Source: Mobula hypostoma (taxonomy: Eukaryota). From it: a stretch of DNA of 64,000 bases. The translations under genes were made by a program, and so were the position numbers. Position 1 is the first letter of the stretch, and the number at the start of each line of letters is the position of its first letter. Below, in pieces: positions 1 to 64,000 of this stretch. The stretch spans positions 26,786,001 through 26,850,000 of the forward strand of contig NC_086097.1 of the NCBI RefSeq assembly GCF_963921235.1. The letters run 5' to 3'. Under the pieces are notes generated by a model. It did not search any database. It saw only the letters and a program-made list of their open reading frames with translations, and was not told where the DNA came from.

Positions 1-525
1 TACAGTTGTCACACTCCTGAGAATACAGGATCTAAATTTAGGCAGAAGCTAACACGCCACCTTCAACCTTTTCTCCCAAATGGATGCAAAAAATCTAAGT
101 GAGGGCTTATCCCCAGAATTTTAGATTATCATCCCTTCAATCAGGTGTTCACATTTTTTTTAATGGCATGAACCTCAACCATTAACAGAGGGATCCATGG
201 ACCTCAGGTTGGGAACCCCTATCTGAAACCAACAGTTCAAATTCTCTCACTCCTCTTCTCTTCATCTGCCCAGCACCCTCTGGTTCACACCGCTTTCCTT
301 TTCTCCTGTGGTTCACTTTCCCCTCCTATCAGATTCCTTCTTCAGCCCTTTACCTCTTCCACCCATCACCTCCCACCTTAGTTTATCCACTCTCCCTCAC
401 TTTCCTCTGCACCTGGTCGTACATTTCACCTACAAGAGAAAACCTGCAGATGCTGAAAATCTGAGCAACACACACAAAATGATGAAGGAACTCAGCAGGC
501 CAGGCAGCATCTATGGAAAAGAGTA

Positions 526-1138
526 TGTAGGGTTCTCAGTAATATTAACTGTTAACTGCTAATTATAAAATGGCTTCTCTGAAGTGTAATAATGAAATGG
601 CTTCTTTGTAATGTTAACTATGAGGTAATGTTCTCTGTAGTTGAAATGTTTGGGTTATACTTATAGATAACGGAGGAACAAACCAATGGAAGCTATGTTA
701 TTCTATCTGTATGTGTGGGAACCTGGGTGAGTGCGCAGGTTTTTCGGGAGGAGAACCGAAGAGGAAGGACGTGCTGGACGCGCTCTGGTCGAACACCGTG
801 GTTGGTCCCAGGCGGTGGGTCGAGGAGGTCGGAGGAGATCAAATGGTGGAAAGAAGACCCTGTGAATTGAGCTCCAACAGTTGTGCATGAAGTGGTTGAA
901 CTCTAATAAGTTTGGCGCCTTTTACTTTCCGTTTATATTGTATCTCTATTAATTACGTAGTTTCAATAAGATTTATAAAGCGTAATCTGTAAATCGTACA
1001 TTGTGTGCTGTCTGATATTTGATGTGTGAGTTTGTGCCAGGGTGCATTACACAGCAACTACGTAAATGTGAGACACGGTTCGGTGGGCAGACGGGGTTTC
1101 CCCTAGACAAACACGAGCTGATAGCCCTGAGCATTACA
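526..1138 (+). mobile_element. Solo LTR with 4-bp TSD
   Basis: Starts TGTAG, ends ATTACA, flanked by AGTA (522-525 and 1139-1142); interrupts a short repeat that resumes at 1143; 3' half similar to LTR sequence at 30120-30377. Confidence 0.8.
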
Positions 1139-1177
1139 AGTACAAATGACATCTCAGGCCGAGACCCTTCATCAGGA

Positions 1178-1754
1178 CGCTGGGTGGGGAGGTCTCTGTT
1201 TGTGGGAGCTGGGAGAAGACAGGATGGAAGATGGCTGAGGATGGCATCCCTGTTGCACAAGGTGCTTTATGCAGACGAATGGCTTTGAGGAGGAAGGACC
1301 AATACTCCTGTGGGAGAGCTCGTTTTTTCAAGATAGACTTCGAGCGACTTTCGGAAGGTGGTGTGTGCTTTCACGCAGACTATGGGTCTAGCGTGTGAAT
1401 TACAGACAAGTTCAACATTTGAGCTCCACCATGTACATGTAACTGTTTAAGTATAATGGACCTTTTTCCGTTTTTTTCTTTCTTTCCTTTAATAACTGTT
1501 TGCTTAAATTAACAATCTTAAATATACTTCTGATTAATTTAATGCAGTGTACAACCTGTTATTTCTTGCTGACAGATGATTGCCGGGGGCCGTAAATCAC
1601 ACAGCATTCACACAAGCCAGTGTTTGAGTGGGCAAGACATCCCAACCTCACGGATTTGGTGGGACCAAAGTCATATCAACCCTAGATGTACGAAACCTGG
1701 GTATGAAAGATGGGTTTCTCGCTGCAGAGCCCAGTGGCTGTTAGCAAGGGGCTA
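1178..1754 (+). mobile_element. Partial LTR of a related family
   Basis: Shares TGAGCTCCA, ACACAGC and CCCTAGA blocks with the other LTRs and ends in GGGGGCTA like 30369-30377. Confidence 0.5.
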
Positions 1755-1829
1755 ATGAACCGCATTTCCAGAGACGCCCAGTGAAAGGAGGGTTTCATAT
1801 ACAACTCTGAAATTTGTCATATCTTGGGG

Positions 1830-2453
1830 TAGTCCTTTAACATCTGCCGGACGATGCTGAGGATGTTCTACGAGTCTGTGGTGGCCAGTGCTATCATGTT
1901 TGCTGTTGTGTGCTGGGGCAGCAGGCTGAGGGTGGCAGACACCATCAGAGTCAACAAACTCATTCGTAAGGTCAGTGACATTGTGGGGATGGAACTGGAC
2001 TCTCTGACGGTGGTGTCTGAAAAAAGGATGCTGTCTAAGTTGCATGCCATCTTGGTCAATGTCTCCCATCCACTACATAATGTACTGGGTGGGCACAGGA
2101 GTACATTCAGCCAGAGACTCATTCCTCCGAGATGCAGCACAGAGCGTCATAGGATGTCATTCCTGCCTGTGGCCATCAAACTTTACAACTCCTCCCTTGG
2201 CGGGTCAGACACCCTGAGCCGATAGGCTGGTCCTGGACTTATTTCATAATTTACTGGCATAATTTACATATTACTATTTAACTATTTATTACTATTTTTA
2301 TATTACTATTCTATTACTATTTATTATTTCTATGACTATTACTATTTACTAATAGTAATATTACTATTACTATTTATTATTTATGGTGCAACTGTAACGA
2401 AAACCAGTTTCCCCCGGGTTCAATAAAGTATGACTATGACTATGACTATGACT
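1830..2453 (+). mobile_element. Rex1/Babar-type LINE 3' fragment with (TATGAC)n tail
   Basis: ORF MLRMFYESVVASAIMFAVVCWG...SFLPVAIKLYN resembles the ORF2 C-terminus; AATAAA followed by TATGAC repeats. Confidence 0.75.
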
Positions 2454-3539
2454 AAACCAAGAATGAAAAAGAAAAGAAAGGCAGCACAATTATCAACCCC
2501 CAAATCCTTTTTCCTGCACAAAAACCGAACAAAATAAATCAAGCACATTGACCCCCACCCACCGAAATAAAAAAGAGATCAGGCAAAAAAAAACTCTAAG
2601 ACTGAAAAATGAAGTCTATAGTCCAAAGTCCAATTTCAAAACGCTGAAAGAACCTGGACAATGCTCTCCAGGCCTGGATGCAGCAGCAGGCTCTCCCCTC
2701 TCCGGTGCAGAGCAGCTGGTCAAAAAGACAGTCAGCCTCTGCACTTGCCTTGATGTTTCAATCTCTCTCATCGCTTTAGTCGGCGAACAATGGAAGCTTT
2801 AATCGGCAAAGTGGAGCCAAACATTGGCTTCACCCTGTCCTGCAGCCTTTGTGCCACGAGCTTTGCTCAAGCTGCCTCTGTCTCCTGGAATCTCGGAGAC
2901 TGCAGTGCGCTGAAGCGCCCAAACTATCTCCAAACAGCAAAACACGGGGTCCAACACTTCCAGAATCACATTCCAGATGAGAAACAAATGTAAAAGACTT
3001 TAAAAAGTGAAAAAATGGTTTCATAATCGATCCAGAAGATGTTGATCAAAGGAGCGTGTACACACTTCTAAAGTACTTCATTGGCAGCACAGCACTTGGG
3101 GTTAAAGCTCCTGAAAGGAATTGAGTAAATGCAAATTTCTCATCTTGAGCGGGATTGTCCAGCTGTTGAAGGTGATTTCCAGCTGAGGTGCCAAGCATCT
3201 TGCATTGAGTAACATTGTTCAGAAACAGGTCACTTAAGACCATTGCCACAATTCATTACTTCTCCTGTTCTTCCCTGCATCTTGCTGGCTCTTTTATAGT
3301 TTCAGCTTCTAAATGTTTTTCTGATTACATTATTGAGTAAAGATTTTATTATCTTGCCTTCCGGTGATCTTACATTAATTGATCTATACATCCTTGGACA
3401 TGTTTCATCACACCACCAATATTCAGTCCATCACTTCTTCATCAGCTCCTGGTGACTGTGAGTTGTTTTTCTGACCCTCAGCACATTCAGTTCTGTCCAT
3501 GTAATCACATTGCCAACTACAGTGCAGTTGGCATCTCTC

Positions 3540-4050
3540 TGTAGAGGGTTATTGTAGTGATACAGAACCAGGCTGAGAAGAGGCAGATGGAGATCAGTCC
3601 TCAAAATTGTGAAGTGATTCACTTTGGAAGGTCGAACTTGAAGGTAGGGTTAATGGTGGGGTTCTTAACATTGTGGAGGGACAGAGGGATCTTGAGGTCC
3701 ATGTCCATAGATCCCTCAAAGTTGCCACGCAAGTTGATAGAGTTGTTAAGAAAACGTTTGGTGTGTTGGCTTCCATTAGTCGAGGGATTGAGTTCAAGAG
3801 CTACGAGGTAATGTTGCAGCTCTATAGAAACCCTGTAGACCACACTTTGCACACTTGTCACACTATTATAAGAAGGATAAGGAAGCTTTTCAGAGGGTGT
3901 ATAAGAGAGTTACCAGGATATCTGGATTAGAGAGAATGTATTATGTGGAATGGTTGAGCGAGCTATGGCTTAGGGTTTTGCGAGTAGATTAAAAGGTCTG
4001 CACAAGATCATGGGTCGAAGGGCTTGTACTTTGCTGTAGTATTCTATGTT
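3540..4050 (+). mobile_element. Degenerate CR1 LINE 3' fragment
   Basis: CEVIHFGRSN, QRDLEVHVHRSLKVATQVDRVVKK and LASISRGIEFKS are CR1 ORF2 C-terminal motifs. Confidence 0.75.
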
Positions 4051-4964
4051 CATCTGTGTCAGATACAGAAATCTCATTCCAGATATAGAAAACTATATTG
4101 TCACTCCCAGCACAATGCAGTATGCTACCCTGTTGGCAGTGGGGCAAGATGTTTTTTTTTTGCACAGTGGAGGTATCTTTAATGCACTGGCAGGGGTAGT
4201 AGTGGAAGCGGGCAAAATTGTGGGGTTCAGAGGCTTGTGGATAGATGCAGCAATATGCAGGAAATGAAGGACGTGGATCATGTGTGAGCAGAGGGATTGA
4301 CATAATCTGACATTTTGTTTGAACAAGGAACATAACAGCACAGTCAGGCCTTTTGCCCACGATGTCGTGCTGATTTTTTAACCTACTCTTAAGATCTAAC
4401 CCTTCCCTCCCACATAGCCCTCCATTTTTCTATCATCCATTTGCTTATCTAAGAGCTTCTTAAATGTCCCTATTGTATCTAGCTCTACCACTGTCAATGC
4501 ATTCCAACCACTCTGCGTGAAAAGCCTATCTCTGACATTTGCCAGACACTTTCCTCCATTCACCTTAACATTATGCTGCCCCCCCGCCCCCCGTATTAGA
4601 CATTTCCATCCAGGGAATATATGTATATATTTTATACATAGAAGATGCTACCCATGCCACATGCTGGTGACACAGAAATGGGAAGATAATACACTTTAAC
4701 ACTTAGTTAAGGCGGTCATGTTCCCCTTAAACATGTCACCACTCACCCTTAACTCATGACCTCCAGTTCTAGTCTCACTCAACCTTAGTGGAGAAAGTCT
4801 GCTTGCATTTACCCTATCTAGACCTTTTGTAATTTTGAATACCTAGATCAAATCTCGCCTTATTATCTTACACTCCAGGGAAAAAAGGCCGAACCTATTC
4901 AGCCTTTCCCAGTAAATCAGGTCCTCAGGTCCTCAGGTCCCAGGAACACCCTTTTTGCTTCATA

Positions 4965-5435
4965 ATACACATACAGTATATATCGGCTGATGTGGCGCAT
5001 GGTGGAGACCTTCAACAAGGACCACAGGAGGTGCATCTGTTTGGGTTACCCGGAGAAAATGGCAGCCACAGAACACTATATTCACAATGGTCATAAGATT
5101 GACTTTGACAGCACAAAACTGCTGTGCCGTGCCAATAGCTTTTGGGACTGCCTGGTGAAGGAAGCCATTGAAATAAAATTAGAGAAGAAGAATTTTTAAT
5201 CAAAGATGAAGGTCTCGCTCTAAGTAAGAACTGGAATTCAATTGTAAGCAAGGTGGGACAGTAGAAACCTGATTGGACGAGGACTAACCAATCAGGAGGG
5301 ACAGATGACAGGGATATATATACCATTCGACTAGACGTGCCCAGGCTTCATTCCTAGGCAGAGTTTATCATCGAAACATCATTTAAAGTTGATACCTGTA
5401 GCCAGCTGGAAGCCTGAGAAGCATTTATTCGACAG
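4965..5435 (+). mobile_element. Penelope-like element 3' fragment (GIY-YIG endonuclease)
   Basis: YIG followed by DHRRCICLG...EHYIHNGHKIDFDSTKLL...LVKEAIEI, typical of the PLE GIY-YIG C-terminus. Confidence 0.75.
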
Positions 5436-7033
5436 TATATCATCTTACTGTAATTTATAGTCTATTTTGTGTATTGCACTGTACCTCTGCCACAAAACAA
5501 CAGATTTCACAATATATATCAGTCTTAAAACACCTGATTCTGATTCAGTTCTGGAGTTGATGCATCCGAAGTGTTGAGTATGGGTAGCGGTTAGGCAGTT
5601 GCTGACATTGAAAGACTGCAAGCACCAGCCGAGCCAGACTAACAGCCAGCACTGTGTATATCTGGTTGCACGGCAACAGGCAACAGAAAGATAAATCCAT
5701 TGCACTTGGAGCTCCAGACGCACATTCATAAATTGGATGCGCTGACAGATGAGCAGGTTCCCCTGCACCTACTCTCCAAGGAGGCACTTACAGTGCAGGC
5801 CAGTAACTGTTAACAGATATGCAATGCAAAACCAAGATACAGTAAAAAATTTTGGTGCAGCTATTGCAACAAAAGGACTGAGATTTACATGTCATAGGCT
5901 CATGCAAGAGAACCATGTACATCTGTGTTGTTTATTCAGACCGCAGGGTTAGTGCTCTCTCATTTATCAATTGCCAACCTGCTCTGCTTTCACTGCGGTA
6001 TAACACCAGGACACAGCGCCTCACCAGAGCTTGCGTGCAGCCCTTAAAATTCTTCAAAAGGAAAGCCACTCTTCTCGATTTTAATCTGCCTCAAGTATGC
6101 CCTTGCTCACAAGAACAGCAATGTCTTCAAAGAGAACGGTCATAACCAGCAATAAATCCTCAGGGGGAATGCCACTTCAACCTCATTAAATGCCTTTAAT
6201 ACCCGTTTGAACACTTCAGCTCAGCTGCAGATTGCAAACAAGAGTTTTAGCCATATTCTCACCACAGAAATTGTACAGAATGGGAAACTCTTATTTACTC
6301 AAGGCCACACAAAAGTGCAGCATTTTTATTTAAATTTAAAGATTTTAAAGAGATCAGATTTTTCAAAAGGGCCAGTATTCAAATAATTTGAAGCATTTTG
6401 AGATCTCTGTTCCCAACAAGTAGGACCTGGATTGTGCAGGTCATACAGAGGGTTGTGACATCAATTACTGCTTCCTGATCACCTCTCCCTAAAGATCAGT
6501 CAACAAAGTCTGAATGATATCTCCTGTTACAGTTATTGACTGAAAAAACACCATTGTAATAGTGCTACAATCAAATCAAAAGGAAGGACAAGTCTTTCAC
6601 AACTACAGGTTAGTCTAATGCAGGCTACAAGCCAACAATGCTCTTAGACATGTAGTTGCTGTTCTAAAGTTGGAAAAGTGACAGCTAATCTATACCATAA
6701 ACAGCAAAAAATAATGGACTGATAACATGTTTTAGGATAATTAGGGCCAGGGCACCAGACAGAAACTTGGTCGGATTCTTCTTTGCCATTGTATTCTGGT
6801 ATCCCTCGTCCACTGAAAGAATCTGAAGGATGGCACCTATTGTGGACTGGTTGCAAACACAAAAAGCTGGAGGATTGCAGTGTGTCAGACATTATTTTTG
6901 GAGGAGAATGGACAGAAGACATTTCAGTTCATTCCAAACAACAGGAATTCTGCAAATGCTGGAAATTCAAGCAACACACATAAAAGTTGCTGGTGAATGC
7001 AGCAGGCCAGGCAGCATCTCTAGGAAGAGGTGC

Positions 7034-7069
7034 AGTCGACGTTTCAGGCCGAGACCCTTCGTCAGGACT
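7034..7069 (-). ncRNA. Minimal hammerhead ribozyme motif (inverted pLTR copy)
   Basis: Reverse complement of the 8369-8404 motif. Confidence 0.75.
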
Positions 7070-8368
7070 AACTGAAGGAAGAGTGAGTAAGGGATTTGAA
7101 AGTTGGAGGGGGAGGGGGAGATCCAAAATGATAGGAGAAGACAGGAGGGGGAGGGATGGAGCCAAGAGCTGGACAGGTGATAGGCAAAAGGGATACGAGA
7201 GGATCATGGGACAGGAGGTCTGGGAAGAAAGACAAGAGGGGGGGGACCCAGAGGATGGGCAAGGGGTATATTCAGAGGGGCAGAGGGAGAAAAAGGAGAG
7301 TGAGAGAAAGAATGTGTGTATAAAAATAAGTAACGGATGGGGTACGAGGGGGAGGTGGGGCATTAGCGGAAGTTAGAGAAGTCGATGTTCATGCCATCAG
7401 GTTGGAGGCTACCCAGACGGAATATAAGGTGTTGTTCCTCCAACCTGAGTGTGGCTTCATCTTTACAGTAGAGGAGGCCATGGATAGACATGTCAGAATG
7501 GGAATGGGATGTGGAATTAAAATGTGTGGCCACTGGGAGATCCTGCTTTCTCTGGCTTTCCCTCCCCCCCTCTCTCTGCATTCCGCAGGGATCGCTCCCT
7601 ACGCAACTCCCTTGTCCATTCGTACCCCCCATCCCTCCCCACTGATCTCCCTCCTGGCACTTATCCGTGTAAGCGGAACAAGTGCTACACATGCCCTTAT
7701 ACTTCCTCCCTTACCACCATTCAGGGCCCCAAACAGTCCTTCCAGGTGAGGCAACACTTCACCTGTGAGTCGACTGGGGTGATATACTGCGTCCGGTGCT
7801 CCCGATGTGGCCTTTTATATATTGGCGAGACCCGACGCAGACTGGGAGACGGCTTTGCTGAACATCTACGCTCTGTCCGCCAGAGAAAGCAGGATCTCCA
7901 GTGGCCACACATTTTAATTCCACATCCCATGCCCATTCTGACATGTCTATCCACGGCCTCCTCTACTGTAAAGATGAAGCCACACTCAGGTTGGAGAAAC
8001 AACACCTTATATTCCGTCTGGGTAGCCTCCAACCTGATGGCATGAACATCGACTTCTCTAACTTCCGCTAATGCCCCACCTCCCCCTCGTACCCCATCTG
8101 TTACTTATTTTTATACACACATTCTTTCTCTCACTCTCCTTTTTCTCCCTCTGTCCCTCTGAATATACCCGTTGCCCATCCTCTGGGTCCTGCCCCCCCT
8201 CCTTGTCTTTCTTCCTGGACCTCCTGTCCCATGATCCTCTCGTATCCCTTTTGCCTATCACCTGTCCAGCTCTTGGCTCCATCCCTCCCCCTCCTGTCTT
8301 CTCCTATCATTTTGGATCTCCCCCTCCCCCTCCAACTTTCAAATCCCTTACTCACTCTTCCTTCAGTT

Positions 8369-8404
8369 AGTCCTGACGAAGGGTCTCGGCCTGAAACGTC
8401 GACT
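8369..8404 (+). ncRNA. Minimal type I hammerhead ribozyme motif in PLE pLTR
   Basis: AGTC-CTGACGA-AGGGTCTCGGCCT-GAAAC-GTC-GACT: CUGANGA and GAAA core, GUC triplet, stem I AGTC/GACT. Confidence 0.75.
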
Positions 8405-8499
8405 GCACCTCTTCCTAGAGATGCTGCCTGGCCTGCTGTGTTCACCAGCAACTTTTATGTGTGTTGTCAGTTAATTCCAGATGACCCAATTCCCCACTA

Positions 8500-9035
8500 G
8501 ATAATGTTGCAGCTGACTGGACCACATTTGGAATATTGTGTTCAGTTCTGGGTGCCTCATTATAGGAAAGATGTAAAAACTTAGAGGGTTCAGATGAGAT
8601 TCACTAGGATGCTGACTGGGTTGGAGAGCATGTCTTATGAGGATGGTTTGAGCGAGCTAGGGCTTTTCTCTTTGGAGAAGAGGATAAGAAGTGACTTGAT
8701 AGAGATGTACAAGATCATGAAGCATAGATTGAGTGGACAGCCAGCAACTTTGTCCGAGGGTGGAAATGGCTAAGACAAGGGATATAATTTCAAGGTGATG
8801 GGAAGAAATTATAGAGGGGATGTCAGAGGTAGTGTTTTCATGCAGAAGGTGGTGGGTGTGTAGAATGGGCTGCCAGTGGTGGTGTTAGAGGCAGATATAC
8901 TAGGGATATTTAAGAGATTATTAGACACATGGATAGTAAAGAAATGGAGGGCTATGTGAGAGAGAAGGGTTAAATTGATTGTGGAGTATGTTAAAAGATA
9001 AGCACAACAAGGGCCTGCACTGTGCTGTATTCTAA
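8500..9035 (+). mobile_element. Degenerate CR1 3' fragment
   Basis: PHLEYCVQFWVPHYRKDV-like coding sequence followed by a CR1-type 3' UTR. Confidence 0.7.
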
Positions 9036-9420
9036 AATGTTGACTGTCCATTTCCCTCCATAAATGCTGTCTGACCTGTTGGGTGTCTCCAGCTGATTGC
9101 TTGCTCCAGATTCCAGCTTCTCCCTCATCTCTGATTATCAGATAAAGCAAAGCCCTTTGTGTTTCCCCTTCCCTGCCCTCTCCATCTGCCCATCACCCAC
9201 ACATTCCTTCCACCAGTTCCCCTCCCATTCCTTGCACAATCATCCGTCCTTCAACCCTTGATGATGTACATCTCCTCCCAGCTACTTATATCACCTTTCT
9301 CCATCTGTATCCACCTATAAGCTAACAACAGGAATTCTGCAGATGCTGGAAATTCAAGCAACACACATCAAAGTTGCTGGTGAATGCAGCAGGCCAGGCA
9401 GCATCTCTAGGAAGAGGTAC

Positions 9421-9456
9421 AGTCGACGTTTCAGGCTGAGACTCTTCGTCAGGACT
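9421..9456 (-). ncRNA. Minimal hammerhead ribozyme motif
   Basis: Reverse strand AGTC-CTGACGA-AGAGTCTCAGCCT-GAAAC-GTC-GACT; core intact, stem II variant. Confidence 0.65.
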
Positions 9457-10083
9457 AACTGAAGGAAGAGTTAGTAAGAGATTTGAAAGTGGGAGGGGGA
9501 GGGGGAGATCCAATGCTCCCGATGTGGCCTTCTATATATTGGCGAGACCCGACGCAGACTGGGAGACCGCTTTGCTGAACACCTATGCTCTGTCCGCCAG
9601 AGAAAGCAGGATCTCCCAGTGGCCACGCATTTTAATTCCACATCCCATTCCCATTCTGACATGTCTATTCACGGCCTCCTCTACTGTAAAGATGAAGCCA
9701 CACTCAGGTTGGAGGAACAACACCTTATATTCCGTCTGGGTAGCCTTCAACCTGATGGCATGAACATCGACTTCTCTAACTTCTGCTAATGCCCCACCTC
9801 CCCCTCGTACCCCATCCGTTATTTATTTTTATACACACATTCTTTCTCTCACTCTCCTTTTTCTCCCTCTGCCCCTCTGACTATACCCCTTGCCCATCCT
9901 CTGGTTCCCCCCCCCCGCCGTCTTTCTCCCTGGGCCTCCTGTCCCATGATCCTCTCATATCCCCTTTGCCTATCACCTGTCCAGCTCTTGGCTCCATCCC
10001 TCCCCCTCCTGTCTTCTCCTATCATTTTGGATCTCCTCCTCCCCCTCCCACTTTCAAATCTCTTACTAACTCTTCCTTCAGTT

Positions 10084-10119
10084 AGTCCTGACGAAGGGTC
10101 TCGGCCTGAAACGTCGACT
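10084..10119 (+). ncRNA. Minimal hammerhead ribozyme motif
   Basis: AGTC-CTGACGA-AGGGTCTCGGCCT-GAAAC-GTC-GACT. Confidence 0.75.
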
Positions 10120-10639
10120 GTTCCTCTTCCTAGAGATGCTGCCTGGCGTGCTGCGTTCACCAGCAACTTTGATGTGTGTTGCTCCACCTTTAAGGTGCTA
10201 GCTTTTGCTCACCCCTTCATTTTTATACAGTCTATCTCCCCCTTCCAGACTAAATGAGGGGTCTCAACCCAAAACGTCTGTAAGTGTCGGTATGGGGTTT
10301 GTTGGTTATCCCTGTGACTGCGAAGGTTTCCTCTGGGATGCTCCAGTTTCTTCCCACATTCCAAAGACATACGGATTAGGGTTAGTAACTTGTGGACAGG
10401 CTATGTTGGTGCTGGTACTGCAGGCTGCCCAGTACAAATCCTCACAGATTTGATTTGACAGAAATGGCCTATTTTACTGCATGCTTCGATGTCCATGTGA
10501 TAAGTAAAGCTCATCTTTATTTTGTCCCTCCATGGATGCTGCTGTTGAGTGCTTAGCGCATTTTGTGTTGCTCTAGATTCCAACATCTGGAGTCTCTTGC
10601 CTCATCTTTGATTGCATTTATATCAGTAGCGAGTGAGAG

Positions 10640-13600
10640 AGAGCCACCAATGCAGGGTGGGAGCCATTTGAAAAGAAGAAGGCTCGTCGGGAGTGAGTTT
10701 CGTTTGAGCCAATAAAAAGAAAGGATATGTAACTGGAGCAACCATTGTTGGAGTGGGCTAATGCTAGAGTGGGAGGCTTTGACAAGTTCAGGCGGAGGGT
10801 CTAAGTAAGTTTTTTCCCTTCCTTTGCCTATTGGCACATAGCCAGTGCACTGAATGGGTCTCGAGTTAGTGGTATGTTGTTTGTGTGAGATGTGGGAACT
10901 TTGGGAGACCTCCAGTCTCCCTGATAACTACACATCTGTATGAAGTGCATCGAACTGCAGCTCCTTAGAGACCATGTTAAGCAACTGGAGCTGCAGCTCG
11001 ATGACCTTCGGCTCATACGGGAGAATGAGGAGGTGACAGATAGGAGTTACAGGGTTGACTCCTACTTAACCCCTAAGTTGCAGGAGTCAGGAGAGGGAAA
11101 AGGAATAGGTGGCCAGTGCAGGGTATCCTTGTGGCCTTTCCCCTCAATAATACGTATAGCACTTTGAATAATGTTGGGGAGGGCATCCCACCAGGTGAAG
11201 CTGCAGTGACTGGGTCTCTGTGTGGCTCAGAAGGGAACAGGGGAGAAAAGGAATGCAGTAATGATAGGGGATTCCACAGTTAGAGGAGCAGACGGGAGAT
11301 TCTGTGGATGTAAAAGAGACACCCGGATGGTATCTTGCCTCCCAGGTTCTGGAGTTCAAGATGTCTCAGATAAGATCCACAGCATTCTCAAGGGGAGGGT
11401 GAGCAGATATTGCTATCAACAACTTAGGCAGGAAATGGGAGGAGGTGCTGAAGAGAAAATATGGGGAGCTAGGTAGAAAGCTGAGAAGCAGGACTTCCAG
11501 AGTAATAAACTCTGGAATGCTGCTTGTGCCACGTGCCTTTGACTGTAAGAATAGGATAATTTGGCAGACAAATGTGTGGCTAAGGAATTGGTATTGGGGG
11601 CAGGGTTTCATATTTCTGGATCATTGGGATCTCTTCTGAGCAAGGTATGACCTGTACGAAAAAGACAGGTTACACCTGAACCCAAAGGGGATGAATATCC
11701 TTGTGGGAAGGTTTGCTAGAGCTGTTGGGGAGGGTTTAAACTAATTTGGTAGTGGAAATGGAACTGGAATGATAGGGCTAAGGATGGGGCAGTTGGTATA
11801 CAAGTACAACTGATGTATTATGTAGTGAGACTGAGGATGAACAGGCAGATGATAGGGCAAAATTGCAATCAGTGAGATGAGTTGAGGTATAAATGGAACC
11901 AAAATTGAAAAGAGTTATGAATACAGGATTGAAGGTGTTACATTTGAATGCACACCGTATACGGAATAAGGTAAATGATCTTGTAGTGCAGTTAGAGATT
12001 GGCAGGTAAAATGTGGGCATTTATGAGTCATGGCTGAAAGATCATAGGTGGGAGCTTAACATCCAAGGATACACATTGTATCAAAGGGCAGGCAGGTAGG
12101 CAGAGGGGGTGGGGTCACTCTGTTGGTAAAATAAAATGACATCAAATCCTTAGAAAGAGGTGACAAAGGACTGGAAGATGTACAAACCTTGTGGGAAGCA
12201 TTAAGAAACTGTAAGAGTAAAAAGACCCTGATAAGTGTTATATACAGGCCTCTGAATAATAGCCAGATTGCTGGATATATGTTACAATGGAAGGTAAAGA
12301 AGGCGTGTAAAAAAGTGCAATGCTACAATAGTCATAGGGGATTTCAGTTTGCGGGTAGATAGGGAAAATCAGGTTAGTCTTGGATTGCAAGAGAGAATAT
12401 GTAGAATGCTAAGGAGATGGCTTTTTAGGGCAGCTTGTGGTTGAACCCACTGGGGAAGGCAATTCTGGATTGGGTGCTGTGTAATAAACCAGATTTGATT
12501 GGGGAGCTTAAGGTAAAGGAACCATTAGGAGTCAGTGATTATGATAGAATTCACCCTGTAGTTTGAGAAGAAAGAAGTCAGATGTACTAGTATTACAGTG
12601 GAGTAAAGGGAATTCGGAGGCACAAGAGAGTAGCTGGTCAAAGTTGACTGGAAGGGGACACTAGCAGAGACAATGACAGTACAGAAATGGCTGGAGTTTC
12701 TGGGGGCAAATTGGAAGGCACAGGATAGATACCTCCTGAAAAATGAAGAAGTATACTAAAGGGAGAATCAGAATTAGGTTTAATATCACAGGGAATAGCT
12801 TGTGAAGTATGTTGTTTGTGGTAGCAGAACATGGAATACATAATAAAAACTATAAAAAAAATAAGAAAATATGAAAAAAAGAATGAAATAAGTAGTGCAA
12901 AAAGAGAGAGAAAAATACATGAGTTCATTGTCTATTCAGAAATCTGATGGCAGAGGCAACATTCCTGAAACATTGAGTGTGTGTCTTCAGGGTCCTGTAC
13001 CTACTCTTTGACAGTAGCAATGAGCAGAGGGCTTTGAGGATGAGGGCAACAACAGCGGGAAGTTAAAGACAACATAACAAAGAGGGCATATACTATAGCA
13101 AAAACTAGTGGGAAGTGAGAGGATTGGGAAGTTTTTAAAGACTAACAAATGACAAAATAGAAAATAATGAGAAAAATTATAAGATATGAAGGTAAGCTAC
13201 CCAATAATGTAAAAGAGAATACCAAAAGCATTTTTAGATATACAAGGAGCAAAGGAGAAGTGAGATTGGATATCGGACTGCTGAAAAATTATATTGGAGA
13301 GGTAGTAATGGGGGCATGGAAATTGCAGATGAACTTAATACATTTTTGCATCGATCTTCACTATGGAAGACACTAGCAGTATGGCAGAAATTTTAGAGTG
13401 TCAAGAGACCGAAGTGAGTGCGGTTGCTCTTATTCAGGAGAAGCTGCTTGGGAAGCTGAAAGGTCTAATGGTAGATAGGTCACCTCGATCAGACGGTGTA
13501 CACTCCAGGGTTCTGAAAGAGGTAGTTGAAGAGATTCTGGAGGCATTAACAATGATCTTTTAAGAATCACTAGATTCTGGAATAGTTCCAGAGGACTGGA

Positions 13601-15010
13601 AAATTGAAAATATCAGTCCACTCTTTAAGAAGGGAGGGAATCAGAAGAAAGAAAATTATAGACCAATTAGCCTGACTCCAGTGGTTGGGAAGATATTGGA
13701 ATCCATTATTAAAGTTGTGATTTCAGGGTACTTGGAGGCATATGATAAAATAGGACAAAGTCATCATGGTTCCTCAAGGGGAAATCTTGCATGACAAATC
13801 TATTGGAATTCTTTGAGGAAATAACAAGCAGGATAGACAAAGGAGAGTCAGTGGATGTTGTTGACTTGGATTTTTAGAAGGCCTTTGACAAAGTGCCACA
13901 AATGAGGCTGCTTAACAAGTTAAGAGCTCATGGTAATACAGGAAAGCACGTACAGAAGATTGGTTTACTGGCAGAAGGCAAAGAGTGGGAATAAAGGTGA
14001 CCTTTTCTGGTTGGCTGCCAGTGACTAGAGGTGTTCCACAGGGGTTGATATTGGATGCTTCTTTTCACGTTATATGTCAATGATTTCGATGACATAATTG
14101 ATGGCTTTGTGGCCAAGTTTATGGACATTAGAAAACAGGTGGAGGAAGCATGGAGTCTGCAGAAGGACCTATATTGAGAGAATGGGCAAAGAAAAGGCAG
14201 ATAAAATACAGTTTAGGGAAGTGTATGGTCATCCACTTTGGTAGAAGAAATGAAGTTGCAGAGTATTTTGTAAGTGGGGAAAAAATTCAAAAATCAGAGT
14301 TACAAACAGACTTGAGGGTCCTTGCGTAGGATTCCCTAAAGGTTAACTTGCAGGTTGAATCACCGGTAAGGAAGGTAATGTAATGTTAGCATTACTTTTG
14401 AGAGGACTAGAATATAAAAGGAAGGATGTAATACTGAGGCTTTCTAAGGTATTGGTTAGACCACATTTAGAGTATGGAGAGCAGTTTTGGGTCCCTGATC
14501 TATGAAAAGATGTGCTGGCACTGGAAGCAGACCTGAGGAGGTTCATGAGAACGATTCTGAGAATGAAAGGGTTAATGTACGAGGAATGTTTGATGGCTCT
14601 GGGCCTGTATTCACTGGCATTTAGAAGAATGAGTAGGGATCTCATTGAAACCTATTGAATATTGAAAGGACTAGATAGAGTGGATGTGGAGAGGATGCTT
14701 TCTATAGTGGGTGAGTCCAGGACCAGGGGCCACGGTCTCAGGATAGAGGAAAGTCCATTTAGAACAGAGATGAGGAGGAATTTCTTTAGCCAGAGGGTGG
14801 TAAATCAGTGGAATTCATTGCCACAGACAGCATTGGAAGCCAAGACATTGAGAATATTTAAAGCAGAGATTGATAGGTTCTTGATTAGTCAGGGTGTCAC
14901 AGGGAGAAGGCAGGACAATGTGGTTGAGAGGGATAATAAATCAGCCATGACGGAATGGTGGATCAGACTCAATGGGCTGAATGGCCTATTTCTGCATCTA
15001 TGCCTTATGC
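10640..15010 (+). mobile_element. Near full-length decayed CR1 LINE (ORF1 with esterase, ORF2 endonuclease and RT), with a nested Rex-type fragment at about 12765-13035
   Basis: ORF1 KCIELQLLRDHVKQLE and VMIGDSTVRG (GDSL/SGNH); ORF2 remnants SPRSDGVHSRVLKE, NYRPISLT, AFDKVP, MRRNFFSQRVV; many stops and frameshifts. Confidence 0.9.
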
Positions 15011-15193
15011 ACTAAGAGTTGTAGTTTGCAGTCTCTTTGCTTCCCTTTCACTGCAGCTCAACCGATGTGTTTGCGATGTTGTTGCAGGTTTTTCCAGCAC
15101 CATCCAGGACATGCCCTGAAGGCACACACTCAACATTTTAAAAATAGCTTCCTTCACTACGCAATCAGATTTCCAAACCGTCCGTGAACACTT

Positions 15194-16312
15194 TCTGAAT
15201 TGACTTTATTACTTACATCCTTCATATACATGATGAGTAAAAATCTTCACGTTACCTCTCTGTCTAAATGTGCAATTTATAGTCATTTATAATAAACAGT
15301 CTGTACGACAGGACAGTCAATATAACATAGAAATAAAGTTGTGTCAGCTTGAATTAATCAGTCTGATGGCCTGGTGGAAGAAGCTGTCCCGGAGCCTGTT
15401 GGTCTGGCTTTTATGCTGCAGTACCATTTCCCAGATGGTAGCAGCTGGAATAGATTGTGGTTGGGGTGACTTGGGTCCCCAATGATCTGTTGGGCCCTTT
15501 TTACACACCTGTCTTTGTAAATGTCCTGAATAGTGGGAAGTTCACATCTACAGATGCGCTGGACTGTCCACACCACTCTCTGCAGAGTGCTGCGATTGAG
15601 GAAAGTACAGTTCCCATACCAGGCAGTGATGCAGCCAGTCAGGATGCTCTCAATTGTGCCCCTGTAGAAGGTTCTTAGGATATGGGGGCCCATATCAAAC
15701 TTCTTCAACTGTCTGAGGTGAAAGAGGTGTTGTTGGGCTTTTTTCACCACACAGCCGGTACGTACAGACCACATGAGATCCTCGGTGATGTGTATGCCGA
15801 GGAATTTAAAGGTGTTCATTCTCTCAACCCCAGATCCATTGATGTCAATAGGGGTTAGCCTGTCTCCATTCCTCCTGTAGTCCACAACCAGTTCCTTTGT
15901 TTTTGTGACATTGACGGAGAGATTGTTTTCTTGACACCACTGTGTCAGGGTGATGACTTCATCACTGTAGGCTTCCTTGTAATTATTTGAGATAAGGCCA
16001 ATCAGCAAATTTAATTAGCAGATCGGAGCTGTGGCTGGCGATACAGTCATGGGTATACCGAGAGTAAAGGAGGGGGCTTAGGACATAGCCCTGAAGGGCA
16101 CCTGTGTTGAGGGTCAGAGGAGCAGAGGTGAGGGAGCCCACTCTTACCACCTGCTGGCAATCTGACAGGAAGTCCAGGATCCAGCTGCACAAGGCAGGGT
16201 GAAGGCCGAGGTCTCTAGGCTTCTTGTTGAGCCTGGAGGGAACTATAGTGTTGAATGTCGAACTGTAGTCCAAGAAAAGCATTCTCACATAAGCACCCGA
16301 CTTCACCAGATG
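15194..16312 (-). mobile_element. Rex1/Babar-type LINE RT and 3' fragment
   Basis: YVRMLFLDYSSTFNTI, QGYVLSPLLYS, IKFAD, KTKELVVDYRR, FYRGTIESILTGCITAWYG. Confidence 0.85.
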
Positions 16313-16794
16313 TGTAACTATTTTCTCACTATTTTGCTGGGTTTTTTTTTCACTATTTTTATTTATGGATTACACTGTACTGCTGCCGCAAGACAACACA
16401 TCTCATGTGTGTGTCGGTGATTACAGACGTGATGCTGCTTCGCACCTGCACCTGATAATAATCCCCATCTGAATACTGAATGATCCCCTGGTATGAAAAT
16501 ATGGACTCTTGACCTCACAATCTACCACGTTATGACCTTGCCCTTTATAGACAGCCCTCTCTACACCTTCTCTGTAACTGCAACACCATATCCTACACTC
16601 TTATTGTTTCCCCTCGTACTGCCCTAATGCCGAGACGTGATGAATTGGATTATATACAAGACCAAGTTACGTGACAATAATAAATGAATTTACATTACTG
16701 CATCCTCTCCCATCACTTCTAACCCCCAGAATTCGGCAATGCAGATGACTGCCATTGGTGTGGTGGGCTGAATGGCCTGTGTTTATACTGTACA

Positions 16795-17275
16795 TCTGTG
16801 GTGGCCAGTGCTATCATGTTTGCTGTTGTGAGCTGGGGCAGCAGGCTGAGGGTGGCAGACACCAACAGAATCAACAAACTCATTCGTAAGGCCAGTGATG
16901 TTGTGGGGATGGAACTGGACTCTCTCACGGTGGTGTCTGAAAAGAGAATGCTGTCTAAGTTGCATGCCGTCTTGGTCAATGTCTCCCATCCACTACATAA
17001 TGTACCGGGTGGGCACAGGAGTACATTCAGCCAGAGACTCGTTCCACCGAGATGCAACACGGAGCGTCATAGGAAGTCATTCCTGCCTGTGGCCATCAAA
17101 CTTTACAACTCCTCCTTTGGAGGGTCAGACACCCTGAGCTAATAGGCTGGCCCTGGACTTATTTCCTGGCATTTACATATTACTAATTATTTATGGTTTT
17201 ATATTGCTTTATTTATACTCTACTCTTGGTTGGTACAACTGTAACGAAAACCATTTTCCCTCGGGATCAATAAAG
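16795..17275 (+). mobile_element. Rex1/Babar-type LINE 3' fragment, same family as 1830-2453
   Basis: Highly similar nucleotide sequence and ORF to 1874-2220. Confidence 0.8.
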
Positions 17276-17489
17276 TATGACTATGACCATGACCATGACC
17301 ATGTCTATGACTATGACCATGTCTATGACCATGACTACGACTACGTCTATGACCATGACCATGACTACGACCATGGCCATGTCTATGACCATGACCATGA
17401 CCATGACTACGACTATGTCTATGACCATGACCATGTCTATGACCATGACCATGTCTATGACCATGACTATGACTATGACTATGACCATG
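17276..17489 (+). repeat. Compound hexamer microsatellite (TATGAC/CATGAC/CATGTC/TACGAC)n, expanded LINE tail
   Basis: Directly follows the CAATAAAG of the LINE 3' end. Confidence 0.95.
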
Positions 17490-20400
17490 CACCACTGAAA
17501 ACTATAGAGGTGGTCAGGCTAGGTTTATTTTTGCTCGTCAGCCTGACTCAGAGCAGAGAGTACTTGTGGAGAACTCCTCACCCATCAAAGAACTCCACAT
17601 TCATTGTTCTTGGAATTAAAGTGCAAATTGCAGCTGTCTACCACTCCCTCCCACAGACAGTGGAGCGAGCAAAGGACAACAAAGCAAGTGTGCAAACAGG
17701 TTTTTCAAAAACGAGCAACAGGCAGGTACCAAGCCTTGTCCAACCCTCATGGGTACAATTAGAGAAGAGGGTTACAAGAAAAGGTCTTGCATGACCCCTG
17801 CTGTGAAGCTTCAGGGTGAAGCTCACAACGAGAACCATACAAACAAGCTACCCAGTCCCTAAGTCACGACGGGCACAGAACAACTCGCTGCTGACTCAGG
17901 ACTGTACTGTTGGATGCAACTCAAACCAACTCATCATAACACCACAGTGGTTGGCCTCGTCAAAGACAGCAGAGCGAGAGGAGGTAGAATAGTGTGAGCA
18001 CAACTCGAGTCTCAACGTGCACAAGGCTATAGAGCCTTTAGGAAGCTGCAGGCTGACCCCTCCTCACTGTACATAAATGGCTCCTCCGCGGAGAGGGTTC
18101 GGAGCAACAAATTTCTGGACAATCTCACCTTCTACAGTCAAGAAAGCACAACAGCGACTCCATTTCCTAAGGAGACTGAAGTGAGTGATGTTCCCCACTC
18201 CCACCCACTTCCCCTCCAATACTAACCAAATTTTACAGGAGCACCACTGACAGCGTCCTGACCAGCTGCATCACTGTCTGGTATGGGAATTGGGAGGCAT
18301 CTGAGGATCATGGGGGTCTCCCTTTCACCCGTCAGAGATATTCATCAGGAGCACTGTTTATAGGGTCGATCCCTCCCATCCAACCCACCATCTCTTTGTC
18401 CCCCTACCATCAGGCAGGAGGTACCATAGCATTTGGACAATGACTGTTAGGATGGGAAACAGCTTCTTGCCCCAGGCCTTGAGTCTACTGACCTCCCAGC
18501 TACCTCTCAGGTCTTGTCACATACGAGGTGCCAGCAGTGTTATACGGTTCACTTTTTAATCTTGTGGTGAAAACGCATTTTATGCTAAATGTCAATCTTG
18601 TGGAATATATGTTACTATTTGTTAATTTATTTGTGGTATTATTACTTTATGTATTGTGTGTGAGTTATACGTACTGTGTTGTGCACCTTGGCCCAGAAGC
18701 GCATCATTTCTTTCGGCTGTATACATGTGTATGGTTGAAAGACAGTAAACTTGATCTTGACAAGGTGAATGAATGGCCAGTCTTTTTCCCAGGGTAGTGG
18801 AGCCTTACACTAATGGGCACAGAATTAAAGGCAAGAAGGGAAAGATTTAAACAGGACCCAAGGAGGGTCTTTTCCCACTCATAGACACAAGCTTCCAGAC
18901 GAAGCAGTAGAGACTTGCTTTGCAATGTTTCAAAGACATTCAGACAGGTACATGGATAGGAAAGGTTTTGAGAGATCTGGGCCAAAGGCAGACAAAGGGG
19001 AATTGGACAGCATGGATGAGTTGAGCAGAAGGGGCTGTATCCGTGCTCTAAGGATAAAGATTAAAGATCAGATTTATTTCTCACACATACTTTGAAACAT
19101 GCAGTGAAATGTATCGTTTGTGTCAACGACAGACACACTCCGAGGATGTGCTGGGGGACAGCTCGCAAGTGTCACAGTGTTTCTGGCACCAACATAGCAA
19201 GCCCTCAATTTACTAACCCTAACTTGTATGCTTTTGGAATGAGGGAGGAAACTGGAGCACCTGGAGAGATTCACAGAGTCACAGGTACAAATTCCTTCAG
19301 AATCAGTTTTAATATAACCAGCACTTGTTGTGAAATTTGTTATCTTAACAGCAGCAGTACAATGCAATACATGATAATATAGAGAAAAAGTAAATTAATT
19401 ACAGTAATTATATATATGTATATTAAATAATTAAATTAAAAAGTGTGCAAAAACAGAAATGATAAATGTTAGAGTGAGTTTTTGGGTAGATGATTCATTT
19501 ACACTTAACTGACTCTGGCCACCAGTCTTCTGTTTGACAAAGTACTGTGGATTGAGTTCATAACAATGCATTTCCTAAAAGCTGTGAATGTCGGAATACT
19601 AGCCAGATGCTGCGGATGGAAGAGTGAAGTTTACAGGTAGCTTCGAAGACAGCATTATCTATACTTTATAAATATTAATTGTCTTCTATGTTAGCACGTA
19701 AAATACCAAATAAACGTATTGTGGATTTAACTTGCATTCCTAAAGGCTGTGGATACCAACCCAGACATGTTGGCGTCGGGAGGAAAGGATGAAGTCAGAA
19801 GGTGTGATGTTTTATATGTAGCTTCAAGAGAAAGCATAGTCTATGCATTATCTATAACTTTGTAAATAGGAATTGTCCTTTGTGTTTAGCAAATAAATAT
19901 CGAGCCCACATTGGGCTAGCAGAACTTTCCACCAACAGTGTCTCTGTCCGTATGATGCCTGCTGTACCTTGTTGTGTCGAACAAAGGTGCTGCTTTGTAT
20001 CTACCAGTAACTGTGTCTCTCCAGTGATTTCATCCACGCCACAACAATAAAAATGAGGTAGTTTTCATGGTTTCAATGTCCATTTAGCAATTGGATGGCA
20101 GAGGGGAAGAAGCTGTTCCTGAATTGCTGAGTGTGTGCCTTCAGGTTTCTGTACCTCCTCCCTGACGGTAACAACGAGAAGGCACATCCTGGGTGATGGG
20201 GTCCTTCATGATGGACGCCACCTTCCTGAGGCATCGCTCCTTGAAGATGTCTTGGATACTATGGAGGCTAGTACCCCGATGGAGCCGACTAATTCTACAA
20301 CTTTCGATCCTGTGAGTAGCCACCCACACCCCCAGCCCCATACCAGACGGTGATGCAGCCTGTGGCTTACAATCAACGGCAGGAATTGAACCCCGATTTC

Positions 20401-20879
20401 AAAGCTGGCGCTATAAAGCTTTACACTGACTGCTTCGCTACGGGGCCACTCTATGACTCAAAATCAATCCCAATCTTGCTTACATCCCAAGAATGCATTA
20501 ATAGAGACTGCGATTACAGATCATCCCAAGACTGCTGCATAACCTCAAAACACCCCAAAGCCTTCAGAAGGCTTTACAGCAGGATTTAATAACAACATCC
20601 CCTATCAGAGATTAAATAAACCTGATCCAGATTCTTAGCTGGAAACTATGGTCAGCAGAGACCAGATGGGCTGAAGGGCCTATTTCTGTGCCGTGTGACT
20701 GATCCCTACTGGTCTGAACTTTCCTGTGCCAAACCGCATAACCCTTAATTCCTCCCTTTGTGAGTACTTATCTATCTTCACCTTAAATCCATGCATGATT
20801 CTGGCTCTGCACCCTCAGGGCAAAGAATCCTAGAGGTTTGGCCAAGAAATTTGTAATTGCATTCTTTCTTTAAAAAAAT

Positions 20880-21530
20880 ATAGCAATGGCCTTCATAAAT
20901 CAAAGAATTGAGTGCAGGAGATGGATTGGTATGTTGAAGTTGTATAAGACATTGGTGAGGCCTAATTTGGAGTATTATGTGTAGTTTTGGTCACCTACCT
21001 ACAGGAAAGATGTAAACAAGGTTGAAAGAGAACAGAAAAAATTTACAAGGATGCTGCTGCATCTAGAGTACCTGAGTTATGAGGAAAGATTGAATAGGTT
21101 AAGACTGTGTTCTCTAGAAAGTAGAAGATTGAGAGGAGATTTGATAGAGCCACATAAGATCATGAGGGGTATAGATAGGGTAAATGCAAGAAGGCTTTTT
21201 CTACTGAGGTTGGGTGGGAATACAACCAGAGATCATGGGTTAAGGGTTAAAGGTGAAAGGTGAGAAATTTAAGGGGAACTTAAGGGGAACATGAGAGGAA
21301 ACTTCTTCACCCAGAGGGTCTTGAGAGTGTAGAATGGGCTGCCAGCACAAGTGGCGGATGTGAGCTCGATTTCTACATTTAAGGGAAGTTTGGATAGGTG
21401 CATGAATGGTAGGGGTATGGAGGGCTATGGTCTTGGTGCAGGTCGATGGGTCTAGGCAGTTTAAATGGTTTTGGCATGGACTAGATGGGGTGAAGGACCT
21501 TTTTCTGTGCTGTACTTCTCTATGACTCTA
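20880..21530 (+). mobile_element. CR1 3' fragment
   Basis: LSYEERLNRLRLCSLESRRLRGDLIE; 3' tail ending CTATGACTCT. Confidence 0.8.
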
Positions 21531-24500
21531 AAATGCCGAATGAGTGGTGGAGGCTTGAGTGGAATACGCATTTCAATGGATTCCTCAACTCAAGGAAAAA
21601 AAATCACTTCTATCCACTTTCCTCCAACACGTCAATCCAATCACATGCTCAAGTGAGATTCCTCACTCCTCAGCTGAGCAGCAGATGAACAAGAGTTAAA
21701 ATCAAGAAACTGACAAGCTCATACCACCCCCAGTCAACCTGAGTGAACACATAGTGGAACAGCTAGTTAGTATCGAACACAGCCAAGGCAGAATCAAGTG
21801 GGGTGAGTTACTCTGGGCAACTGGGAATGAATCAGTGTAGCATTTTATCGATCCCATTATATTTGTTTGTTGTACTGTGAATGTCCACAAGAAAATTAAT
21901 CTAAGGGGAGTATATAGTGACATATATGTACTGTACTTTGAAATCCAATCCTAACCATTACAGCTCACTGTCAGAGAGGTGGGGACGGAAATGACACAAA
22001 CCTGAAATCTTAATTTCACAGTTTCTGCACAAAACTAACTTCTATAAACGTCAGTGAAAAAACTGCCGAGGCTGGTAAACAGAAAATGCTGGGAATACTC
22101 TGCAGCTCAGGCTACACCTGTGGAAAGAGATCTGTTACTATTAACTCCGAAGCCTCAGCTGTTTCTCTTCTCACTCCAGTGGCCTAACCAGCATATCACA
22201 GTCAGAACACATTAAAACAAATAAGGACAGCAAAGTAGTGACGCAGTGTTCATGGGTTTACGGACTGTTCAGCAATCTGATCGCGCAGGGGGTAGAGCTG
22301 CAAACACAAGAGATTCTGCAGACGTTGGAACTCCTGAGCCACACACACAAAATGCTGCCTGACCTGATGAGTACCTCCAGTGGTGGAGAAGCTGTTCCTG
22401 AATCATTCAGTGTGGGTCTTCAGGCTCCAATACCTCCTCCCCGATGGTTGTAAAGAGAAGGGTAATGAGGAGAAAGGATCGCAACTTTATAACGAGCAGT
22501 GGGGTCTTTAGAAGATGTAGGAAGAGCATGACAGCCGCTATATCTCAATAGGTGCTTCAGGAGATTTGGCTGTCTAGCACATTTCTATAGATGCACAGAG
22601 AAGGAGAGTATTCTGCACTGTGATGTATCACCCGACTACTCGCATCACAATCTGGTGTGGAAGCTCCAATGCATCTCCATACTAGAGGGCATGAAGATGA
22701 ATTGGTGCAGAGAGTTGCCAACGCACTCACCTTCATCATAAGCACTACTAGCCTCAAGAAGTTAGTATCCACCATGAAGGACCCTCATCATCCAGCACCT
22801 TACTACCATCAGAGAGGTGGTACTGTTCTAGAGCCTGAAGATGCACACTCAACATTTTAGGAACATTTCTTCACCTCTGCCATCAGATTTCTGAACAGTT
22901 TGTGAACACTACTTCATTAATTTACTCTCTTCTTGCACTTCTTTAATACATTCTTATTGTAATTTATAACAATTTTTATGTATTGCACTGTACTACTGCC
23001 AAACAAAAACAACACATTTCACAACATGTCATTGATAATAAATGTGATTCCGAAGTTTGCATAGTTAATTCTAGAAGCTAGCGTTGAGAAAACTTTCCAT
23101 TCATGTATTTCATGCAAAACAATTTCAATTAATGATGGCCTTCACGCGCCACCTCCTGGAGAATTGCCATACTGCATATACTGTACTGACTTCTGTTCCA
23201 ACACAAACGTCACGGGATATGACTGGGAAGGTTTCAAGAGGCCATACAAGAAATCATGTAAATTACTGGACACCAAAGTTATCTCCCAATCATCTACAAC
23301 ACAGGGTAAATCTACGGAAGATCCCAGTGATAAAGAATATTTAATGCAAAGCCAAAATTATTAAGGTTTATTTGGAGCAACTTAATTTGGACCTTTTGTT
23401 CCTTTCTGAATCAGAATCAGGTTTAATATCCCAGGCATATGTTGTGAAATTTGTTGTTTTATGGCAGAAGAACATTGCAATATATAATAATAAACTATAA
23501 ATTTCAATGAGTACATATAATAAACTAAATTAAATAAGTAGTGCAAAATTAATAGTGTTTAAGGAGGAGATTGAGAGGTATCTAATTAGTCAGGGTATCA
23601 ATGGATATGGGGAAAAAGCCAGAAATTGGAACGAGATGGGAGAATAGTTTAGCTCATGGTGGAGTGGCAGAGCAGACTCGATGGGCCGAATGGCCCACTT
23701 CTGCTCCTTTGTATTGTGATCTTGTGAAAAGGAGAGAAAGAAATAAGTGAAGTCGAGTTCATGGGTTCAATGTCCATTCAGAAATGGCAGATGGAAAGAA
23801 GCTGTGCCTGAATCATTGAGTGTGTGTCTTCAGGCTCCTGTACTTCCTCCCTGGTGGTAGCAATCAGAAGAGGGCATTGACCTGAGTGAAGGGGGGTCCT
23901 TAATGCCAGATGCCACCTTTTTGATGCATCGCCTTTTGAATGTGTCCTTGGTGCTGGGGAGGTTAGTGCCCATGATGGAGCTGGTTAAGGTTACAACTTC
24001 CTGCAGATCTTTCCTATCCTGTTCAGTGACCCCTCCATACCAGATGGTGATGCAACCAGTTAGAATGCTCTGCACAGTACATCTGAGGAAATTTGCAAGT
24101 GTCTTTGCTGACCTACCAAGTCTCCGCAAACTCCTAATGAAATATTCTGTAAAATGCTGGAATTTATTTTTGAACTGCAAGAAACATGAACACCTGCATC
24201 AGTGATATTTGTTTTATTTTTTAAAATCCAAGAAAATTTGGACAACTTTTGAGTTTGATTTTCCATTTTTTTTCCTTGTTAAAAATTCTGATTCTCATTT
24301 GCAAGTTTCTCACCATTTCTCGATTCTGACAGTAACCCTCAAAAGAAATCAGTTCTACCAATTCTGACCTCAGTCAACTTCTTCTCTGGCAGTTCCTCCC
24401 GATCGAGACTATTTGCATTCACTCCAGATCTGCAGGTTTGAAACTAGAAAGGCAGACCCTTCCACAGGTGAGAGCCGACAGGCAGGGGGTGGGTAGATTC

Positions 24501-24626
24501 CGAGGTGGAGTCCACCGTCTCCACGTCAGCAGAGTGTGTGTGCTCCAAATGCAGAGATATCCATTCCCACATGCCCTTGCTCCACTTTGAACCATAAATC
24601 ATAGACCATGTGACAAATAAAGCTAA

Positions 24627-25402
24627 TCAGATTAGATTAGATTCAACTTTATTGTCATTGTGCCAAGTACAGAGGAAATGCATTTAGCATCTGACCAGAA
24701 ATGCAAAGAATAGCGTTATTTACAAAATAACTGCGAATAAAAAGTAAGTGCTACAGCACACAAATATAAAAGTACTGAGACAGTACAATATGGGTGCAAT
24801 ACTGCTTAGCGCTGTGATGAGAGGTTCAGCAGTGTCACAGTCTCAGGGAAGAAGCTCTTCCTGTGCCTGCTGGTGCGGGAGCGGAGGCTCCTGTAGTGCC
24901 TACCAGATGGGAGGAGAGTAAAAAGTCATGGTTAGGGTGAGATGCATCCTTGATAATGCTTTTCGCTTTGCCTGGGCAGCGTTTATGGTAGATGTTCTCA
25001 ATGGTGGGCAATTGGGTGCCAATAATCCACTGGGCAGTTTTCACCACACGCTGGAGTGCTTTGCGGACTGATACGGGACAATTGCCATACCACACTGAGA
25101 TGCAGTTGGTGAGTATGCTCTCAATGGTACAGCGGTAAAAGTCCATCAGTATCCTGGGATAGAGGTGAGCTTTCTTCATGCTCCGCAGGAAATAAAGGCA
25201 CTGTTGCACCTTTTTGATCAGGATGGAGGAGTTCAGGGACCAGGTGCGGTCCTTGGAAATGTGGACACCAAGGAATTTGAAGCTTGATACACGCTTCACT
25301 ACAGCTCCGTTGATGTAGATGGGGAAGTGAGTGTGACTCCTGGCATGCCTGAAGTCCACAATGATCTCCTTGGTCTTCTGGGTGTTAAGGGCCAGATTGT
25401 TC
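24627..25402 (-). mobile_element. Rex1/Babar-type LINE 3' fragment
   Basis: NNLALNTQKTKEIIVDFR...FYRCTIESILTNCISVWYG; short (ATTAG)n tail at the left end. Confidence 0.85.
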
Positions 25403-26299
25403 TCCTCAGCAGTATCTACATGAGGTGCTGCCTCTGCAAGGCGACATCTAACAATGAACCTCAACACCTGCAGCATGCCATCTTCTTGAAGCTATTTGGT
25501 GGAGGTACAGAAGCCACCAGATTCAACGACTAGGATGAGTGAGCTATGGGCAATTCCATTCAGCCATTTAGTTCTTGAACCCATCTGCACACCCCTAATC
25601 ACTCTCAGCATAGCAGCACGATGATCACTTTGTACTGCAGTGGACCTGATTACTTCTTGTGCTAATTGTGTTCTTACATAATTTGTTTTTGTTGTGAACG
25701 CTGTGTACCTGATGTGCCTAAGATGCTGCTGCAAGTCAGTTTTTCATTACACCTGCGCAAACATGTCCTAGTGCATATAATTAACCAATTTCTTGGAGAA
25801 AGCACATGCAAAAACCACATTAAGGATCACTCTGAAATTATGGCATTATGGATAGCATAATTATGGATAAACTAAAATAAGAACTGGTCTTCAGGAAATA
25901 AAACCTGTATACAATTTAACTTCCAACTGATTTTTCGCAGCGAGTGAAACCAATCATTCTCATTCTGTCTCATTAAAATTGCATAGGGAAATACAATAAA
26001 TCAATGTTCCTGCTATTAGCAAATTGTTAAAGGTGTATCCCTGCCACTTAATGCACAGTTCAAGACACATCTGTTTTGTCACTTAACCTTCTGGTTAGTT
26101 GTATATTCATGAAGCCATCCCTCAGCACTAACCAAAGAGATGTATTTTGTGTGTCTGGCTATTGAAGCAGACACTAGTATTGAATATCCAAAGGGGCTCT
26201 GCTAGTTGCGATGTGCTGCAATTGTAAATTTATCTGACTATATTCCTAATGTTAAAGTTAAGCATTAGCTATTAGCACATCAGTGTTACTTATTTAGTC

Positions 26300-26810
26300 A
26301 TAAAGTACAACAGGCCATTCGGCCCATCTAGCCCATGCCGAACCAATTAAACTGCCTACTCCCACTGACCTGCAATGGTACCATAACCGCCCATACCCCT
26401 GCCATCCATGTATCTATCCAAACTTCTCTTAATCATTGAAATCGAGATCGCATAGACCACTTGTGCTGGCAGCTCATTCCACATTTTCACGACACTCTGA
26501 ATGATGAGTTTTCCTCTCACATCCCCTCAAGCTTCTCACCTTTCACCCTTAAGCCATGACCTCTGGTTCTAGTCCCACTCAACCTCAGTGGAAAAAGCCT
26601 GCTTGCATTTACCCTACCTATACCCCACATAATTTTGTATTCCTCTATCAAATCTCCTCTCAACCTTCTACATTCCAGGGAATAAAGTCCTAACCTGTTC
26701 AATATTTCTTTATAACTCGGGTCCTCCAGACGTGGCGACATCCTTGTAACTTTTCCCCGTACTCTTCTAACCTTGTTTTTCATCTTTCCTGTGGGTAGGT
26801 GACCAAAACA
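26300..26810 (-). mobile_element. CR1 3' fragment
   Basis: LEDPSYKEILNRLGLYSLECRRLRGDLIE. Confidence 0.75.
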
Positions 26811-27391
26811 TGTCACATGTATGTTTTGACATACATTTGTCACATGCACATCCGAACACACAGTGAAATGTCTCATTTGCGACAATCAGTGAGGACTGTG
26901 CTGGGGTCAGCCTGCAAGTTTAGCCATGCTTCCAGTGCCAACGTAGCATGCCCACAACTCACTAACCTTAACCTGTACGTCTTTGTAGTGTGAGAGGAAA
27001 CCGGAGCACCCGGACGAAACCCACGCAGTCATGGGGAGATCGCACAAATTCTTTAGGCACAGCAATGGGAATCAAATCCCAATCGGTGATCACTGGTACT
27101 GTAAAGTGCTATTACACTAACTGCTACACTGCCGTGCCATCATAAAAGTAGGTGACATAACAATTGAAACTGTAGTTAATTGTTTATTGTTATCTTTGCA
27201 TTGAACATTACATCAGAGGAGTGAGATTCTTTGGAATTCACCTGGACTCGCTCGCTCATGGAGGTTTGTTATGTGAATTAAGACTTACTGCATATTTCCC
27301 AGTGACACCTTCCGTGTTGTTTTGTTCACAACAAGCCGCATCACTGAGCCCAACTAAGGAGCTATCTTGCTGAAATCTTGTGACAACCTAC

Positions 27392-27482
27392 CTGAAGGCT
27401 TCAAGCACCGTTTGGTCAGGCAGATGGGGGGTGACTTTTGCAAACGCTCTCTTAAAATCCTCCACTGTCAGAAAATTTCGAC
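27392..27482 (-). CDS. EFCAB11: EFCAB11 exon 5 (CRNFLTVEDFKRAFAKVTPHLPDQTVLEAF-R)
   Basis: catttccag| acceptor and CAG|gtaggt donor, 91 nt; matches recalled human [30 protein letters not shown]. Terminal exon not found in the window. Confidence 0.93.
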
Positions 27483-27769
27483 CTGGAAATGAATCAGAGG
27501 CAATTTGTCATCCATCTAGCATCTCCCACTAAGTATGTCAAAGGAGCATTCTCTGAACAAAATATTATCAAAGTTAGTACAGGTCACCAAAAGCTTGGTC
27601 AGAAAAGGGCAAAGAAAGGAAAGCTGGATCAGCATTTCGATAAAGGGTGGCGTGGTGGTGAATATCTGGGATATCTTGGGATGACCTGTAGCCACACTGC
27701 TCTGTTAATGCATTACTTGGATGTGGGCAAGATTGGGATTGATTTTGAGTCATGAAGCTATGGGGCTGC

Positions 27770-28025
27770 ACGGGAGCTTAGAGGTTAGTGTGACGCTTTA
27801 CAGCTCAGGGTTCGATTCCCACTGCTGTCTGTAAGGAATTTCTACGTTTTCCCCGTGACCGCGTGGTTCTCCTCTGGGTGCTGTGGTTTTCTCCCACTGT
27901 CCAAAGACATGCGGGTGAGGGTTTTTAAGTTGTAGGCATTCTACGTTGGCATCAGAAGAGTGGTGACACTTGCAGGCTGCCCCCGGCACATCTTTAACAC
28001 AAACAATGCACTTCACTGGATGTTT
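27770..28025 (+). mobile_element. tRNA-derived SINE-like repeat (further copies near 19070-19290, 26830-27140, 36335-36635, 39080-39360, 40210-40500, 40800-41070)
   Basis: B-box-like GGTTCGATTCCC followed by a core TCCCCGTGACCGCGTGG...TTTCTCCCAC...CCAAAGAC that recurs across the window. Confidence 0.65.
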
Positions 28026-28136
28026 CAAATTTCTAAGGGGGGCATAGCCAGTGGGAGCTAATCCCACAGGCCTGTATCACTTTAAACCTTCCCTTTGCAT
28101 GTACCTGTATGTAAGGGGTTTCTTCTTTCATGTTAC

Positions 28137-28175
28137 TGCGAGAGGTCCTGGCTTCAAATCCCGGACGAGCCCCCA
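28137..28175 (+). other. 3' half of tRNA-Pro including CCA (read as an extended PBS on the minus strand)
   Basis: TGCGAGAGGTCCTGGCTTCAAATCCCGGACGAGCCCCCA, 37/39 match to the recalled vertebrate tRNA-Pro 3' half plus CCA; minus strand reads LTR...CTACA-TT-TGGGGGCTCGTCCGGGAT. Confidence 0.9.
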
Positions 28176-28873
28176 AATGTAGCCCCCTGGTAAGCCTCAG
28201 GCTCGCTCAACTTGCTTTCGTCTAGGGGGAGCAGCCTTCAGCCCCGCCAAACTGGGTAATCAAGTTTGCGTGGATGCTGTGTGATGTACCCCACCCCACC
28301 AAATAACAGACAATACACCATATGCGATTAAATGATTACACTTTATAGATCTTACTGGAACTACGTAATTAATAGTGATAAAATATAAAAGGAAAATAAA
28401 AGGCGTCAAACTTATCAAAGTTCAACCACTTTGTGCACAACCATTCCTGCAGACACAAAAACCCAATCCAGATACAAACAGTCACATTGCTCCCAAACAG
28501 TAAACTTTATGCCCTGTTCCACAGGCACTACATAGGCCAACCTATCTGGGAGATCCTCCGAGACCTCTATAACCCCTCACCTAAGCCCCTCAGGCTCGGA
28601 CACTACTGGGGATACCTCCGGTCTGCTTGCCAACTCCTCTCTCACCATGCCCCCATTGCAACTCGGAGCCCCCGTCCTGTGTCCAGGGCCCCGCTTCTTT
28701 TCCTCAGGGTCCTGCTGTAACCCAGGCTGCCCACAGCTAGCCCTCCCCACTACACCTGACTCAGTGGGAGAAGGGCCAAAAGTCTCTTCCTCAATCAAGG
28801 GGAAGTTAGCGAAAGGCAGCATGTACCACACATCCAGCACATCATCCTTCGAATCCGTATTCTTCCTCATTCC

Positions 28874-29080
28874 CTCGATCGGTAGCTGCTGTTTGGTTTT
28901 CTCCAAACTAAAGCACTTAGCCTGGGCTGCCTCTGCATCCTCTTCAGCCTCCTGCAGTCGAGACGTCAGCTTCTTCTCTGATTCCTCCAACTCCCGCCCC
29001 AGTCTCAGCAGTTCTGACCCACGCTTCATGTCCATCTCCATCGGGGACGCAATTACACCACCAGCTTCTTCCAATCTGTT
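28874..29080 (-). pseudogene. Captured sarcomeric myosin heavy-chain rod fragment
   Basis: NRLEEAGGVIASPMEMDMKRGSELLRLGRELEES-EKKLTSRLQEAEEDAEAAQAKCFSLEKTKQQLPIE resembles the MYH segments ERLEEAGGATS.QIEMNKKREAE..K.RRDLEEA and ELEEAKKKLAQRLQEAEE.VEAVNAKC.SLEKTK.RLQ.E. Confidence 0.8.
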
Positions 29081-29130
29081 CTGGATCGATTTTTTGAGGC
29101 TGAAGAGGCTGCAGAGGCAGCCCAAGCTAA

Positions 29131-29641
29131 AAGCTGATTTATACTTGTGCATCAACTCGATGCCGTAACCTACGCAAGAGACCTACGCGCGTTGTGAGCA
29201 TTTATACTTGTTCATTTGTGTGTCTGCGTTGCTCTGCAATTCGCGCACGTCACTCATGCGCACACACCTGCCCACGCAAGGCTTCATGGTCATGGTAGTC
29301 TTTCTAGGGGTAAACACGAAGCGAGCTTCTTTTTTCGTAAAAGTGAAATGTGTCCTCCATAATTTCGGAGGTCTGTAAAGCTTTACGGAAAGCATTGCAG
29401 CCAGAGTTCCTTCCCTGCCCTTCAGTCGCCCAATGGGAAGCTATTGCAGTGTAGGAGGAAAAGCGATGCTACCAAGCGGACCTGTCATAGTTGTTGCGGT
29501 CTGTGTTGCCGCGATGCGTAGTTACATTTTGGGAGAGGTGCGCGTCAGGCTATGGCGTAGGGATCCACGTAGGCTATGGGTAGGGTTCACGGCTATGCCG
29601 TATCTACTGTATCAAGTTGACGCAGAAGTATAAATCAGCCT
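29131..29641. mobile_element. PIF/Harbinger-like MITE
   Basis: TIR A(A/G)GCTGATTTATACTT(G/C)TGC(A/G)TCAACT; flanked by TAA and TTA; the empty site GCTAAGTGC is visible in the opposite arm (about 28913-28921). Confidence 0.8.
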
Positions 29642-30681
29642 TTAGTGCTTCAGTTTGGAGAAAATCAAACAGCAGCTACCGATCGAGGGAATGAGGAAGA
29701 ATATGGATTCGAAGGATGATGTACTGGATGTGTGGTACATGCTGCCTTTCACTAACTTCCCCTTGATTGAGGAACAGACTTCTGGCCCTTCTCCTACTGA
29801 GTCAGGTGTAGTGGGGAGGGCTAGCTGTGGGCAGCCTGGGTTACAGCAGGACCCGGAAGGAAAAGAAGTGGGGCCCTGGACATGGGACAGGGGGCTCCGA
29901 GTTGCAGTGGGAGCATGAGTGAGGGATTGAGAGAGGATTTGGCAAGCAGACCGGAGGTATCCCCAGTAGTGTCCGAGCCTGACGGTCTCGGAGGATTAGG
30001 AAACTCCCAGATAGGTTGGCCTATGTAGCCCCTGGGGAACAGGGCGTAAGGTCTACTGTTTGGGAGCAATGTGACTGTTTGTACCTGGATTGGGTTTTTG
30101 TGTCTGCAGGAATGGTGGTGCACAAAGTGGTTGAACTTTGTTAAGTTTGGTGCCTTTTATTTTCCTTTGATATTTTATCTCTATTAATTACATAGTTCTG
30201 GTAAGATCTATAAAGTGTAATCATTTAATCGCATATGGTGTATTGTCTGTTATTTGGTGGGGTGGGGTACATCACACAGCATCCACTCAAACTTGATTAC
30301 TAGCTTGGCGGGGCCAAAGGCTGCTCCCCCTAGACGAAAGCAAGTTGAGCGAGCCTGAGGCTCACCAGGGGGCTACATATACACATGTTTTAAATGTAGT
30401 AATTATACCCACCTAGCAGCTCATTTTATTTACCCATGACTTTTCTTCAAAAAACAAGCCCCTCTGGTCCCTTTTAATTCACTGCTCGTCTCCTTATCTT
30501 AAACCTAAGCTGCTTAGTTCTGGACTACCCTACTCTCTGGGAAAAACTGTGACTATTTACTTTAATGGCCCTTATGATTTCCTAAACCTTTGTAAGCTCA
30601 CCTCTCAACTTCCTAAACTCCTGGCATGTCTAGTCTCTCCGTATAGCCTGGCCTGCAGTCAGTGAATGACACAGCACCAAA

Positions 30682-30712
30682 TTGAACTGAACTGAACTGA
30701 ACTGAACTGAAC
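30682..30712 (+). repeat. (TGAAC)n microsatellite
   Basis: Direct reading of the sequence. Confidence 0.9.
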
Positions 30713-31242
30713 ATTCCCTCCACAAATTGAACGACAAATTGAACTGAACTGAACAGCCCTGGACTGTTTCAATGACTCTGTGGTCTGATGTTTTATATTC
30801 TGGGTTTATTGTCGTTTTTTGCTGTTTGCCGATTTGTGTTTTTTTTTTGACCATTGGGTGTTTGATGTTTTTCTTTGAACAGTTTCCACGGTTTTCTTTG
30901 TTTCGTGGCTGTCTGTGAAAAGATGAATCTCAGGGTTGTATACCACATACATACTTTGATAATAAATGTACTTTGAACTTTAATTGCTCCTGCAGTCTGG
31001 ACCCAAGGAAGAAACATCACCAAGCAATACCGTTTGAACCCTTGAACGCAGCAGCATGTGTGAATAGTGCTGACATTAGGAACATCAGAACACAGAACAG
31101 GCCCTTCAGCTTATGATGCTGTGCCAACCTTTTAACCTAATCCAAAATCATCTAATCCTTCCCTCCACCATAGCACTCCACTTTACTTTCATCCACGTGC
31201 CTATCTAAGAGTTTCTGAAATACCGAGATGTATTTGCTTCTA

Positions 31243-31575
31243 CATTCGACCTTCACTGATCTGACTACCTGTAATCCAGTTCCTTTGATAATCCAGCACT
31301 GATTATGCTTCATGTGATCCTTCTGTAATTCGGGATTTTCACTAAACCGGCACTCCTCAGGTCCCAGTGGTGCCAGATTAGTGAAGGTTAGCTATTGCTT
31401 CATGTGATCCTTCTGTAATTCGGGATTTTCACTAAACCGGCACTCCTCAGGTCCCAGTGGTGCCAGATTAGTGAAGGTTAGCTATTGCTTCATGTGATCC
31501 TTCTGTAATTCGGCATTTTCACTAATCCGGCACTCCTCAGGTTCCAGTGGTGCCGGATTAGTGAAGGTCGACCTG
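31243..31575. mobile_element. Tc1/mariner-superfamily MITE with about 3 internal 90-bp tandem copies
   Basis: TA-CATTCGACCTTCACTGATC ... GATTAGTGAAGGTCGACCTG-TA; unit TGCTTCATGTGATCC... recurs at about 31306, 31396 and 31486. Confidence 0.75.
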
Positions 31576-32115
31576 TACCACCAGCCCGGCAGGGCATTCC
31601 ATGCACCCACTACTCTGTGTAAAGAACTTACCTTTGACACCACACCCCATACTTTCCTCGAATCACCATAAAATTATGCCCCCTTGTATTAGCCATCTCT
31701 GCCCTGGGAAAAAGTATTTGGCTACCTACTCTCTCTATGCCTCTTATCATCTGGTACACATCTATCAAGTCACCTGTATTATCCTCCTTTGCTCCAAAGA
31801 GAAAAGCCCTAGTTCGCTCAACCTCATAAGACATGCTCTCTAATGCAGGCATTGATTGTATGTTCTAGTATCAATTGTTTGGCGACAATAAAATATAAAG
31901 TAAAACATTCTGGTAAATCTCCTCTGCACCCTCTCTGAGGCTTCCACATCCTTTCAATAATGAGGCGACCAGAACTGAACACAATACTCCACGTGTGGTC
32001 TAACAAGAGTTTTGTAGAGCTGCAGCAGGCCAAAAGGAAACAGACCTTTGGGGAAGAGGCAGTAAGAAAACACTAGCACAAGCTGCAAGTGCATGGCCAG
32101 GTGAAATAAACCTAC

Positions 32116-32217
32116 AGTGTACATCAAACGCTGAGAAGATCTGCCTCGCCTCTTCATAGCCGTCCAGAGCTGCCAGCTTTCTGCACATGAGGTTTGTGAA
32201 TTGGTCCAGGGATAAGC
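32116..32217 (-). CDS. EFCAB11: EFCAB11 exon 4 ([35 protein letters not shown])
   Basis: cctttatag| acceptor and |gtaggt donor, 102 nt; RQIFSAFD corresponds to recalled human RHIFTAFD. Confidence 0.93.
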
Positions 32218-33759
32218 CTATAAAGGAACAGGACACAACAAGTAAGCCACACAAGCCATCCCCCTTCTAACTCCTTGCCAGCCAGTAACATTTCACTTTC
32301 CCGAAGTTCCAAAACAAGTCAAATTCAGGTTTGTTATCATGTGCGCAAGTCCATGTTTGCACAGGTGTGATGAAAAACTTACCTGCAGCAGCATCGCAGA
32401 TGAATTTTATCAGCAGCATTCACAAAAAAATCAAATTAAACAAAAATTATACACATATTTTTACAAGAAAACAGTCAGAACAATAGAACACCATTTCAAC
32501 AACAAAGTGATCAAAGTGGTCATAGTGTTGCCATACTGCAGTGATCAGGGTTGTGTTGGTTGGATCAACAACCGAATGGTCGAAGGGAAGCAACTGCTCC
32601 TGAACCTGGTGGTGTGGGACTTCGGTGTCCGTACCTGCCTAATGGTAGCTGTGAGAAGATGGCATCGTTTGGACGGGGGGTCTTTGATGCTGCATTCTGC
32701 CTCTTACAGATACTATCGACGGTGGGGAGGACCATGCCTATAATGTATTGGGCAGAGTCTACATGTCCAAGTGTGGCTGGGGTGAGGTCATCTGGCAAGA
32801 TGGCCCTGACATACATTGGTCAAACCAAGATATCTTTCTTCTGTAATGTTCAGGAGTGACATCAGGGCGACTCCTCTCCTCTGCTTGCATCTTTGGAAAC
32901 GGTTTTATTTCTACCTTTAATATCTTTACTTTTCCCTTTCAGGGTTCTTTTGAAGACCCTGACCTGGAGTTACACGCAGGCTTCGGTTCTTAGCGGGAAT
33001 GGGACCCGTTCTCGGGGTTCCACAACTGGCTGCTATTTGACAGGCCAAGGGTCTGGCCTGAGAATCTCGATTGTGTTCGGAGGCCTAAGATCTTGGGGCT
33101 CTGGAGACGGGCGGATCGAGGGTCGGTGTCATGGCAGGAGACTCGTGTGTCGTTGGGGAGGCCAGAAAATCTTTCGCTGTGGACCCAAAGACCCGAGGTC
33201 TTTGCGATCTTCGGACACAGAGCTCGGAAAAAGCAACAAAACGGACTTTTAACATCGTAAACCAGCAGGTTGTTGTTATGTCTCCCATTCACTGTGAAAA
33301 TGGGGGACACCTCCCTCTTCCTTGCCAGGGAGAGAGAGGGTGTCAAATTTTGGATGAAATGCGGAGCCTTTGGTGTAACTTTGGTCTGTGTCTTTGCTAC
33401 CGCTGAGCACACGTTTGGGCGTGGTGATGGTACTGATGAGTGTTTGTTTTGCTGGTGGGGGAGGGGGGATTGTTGCTCACCACCGCTTACGTGCGGGAGG
33501 GGGGAGCTGGGGGGGGGACTTTGGGGTTCTCACGTTTAACTGTCGTTCATTCTCTGGGGCACTCCTCTGCTTTTGTGGAAGTTTGCGAAGAAAAAGCATT
33601 TCAGAACGTATATTGTATACATTTCTCTGACATTAAATTTGACCTTTGAGCCTTTGAGAGTGAACTGCAGAAACAATAGGGAATCTTAAACAAGCTCAAG
33701 GTTTGTGAGTGAAACAGGACAGAAGACACATATTTAAATCACCGTTATAAATATATCCT

Positions 33760-34220
33760 AAGACTCCACTCAACCCCATTCTCCTGCCTTTTCCCTGTAA
33801 TCTTTGACACTCTTACTAATTAAGAACCTATCGACCTCCACTTTAAATATACCCAATGACTTGGCCTGCACAGCCATGTGTGGCAGAGAATTCCACAGAT
33901 TCATCACCCTCTGGCTAAAGAAACTCCTCATCTCTGTTTCAAAGGGACATCCTTCCATTCTGCAGCTGTGCCCCCTGGTCCTAGACTCCCCTTCTATTGG
34001 AAGCACCCTCTGCATGTCCACTCTATCCCGGCCTTTCACTATTTGATAGGTTTCAATGAGATCCCTCCTCGTTTTTCTAAAATCCAGCGAGTACAGGACC
34101 AGAGCCATCAAACACTTCTCAGACGTTAATCTTTTCATTCTCGGGATCATTCACGTGACTCTTCTCTGGAACCTCTCCAATGTCAGCACATTTTTCCTTG
34201 GATAAGGATCACAATGCTGC
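33760..34220 (-). mobile_element. CR1 3' fragment
   Basis: RDLIETYQIVKGRDRVD...FFSQRVMNLWNSLP. Confidence 0.8.
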
Positions 34221-36192
34221 TCACAATGCTCCAAATGTGGTCTGGCCAAAGACAGCTTGCAGACACTCACGTGGTACTGCACGTCCAGTTCTCTGGTTCA
34301 TTGGCGAGGTTGGCAGTGGGGGATCTGCGTTGCCTCGGGTGTTACATGGTCCAGGTCCTCATGCCATGGTATCACTTGTTGCAGCCAGCCGCCTAGGAGA
34401 AGAAATGCTGGAGGCAGTGTGGGAGAGAGCAGAGGAATTCATACTGGGTTGGGAACTGGCACCTCCCATCAGTGCTGCCCTCCAGTGTTCCCTCAGTGGA
34501 AGACAAGCTGGATTGCGTTTGTCTGTGGCTGCACTGGCACGTGATGAGGAACTGCTGCATACCTGTTCTTGCAGAAACATGGCTCCAGGACAACATTTAT
34601 GCTCCATCAATCTACAGGCATAACAATTAGGGACTTGGATCTATATTGTTTTTGTGACTGTATGTTTTTCTGCTATCATAACTGTATGTGCTGTGTGCTG
34701 TGAGTGACTGTTGGTTCTGTGTTTTGTACCTTGGTCTTGGAGGAACGCTGTTTTGTTTGGCTGTATTCATGTGTATGGTTAAATGACAATTAAACTTTAA
34801 CTTGAACGTGGAGTGCTCACAGTACTGAAGGAGAGCTGCACTGCAGGGAGAGCTGACTTTCAGACAAGAGATTAAACTGTCCTCTCCTTTCAGATTCCTT
34901 CTTCTTCAGCCCTTTAACTCTTCAATCTATCACCTCCCAGCTTCTCACTTCATTGCCCCATCCACCTTCCCCTGGTTCATCCACCTGGTCTCACCTATCA
35001 CCTCCCAGCTTGTACTCCTTCTCCTCTTCCTACTTTCATGTTCTGGTTTCTGCGCGCGCCCCCCCCCCACCCCCACTTTCCGTTCCAGTCCTGGTGAAGG
35101 GTTCAGCCCAACATATCAACTGTTTATTCTTCTATCTAGATGTTGCCTGGCCTGCTAAGTTCCTGCAGCTTTTTGTGTTGCCCTGGGTTTCCAACATCTG
35201 CAGAATCTCTGATGTTAAAGGGTAAACCAAGCCTTATTTATTTTGACTCATAATTCTTGATTCCTTCATCCAGTTCATTCAAACTAGATGGATTTTGGCC
35301 ATTTTATCCCACATAATTACAACATAGAATATTAAAACACAGTACAGGCCCTTTGGTCCACAATGTGCCGATCTTTTAACCTACTCTCAGATCAACTTAA
35401 CCCTTCCCTCTTCATTGCCTTCCATTTTTCTACCATCCAAGATATCTAAGAGTCTCTTAAATGTCCTTAATGCATCTGCCTCTACCTCCACCTTGGCTTT
35501 CACATACCCATCACTCTGTGTAAACATGCTACCTCTGCCATCTCCCTGTACTTACTGCCTAAGTAGGTGACCAATTAACCTTCGAGGTCATACGTCTTTG
35601 TAACGTGGGAGGAAACCGGAGCACTAGGAGGAAACCCACATAGTCACAGGGAGAATGTACAAACTGCTTAAAGACAGGGATGGAAATTGAACCCGGGTTG
35701 CTGGCATTATAATATATAACGCTAAGCCTTACGGTACCGATTGCCACTCATTCCTTTTATCAAAATTAACTTCATTCATAATAAAAAAGATCTTTACAAG
35801 CATAAACTTTGCAAGGCCTTTTCATTCTTACATTCAAGTTTAATTGTCATCCAACCATACACATGAATGCAACCAATGTATCTGATCCATAATGTATCTG
35901 CCTGTACCATCACCCCTGGCAGTGTGTTCTGTGTAGCCACCAACCTCTGTAAAAAAATACTAAACTCTGACATCCCCCCTAAACTTTTCTACAATCACTT
36001 TACAATTATGTCCCCTTTTCTGCCATGAGAAAAGGTCGCTGGCTGTCCACTCAATCTACGCCTCTTATCATCTTGGTACACCTCGATCAAGCCACCTCTC
36101 ATCCATCTTTGCTCCAAAGAGGAAAGTCCAAAATGCTCACCTTTGCCCAATGTAATTCTTCCCTTTAAGCTGGAGTATTAAGTGGTACTGAC

Positions 36193-36241
36193 CTGGTAAT
36201 TGTTTCTCACGCACTGAAGCCAGCAGTATGTCTGTCTCCAC
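36193..36241 (-). CDS. EFCAB11: EFCAB11 exon 3 (VETDILLASVREKQLP-G)
   Basis: gttacag| acceptor and CAG|gtcagt donor, 49 nt, phase 0 to 1, bridges exons 2 and 4 in frame. Confidence 0.85.
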
Positions 36242-36839
36242 CTGTAACAGGTAATAATAGGTTCATTGACGTCCTGCAATAATTCAAGGCAACAGCAGAT
36301 GTGAGCCAGGACTGAAATAGAGCTCACAGATTTAAAGATTAGCTACATTTGTCACACTTACATCAAAACATACAGTGAAATGTGTCATTTACGTCGATGA
36401 CCAACAGTCTGAGGATGTGCTGGGGGTGGCCTGCAAATGTCATCATGTTTCTGGTGCCAGCATAGCATGTCCACAACTCACTAACCCTCACCCTGTACAT
36501 CTTGGAATGTGGGAAGAAACCGGAGCACCTGAAGGAAATCCAAATGTCATCCAAACTCCTTAAAGACAGTAACAAGAATGGAAGCCTGGTTGCTGGCACT
36601 ATAAAGTGTTATGCTATCGGCTACAGTACCGTGCTGCCCGACCCTTCCTAATGACACCAGAAACAAACAGGAACAGAGCAGCCTGCCCCATTGGCACCTC
36701 ACCTTAAACCTTCACTGCCTGCCACCATCACACAGTGGCTACTATGTGTACCATCTACAAAATGCACTGCAGACATTCACCTGGGTTACTCCATAACAAG
36801 TTGATGGGGTTACTATGTGTATGCTATGTTGCCTTCATT

Positions 36840-37975
36840 AGATCAAAAGATACAGGAGCAGAATCAGGTCATTCAGCCCATCGAGTATGGACTGCCATCC
36901 CATCACAGCTTATTTCTTATCTTTCTCAATCCCATTCTCCTACAACCTTTGAAGCCTTGATTAATCAAGAACTTATCAACCTCGACTTTAAATACACCCA
37001 ATGACTTGGCCTTCCCGGCCTTCTGTGGCAATGAATTCCACAGATTCACAGTTCTGTGGCTAAAGAAATTCTTCCTCATCGCAGTTCTAAATGGACATCC
37101 CTCTATTCTGAGGCTGTGCCCTCTAGTCCCAGAGGAAACCACTATAGTAAACATTCTCCCCACATCCACTCTATGTAAACCTTTCAATATTTGATATGTT
37201 TCAATGAGATCCCCCTCATTCTACTAAACTCCAATGAGTACAGACACAGGGCCATCTTGTGAATCTGAATCATTCTTGTGAACCTCCTCTGGACATTCTC
37301 CAATGCCATCACATCTTTTCTTAGATAATGAACTCAAAACTGCTCACAATACTCCACGTGCAGTCTGACCAGTGCTGTATAAAGCCTCAGCATAACATCC
37401 TTGCTCTTACATTTTAGTCCACTCGAACTGAATGCTAACATGGCATTTGCCTTCCTCACCACCAACTCAACCTGCAAGTTAACTTTTAGGAAATCCTGCA
37501 TGAGGACTGCCAGGTCCCTTTGCATCTCTGAGTTCTGAATACTCACCCCAGTTAGAAAATAGTCTAGGCCTTTATTCCTTCTGCCAAAATGCATGACGAT
37601 ACACTTCCTACACCAAATCTGTCTAAGTCCTTCTGCAGATTCCGTGCTTCCTCAGCATTACCTGCCCTACCACTTATTTTTGTATTGTCCACAAACCTGG
37701 CCACAATTCCATTAATTCCATCATCCAAATCACAGACATATAATGCAGGACAACACGTCACTAGCAGCCAACCATAAAAGGTCCCCTTTATTCCCACTCT
37801 TTGCCTCCTGCCAGTCAGCCAATCTTCTATTCATGCTAGTCTCTTTTCAGTCATACCATGTGCTCTTATCTTGTTAAGCAGTCTGTCAAAAGCCTTCTAA
37901 AAATCCAAGTAAACAACACCCACTGACTCTCCTTTGTCTATCCTGCATGTTATTTCCTCAAAGAATTGTAACAGA
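36840..37975 (-). mobile_element. Decayed CR1 RT and 3' fragment
   Basis: HFGRRNK, KANAMLAF, LHVEYCEQF and FFSHRTVNLWNSLP motifs. Confidence 0.8.
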
Positions 37976-40002
37976 ATTAATTAATTGGGGGACTGAATTC
38001 AAGAGCCACAAGGTAATGTTGCAGCTCTATAAAACCCTGCTTAAAATACACTTGGAATACAGTATCGGATTCAGTTCTGGCCAACTCATTATAGGAAAGA
38101 TGTAGATTATTTATCACTATTGTTACTTTTTCTCTTTTTGTATTTGAACAGTTTGTCATCTTTTGCATGTTGGTTGTTTGTGTGTCCTGTTGGGTGTGGT
38201 CTTTCATTGATTCTATCATGTTTCTTGTATTTACTGTGAATGTCTGCAAGAAAATGAACCTCAGGGTTGTATATGGTGACATATGTACTTTGATAATAAA
38301 TTTACTTTGAGCTTTGACTTAGAGTGTTCAACCATTTAACCATTGCCACTCAGGGAAAAAGTCTCTTTCTGTCCACTCGACTGATATGCTTCTTATCGTC
38401 TTGTACACCTCTACCGAGTAACCTCTTATCTTCCTTTGCTCCAAGGAGAAAAAACCCTAACTCACTCGACCTTTCTCTTAAGACATGCTCTCTAATGCAG
38501 GCAGCATCCTGGTAAATCTGCAGTGCACCTTCTTGCCTTGTACCCACTTCTCACAACTAGTTCTCAATGGCACAGAGAAAGCAGAACAGCCCTTCTCCAG
38601 ACCCACATCAGCTCCCCCCCTTAGGATGGATGGTTCTGGCCCTCCCATCTGTGTGCACACAACTACTGCAAAATACACAGACAACTTTTATGATTCTGCT
38701 CCTTAGCAAAATATTTTACCTATATTTTCACTTTAAATATCGTCGTGACTATGAGGCAGTAAACAGAGTTGGTTTACCCAGTTAAATTCTACAGACAACT
38801 GAGCAATAAAGATAATGTGTTGTTTTTCCAGATTATGTCATTCAGGGTTAAACTGGAGACGCTGTTCTTTCTCAAGTACAGACGCTGGAGCTGTATCCAG
38901 CTGCCAGTCATAGAATGGTCATACAGCATGCAAACAGGCCAACCAAATTGCCTAGCTAAGCTAGTCCCATTTGACTGCGATTTGCCCATCTCTTTCTATA
39001 CCCTTCCTTTCTACGTACCTTTCCAAATGTCTTTAAAATGTAATTACTGCCAGGAGTGGGTTATTAGGAGAGCTTGGGCAGGGAAGGCCCCGGTTGTAAG
39101 AACAGGATTCAATCCCCACTGCTGTCCGTACAGAGTTCATACGCTCTCCCTCTGACCTCGTGGGGTGTCCTCCAGTTGTTCCCGTTTCCTCCCACATTCC
39201 AAAAGATGTACAGGTGAGGGTCAGTAAGTTGTGGACATGCTACATTGGCACTGGAAGCACAGCGACACTTGTAGGCTTCCCCCAACATATCTCAAACTTG
39301 TGTTGGTCACTGACACAAACAACACATTTTACTGTATGTTTCAATGTACATGTGCAAATAAAGACAATTGTTCCTTGTAACGTAGGAGATTGTGGTTTGA
39401 CCTTACAGAGATGTACAAAATCATGAGGATGGACACACAGGCTTTTTCCCCCAGGGAAGGGAAACCGAAAACCGGAGGGCATACAAAAGGCTTACGTTAA
39501 GGGACAACAGGGACTTAAGGAGCAGGTTCTTCACACAGAGTCTGGTGGGCATACGGAATGAGCTACCGGATGAAGATGCTGAGACAGGTACAGTAGCATT
39601 TAAGACATTTGGATGAGTACATGGATAGGAGGGTTTTAGAGGGATGTGGGCCAAATGCAGACAAACAGGACCAGCTGGATGGGCACCACATTCAGCACTG
39701 ATGAGATGGGCCAAAGGGCCTTTTTCCCTGCTGTACTACTCTGTGACTAATCGTACCGACCCTCTGGCAACTCCTTTCATACACCCACCCACTGCCCAGA
39801 AAAAAGTTGCCCCCCAGGTCCCTATAAATCTTCTTACTTCCTTTCAAGACCTGATGAAGGGTCTTGGCCCGAAGCATCCACTGTTTATTTTTTCCCATAG
39901 ATGCTGCCTGACCTGCTGAATTCCTCCAGCGTTTTGCATAGGTGCAGTGAAATGTAATGTTTTACCACCAGCTTAATATCAACTGTAAAATGCAACACTT
40001 AC

Positions 40003-40098
40003 CTTTGAAGGTTTGTATCCAAACATCATCACCACAGCAACCTTAAGGTCCTCCCTGGTCAGAAAGCCCTTCTGTCCTGAATCGCATTCTCGGAAAAC
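40003..40098 (-). CDS. EFCAB11: EFCAB11 exon 2 (VFRECDSGQKGFLTREDLKVAVVMMFGYKPSK)
   Basis: ctttctgcag| acceptor and AAG|gtaagt donor, 96 nt; matches recalled human VFKACDEDHKGYLSREDFKTAVVMLFGYKPSK. Confidence 0.95.
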
Positions 40099-41154
40099 CT
40101 GCAGAAAGCAAAGTGATTTTCACCGGGAGAAAATGGCTGCTTCCTTGTATTTCCTGCAACGTTTCAGCTAACTTTTGAAGATTCATTTAGAACAAGGATG
40201 AACCCAGTTTCTAGCGGTTAGTGTAAACACTTTACAGAGGCAGCGAGCAAAGTTCAATTCCGCTACAGTCTGTAAAGACTTTGTGCATTCTCCCTGTAAC
40301 CACGCGGGTGTGTTTCCTCCAGGTGCTCTGGTTTCCTTCCGTGTTCCAAAAAAGTACGGTTAGAGTTAGTAAGTTGTTGGCACTGGAAGCACGGTGACTC
40401 TTGTGGTCTGCCCCCAGCACACCCTCGTACTGTGTTGGCCACTGATGCAAAATGTTGCATTTCACTGTATATATCAATGTACATGTGACAAATAACGCTA
40501 ATCCTTTTTTTTTTCTTTTTAATCTCAATTTTACAGAAGCATAGCCACTTATGCATGCATGACCTGTATGGAAAGCATGTGAAGCAAAAGATTTTTCACT
40601 GTATCTTGGTACATGACAATTTGGCACTTCAGTGCCTACTCGCCCAACCTGTCCAAGTACTTCTGTAGACTGCCTGCTACTGCAACACTACCTGCTCCTC
40701 TGACGACCTTGGTTTTGTCTGCAAACAAGGCCATCATGCTACCAGTTCCTTCAACCAGAATTCTAACGTACATGAGCCAACACTGACCCCTCCAGAACAT
40801 TAAAGATAAAGATGAACTCTATTTGCCAAATGTATGTCAATGGTCAACACAGCCCGAGGATGTGCTGTAGGTGTCACCATGATTCCAGTGCCTGCATAAC
40901 ACGTCCACAACTTATTAACCCTAAGCCGTACGTCTTCAGAATGTGGGAGGAAACCAGAGCACTCAGAGGAAACCCATGCAGCCAGAGGGAGAATGGACAA
41001 GCTCTTTACAGAGTTGAACCCTGATCGGCGATCACCATTGTGCTAACCACCACTCTAACGTGCTGCCCACCCACATCAGAAACATCAGTAGACACTGGCA
41101 GCCATCCTGAAAAGGACCCCTTTATCCTCACTCTGACCCACCAGAGTTCAGAAC

Positions 41155-41228
41155 AGGGGTTCCCAACCTGGCGTCCATGGAACCTTGCTTAATAATTGTT
41201 GATGGCATAAAAAATGTTGGGAACCTGT
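41155..41228. mobile_element. Short hAT-like MITE (similar copy at about 142-220)
   Basis: CAGGGGTTCCCAAC ... GTTGGGAACCTG terminal inverted repeats. Confidence 0.55.
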
Positions 41229-44203
41229 GGTTTAGAAGAATGAGGATGGATTTCATTGGAAACCTATCAGATATTAAAAAGCCTAAAAAGAGTGGATGTT
41301 GAGAGGATGTTTCCAATAGTGGGGGACTCTAGGACTGCAGAGCACAGCCTCAGAATACAAGGATCTCCCTTAAGAACAGAGATGAAGAGGAATTTCCTTG
41401 GCCAGAGAGTGGTAAATCTGTGGAATTCATTGTTACAGACGGCAATTGAGGTCTAGTTGTTGGGTATATTCAAAGTGGAGGTTGATAGGTTCTTGATTAG
41501 TGAGAGTGTCGATGTTTATGGTGAGAAGGCAGGAGAATGGAATGGGGAGAGTTAATAAATCAGGCATGATTGAATGGTGGAACAGAGTTGATAGGTCAAA
41601 TGGCCTAATTCTGTTTTATGGTGTTACTGTGTACAACTTTGTATTGGTGAGATAGGAGAGATATGGTTAAACTGGTGAGAGTACAAGAAAGCTTTAAGGA
41701 TGAGGGAACTCATGGCATTATGGCAAGAGCTGGCTGGTTATAGGTAGATCTGGGTGACCAACACAGTACACCTCAGGGCTCTGAGCTTAGTCTCCATGCT
41801 CTGCTCTTTCGATAACCACAACTGTGTGGTTAAGCATTCCCAACACCATCTACAGAATTCACCAAGGGCGCCACTGTTATTGCCACAGTCTCAGATGGTG
41901 ACGAGGCAGTACACTGGAATAAGATAGATCAACTGGTTCAGTAGTATCGTGACAACAACCTTCCACTCAGTGCCAACAAGACCAAGGAATTGATTGTAGA
42001 CTTTAGGAAGGGCCAGTAGTGGAAACAGTATCAGATTCTCCAGAAGATCCATCTTGGGCCCAGCACTGAGATGCAACTATGAAGCATCTCCATTTTTTTA
42101 AAAGTAGGAGATTCAGCATGTTATTGAAGAGACTGAACCTCCTCCTACATTGGAAAGCAATCCAATTGATTACATCGTGAGCTGATATGGAAACTCCACT
42201 GCAGAGGAATGCCAGAGATGACCGAGTGATGTGCACACAGCCAGTTCCATCACTGTGCAGCTCTCTCCACCACTGAGGGCATCCGTGAAGAAGCAATGTC
42301 TCAGGAAGATGACATCTATGATCAGAGGCCCCCAGCATCCAAACCACACCCACTTCTTGTTACTGCTATCATGCAGAATTAGGTTTATTATCACAAATAT
42401 ATGCCGTGAAATTTGTTGTTTGGTAGCAGCAGTCCTGTGCAATACAAAAAATACTGTAAGTTACAAAGAGAAATATATTAAAAACGTAAATAAGTAGTGC
42501 AAGAGGAGAGCAAACAGTGAGGTCGAGTTCACGGTCTATTCAGAAATCTGATGGCGGAGGGGAAGATGGCTGTCCCTAAAATGTTTAGTGTGTGTCTTCA
42601 GGCTCTTGTATCTCCTCCCTAGTGGTACCAATGAGAGGAGGGTATGTCCTGGGTGATGGGGGTCCTAAACGATGGATGCCACCTTCTTGAGGCATCCCCT
42701 GTTGAAGATGCCCTTGATGGTGGGCAGGTGAGAGCCCATGCTGGAGGTGGCTGAGTTTACAACCTGCGGCAGCTTTTATCGACCCCGTGCTGTGGCATCT
42801 CCTTACTGGGCGGTGACGCGACCAGTCAGAATGCTCTCCACAGTACATCTGTAGGAACTTGGTAACATACCACATCTCCACAAACTCCTCACAAACACAA
42901 GAAAACCCAATGAAGTATAGCTGCTGGCGTGCCTTCTTCGTAACTGCATCAACACGTTGCGTCCAGGTCGGATCCTGAACACCCACAAGTTCAACAGCAG
43001 TTTCTTCACCACTGCCATCAAGTGGAAACGATCCACAAAGAACAGTGTAGTGTAGCACAGAACAGTTCCTTTGGCCCATGATGCAGTGCTGAACTAGTTA
43101 AACTAATCTCGTCTGCCATATCCCTCCATTCCCTGAACATTCATGTGCCCTTCCTAGAGCCTCTTAAATACCTATCATCTGCAAATACCATCCCTGGCAG
43201 TGTATTCCAGGCACCCACCAGTGTTTAAAAACTTACCCCACATCTGTGAAGTTGCCTCCTCTCACCTTGAACGCATTCCTTCTAATTTTGGACATTGTAA
43301 TCCTGGGGAAATGAAATCAGCTGTCTACTTTGTCCATGTCTGTTGTAACTTTATATAGTCTCCCCTTAGCCTTTGCCACTTGCGAGAAACCAACCTAAAT
43401 TTATCCAACCAAGAAAGAATACCAGCCCTGCTCCAGACTATTTCTTGCATTAGTGTTGATCTTATTTTGTGGCTTATTTTTGAGCACATGTAAATTACAT
43501 ATAATTTATGTTAATTTATGTTTGCAATTTACTGCGCTGCTGCTGAGAAACTCTGTCGCCGTATTCAGAATCAGAACCAGATTTATTATCACTGAAACAG
43601 GTTGTGAAATTTGGTGTTTTGCGGTAGCAGTACAGTGCAATATATCACATCGGGGGGCTAGAACCCATAATACAACTGGCAGAGTTTGCAACCCTCTGCA
43701 GCAGCCCGTCCATTCCCGACGCGATGAAACCAGTTCGAACGCTCTCCACGGTCCATCTGTAGACATTCGCTAGAGTCTTTAGTGACATACCAAATCTCCT
43801 CAAACTCTTGGTGCCAGCAAACGATTCCTTGGGCAACATCTTCCAGGGAGCAAATCCTTTAAATTATTTCAGTTTTTCTACGCCTTCTCCTTGTTTTTTT
43901 TTTGGTGTGTGTGTTATGGAAACTGTTGGTGCCTGCGATGTACAGCTTGGATCTCGATAGAAGGATCCAGTGTCGGGAAAGCTGCCTCGTGGAGATCAGA
44001 GGCGAGAACCCGATAAGGACCCGTGGAAAAACACATGCTGACCAGTGGAAAAAAAAACAAAGATTGGGTCATGAACGACTCCAGCCGGAAGCAGCGAGGA
44101 AGATTGAAGTATTGAGATGAAGGTGTTCGGACCCGGTCAGCAAGTGCTCTCGACAGAGGCTGCGTCCTAGGTCCGCCGCCAGGTCAGCGACGCTTGAAGA
44201 CTA

Positions 44204-45783
44204 TCAGCAATCGCTCCCAACAGAGGCCAGAGGGTCAGCAATCACTCCCAGAGGGCCAGAAATCACTCCCAGAGGGTCAGCAATCACTCCCAGAGGGCCA
44301 GCAATCACTCCCAGAGGGTCAGCAATCGCTCCCAACAGAGGCCAGAGGGTCAGCAATCACTCCCAGAGGGCCAGAAATCACTCCCAGAGGGTCAGCAATC
44401 ACTCCCAGAGGGCCAGCAATCACTCCCAGAGGGTCAGCAATCGCTCCCAACAGAGGCCAGAGGGTCAGCAATCACTCCCAGAGGGCCAGAAATCACTCCC
44501 AGAGGGTCAGCAATCACTCCCAGAGGGCCAGCAATCACTCCCAGAGGGTCAGCAATCGCTCCCAACAGAGGCCAGAGGGTCAGCAATCGCTCCAGAGGGC
44601 CAGCAATCACTCCCAGAGGGTCAGCAGTCGCTCCCAACAGAGGCCAGAGGGTCAGCAATCGCTCCAGAGGGCCAGCAATCACTCCCAGAGGGTCAGCAAT
44701 CACTCCCAGAGGGCCAGCAATCACTCCCAGAGGGCCAGCAATCACTCCCAGAGGGTCAGCAATCGCTCCCAACAGAGGCCAGAGGGTCAGCAATCACTCC
44801 CAGAGGGCCAGAAATCACTCCCAGAGGGCCAGCAATCACTCCCAGAGGGTCAGCAATCACTCCCAGAGGGCCAGCAATCACTCCCAGAGGGTCAGCAATC
44901 ACTCCCAGAGGGCCAGCAATCACTCCCAGAGGGTCAGCAATCGCTCCCAACAGAGGCCAGAGGGTCAGCAATCGCTCCAGAGGGCCAGCAATCACTCCCA
45001 GAGGGTCAGCAGTCGCTCCCAACAGAGGCCAGAGGGTCAGCAATCGCTCCAGAGGGCCAGCAATCACTCCCAGAGGGTCAGCAATCACTCCCAGAGGCCA
45101 GAGGGTCAGCAATCACTCCCAGAGGGCCAGAAATCACTCCCAGAGGGTCAGCAATCACTCCCAGAGGGCCAGCAATCACTCCCAGAGGGTCAGCAGTCGC
45201 TCCCAACAGAGGCCAGAGAGTCAGCAATCACTCCCAGAGGGCCAGCAATCACTCCCAGAGGGTCAGCAGTCGCTCCCAGAGGGTCAGCAGTCGCTCCCAA
45301 CAGAGGCCAGAGAGTTAGCAATCACTCCCAGAGGGCCAGAAATCACTCCCAGAGGGTCAGCAATCACTCCCAGAGGGCCAGAGGGTCAGCAATCGCTCCA
45401 GAGGGTCAGCAATCGCTCCAGAGGACCAGTGGGTCAGCAATTACTCACAGAGGGCCAGAGGGTCAGTAGTCGCTCCAGAGGGTCAGCAATCGCTCCAGAG
45501 GGCCAGAGGGTCAGCAATTACTCACAGAGGGCCAGAGGGTCAGCAGTCGCTCCCAGAGGGTCAGCAGTCGCTCCAGAGGGTCAGCAATCGCTCCAGAGGA
45601 CCAGTGGGTCAGCAATTACTCACAGAGGGCCAGAGGGTCAGTAGTCGCTCCCAGAGGGTCAGCAATCACTCCCAGAGGGCCAGAGGGTCAGCAGTCACTC
45701 CCAGAGGGTCAGCAATCACTCCCAGTGGGTCAGCAATTACTCACAGAGGGCCAGAGGGTCAGTGGGTCAGCAGTCGCTCCCAA
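44204..45783 (+). repeat. Minisatellite with a 21-bp core CAGCAATCACTCCCAGAGGG(T/C) and higher-order units
   Basis: Direct reading; a 115-bp higher-order unit starts at 44205, 44320 and 44435. Confidence 0.97.
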
Positions 45784-46251
45784 TGAAGGCCGTCGTTCGG
45801 ACCAGGCGTGAGTTCTGAGCGACAGAAGGACTGTTCAATGTTATGAGATTTATGTGACTGGACTGTGCTTTATATCAGTCTCCTTCAGTTTTACTTGGTA
45901 TTTTCTTTCTTGTGGCTGACTGGCGGGTGGGTGATTGTTACAGTTGCTGTTCTTTTTCTGCGAGGAGAGGTCAGGGATTGTTATTGATTTTTTTCTGCAG
46001 GGAGAAGGTGGGGGGGGGTTCTGGGGTCTGAGAGTTTTGTTTCTTTTACTTTCTCATGCGTACTTCTTGGCTATCTGGAGAAGACGAATATCAGAGGTGT
46101 ATTGTATATGCATACTTTGACAATAAGATGAATCTTGCACTTTGAAATATAGAAAATGGCGTACCTTATTTGTAGTTGCATCAATATATTGGGCCCAGAA
46201 TAGATCTTCAGAGAAGTTGACACACAGGTTCCCTTATCTATGAATTCAGAA

Positions 46252-49200
46252 GATCACAAGACAAAGGAGCAGAAGTAGGCCATTCGGCCCATCGAGTCTG
46301 CTCCGCAGCTCCCCCATGAGCTAAACTATTCACCCATCTAGTTCCAATTTCCAGCTTTTTCCCCATATCCCTTGATACCCTGACTAATTAGATACCTGTC
46401 AATCTCCTCCTAAAACACCCTCAATGATCGGGCCTCCACAGCTGTATGTGGAAACGAATTCCACAAATCCATGACCCTCTGGCTAAAAAAATTTCTCCTC
46501 ATCTCTGTTTTAACTGGGTACCCTCTAATTCTAAGACTATGGCCTCTTGTCCTGGACTCACCCACCAAGGGAAACAACCTTTCCACATCTACTCTGTCCA
46601 ACCCTTTCAACATTCGAAACATTTCTGAGATCCCCTCTCATTCTTCTATAGTCTAATGAATACAATCCAAGAGCCGACAAACGCTCCTCATATGTTAGCC
46701 CCTGCATTCCAGGAATCATCCTCGTAAATCTTCTCTGAACTCTCTCCAACATCAGTACATCCTTTCTAAGATAGGGGGCCCAAAACTGCACACAGTATTC
46801 CAAATGAGGTCTCACTAATGCCCCATAGAGCCTCATCAACACCTCCTTACTCTTATACACTATTCCTCTTGAAATGAATGCCAACATAGCATTCGCTTTC
46901 CTTACCGCCAATCCAACTTGGTGGTTAACCTTTAGGATATCCTGCACGAGGACCCCCAAGTCCCTTTGCACTTCCGATTTTTGAATTTTCTCCCCATCTA
47001 AATAATAATCTGCCGGATTATTTCTTCTTCCAAAATGTACAAGCGTACATTTGTCAACGTTGTATCTCATCTGCCATTTCTTTGCCCACTCTCCTAAACT
47101 AAGTCTCTCTGCAACCTTTCCATTTCTTCAACATTTCCTGCTCCTCCACCTATCTCGGTGTCATCCACAAATTTAGCCACAAAACCATTTAATCCATAAT
47201 CCAAATCATCGATATACATCATAAAAAGAAGCGGCCCCAACACCGACCCCTGCGGAACACCACTAGTAACTGGCAACCAATCAGAATAGGATCCCTTCAT
47301 TCCCACCCTTTGCTTTCTGCCTATCAGCCAATGCTCCACCCATTTCAATATCTTTCCTATAATTCCATGAGCTCTCACCTTATTAAGCAGCCTCATATGC
47401 GGCACCTTATCGAAGGCCTTTTGAAAATCCAAATACACAACATCCACAGCCTCTCCCTTGTCAATCTTATTCGAGATTACCTCAAAAAATTCCAATAGGT
47501 TGGTGAGGCAGGATCTTCCCTTCATGAAACCATACTGGCTTCGGCCTATCTTGTCATGCACCTGGAGGTATTTCATAACCTCGCCCTTGAGGATTGACTC
47601 CAATATCTTTCCAACTACTGATGTCAGACTAATAGGTCTGTAATTTTCTTTTTGCTGCCTCCTTCCTTTCTTAAATAGCGGAACTACATTTGCGACCTTC
47701 CAGTCCTACGGAACCATGCCAGAGTCTATTGATTCCTGGAAGATCATTTCCAATGCTTCCACAATCTCCAAAGCCACCTCCTTCAGAACCCTTGGGTGCA
47801 CCTCATCCGGACCGGGAGACTTATCTATTCTTAGTCCACTTAGCTTCCCAAGCACTTTCTTTCTAGTAATCTTGACTGTACCTAATTCTATTCCCTGATA
47901 CCTCTGGCTATCAGGTATATTGCTCATGTCTTCCACTGTGAAGACTGATGCAAAATACTCATTCAGTTCCTCCGCCATCTCTTTGTTATCCATTATAATT
48001 ACTCCAGCATCATTTTCAATCGTCCCATATCTACCCTTGTCACTCTTTTACTCTTCATATATTTAAAAAAACTCTTAGTATCCTTTCTTATGTTGATCAC
48101 CAACTTCCTTTCATAATTCATCTTTTCTTTCCTAATGACTTTCTTAGTTTCCTCTGTAAGTTTTTAAAAGTCTTCCAGTCCTCATTTTTCCCACTAATTT
48201 TTGCTTCCTTGTACGCCGTTTCTTTTGCTTTTATTTTTGCCTTAACCTCTCTCGTTAGCCACATTTGTGCCATTTTTCCATTCATGATTTTCTTTTTTCT
48301 TGGAATATATTTTTCCTGCATTTTCCTTATTTCTTGTGGGTATTTCATCCAATTCTGCTCTGCCATCCCTCCATTTAGCTTACTTTTCCAATCGACTTGG
48401 GCCAGTTCCTCTCTCATACCACTGTAATTTCCCCTGTTCCACTGAAATATCGATACACCTGATACCAGCTTCTCCTTTTCAAATTTGAAACTGAACTCAA
48501 TCATATTATGATCACTACTTCCAAGGGGTTCCTTTACCTCCAGCTCCCTAATCGCCTCAGGTTCGTTACACAGCACCCAACCCAAAACAGCCGGTCCCCT
48601 GGTGGGCTTCTGGACAAGCTGCTCCAAAAAGCCATCCTGTAGGCATTCTCCAAACTCCCTCTCCTGAGATCCATTACTTTCCTGACTTTCCCAATCCACT
48701 TTCATATTAAAATCCCCCATAATTATCTCGACATTTTCCTTCTGACACGCTTTTTCTATTTCAAGCTGCAACTTGTAGTCCACATCCCGGTTGCTGTTTG
48801 GAGGCCTGTTATTAGTGTCTTTTTACCCTTGCCATTTCTTAATTCTACCCATAAGGATTCTACCTCTTCTGATCCTATGTCCCTTCTTTCTATTGATTTG
48901 ATATAGTTGCTTACCATCAGGGCCACACCACCCCCTTTACCTACCTTCCTATCCTTCCTGTACACTGTGTATCCTGGGATATTCAGCTCCCAATCACATC
49001 CATCATTTAGCCATGACTCGGTGATGGCCACAATGTCATATCTTTTAACCTGCAGTTGTGCAGCAAGGTCATCCACTTTATTTCTAATGCTGCGTGCATT
49101 TAAGTACAGCACGTTTAGATCAGTATCTGTTGTCGATTTTGCTATATTTCTATTTTGCAGCAAATTATCCTGTATATTCTCCGGCCTGTCCTTCTTGCCA

Positions 49201-49608
49201 TCTTTGCTGCACAGTATTTTTGACTTATTTCTATTTTCCTCTTCCTCGACCCTAACACCTTGGTTTCCTTCCCCTTGCCAACTTAGTTTAAACCCTCCCT
49301 AACAGCTATATTAAACAATCCCACCAGGATATTAGTACCTTTTGAGTTCAGGTGTAATCCATCTTTTTTGTATAAGTCATACCTTCCCCAAAATAGATCC
49401 CAATGATTCAAGACTTTGAAGCCCTGCCCCCTGCACCATTTACTTCGCCAGACATTCATCTGCTTAATTCTGCTATTCTTACCTTCATTAGTGCGTGGCT
49501 CAGGCAGTAATCCTGAGATTATTACTCTGGAGATCTGACTTTTCAATTTTCTTCCTAGCTCCCAGTAATCTTCCTTCGGGACCTCCTCTCTTTTTCTGTC
49601 TATGTCGT
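46252..49608 (-). mobile_element. Relatively young 5'-truncated CR1 LINE (ORF1 C-terminus and ORF2)
   Basis: VIISGLLP...DGLHLN (esterase), YLNARSIRNK and IMGDFN (APE endonuclease), KSPGPD, YLDFQKAFDKVPH, GVPQGSVLGP, KFVDD (RT); only a few frameshifts. Confidence 0.95.
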
Positions 49609-49981
49609 TGACAGAATTGCGTAAGAGAAAGGTACAGGAGCCTTAGGACCCCTCACCATCAGGCTTTTGAACTAGAGGGGATACTTCATTCACCCCAACA
49701 CTGAATTGGACTCTTTTTCAAGGTCTCATCTCATGTTCTCGATATTTATTGCTCATTTTTTTTCTATCTTTTGTTTTGTATTTGCGCGTTGTTGTATTTT
49801 TCACCTCGGTTGTTGCTCGTCCTGTTGGATGTGATCTTTCACTGACTCTATCATGTTTCTTGTATTGACCGTGATTGTCCACAAGAAAATGAATCTCAGC
49901 GTTGTGAATGGTGACATAGATGTACTTTAGTAATAAATCTACTTCGAACTTTAATTAAGACAACATTAAACTTGAACCTAC

Positions 49982-50056
49982 CGCTGCGCAGCGGCTCTTC
50001 TCCGAGTCAGTAACTCGTCTCTCCTCCTGGAACCTGGCGCCAGGATATCGATACAT
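49982..50056 (-). CDS. EFCAB11: EF-hand calcium-binding domain protein 11, coding exon 1 (MYRYPGARFQEERRVTDSEKSRCAA)
   Basis: Minus strand CCACC-ATG Kozak at 50056, 75-nt open exon ending at GCG|gtaggt donor, phase 0, in frame with exon 2; next to the CpG-rich promoter. Confidence 0.85.
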
Positions 50057-52130
50057 GGTGGATTGCATCAAATCGGTTCTACACTAATTCTCTCATCGAC
50101 CCTCTGGACCACTACATACAACGAGTGCCCCCCTCACTCCCACTCACGACACCGTTGTTCGCTCCCGTTTCCTTCTCTCATCTGTTTGGGAGTTTCTGCT
50201 TTTGTAACTTCCGCGCAACCACAAACTAATTCCCCATTCGGCGAACTTCAGCCTTCCACTGCCTTTCAACAAGCACGGCGGTTGGCTCAGAGTCTTAAAG
50301 GGGTTATGTCGCAGGAGTTTAAGCGGAATTTGCCACTGGAAAATGAAACACTTTGTAAACTCTCTGGCTCGGTGATCTGCTCGAAGGACTGCGAACTGGT
50401 AATCGCAGCAAAATTTGTCCATCTGCATTTTATAAACACACAGGATTCTGCAGATGCTGGAAACCCAGAGTGAGACGACAGAGTCCTTCGGCAGTACTCG
50501 GCCCGAAACGTCGACTGTACGTTTATTTTCCACACATGTTGCCTGGCCTGCTGAGTTCCTCCAGCATTTTGTGTGTGCCTCTTGGATTTTCAGCATCTGC
50601 AGATTTTCTCTTGTTTGTGAGGAACTCAGCAGGTCAGGCAGCAACTATGGAGAGGAATAGCCAGTCAACGTTTCGGAGTGAGACCTTCCCTCAGGAAATT
50701 CCTTTCCATAGATGATGCCTGACCTGCTGAGTTCCTGCAGCATTGTGTCGTTGCTCTGGACTTCCAGCATCTGCAGAACCTCCCGTGTTTATATTAGGGG
50801 ATGATTGCGCGCCAATATGGAGAATGGGGTGTGGAGACGAACAATCAAAAATAAAATCTAAAAACCTGCAGATGTTGCAAGATCTGAAATTGAAAACAGA
50901 AAATGCTGTAATTACTCAGTGGGTCGGCAGAGTCTGTGCAGAAAGAAATAGTCAACGTTTCGGATTAATTATTAAGGTTTCCAATCTGATGGAAGGTAAT
51001 TGATCCAAAACTTTAGCTCCTTTTTCTCCTTCCACACACGCGACACTGACCTGTTGAGTATTTTCTGTTTTGGTTACCAAGATATAACGGAAAAATATAT
51101 GAACTTTTCAAGTTAAAAAAAAAGCATTAAGACTTAGTGCATCTTAGAAGAAGTGTATTACATATTTACTGAGTTACTTTCGTCGTAAAGTCACTCTTAA
51201 AACACGCTGATCACAAGAGCCAGGTTTTGCACAGCAAGATCACACAAACCATTTTGCAATTGAACGTATGATTAATTTTAGTGGTATCAATAGTGGAATT
51301 TTTCAAAGTAAATTTATTATCAAAGTATTTATATGTCATCATATAACTAGCCGAGATTAATTTTCTTGCAAGCATTCACAGTAGAACAAAGAAATGCATT
51401 AGAATCAATGAAAGACTATACACAAATATTATCACTACGTATAATAGGCCTGATGTGATTTTGACAAATATTGATTTGACCAGCTACAACCAAACTGCAC
51501 ATTGGCACCTTTTGCACTCACGAAGTGAGTGAGGCTGATAGAAATACAGCGCTTTGTCGAAGGAGAGTGGATTAAGTTGCCGTTTTCGAGCGAGTTCTGT
51601 TGTCAGTGGCTTTTGAAGGCGGAAGGCGAGCTGAAGGTTAACGGGAAAGATGCGGCCGGCGGTAGGACCCAGGGAGCGCTTCCGACCGCGTTCTGAGGCC
51701 GGCTTTTTCGGAGAGCGGGGGTTTAATTGCAGCTGCGACGCAGCGTGTCCGCTCTAATCAACGCACTTCACCCTCCGACCGGCTGCATCGTTCCTCCCCA
51801 TTCCCCCTCCCCTTGCATGGTAGCGAACACGGCGGCGTCCAGAGTTTGGGGCCGGTAGAAGCTGCCGAGTTTTGTCCGGACGGTATCGGGGTAGACAGCC
51901 CGGGAGCCACTCTGAACTACGCTGTGCCCCAGTCTGCATTGTTTCCTGTAGGAGTTCGGGACCAAGCGCAGAGTAATCTACCCAGCCTGGTCTTCTTCTG
52001 CTGGGCCCCGTAAGACTTTGCAAATCTTTGTTGGAAAGCAACCGCCGTCCCCACGTGACCCGCTTGGTGAAGTACGCTACTGTACATAATTACACATTAC
52101 CGTGCGGCAGGCATGGCCGCGATGGGATGA
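50057..52130. promoter_or_regulatory. Divergent EFCAB11/TDP1 promoter region with CpG-rich segments (about 49980-50330 and 51540-52130); candidate TDP1 non-coding first exon ending about 51661
   Basis: Locally high CpG density, ETS-like ACTTCCG (about 50207) and GGCGGAAG (about 51618), candidate donor GCG|gtagga at 51661/2; located between two divergent genes. Confidence 0.6.
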
Positions 52131-54972
52131 ATGGACTGCTCAGACAGAAGTAAATAGCTTGCATATCCTTTGGAGTGAGGAGGGGTGTTCCTTTAGCACC
52201 GCGGTGGTTGCTGATTTCCTTTCTGTAACGTGCTGACCAGACCTGTGCACGGTGTGCTGATTACTGCTGGTGATCTCCCGAGGGACGTGGACACACTGGT
52301 AAGGCAGGTGTCTTTTGGCATTAAGTTTAGTAAAATTGGTTTGTTATCATCCCGTGTGTCGAAATACAGATCGATTCATTACCGGAGAGCACTCGGGAAG
52401 TACAAGGGAAAACGATACGAATGCAGAATGAAGTGTACATTTAGCAGGAAAGTGTAGTCCGGGCAAGCAATATGGTGAAAGGTCACAGTGAGGTAGGTTA
52501 TGGTACAGGAGGTCTGTCTCTTGCATGAAATACAGGTGTAGTTAAAAAAAGACTTACTTGCCGCAGCATCACCAGCACGTAATGTTCATAAAACACAAGT
52601 TATACACAGTTTTCACAGGGAACGCACAATTACTGTAGGAGAAAAAACAAAAAGTCCATTTTAGTGCAAAGTGATCGGGGATGGACAGTGGTATTTTGGA
52701 TGGACTTTCGATCGTGGTCCCTGGGGGGCTGTCGTATGGTGGGTGTCGGGGGGGGGGTTACTGAGGCAAATGAGGGGGTGTGATGCTTTTGCTACTGCTT
52801 GTGCATGGGAGGGTGGGGGCTTTGGGGTTCTAATGTTCTCCCGTCATGCATTCTTTGGGGGGTTTTTCCCCTTCTGTTTTGAGGATGTCTGCGGATAGTA
52901 AGAATTTCAGGTTGTATATGGTGTATATCCTCAGATATTAAATTGAGCTAATGAATCATCGAGTGGTCATGGCGTTGCTAAATTGTAGTGGTTAAGGTTG
53001 TGCCGGTTGGTTCAAGAACAGAATGATTGAAGAGAAGTATTTGTTTCTGAACCAGGTGGTCGGTTCTGTACCAACAGTCCGATGTAACTATGAGAAGATG
53101 GCACAGCCTGGATGGTGGGGGACCTACAATGATGGATGTCACCACCTTGAGGCAGAATGTCCTGTACGTACTGCCGATTGGGATGTGCCCGTGATGCATT
53201 GGGCCAGATCCACTACCCTCTGCAGTTGCCGTACAGCCAGTCAGGATACTTTCAGCATTGCATCTGTAGAAGTTTATCAGAATGTTTGGTAACAAGCTGA
53301 AAGGATGAGTATTTCAGGGCTGATATGGGCATGATGGGCCAAAGAGCCTGCTCCTGTGCTGGGTTGGAATTGGTTTATTATTGTCACGTGTTGCCAACTG
53401 CATGTAGGCGCAATTACAGCGAAAGCACGGCATCACCTCTACTTCCTTACAAGTTTGCGAAGATACAGAATGATATCTGAAATTATGACAAACTTCTGAA
53501 GATGTGTGGTGGAGAGTTTATTGATTGCCCTGGTATGGAAACATCAATGCCTTGAATGCCCATCAATGCCCCCCAACAGGAAAGATTACACAAAGTAGTG
53601 GATATGGTCCAGTCAGTCATGGGTGAAGCCTTCCCCCACCATTGAGCACATCTACGCGGAGTCACAGGAGAGCAGCGTCGATCATCGACGGCCCCCGCTC
53701 TCTTCTCACTGATGCTATCAGGAAGGAGGTACAGGAGCCTCAGGACCCTCACTGCCAGGCACAGGAACAGTTATTAACCCTCAGTCGTCAGTCAGGCTGT
53801 TGAGGCAGTGAGGATGACTTCACACTCCCCCATCTTGGAACTGTTCCCACAACCTATGAACTCACTTTCAAGGACCCCTCATTTCATGTACTTACTCGAT
53901 ATTTATTGCTTGTTTATTTGTTCTTCTCTTTCATATTTGTGCGGTTTGTTGTCCTTTGCACATTGGTTGTTGTCGGTTCTGTTGGGTGTGGTTTTTCATT
54001 GATTTGGTTGTGTTTCTTGGATTTGCTGTGTATGCCCGCAAGTAAATGACTCTCAGGGTTGAGTATGGTGACATATATGTACTGTACTTCAATAATAAAT
54101 GTACTTTGAGCGAAGAAACAGTGGAAAGCTTGTTTTGCATACTGTTTATCAGATCAGATTGTGACCCAGTGCATTGATGTAGAACAGGGTAAAACAGTAA
54201 CAGTGCAGAATAAGGTATAGAACAGTGCAGGTGAAGGATAAAATGCAGGATCATAAAAAGGTTGATGGTTGATCTACAGTCCATCTTACTCCACAAAGGG
54301 TGTATTCAAGTGTCAGATAACAGCAGGGTAGAAGCCGTCCTTGAGCTTGCCGGGATGTGCTTTCAGGCTTTTGTATCTCCTGCCCGATGGGAGGGGGAGA
54401 AGAGAGAATATCCGGGGTGGGAGGGGTCTTAGATTATGCTGGCTGCTGTACTGAGGGAGCGAGAAGAATAAACAGTCCATAGAAGGGAATCTGATTTCCG
54501 TGATGTGCTGAGCTCTGTCACAACTTTCTGCAGTTTCTTGTCACACACACAGCAGTTTCTGTACTAAGCCGTTATGCATCAAGACAGAATGCTTTCTATG
54601 GAGCATCGATTTAAAAATCGGTAAGATTTGACAGGAACATGCCAAATTTCTGTAACCTCCAAAGGAAGCAGAGGCTTCGATGAGCTTTCTTGGCTGTGAC
54701 ATCTACGTGGTTGGGCCAGGGCAGGCTGTTGCTGGTGTTGACTCCCAGGAGCTCAGAGCTCTCACCCCTCTCCCCTCTCAAGCTCAACACTGTTTATAAG
54801 ACCATAAGAGATATAGGTTCTTAGTAATTGTCACACTGCTATTTGAGGGAGATTGTAGGGCTCATATTATCTGTTATATTTCCCATAGTATGACAGTGAC
54901 TGCGTTGCATAAGTTTTTTTAAATCTCTTAATGTAATGTAAGTAGAGGTATTGCTCTAATTATATTTGAAGA

Positions 54973-55160
54973 GATGACACTGGTGCCAAGCTGTGTGGGT
55001 CCTAATGCCCTTCCCTTGGACAACATCGCTGTCATGGAGAGGGGAGACTTGCAGCATGGGCAACTGCTGGTCTTCCATACAACCTTACCCAGGCCTGCGC
55101 CCTGGAGAGTGAAGATTTTCCAGGCGCAGACCCGTGATCTCGCTAGACTAACGGATGCTT
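54973..55160 (-). mobile_element. RTE-related LINE 5' UTR or SINE-like fragment
   Basis: Minus strand begins GCATCCGTTAGTCTAGCGAGATCACGG, with a CTGCGCCTGGA...TCCAGGGCGCAG hairpin; family assignment from recall only. Confidence 0.4.
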
Positions 55161-55269
55161 TTATTTATTTGAAGAGAAAGCAGAGAAGAACCAGTCATGT
55201 TAATCTCTCCATGTCAAAATGGTGATTTTTCTACATCAAAGGATATTGAAACTACAAAAGGTCATGGGA

Positions 55270-56230
55270 CAATCCGGTTATCGCATAGTTTTATTTAATG
55301 ATACTACCTTGGATTGGAGGTAGGAGACAGTAGATTCTGGTGGAGGGCTGATTTTCAGATTGGAGGCCTCTGGCCAGTGACGGTGCAAGGTCCAATGTGT
55401 TTCATCATCTTATATCAACATATTGGCTGAGAACATAGGTGGCATGGTTAGTAGGTGTGTGGATTATGCTCTAAATGGTGGAATAGTTGTCAGTGGTTAT
55501 CTGACACTACTCTGGGGCCTTGATCAACTAGACCAGTGGGCTGAGTTTAATTCAAATAAATCTGAATGAAGATCGAACTTCGAGTACAAGGTTAATGGCA
55601 GGAATCCTAGCAGTGTGAGGAACAGAGGGACCTCAGGGTTGACATCCATAGATGCCCCAATGTTGCAGTTTTAAGAAAACGTATGGTGCGTTGGCTTTCA
55701 TTAGTTGGGGGATTGAGTCCAAGAGCTGCGAGGTAACATTGCAGCTCTATAAAACTCTGGTTAGACCACACTTGGAGTGTTGTGTTCAGTCCTGGTCACC
55801 TCATTGTAGGTAGGATGTGAGGGAGGGTGCAGCAGAGACTGACAAGAATGCTGCCCAGATTACAGAATGTACCTTGTGAGCTCGGGCTTTTCTCTTGGGA
55901 GTGAGGGAGGGTGAGAGGTGATTTGATAGAGGTGTATGAGGCGATGAAAGGTATCGGTAGAGTGGACAGCCAGCACCTTTCTCCCAGGGCAGCAATGGCC
56001 AATACCAAAGGACATCAGTTTAAGGTGAACGGAGGAAAGGCAGAGAGTGGTAAGTGCCTGGTAGATGCTGCCAGGGGTCATGGTAGAGACAGATCAATGG
56101 GACGTTGAAGAGGTTCTTAGATAGGTACGTGGATGAAAGAAAAATGGTGGGATGTGTGGGAGAGGCTTATATTGATTTTACAATAGGTTAAAAGGACAGC
56201 ATAACATTGTGGGCCGAAGAGCTGTAATGT
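55270..56230 (+). mobile_element. Decayed CR1 3' fragment
   Basis: [20 protein letters not shown] and RGDLIEVYEAMKGIGRVD. Confidence 0.75.
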
Positions 56231-56474
56231 TTGTATAATGAACAGGATCCAAGGCAAACTTTTTGTTGTATCTTGGTACATGTGGCAATAATAAAGCAAT
56301 ACCAAGGGGGAACGGGAGGACGTCGACTCAGACCATGAGAGGCCTGCGTCGGGCATTTTCGTGCCTTACAAGGCGCAGGTTGGAAATTCATAGAAATACC
56401 GCCCAGACAGTTTGTGGGTGGAAGAGAATGCTACCTAAATGCAGGCTCTTGTTATTTTTTTTCTTTGTAGTGCC

Positions 56475-57075
56475 ATGTCGAGCAGAACAGAGAGCCAGCA
56501 CGGGAAGTGGACGGTGTCGAGCAGCGATGAGGAGGACCAGAAGCCTGTCCAAGGAGCTGCTGGCGCAGGGCTGCATCCAGTCAGGAGGGACGAGGTGTCC
56601 GACTCTGACGAGACAGTGATTGACGAAGGGGAGTTCGAGGCATCGCACTGTGGCCGGGCGCAGGGGGTCGCTAGGACAGAGGAGCAAGATCTTTGCTCCC
56701 TCCAGCTGCCCCCCAGGTCAGTCAAAACCGAATCATACGACCCCACCCCCACGGCCAAACGGGCGAGACCCTCTTCCGAACTGGGCTGGGGGCTGTCCAG
56801 CAGCGACGAGGAGCCCGAGAGCAAAGTACACGGGCGGCAGGTCAAGGAGGAGAGAGTGGAAGAGAAGGCCTCTTGTCTGAAACCGAAGAAAGCCTGCCTG
56901 GGAGATCTGGATCACTATGGCTTCGCAGAGGAGGAGCAGAAACCAGAAGTGCAGGCGGCTGGCGGGATGCTGGATAAGTGGGATTTGCTGGGCACAGAGC
57001 AGACCTTCAGCTTTTATCTGACCAAAGTGTCGGGAATCTCGTCCAAGGACAACATCTGTGCTCTTCATATAAAAG
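56475..57075 (+). CDS. TDP1: Tyrosyl-DNA phosphodiesterase 1, first coding exon (exon starts 56471)
   Basis: ttctttgtag| acceptor, ATG 56475; motifs GKWTVSSSDEE, LGWGLSSSDEE and WDLL...FYLTKVSGI...ALHIK match the recalled TDP1 N-terminus; ends at AAAG|gcaagg (GC donor). Confidence 0.93.
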
Positions 57076-58576
57076 GCAAGGTCAAATTCATTGTCATGGG
57101 CATACATAGACAGGGTATAAACGCCGTAAAAATTTGTTTTGTGTATCAGCAACATGGGAGAATGAGAGGCAACTTGATAACGGTGTACGATGATGAGAGA
57201 TGTAAATCAAGTAGACAGCCGGAGAATTGCAGTGAGAACGTGTTCATTGTCCATTTAGAAATCTGATGGCGGAGGGGAAGAAGCTGTTCTTAAAACAATG
57301 AGTGTGTGTCTTCAGGCTCCTGTACCTCCTCTCCTCTCATTGCTACCATTCAGGGAGGAGGTACAGGAGTCTGAAGACACACACTCGACAGTTTAAGAAC
57401 AGCTTCTTCTCCACCATCAGATTTCTGAATGGACGATGACCCCATGAACATACCTCACTATTTTTGCCCTCTTTTTGCACTACCTTTTTAATTAAATTTT
57501 TAATCTATTTTTCTTATTGTAATTCATAGTATTTTCTTTGTATTGCATTGTATACCAGGCAAGGCCACTTGATTCCAAGCAACTGGTTTATTGATCATTA
57601 CAGAATGTCTCTCTGATGCTTCCCGCTCTCTCCCCTCTCCCTTCCCCTTTTCCCAACCATTATTCCCCTCTCCCTGCCACTTTCCAACTATCAGTCCACT
57701 ACAGAGACCCACATCAGAACCAGGTTTATCATCACTCACGTATGTCATGATTTTTTTCCCTTTTTTGTGCTAGCAGTAGAGTGCGATATACAAAATTACA
57801 ACAGTGCTGTGCAAAAGTCTTAGCTGCCAAAGATTGTACGTGTGGAGTCTGTGGGCTGGTAATGGTTATTGGTCAGTAACGCAATGCCTATCTCCTGCTA
57901 ACAGACAGAGACAGAGAAATGCACACATCCATTCTGCTGAGTATTTCCAGCACTTTCCCTGTCCCATCTTTTCTACAAATTAAAATAATTTTTACTTTCC
58001 CTGGAAAAAGTCTCCTTGACCTGAACTATTTTCTCCCTTTCTGCTTCCATGGGTCCTGCCTGATCTGATGTTATTTTTTTTCTTGCTCTTCATTTAGAGG
58101 TAAAATATAACTTTGAATGTGTGAGGGGGCAGTTATTTGTAGTCATCAGTTCTCCTCTCAAATTCTCGAGCCAAAGCCTCATGTGGTTGAGATGAACACT
58201 TTGGGTTTCAGAAAGTAGTGATGTTGGAGATTTAAAACATAGTACAACACAGGAAAAGGAGACGTGGAGAGTACAGAGGAGATTTACCAGGATGCTGCCT
58301 ATGTTAGAGAGCATGGCTTGTGAAGACGGTGAGCGAGCCAGGGTTTTTCTCAAAGGAGAATGAGTGGTGACTTACAGGTATATAAGATGATACAAGGCAT
58401 AGATAGAGTGAACAGCCAGAGACCTTTTCCCAGAGTGGAAATGGTTAATACAAGAAGGCTTAATTTTAAGATGATTGGAGAAAATGTAGGGGGGATTTCT
58501 GAGGAGGGTTTTTGATACGGAGCAGGCTGAGTGCAAGAAATGCCCTGTTAGATGATGGCAAAGGTACATAGATATA

Positions 58577-60127
58577 CAGGTTTCCCCCGCCATCCGAAGG
58601 TAGAGCGTTCCTGTGAAACGGCTCGTAAGCCGAAATGTCGTAAAGCAAAGAAGCAATTGCCATTTATTTATATGGGAAAATTTTGTGAGTGTTCGCAGAC
58701 CCAAAAATAACCTACCAAATCACGCCAAATAACACATAAAACCTAAAATAACAGTAACATATAGTAAAAGCAGGAATGATATGATAAATACACAGCCTAT
58801 ATAAAGTAGAAATACTTTTCCACAATCATTACTGAACTGTTCTCCGTAGCGAAAATCTCATGCAAGCGCCGTCGGCAGAAGATCTCACGCAAGTGCTGTT
58901 GGCAAAAACACTCTCTCCAGTAACCTTTAAGCGATGAAGCTGCCAATTCATACCAAATAACATGTAAAAGTACACAGCCGATATAAAGTAGAAATGATGT
59001 ATGTACAGTGTAGTATCACTTACTGGAATTGGGACAGCGCCGAGCACACGGATGATGGTCTGTTAGACTGAGTTGTCGCAGGTTGGGGTGGTGCAGTGGC
59101 CCCCACCCTCCAGGCCGCTGACCCATACATTGCCACAAAGCACGCAGGAGTCCAGTGGTAGCCGGGAGGCACACAGCACATGTTTAAGAAAAAAGCCAAA
59201 ATAAACATGCTAATTAATTAGGTGCCGCCTAACACGTAACTGTCGGCGCAGATCAGTGCTGATGCAATCTCCTCTGATCTGCGCCGACATTTATGAGCCG
59301 GGCAGCACCTAATTAATTAGCATGTTTATTTCGGCTTTTTTCTTAAAGATGTGCTGTGTGCCTCCCGGCTACCATTGCATTCTCCGCGAATCGGTATCTA
59401 TCCGTGGCCTGGGGGTTGGGGTGGTGGGACACTGGGGTGTCATCTCGTCGTCTGTTTCCATTAGAGCAGGCAACTCATCTTCTCCTATGACTGCTCACCT
59501 CAATGTTGAAGGTCAAGGTTCGTTGTCGGCTGTGGCTGATGTGGAAGGCTTGCTTGACAGCTGATCCTTGTGCATTTTTCTATCAAACAGTTCTTTGTAA
59601 ACACTCAAACCATCCTGCCGATATCCCCTAAACCTACGTACCATTTCACAATTAAAATCGTACTTTATCATTACTCATTCGGTTTCAATTGTTATCCTTT
59701 CCTCTTCCAATTGCATCAGCTCTTCATCTGTCAGTTCTTGGTCATGGGATGCCAAAACCTCTTCAACATCATCTTCGGCAGCTTCCACAAGCCAAACTCA
59801 CTCAGTCCTTACTTCGTTCACCACGATCAAAACGCTTAATTATGTCTAGTTTTACGCTAAGTGTAACACCCTTACGAGCTCTTTTAGGCTTTTCCGATAC
59901 CATAGAACTCATTTTGCAAACGGCTGCTCATAGGCACGTGTTAAAGCAATACCGGAGAGAATCCGGGGAGAGCGGCAGCTCGGGGTGCGCGCTGCCTTTT
60001 TTCGTGCGCTGATTTTTTTCCGTAACAGTGAAAACACCTTCTGAAAGCGAAAACAGGGTAACTAATGTAGGTCTTCCATAACAGTGAAGTTTCGTAAAGC
60101 GAACGTTCGAAAAGCGGGGGACACCTG
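58577..60127 (-). mobile_element. Tigger/pogo-like non-autonomous DNA transposon
   Basis: TA-CAGGTTTCCCCCGC ... GCGGGGGACACCTG-TA; the minus strand at about 59690-59800 reads EAAEDDVEEVLASHDQELTDEELMQLEEER, like Tigger transposase C-termini; inserted in a CR1 fragment. Confidence 0.8.
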
Positions 60128-61067
60128 TATTAGAAACATTTAATATTCTAAATTGTTTTATGTCATTTCCAGTACACAAGTGTAAAGGAGAACAAAATAA
60201 TTGTTACTCCGGATCTGATGCAGCATGAAATAAAGTACAATAAGATAAAGAATGTAATAATAATAAAAACATAATAAACGTAAACTTATAAGATAGCTTG
60301 TAGACATTGATTGTATGTACAAAAAGTAATGCTAGGCACAGGAGTGTTTGTACATAAGGTGACTGATGGGAAGTGATAAAGTAGTGGTGGTTGCGGGTGT
60401 GGAGATGTTGATCAGCCTTACTGCTTATGGAAGGAGACTTAGATAGGCACGTAGATGAAAGAAAATTAGAGGCCTGTAGGGGAAGGAAGAGTTAGATTGA
60501 TCTTGGTGTAGGTTAAAGGGCAGCACAGCATAGTGGGCCGAAGGGCCTGTGTTGTGCTGTACTGTTCCATGTTCTAGCTATCTAATTAAACTAATTCCTT
60601 CTGCCTGCACAACAAACATCCATAACCCTCCTCACGTGCCTCTTGCTGGCCTGTATTTTATTTGCCTCCACTACCAACCCCGGCATTGCATTCCGGGTAC
60701 TGACCACACTCTGTAGAGAAACTTGCCCCACGCATCTCTTTTGAAATTTCCCCTCTCACCTTAAATGCATTCCTTCTGGTATTAGACATTTTGACCCTGG
60801 GAAAAAGATACTCGCTGTCCATCTGTACCTCTCAGTATTTTATAAGCATCTTTTAATTCTATGTAAAATCTTGATGCATTGAGTACAGAGGTTGGGTGTT
60901 ATATTGAAGATGTCGGTGAGGTTGGATCTGGAGTACTGCCTGCAGTCCTGGTCACCTACCCACAGGAAATGTATCGATAAAATTGAAAGAGAAAATTTAC
61001 GGTGATGTTGTCGGGATTGAGGATCTGAGTTGTCTTAATTATCTTTGTTTTCTTAAAACTGTTACAG

Positions 61068-61111
61068 ATATTCTATCGCCACTCTTTGGGACAATAGTAG
61101 CTTCTGCTCAG
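61068..61111 (+). CDS. TDP1: TDP1 second coding exon (D-ILSPLFGTIVASAQ)
   Basis: gttacag| acceptor and CAG|gtgaga donor, 44 nt; recalled human DILSPLFGTLVSSAQ. Confidence 0.95.
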
Positions 61112-61332
61112 GTGAGAAAACCCCATTCTACTGTGTCGGGGAGGGAGCACTGGGAAAGTAGTTAGGTTACTCTGTGTAGAGTGCAGAAGCTTTAGTCAGT
61201 TGAATAGGGCTGTTCAAAATGGGTAGCTTTGATCCAGGAAATGTGGAGAAATATTTGCAGCAACCCATAATTCCAAAAATACTACATAAAAAATGGGGGA
61301 GGCATTAAATAACCCTTAAAAGGGATTGGGTA

Positions 61333-61618
61333 CACACACAGTGGCCACTTTTTAGGTTCCACCTGCAGCTAATGAAGTGGCCACTCGGTGTATGCTTGTG
61401 GTCATCTGCTGCTGTAGCTCATCCACTTCAAGGTTCAATGTGTAGTACGTTCAGAGATACTGTTGTAATGTGTGGTCGTTTGAGCTACAGTCGTCTTCCT
61501 GTCAACTTCTGGCCATTCCCCTCTGACCTCGCTGATTATCAGTGTTTTCTCCCACAGAACTGCTGCTCAATGGCTGTTTCTTTTTGTTTTTTGCACCGCT
61601 CTCTGTTAACTCTTGAGA

Positions 61619-61656
<38 letters not shown>

Positions 61657-61900
61657 AAAACCCCAAGAGATAAGCAATTTCAGATACTCAAACCACCCCG
61701 TCTCAACAATCATTCCATGGTCAAAGTCACCCAGATTACATTTCCTCCCCATTCTGGTGTTTGCTCTGAACAGCAACTGGACCTCTTGACCGTGTCTGTT
61801 ATGCTTTAACGCATTGAGTTGCTGCTACCTGATTGGCTTATGAGATATTTGCGTTAATGAGCAGGTGTACAGGTGTACCTAATTAGGTGACCACTGAGTG
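61333..61900. mobile_element. Tc1-like MITE with internal (GT)n at 61622-61653; second partial copy at about 62980-63325
   Basis: CAGTGGCCACTTTTTAGG ... CCTAATTAGGTGACCACTGAGTG-TA TIRs. Confidence 0.7.
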
Positions 61901-62039
61901 TAGATTTTAAAAGGTAGAAATTTGCAGTGTTATGGGAAAAGAGTATAATAAACTGGCCATTCTATGACCTCTATCATTAACAAAGCATTTTTACCCATGC
62001 TCACTGTATGTATGTTGTTTTTCACACTATTCTCCGTAA

Positions 62040-62720
62040 ACTCTGGAGACTGTTGTGCTGACAGGAAGATGGGTTGAGGGTGGATGTCCGGGAAATGGAG
62101 GGGCCACCATTAGCAGTAGAGGAAGGGTAACCCCGTTCTTTGATGTCATGAAACCTAAAGTCCCATCTTGGAACAGATGCGGCAGAGATGGAGGAACTGA
62201 AAAAAGGGAATGTCATTTTTACAGGAGACAGGATGGGAAGAGGTATAGTCAAGGTAGCTTGTCCGTAAGCTTATAAAATATATCAGTGGACAGCTTGTCT
62301 CTAAAGATGGAGACAAAGTGATTGAGAAAGGGGAGAGGTGGACCAAGTGAATTTAAGAACTGGGTGGAAGTTGGAGGCAAAGCTGGTGAAATTGTTGAGC
62401 TCAGCAGGGGTGCAGGAAGCAGCACCAGTGTAGTGCAGAGGGAGCTGGGGAGCATTACCAGGGAAGGCTTGGAACATGATCTGTTCCAAGTAGCCAGTGA
62501 AAAAGCAAGTATAGCTAGGGCTCGTGCAGGGGCCCACGGCTATCCATTCTGTTTGGAGAAAGTGGGAGGAGCTGAAAGAGATATTGTTCAAGTTGAGGAC
62601 CATTTCTGCCAGACGGAGGAGTGTGGTGGTGGAGGGAACTGGTTGGGTCTGTTGTTTACAAAAAGGCAAAAAGCATTAAGACCTTCCTGATGGAGAATAG
62701 AAGTACATAGGGACTGGTCA
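62040..62720 (-). mobile_element. Decayed Penelope-like reverse transcriptase fragment
   Basis: PSTTTLLRLAEMVLNLNNISFSSSHFLQTEWIAVG...SPSYTCFFTGYLEQ resembles PLE RT (F...F.Q..G.AMG....P.YA.LF....E). Confidence 0.75.
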
Positions 62721-62815
62721 TGACATGGGGCTGCTGCTTAGCAGAGGTATTTATTTATATTTGTTGTAAATTTTTTTAATAACATTTATATGTTTTTAAC
62801 GTTTTTATCTTTCAG

Positions 62816-62871
62816 TTCAATTATTGCATCGATATTCCTTGGCTTATGAAGCAGTATCCTGAAGAATTCAG
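62816..62871 (+). CDS. TDP1: TDP1 third coding exon (FNYCIDIPWLMKQYPEEF-R)
   Basis: tatctttcag| acceptor and CAG|gtgagt donor, 56 nt; recalled human FNYCFDVDWLVKQYPPEFR. Gene continues beyond the window. Confidence 0.95.
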
Positions 62872-63324
62872 GTGAGTTGGGTCTTCAGGAAGTCGTCGAT
62901 GCAGAAAATGCAGTCAGTAGTGAGAGATGAGTGCCTTGTTTAGAAAGGTGTTGAAGGACAAATGTGAGAAAATCTTGCTATGTTCATGGTTTTCTGCTGC
63001 TGTCGCCCATCCACTTCCAGGTTCAATGTGTTGTGCGTTCAGGGGTGCTGCACATCCCTGTTGTAACGTGTGGTTATTTACGTTACTGTCACCTTCTTGT
63101 CAGTTTGAAACAGTCTGGCCATTCTCCTCTGACCTCTCTTATTAACAAGACATTTCTGCCCCCTCATTGGATGTGTTTTTTTTTGTTTTTTTTTTAACAC
63201 CATTCTCTGTAAAATCTAGAGACTGTGTGCGAAAATCTCAGGAGATCAGCAGATACTGAGATGCTCAAGCCACCCTATCTGGCACCAACAATCATTCCCT
63301 GGTCAAAGTCAGTTAGATTACATT

Positions 63325-64000
63325 TATAGAAAAGTACTGCACAGAAACAGGCCTTTTGGCCCATTCAGTCCGTGCTGAGCCATTTAAACTGCTTATTCCC
63401 AGCGACCACAGCTCTCCATACCCCTACCATCCAAGTACCTATCAAAACTTCTCTTAAATGTTGAAATTGAGCTTGCATGCATCTCTTGCACTGGCAGCTC
63501 ATTCCACACTCTCATGACCCTCTGAGTGAAGGAGTTTCCCCTCGTGTTCCCCTTAAACCTTTCACCTTTAACCCATGACCTCTTGTAGTCCCACCCGACC
63601 GTGGAAAAAGCCTGCTTGCATTTACCCTATCTATACCCTCATAATTTTGTATACTTTTAACAAATCTCCCCTCAATCTTCTATGTTCCAGAAATAAAGTC
63701 CTAACCTATTCAATCTTTTCCTTGTTACTCTGGTCCTCTAGACCCGTCAACATCCTTGTAAATTTTTTCTGTATTCTTTCAACCTTATTTACGTCTTACC
63801 TGTAGGTCGGTGAGCAAAACTGCACATAATACTCCAAATTAGGCCTCGCCAATGTCTTATACAACTTCAACATAACATCCCATCTCCTGTACTGAATACT
63901 TTGATTTATGAAGAGCAATGTACCAAAGCTTTCTCAATAACCCTATCAACCTGTGGCACCACTTTCAATGAACTATGGACCTGTATTCCCAGATCCCTTT
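63325..64000 (-). mobile_element. CR1 3' fragment
   Basis: Same family as 26300-26810; the minus strand encodes LKLYKTLARPNLELCAV-like sequence. Confidence 0.75.

What the first reader, a model, noticed from the sequence alone, without database searches (positions are those of the whole stretch)
28110..30377. Fold-back LTR insertion that looks like a fossil aberrant reverse-transcription product
Seen: one TG...CA insertion with a near-TSD (TGTA/TATA). Its parts in order are about 27 nt resembling an LTR start, a tRNA-Pro copy, an inverted LTR 3' portion (28178 to about 29095), then a forward LTR 3' portion (29096-30377). This gives about 770-bp inverted arms and no gag/pol. The arms carry many substitutions and indels relative to each other. 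Known: normal proviruses have direct LTRs. Inference: either a one-off template-switch product that kept integrase-compatible ends, or a non-autonomous palindromic LTR family able to form long dsRNA in the EFCAB11 pre-mRNA.
Basis: partly seen in the sequence, partly recalled or inferred. Interest (0 to 1): 0.8.

Follow-up and report, generated by a model that had tools for sequence, protein, structure and literature searches.

The report
Fold-back fossil of botched retrotransposition
A 2.3-kb insertion in a ray genome holds two mirror-image copies of a jumping gene's tail, with half of a host tRNA copied at one end; it is likely a one-off copying accident that was pasted in as one piece, and the tRNA copy likely stops at a chemical mark on the tRNA.

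Summary
The structure is real, but the arms are not simply LTR pieces. Each arm is the 3' tail of a myosin-carrying Gypsy element's internal ORF fused to the last ~263 nt of its LTR. U3 and the purine tract are skipped at the same point in both arms. A missed 511-bp TIR transposon sits in the right arm. The arms differ at 41 of 750 sites, so this is not an assembly hairpin. The tRNA-Pro copy is 39 nt (positions 38-76): 21 nt beyond the 18-nt primer site, ending next to G37. All four joints show 2-4 nt microhomology. In read contigs the LTR start has summed depth ~61,000 and the tRNA overshoot ~80, so there is no large family. Two related species appear to lack the insertion. Best reading: a single reverse-transcription accident (mis-transfer, fold-back, tRNA overshoot, U3 patch) inserted by a helper integrase. 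Mis-transfer and tRNA overshoot are described for HIV-1 proviruses. This scan has noted similar fossils on other DNA (e1-10273962, e1-8648906, e1-7808317) and the myosin family. The duplication length (4 or 2 bp) and the centre joint remain unverified.

The parts
28106..28109 (.). Left flank TGTA (left copy of a possible 4-bp duplication; or only its last two bases TA)
   Evidence: single-copy contigs of organisms D and E match the flank to 28110 and then run on for 315 and 203 unlike letters
28110..28139 (+). First 30 nt of the family LTR (U3 start, integrase end); last 3-4 nt shared with the tRNA copy
   Evidence: depth 61,490 vs 14.8 single copy in X1; family contigs leave the window sequence after 28140/28141 with other LTR sequence (tables 2 and 7)
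28137..28157 (+). tRNA-Pro positions 38-58: 21-nt overshoot beyond the primer-binding site, 19 of 21 identical, starting at the base after G37
   Evidence: 137 tRNA-Pro gene matches in 128 metagenome loci; 135 of 137 have the anticodon plus G directly upstream; chance at a fixed place 4e-10
28158..28175 (+). tRNA-Pro 3' 18 nt including CCA (complement of the family primer-binding site), then AA at 28176-28177
   Evidence: the longest family contigs start at 28153-28166 and run into U5 (table 8)
28178..28441 (-). Left arm, LTR 3' part (putative R-U5), antisense
   Evidence: 75% match to the solo LTR at 880-1140 stops at 28441; 45 contigs of run X9 leave at 28441 with upstream LTR sequence (table 7)
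28442..28873 (-). Left arm, 3' tail of the internal ORF, antisense; joined to R with U3 and purine tract missing
   Evidence: same peptide follows RT-type and myosin sequence in P0003 and P0005; depth falls from 80,003 to 4,969 across the joint in X1
28874..29086 (-). Captured myosin heavy-chain rod pieces (family cargo)
   Evidence: 27/40 and 20/36 identical to two separate rod segments of P0004
28952..29095 (.). Unpaired 144-nt spacer; centre joint at 29095/29096-29098 with 3-nt GAG microhomology
   Evidence: one paralogous contig of X1 matches to 29098 and then leaves (table 8)
29096..30114 (+). Right arm, internal ORF tail with end of the myosin piece, sense, interrupted by the TIR element
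   Evidence: 26 substitutions in 488 columns against the left arm
29131..29641 (.). Later nested non-autonomous TIR transposon, 16-nt TIRs (15/16), TAA/TTA flanks; Harbinger-like (label recalled)
   Evidence: summed depth up to 344,231 in X1
30115..30377 (+). Right arm, LTR 3' part (putative R-U5) ending in CA, a normal integrase end
   Evidence: 81% match to the solo LTR from 30115; 15 substitutions in 262 columns against the left arm; family copies have unrelated flanks at this end (table 7)
30378..30381 (.). Right flank TATA

Best explanation
The insertion is likely a single dead-end product of a tRNA-Pro-primed Gypsy reverse transcription that went wrong several times and was still inserted as one piece, likely by an integrase supplied in trans. 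Shown: the anatomy, the 39-nt tRNA copy, the skip of U3 and purine tract shared by both arms, microhomology at the joints, and low depth over the tRNA overshoot. Inferred order of events: (1) The tRNA-primed minus strand (bottom strand, from 30377) copies U5 and R, then jumps to the tail of the internal ORF instead of the 3' R. This skips U3 and the purine tract, so no plus-strand primer is made. (2) The strand folds back and copies itself, giving the second arm. (3) It runs into the still-attached tRNA, passes m1A58 and stops before G37 (likely m1G). (4) After RNase H removes the tRNA, a short plus-strand U3 start from the co-packaged RNA pairs through TGC(G) with the overhang, and the top strand is made by displacement. 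The result is a linear DNA with a U3 end and a U5 end. (5) At least 144 nt are lost from one side of the palindrome centre, during copying or later, leaving a spacer; the TIR element and point decay come later. The element lacks U3 promoter, purine tract and a correctly placed primer site, so it is predicted to be unable to move again.
For: tRNA copy with CCA, 21 nt past the primer site, ending at position 38; family contigs do not carry this overshoot. HIV-1 read-through products stop at a modified base 37 (PMC13191261 passages); m1G37 stops RT (PMC5066629 passages). Integrated HIV-1 proviruses show aberrant first-strand transfer at the R 5' end and tRNA inserts of 7-54 nt (PMC12657518 passages). 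Minus-strand self-priming and 2-nt template switches are reported (PMC4668388 passages). Both arms share the ORF-tail/R joint, while 45 X9 contigs show the normal upstream LTR there and one X9 contig shows another continuation of the ORF tail. One tRNA copy and one clean U5 end are what a single hairpin predicts. Arm differences are even (26/488 and 15/262), 28 of 41 are transitions, and 12 of 41 are CpG-type, including three CA-versus-TG pairs. At 15 listed sites where the left arm departs from family contigs, the right arm has the family letter at 9 and the left letter at 2; 4 are gaps or other letters. This fits arms that began alike and decayed separately. Per-arm divergence of about 2.8% is below half the roughly 8% flank difference to the apparently empty species D and E. 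One-sided centre deletions are the usual fate of long palindromes (PMC8701086 passages).
Against: Simple self-priming predicts that the first-made (right) arm is the longer one; the left arm is longer by 144 nt, so an extra deletion must be assumed. The arms differ by one base inside the ORF-tail/R joint, and the right-arm letter equals that of the one X9 contig of the ORF tail; this could mean two independent switches. Whether the joint lies at the transcription start is untested. No contig crossing the U3/tRNA joint, the ORF-tail/R joint or the centre joint was listed in any run, including the species' own. The duplication may be 2 bp rather than the 4 bp of the solo LTR at 526-1138. The stop at position 38 coincides with a 3-4 nt microhomology, so the switch point is known only to positions 38-41. 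m1G37 on ray tRNA-Pro is inferred.
Confidence: 0.55

Rival explanations
1. Same particle, two strands: a parent copy already lacked U3 and purine tract, and two tRNA-primed minus strands paired end to end through the 3-nt GAG/CTC overlap and extended on each other. One end overshot on its tRNA and was patched with a U3 start.
For: Gives the 144-nt longer left arm with no extra deletion; the overlap is exactly 29096-29098. The one-base difference inside the ORF-tail/R joint could reflect two templates.
Against: Needs two templates with the same rare joint and a third source of U3. It would leave an 18-nt primer-site overhang at the right end, where the sequence shows a clean CA. No contig with the ORF-tail/R joint was listed (that table is cut).
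Confidence: 0.25
2. A resident element (U3 start ... right arm) broke, and the gap was patched with an overshoot cDNA (tRNA-U5-R-ORF tail) in inverted orientation by microhomology-mediated end joining.
For: The outer ends are those of a normal element. Both inner joints have 3-4 nt microhomology. An unchecked scan note reads a similar overshoot cDNA in this genome as a break patch (e1-7808317).
Against: The patch must carry the same ORF-tail/R joint as the resident copy. Arm divergence is even and fits a common start. D and E look fully empty.
Confidence: 0.12
3. A non-autonomous palindromic family that moves as a unit and makes long dsRNA.
For: TG...CA ends; strong predicted duplex. Assembled contigs drop rare forms, and human-like tRNA sequence may be filtered out.
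Against: Depth over the overshoot (28144-28150) is 79.5, 36.2, 12.6 and 7.8 in four runs, against 61,490, 297,505, 29,847 and 106,526 over the LTR start, and part of it is tRNA genes. None of the 32 longest listed pieces crosses the U3/tRNA joint. It has no U3 promoter, purine tract or correctly oriented primer site.
Confidence: 0.04
4. Two independent insertions side by side, or a mis-assembly.
For: The outer duplication is imperfect; the centre and right joints were not seen in read contigs. Inverted LTR-element tandems by double insertion are known (PMC5932611 passages).
Against: No inner duplications and no LTR ends at the centre. Both arms share one deletion joint. 41 substitutions, 6 gaps and a nested transposon exclude a read-hairpin artefact. 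A single-copy contig matches 27966-28134 exactly across the left border, with 25 letters inside (possibly the assembly's own sample).
Confidence: 0.04

Closest known systems
Defective HIV-1 proviruses from aberrant first-strand transfer and delayed second-strand transfer with tRNA-Lys3 inserts (PMC12657518; passages of sections 8, 9, 11, 12 seen)
   Same: Jump from the R region to an internal site with loss of U3; tRNA primer copied past m1A58 and then a template switch; product found as proviral DNA.
   Different: Here a Gypsy element and tRNA-Pro. Both errors are in one molecule, with a ~770-bp fold-back and a 30-nt U3 patch that restores the missing integrase end. The passages seen describe no inversion (0 hits for 'inver'), and say that integration of U3-less products was not demonstrated.
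Plus-strand strong-stop read-through products P3-P5 of HIV-1 (PMC13191261 section 10 passages; PMC8599865 passages)
   Same: Overshoot past m1A58 ending at the modified base 37.
   Different: There in vitro, at ms2t6A37 of tRNA-Lys3. Here a germ-line fossil ending next to G37 of tRNA-Pro, with the modification inferred.
LTR-mediated retrocopies / non-autonomous chimeric LTR elements (PMC5131818 passages)
   Same: Explains the myosin cargo: host mRNA piece joined into the internal ORF by microsimilarity switches.
   Different: Those keep direct LTRs and can move again. The cargo predates this insertion and is shared by ray proteins.
Inverted tandems of LTR retrotransposons by double insertion (PMC5932611 passages)
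   Same: Two element parts in inverted orientation at one site.
   Different: There whole elements with target motif at the junction; here the junction is internal, there is no inner duplication, and both arms share a deletion joint.
DIRS elements with inverted terminal repeats (listing PMC5633606 only; features recalled)
   Same: Inverted terminal repeats on a retroelement.
   Different: DIRS use a tyrosine recombinase and no tRNA primer site (recalled). Here there is a tRNA-Pro site, TG...CA ends and Gypsy-type relatives.

Membership tests
Canonical Ty3/Gypsy LTR-element insertion | Two direct LTRs | tested here: not met
   Only a 30-nt U3 start and two inverted 263-nt LTR 3' parts
Canonical Ty3/Gypsy LTR-element insertion | TG...CA outer ends | tested here: met
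   the ends match family LTR ends
Canonical Ty3/Gypsy LTR-element insertion | 4-bp target duplication as in the neighbouring solo LTR | tested here: inconclusive
   TGTA/TATA (3 of 4); D and E match one base further, which fits TA/TA; their letters were not shown
Canonical Ty3/Gypsy LTR-element insertion | 18-nt primer-binding site just inside the 5' LTR | tested here: not met
   Site is present but inverted, next to the left end, and 39 nt long
Canonical Ty3/Gypsy LTR-element insertion | Polypurine tract before the 3' LTR | tested here: not met
   None in the 60 nt before the LTR part in either arm
Myosin-carrying Gypsy family of rays (as template) | Myosin rod pieces in frame ahead of the ORF tail | tested here: met
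   best hit P0005 81% identical and carries Pfam PF00078
Myosin-carrying Gypsy family of rays (as template) | Loss of own integrase | not tested
   From earlier scan notes; P0003 and P0005 show RT-type sequence followed by myosin, no full copy examined
Aberrant reverse-transcription integrants (mis-transfer, tRNA read-through) | Mature tRNA copied beyond position 58 | tested here: met
Aberrant reverse-transcription integrants (mis-transfer, tRNA read-through) | Deletion joint at or within R | not testable with these tools
   Transcription start of the LTR unknown; no raw RNA reads listed
Aberrant reverse-transcription integrants (mis-transfer, tRNA read-through) | Unique joints, single insertion event | tested here: inconclusive
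   Large family excluded and D, E apparently empty; no genome held to count copies
Mobile palindromic (fold-back) non-autonomous family | Many copies sharing the joints | tested here: not met
   Depth 79.5 over the overshoot vs 61,490 over the LTR start; no crossing piece among the 32 listed. A handful of copies is not excluded.
DIRS (inverted-repeat retroelements) | No tRNA primer site; tyrosine recombinase (recalled) | tested here: not met
   tRNA-Pro site present; no Pfam family on the ORF piece P0001

The most novel reading that the evidence does not exclude
This is one example of a recurring rescue route in vertebrate Gypsy particles. A minus strand with no purine tract self-primes, overshoots its tRNA to the m1G37 block, and uses that overhang to recruit a U3 start. 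A dead hairpin thus becomes an integration-competent palindrome, much like hairpin replication of small DNA genomes. Genomes would then hold many such fossils, which record where tRNAs were modified in ancient germ lines and seed long dsRNA against the parent family.
Probability: 0.2. Interest if true: 0.65.

Novelty: new variant of a known kind. Interest (0 to 1): 0.38.

Why it matters
If right, one locus records in vivo a chain of reverse-transcription errors known mainly from HIV-1 work: mis-transfer, self-priming, and tRNA overshoot to base 37. It also shows a way for a U3-less product to regain an integrase end, a point the HIV paper leaves open. A genome-wide count of overshoot lengths would read tRNA modification blocks from fossils. 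As a single old, dead copy it has no shown function, and the scan has noted similar fossils elsewhere.

Tried and rejected
No genome is held for this window, so joints could not be counted. ARAGORN found no tRNA gene in the window and Rfam no match at E<=1 in 27500-31000; the half tRNA is below their reach. Pfam: 0 families on P0001. The U5/primer-site pattern gave 0 matches in viral contigs. The peptide across the ORF-tail/R joint gave 6 weak hits with many short stretches, not followed up, and 0 of 13 candidates passing, so proteins do not tell whether that joint recurs. No RNA holder was listed; expression and editing were not tested. Runs of organisms B and C showed no cover at 28042 and 28050 (X5, X9) or 28011-28073 (X8); this is no evidence on presence or absence. 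Sequence look-ups in the scan's notes gave nothing. The global alignment was misled by the nested transposon and was replaced. Substitution types between arms are symmetric, with no hypermutation bias. Read-hairpin artefact rejected on arm divergence. DIRS rejected on the tRNA site. PMC3832253 passages did not bear on the question. Ten literature searches listed no paper whose title or abstract start describes an integrated fold-back LTR product with tRNA overshoot and U3 patch. Older subscription virology papers and all supplements were not seen and may hold such cases.

Full report
Setting. The window comes from a ray: 14 of 15 protein relatives of the ORF piece are from Mobula, Hypanus or Hemitrygon, and the other is a fish myosin. 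No whole genome is held, so copy counts rest on contigs of public runs. An EF-hand exon lies on the minus strand at 40003-40098; the name EFCAB11 is recalled, and that the insertion is intronic is likely but not shown.

Anatomy. On the plus strand: TGTA; a 30-nt LTR start (28110-28139); a tRNA-Pro copy (28137-28175); AA; the left arm in antisense (28178-29095); the right arm in sense (29096-30377); TATA. The paired parts are 774 and 768 nt, with 41 substitutions in 750 columns and 6 gap events; 28952-29095 is unpaired. A 511-bp TIR element with TAA/TTA flanks interrupts the right arm at 29131-29641; its Harbinger label is recalled.

The arms are mostly not LTR. A solo LTR of a related family at 526-1138 (AGTA/AGTA duplication) matches the arms only from 30115 and up to 28441. 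In run X9, 45 contigs leave the window at 28441 and continue with the sequence that precedes this point in the solo LTR. One contig continues the other side, the ORF tail, with 32 different letters. Summed depth in X1 falls from 80,003 to 4,969 across the joint. The peptide of the left arm carries two myosin rod segments (27/40 and 20/36 identical), and in ray proteins it follows RT-type sequence (P0003; P0005 with PF00078). So each arm is internal ORF tail fused to the last 263 nt of the LTR, with U3 and the purine tract skipped at the same point in both arms. The myosin-carrying family was noted before by this scan.

The tRNA copy. A window-derived pattern hit 128 metagenome loci. ARAGORN called tRNA-Pro in 12 of 12 tested and 137 times in the batch; 135 of 137 matches have the anticodon and G directly upstream. 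The window copy is 34 of 36 identical to the gene, adds CCA, and starts at position 38. The 18-nt primer site is 28158-28175; the 21-nt overshoot matches at 19 places (chance 4e-10). The longest family contigs begin at 28153-28166, so the overshoot is not a family trait. HIV-1 read-through products stop at m1A58, 55, 54 or modified base 37 (PMC13191261 passages; PMC8599865 passages). Human tRNA-Pro carries m1A58 (PMC11251516 passages), and m1G37 stops RT in other human tRNAs (PMC5066629 passages). m1G37 on ray tRNA-Pro is inferred.

Joints. U3/tRNA: family contigs continue with other LTR sequence after 28140 or 28141, so 3-4 nt (TGC or TGCG) are shared. Centre: a paralogous contig matches to 29098, so GAG is shared. 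ORF-tail/R: 2-4 nt, resting on one X9 contig; the two arms differ by one base inside this joint, which is unexplained.

One-off or family. In four runs the depth over the LTR start is 61,490, 297,505, 29,847 and 106,526; over 28144-28150 it is 79.5, 36.2, 12.6 and 7.8, partly tRNA genes. None of the 32 longest listed pieces crosses the U3/tRNA joint (2,906 more not shown). The known copy itself was not recovered there, so the test excludes a large family only. A single-copy X1 contig matches 27966-28134 exactly, 25 letters into the element; it may be the assembly's own sample and is short of the 31-letter rule. Single-copy contigs of organisms D and E follow the flank to 28110 and run on for 315 and 203 unlike letters, as an empty site would. 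Their letters were not shown. Their match ends one base inside the element, which fits a TA duplication as well as the 4-bp one.

Age and decay. Differences are even along the arms (26/488, 15/262); 28 of 41 are transitions; 12 of 41 are CpG-type. At 15 listed sites where the left arm departs from family contigs, the right arm has the family letter at 9 and the left letter at 2; 4 are gaps or other letters. These are the best-supported rows only; 264 rows were not shown. K2P distance 0.057 gives about 2.8% per arm, against about 8% flank difference to D and E (9 and 8 of 98 letters) and 1.9% to B (10 of 535). This fits arms that began alike after the split from D and E, but does not prove it.

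Mechanism. The simplest single-molecule route: mis-transfer of the minus strand to the ORF tail; no purine tract; fold-back; overshoot on the tRNA; pairing of a short U3 start with the overhang; displacement synthesis; integration with a U3 end and a U5 end; a one-sided loss at the centre. This accounts for the shared joint, the single tRNA copy, the clean right end and the need for the U3 patch. It needs the extra centre deletion, which is common at palindromes (PMC8701086 passages). End-to-end pairing of two minus strands needs no deletion but needs two templates with the same joint. A cDNA patch in a resident element is possible but less likely. Together the first two, a particle-borne accident inserted as one piece, carry about 0.8.

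Comparison. Aberrant first-strand transfer and tRNA inserts of 7-54 nt are described in HIV-1 proviruses (PMC12657518 passages); tRNA sequence at circle junctions in PMC5618025 (passages); self-priming in PMC4668388 (passages); inverted tandems by double insertion in PMC5932611 (passages); mRNA capture in PMC5131818 (passages). Ten searches listed no paper on the full combination; supplements and older subscription papers were not seen. Unchecked scan notes describe similar fossils in other genomes and in this one; they are leads, not support.

dsRNA. The arms would pair strongly (-1352 kcal/mol; perfect runs up to 86 bp), but 12 inverted pairs of 150 nt or more lie in 1-40000, three of them 94-97% alike, and no RNA data were at hand.

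Verdict. Real, old, most likely unique and dead; a detailed fossil of reverse-transcription errors; a new variant of a known kind; interest 0.38.

Noticed in passing
window 526-1138: Solo LTR of a related family, TG...CA, perfect 4-bp duplication AGTA/AGTA; 75-81% like the LTR part of the arms.
   Followed up: partly
window ~1190-1800: A further LTR-like fragment with weak similarity to the U5 part (24 nt at 87.5%).
   Followed up: no
window 6970-8466 and 9357-10183: Two head-to-head inverted insertions, 94-97% alike, with a YIGET-type motif; Penelope-like layout (label recalled). Younger and better dsRNA candidates than the finding.
   Followed up: no
window 29131-29641: High-copy TIR element nested in the right arm, CpG observed/expected 0.99 against 0.3-0.4 in the arms.
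   Followed up: partly
window 31306-31568: 2.9 tandem copies of a 90-bp unit, 97% alike, each unit holding a short internal inverted repeat.
   Followed up: no
window 44204-45762: Complex minisatellite built on a 21-nt unit with longer periods.
   Followed up: no
window 40003-40098 (-): 96-nt EF-hand exon with AG/GT borders; EFCAB11 by recall.
   Followed up: partly
window 28011-28073: Single-copy flank covered in runs of organisms A, D and E but not in the laid runs of B and C; unexplained, may be a filter or assembly gap.
   Followed up: no
proteins P0003, P0007-P0011, P0013: Ray gene models named as myosin, MYH16, TMEM192 or SDHAF3 contain this retroelement-myosin chimera, so some names likely come from exonised or mis-annotated copies.
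   Followed up: no
run X5, table 5c, 28848 to 28170: One contig joins a decayed primer site almost directly to the ORF tail: an internally deleted family copy in organism B.
   Followed up: no

Follow-up and report, generated by a model that had tools for sequence, protein, structure and literature searches.

A DNA copy of tRNA-Pro ending at position 38 within a rearranged Gypsy insertion: a probable relic of reverse transcription into the primer

A rearranged Gypsy insertion with inverted arms

The window, by which we mean the whole 64-kb stretch of DNA that was analysed, carries at 28110-30377 an insertion of 2,268 bp (Table 1). This is a rearranged Gypsy element with TG...CA ends, flanked by TGTA on the left and TATA on the right. 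A contig from organism D (record 9 of run X10) fitted the window over 27963-28110 and then went on with 315 letters unlike it; we read this contig as the empty site. At the left boundary, contig depth rose in four of four runs from 13.5-71.6 in the preceding bin to 21,556-44,110 in the bin 28105-28145, depth here not being a copy number. The opening 30 nt of the insertion aligned to the beginning of a solo LTR at 526-1138, which belongs to a related family (613 bp, TG...CA ends, perfect AGTA target duplication) and also has TGC at the corresponding place. An LTR start at TGTAGCCCC near 30024 had been considered as well and was dropped, as the solo LTR and the contigs put the LTR start elsewhere.

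Table 1. Parts of the insertion and its flanks, in window coordinates
Feature	Position	Strand	Remarks
Possible target-site duplication of 4 bp, left copy	28106..28109	+	TGTA; 3 of 4 letters shared with the right copy
Family LTR, nt 1-30, beginning with TG	28110..28139	+	last 3 nt (TGC) probably common to the tRNA copy
DNA copy of tRNA-Pro 38-76	28137..28175	+	37/39 match
2-nt spacer	28176..28177	-	TT on the minus strand
Left arm: LTR 3' part with CA end	28178..28441	-	contig loose ends at 28177/28178
Left arm: probable pol tail, joined directly to mid-LTR	28442..28882	-	without polypurine tract; presumably the integrase tail
Myosin-heavy-chain-derived segment carried by the family	28883..29098	-	E 2.7e-8 to myosin rod
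Single-copy spacer between the arms, 144 nt	28952..29095		inside the myosin-derived segment
Right arm, start	29096..29130	+	microhomology of 3 nt (29096-29098) where the sequence turns
511-bp element with terminal inverted repeats of about 35 bp, TAA/TTA flanks	29131..29641	.	right arm only; we take it to be Harbinger-like
Right arm: end of the myosin piece, pol tail, fusion at 30114/30115, 3' part of the LTR ending CA	29642..30377	+
Right copy of the possible target-site duplication	30378..30381	+	TATA

Two inverted arms, 28178-28951 and 29096-30377, differ by 44 mismatches in 757 aligned columns (5.8%). In both of them the pol tail is joined straight to about LTR nt 355, and both are without the polypurine tract (PPT) and the first ~350 nt of the LTR; no purine run of at least 7 nt was present in the 155-159 nt preceding the pol-tail/LTR fusion. 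Behind 28441 the standard LTR goes on differently, as seen in 48 contigs of run X9. We also compared the minority letters of the arms at 27 sites, from which 2 lying in a gap were left out and 3 were dropped where the left arm has the majority letter. Seven of the 22 remaining minority letters were common to both arms, as against about 2.4 expected, 3 of the 7 being near a gap. Because they have the same fusion and minority letters in common, the arms stem from a single template or from sister ones. Read along the minus strand, the insertion runs through the LTR end and the pol tail backwards, turns, passes the pol tail and the LTR end forwards, crosses the spacer and continues with the tRNA complement from 76 to 38 and with LTR nt 30 to 1. 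Folding of the arm centre was uninformative (z -0.18), and Pfam found no match on a 201-aa frame. Incidentally, the inverted duplication around the tRNA copy is absent from an earlier reading of this DNA made from the sequence only.

Homologues of the family were found as gene models of Mobula, Hypanus and Hemitrygon, two of which have remnants of reverse transcriptase (RT). One relative, P0001, matched RVT_1 at E 1.3e-6, under the curated cut-off, and in the PDB its RT matches were limited to 4ol8 (RT/RNase H) and the Ty3 Gag-Pol 7q5b. A Ty3-type RT was present in the relatives only, the window copy having none, and a search with the pol tail returned no full-length polyprotein. What emerges is a defective Gypsy family of rays, and the window copy, with inverted partial arms in place of two direct LTRs around gag-pol, is a rearranged derivative of it. 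The myosin piece, at 28883-29098 and 29642-29675, consists of two rod fragments, about residues 1148-1185 and 1377-1424, which a deletion has brought together. The piece was high-copy in four of four runs and in four organisms, and it occurs in ray gene models; on these grounds we dropped the idea that it was captured in the present event. Family contigs fitted as far as 29098 (record 8 of run X1 and a loose end of run X10). It appears that several gene models of rays, named MYH16 or myosin-7B-like, are copies of the family element.

A copy of the primer tRNA that is not a working primer-binding site

The sequence-only reading had described next to the inverted LTR end, which begins at 28178, a TT spacer and a 39-nt match to tRNA-Pro with its CCA. 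This was upheld: 37 of the 39 letters at 28137-28175 (+) agree with mature tRNA-Pro from U38 to A76. The mismatches lie at tRNA position 50 (C to T, in a CpG) and position 53, and A58 is retained. The match is preceded by a C where the tRNA has G37, and the anticodon is absent. As comparison sequence we used letters 698-736 of metagenome locus L026, which by eye are the last 39 nt of human tRNA-Pro as printed in a passage of bioRxiv 10.64898/2026.08.12.744379; the human tRNA is also printed, without CCA, in PMC5159642. The probability of a chance match of 37 in 39 was about 2e-20 per site, and that of the stretch beyond 18 nt was 4e-10, or 2e-8 leaving out the shared TGC. ARAGORN reported no tRNA in the 64-kb window, and an Rfam search did not report the half-tRNA. 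The TT spacer also stands before the PBS (primer-binding site) of many retrovirus loci of the tRNA-Pro-primed comparison. CCA and natural spacer together point to a mature primer in place.

Where the earlier reading went wrong was in calling the match an extended PBS. A canonical PBS is complementary to about 18 nt of the tRNA 3' end and lies between the 5' LTR and the leader and gag. Here the match is 39 nt long and lies inside an inverted duplication, where a 3'-type LTR piece with the pol tail ahead of it comes before the match and an inverted LTR start comes after. It is not the working PBS of an intact element. All 24 tRNA-Pro-primed virus loci compared matched 18 nt plus 0-5, and a viral scan for the extended motif gave one locus, in the same record as L006, with 18+5 nt; a scan of prokaryote genomes gave none.

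Could the long match have been inherited, as the primer over-extension sequence of a subfamily, with rearrangement of this locus after its insertion? Lentiviruses and spumaviruses do keep such a sequence to about position 55, according to PMC13191261, and the two metagenome loci described below might likewise be family features. However, the two family copies found among the contigs listed have 18-22 nt of match and not 39: in record 25 of run X9 the LTR end is followed by 22 nt of match, as far as 28154, and then by 40 loose letters, and a joint in run X5 holds an 18-nt PBS-like piece followed by non-tRNA letters. Moreover, the surroundings of the match are not those of a leader or gag. An inherited long match is very unlikely.

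Contigs of other copies break at 28177/28178 with flanks unlike the window (62-81 contigs per row, agreement 0.36-0.38). The junction between tRNA copy and LTR start (28134-28154) was bridged by none of the contigs listed, record 1 of run X1 covering 27966-28134. This speaks for an assembly error at the junction, or for a repair event that copied a tRNA-Pro gene into a broken PBS. Against both stand the two aged differences in the copy, which are in line with the 5.8% between the arms, and the same end point in unrelated genomes, which neither route predicts, so that we regard them as extremely improbable. With high confidence, 28137-28175 is best read as the fossil of an RT that read into its own primer.

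The end point at position 38

The copy ends at tRNA position 38, blurred to 38-41 by the TGC, which, as seen through the related LTR only, probably belongs to both the tRNA copy and the LTR start. The CCA, the retained natural spacer and the fusion to an LTR start in the opposite orientation support what the sequence-only reading had proposed, that is, a read of the primer past A58 followed by a template jump. The kept A58 suggests either an unmethylated primer or an error-free passage, which the sequence cannot tell apart.

A stall near m1G37 had also been proposed, with the TGC microhomology as its alternative. The stall stands as far as position is concerned, as the position fits and recurs in two of two unrelated loci; the methyl group is supposed rather than seen. 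Microhomology is no true alternative, for the two can both hold. We nevertheless considered that the read-through was real and its end point incidental, the RT having left the tRNA wherever microhomology allowed, in keeping with a TGC probably present in both partners. Yet the first 355 nt of the related LTR offered a microhomology of at least 3 nt at 21 of 21 tRNA positions 38-58, so microhomology does not pick out position 38. One was offered at 8 of the 21 positions by the 30 nt of the element itself, and a longer one, of 5-6 nt, was available at position 51. Given in addition that the two unrelated loci end at 38 and 39, an incidental end point is unlikely.

These two loci came from a scan of a metagenome collection for tRNA-Pro 41-76 with CCA, which is blind to shorter copies and ahead of which position 37/38 had been singled out. 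The scan gave two loci, L026 and L027, neither of which is a tRNA gene or a whole tRNA. In L026 the match starts from U38 and is followed by a 3-nt spacer and TG; in L027 it starts from G39 and is followed by a 2-nt spacer and TG. Outside the tRNA piece, neither showed likeness to the window. With end points distributed uniformly from 41 to 1, both would fall at 38-39 with P 0.002 and at 38-41 with P 0.01 (n=2). An LTR nature is suggested for both loci, for which we found no family copies or ORFs.

Two further observations concern these loci. In L026, the 102 nt behind the spacer (740-841) run up to the contig end and show TG...CA and AATAAA on the minus strand; this is either a very short LTR or a contig break. 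In L027, a perfect 19-nt inverted repeat (253-271 and 387-405) flanks the tRNA piece, which is preceded by an AATAAA-bearing stretch ending in CA. From this repeat and this stretch, L027 may be inverted in a similar way to the window insertion.

Several published results bear on the nature of the block. According to passages of PMC8062790, human tRNA-Pro-UGG has m1G37, AMV RT is blocked by m1G, and yeast Pro-UGG carries m1G37 at about 53%. In the same source, human tRNA-Pro-AGG gave no G37 signal and stoichiometry ranged from 14 to 80% across tRNAs, both of which count against the m1G37 reading. For zebrafish, a passage of bioRxiv 10.1101/2024.01.30.575011 speaks of 'many tRNA clusters' and leaves Pro unnamed. 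HIV-1 RT gives a minor product that ends at the position-37 modification (PMC13191261), and tRNA-Pro has m1A58 (PMC11251516). Taken together, m1G37 is probably the cause of the stop at 38.

The same sequence would be predicted if the event were the same and the primer were a 3' tRNA half, cut or clipped in the anticodon loop, off the end of which the RT ran. Such a half could account for ends at both 38 and 39, and RNase L cleaves tRNA-Pro(UGG) within its anticodon loop (PMC13191261). However, if the cut lay 5' of position 37, the half would retain G37 and would presumably stop the RT at the modification again, and HTLV-1 primes with full-length tRNA-Pro, namely a UGG isodecoder (PMC11251516). 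We consider a tRNA-half primer rather unlikely, and prefer a stall on the intact primer.

Our literature search, whose scope mostly excluded older subscription papers, found no description of genomic copies of a primer with an end at m1G37. PMC5371799 and PMC10275265 had little bearing on the primer copy.

Proposed origin, related systems and other repeats

On balance, the insertion probably results from one aberrant reverse transcript of the myosin-carrying Gypsy that stalled before methylated G37 in its primer and was integrated. The order of steps given here is one that we infer. tRNA-Pro would have primed the minus strand normally, which gave the right end. The PPT and the first ~350 nt of the LTR would have been skipped or already missing, leaving no normal plus-strand start. 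The minus strand would then have turned onto a complementary minus strand, either its own, as a hairpin, or a co-packaged one, and run back to the LTR end, through the spacer and into the attached tRNA primer, past A58, to stop at U38 before methylated G37. Its last 3 nt would have paired with LTR nt 28-30 of another template, and copying from there to the LTR start would have provided a second usable end. If the deletion arose in the same round, the skipped RNA, with PPT and LTR start, would have been at hand as acceptor. Integrase would have inserted the product, and the element with terminal inverted repeats would have jumped in later.

One finding counts against the simplest form of this path. 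A simple one-strand hairpin gives the orientation of the 144-nt spacer only if the palindrome later lost its centre by deletion; either such a loss or a strand switch onto a second, co-packaged strand would account for it. That the possible target-site duplication agrees in 3 of 4 letters is a further point against the proposed origin. We give the full fold-back path about an even chance. More tentatively, with a probability somewhat below even, the locus suggests that a transcript without PPT might still integrate by way of fold-back, primer read-through and one jump.

Colicelli and Goff in 1986, and Pulsinelli and Temin in 1991, reportedly described tRNA inserts at 2-LTR circle junctions and PBS-bounded deletions. 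Such inserts have in common with the present locus a tRNA copied beside an LTR end by faulty primer handling. At a 2-LTR circle junction, however, LTR end and LTR start point the same way; in the present locus their orientations are opposed, and the product sits in a chromosome. In yeast, Ty1 cDNA is captured at double-strand breaks, and there too reverse-transcription intermediates become fixed in a chromosome. In contrast to captured Ty1 cDNA, the present insertion has the two LTR termini together with a near target duplication, and for this reason integrase fits better than repair.

A close counterpart is the over-extended plus-strand strong-stop product P5 of HIV-1, which ends at ms2t6A37 of tRNA-Lys3 (PMC13191261; PMC8599865). 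In both cases, LTR end, spacer and primer are copied past A58 to the base before position 37, which is modified in tRNA-Lys3 and probably so here. P5, however, is a minor in vitro product incapable of strand transfer (PMC13191261), whereas the present molecule involves tRNA-Pro and a Gypsy element, was apparently not PPT-primed, was rescued by a jump and became fixed in the germ line. It has the LTR end, the spacer and the mature primer copied past A58 with an end before 37; in place of a PPT start and one whole LTR, its strand holds the pol tail and the myosin piece. The insertion works like P5, then, and is not a strict member of the class. The over-extension sequence of lentiviruses and spumaviruses likewise involves tRNA complementarity beyond the 18-nt PBS, but it is inherited and functional (PMC13191261), unlike the 39 nt here, which are apparently one copy and lie outside a working leader. 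Partly comparable are Helenus TRIMs, which contain tRNA-derived sequence and whose animal families are Gypsy-dependent with 4-bp target-site duplications (Kojima 2024, PMC10886601). In Helenus, the tRNA-like piece lies inside every LTR of the family, whereas here it lies outside the LTR as a primer copy; in a self-search, neither the right arm nor the solo LTR contained it.

A position-37 stop is known in vitro for HIV-1, and the genomic fossil is a variant of that. The tightness of the m1A58 stop in vivo and the fate of molecules that pass it have been studied almost only in HIV-1, in vitro or in mutant cells. We tentatively propose, as a conjecture somewhat short of probable, that LTR-attached primer copies form a fossil record of tRNA modifications, their ends falling preferentially at the base ahead of the first modification after A58 that blocks the Watson-Crick face. 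If so, ends should lie at 38-39 for m1G37-bearing tRNA-Pro and deeper in the tRNA where base 37 of the primer is readable, and end points would tell the priming isoacceptor of each family and its modification in past germ lines. A pile-up of genomic end points at 38-39 could be sought by counting on existing assemblies, for any primer tRNA, and would provide indirect evidence on germ-line tRNA modification in species without tRNA sequencing. Should the peak be absent, the locus would be a one-off copying error of small interest.

Other repeats were noticed in the window. Two copies of one repeat lie at 6937-8466 and 9324-10183, with inverted and direct arms at 93-98%. By eye, a peptide near 7770-7890 looks like what we take to be the GIY-YIG nuclease of Penelope-type elements; Pfam gave no match on the frame 7521-8042. 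At 44116-45786 there is a tandem array of 21- and 31-nt units, in which each of the three plus frames stays open over 400-507 codons. Shorter tandem arrays are present at 17234-17525 and 31306-31568, with 12/18-nt units and about three 90-nt units.
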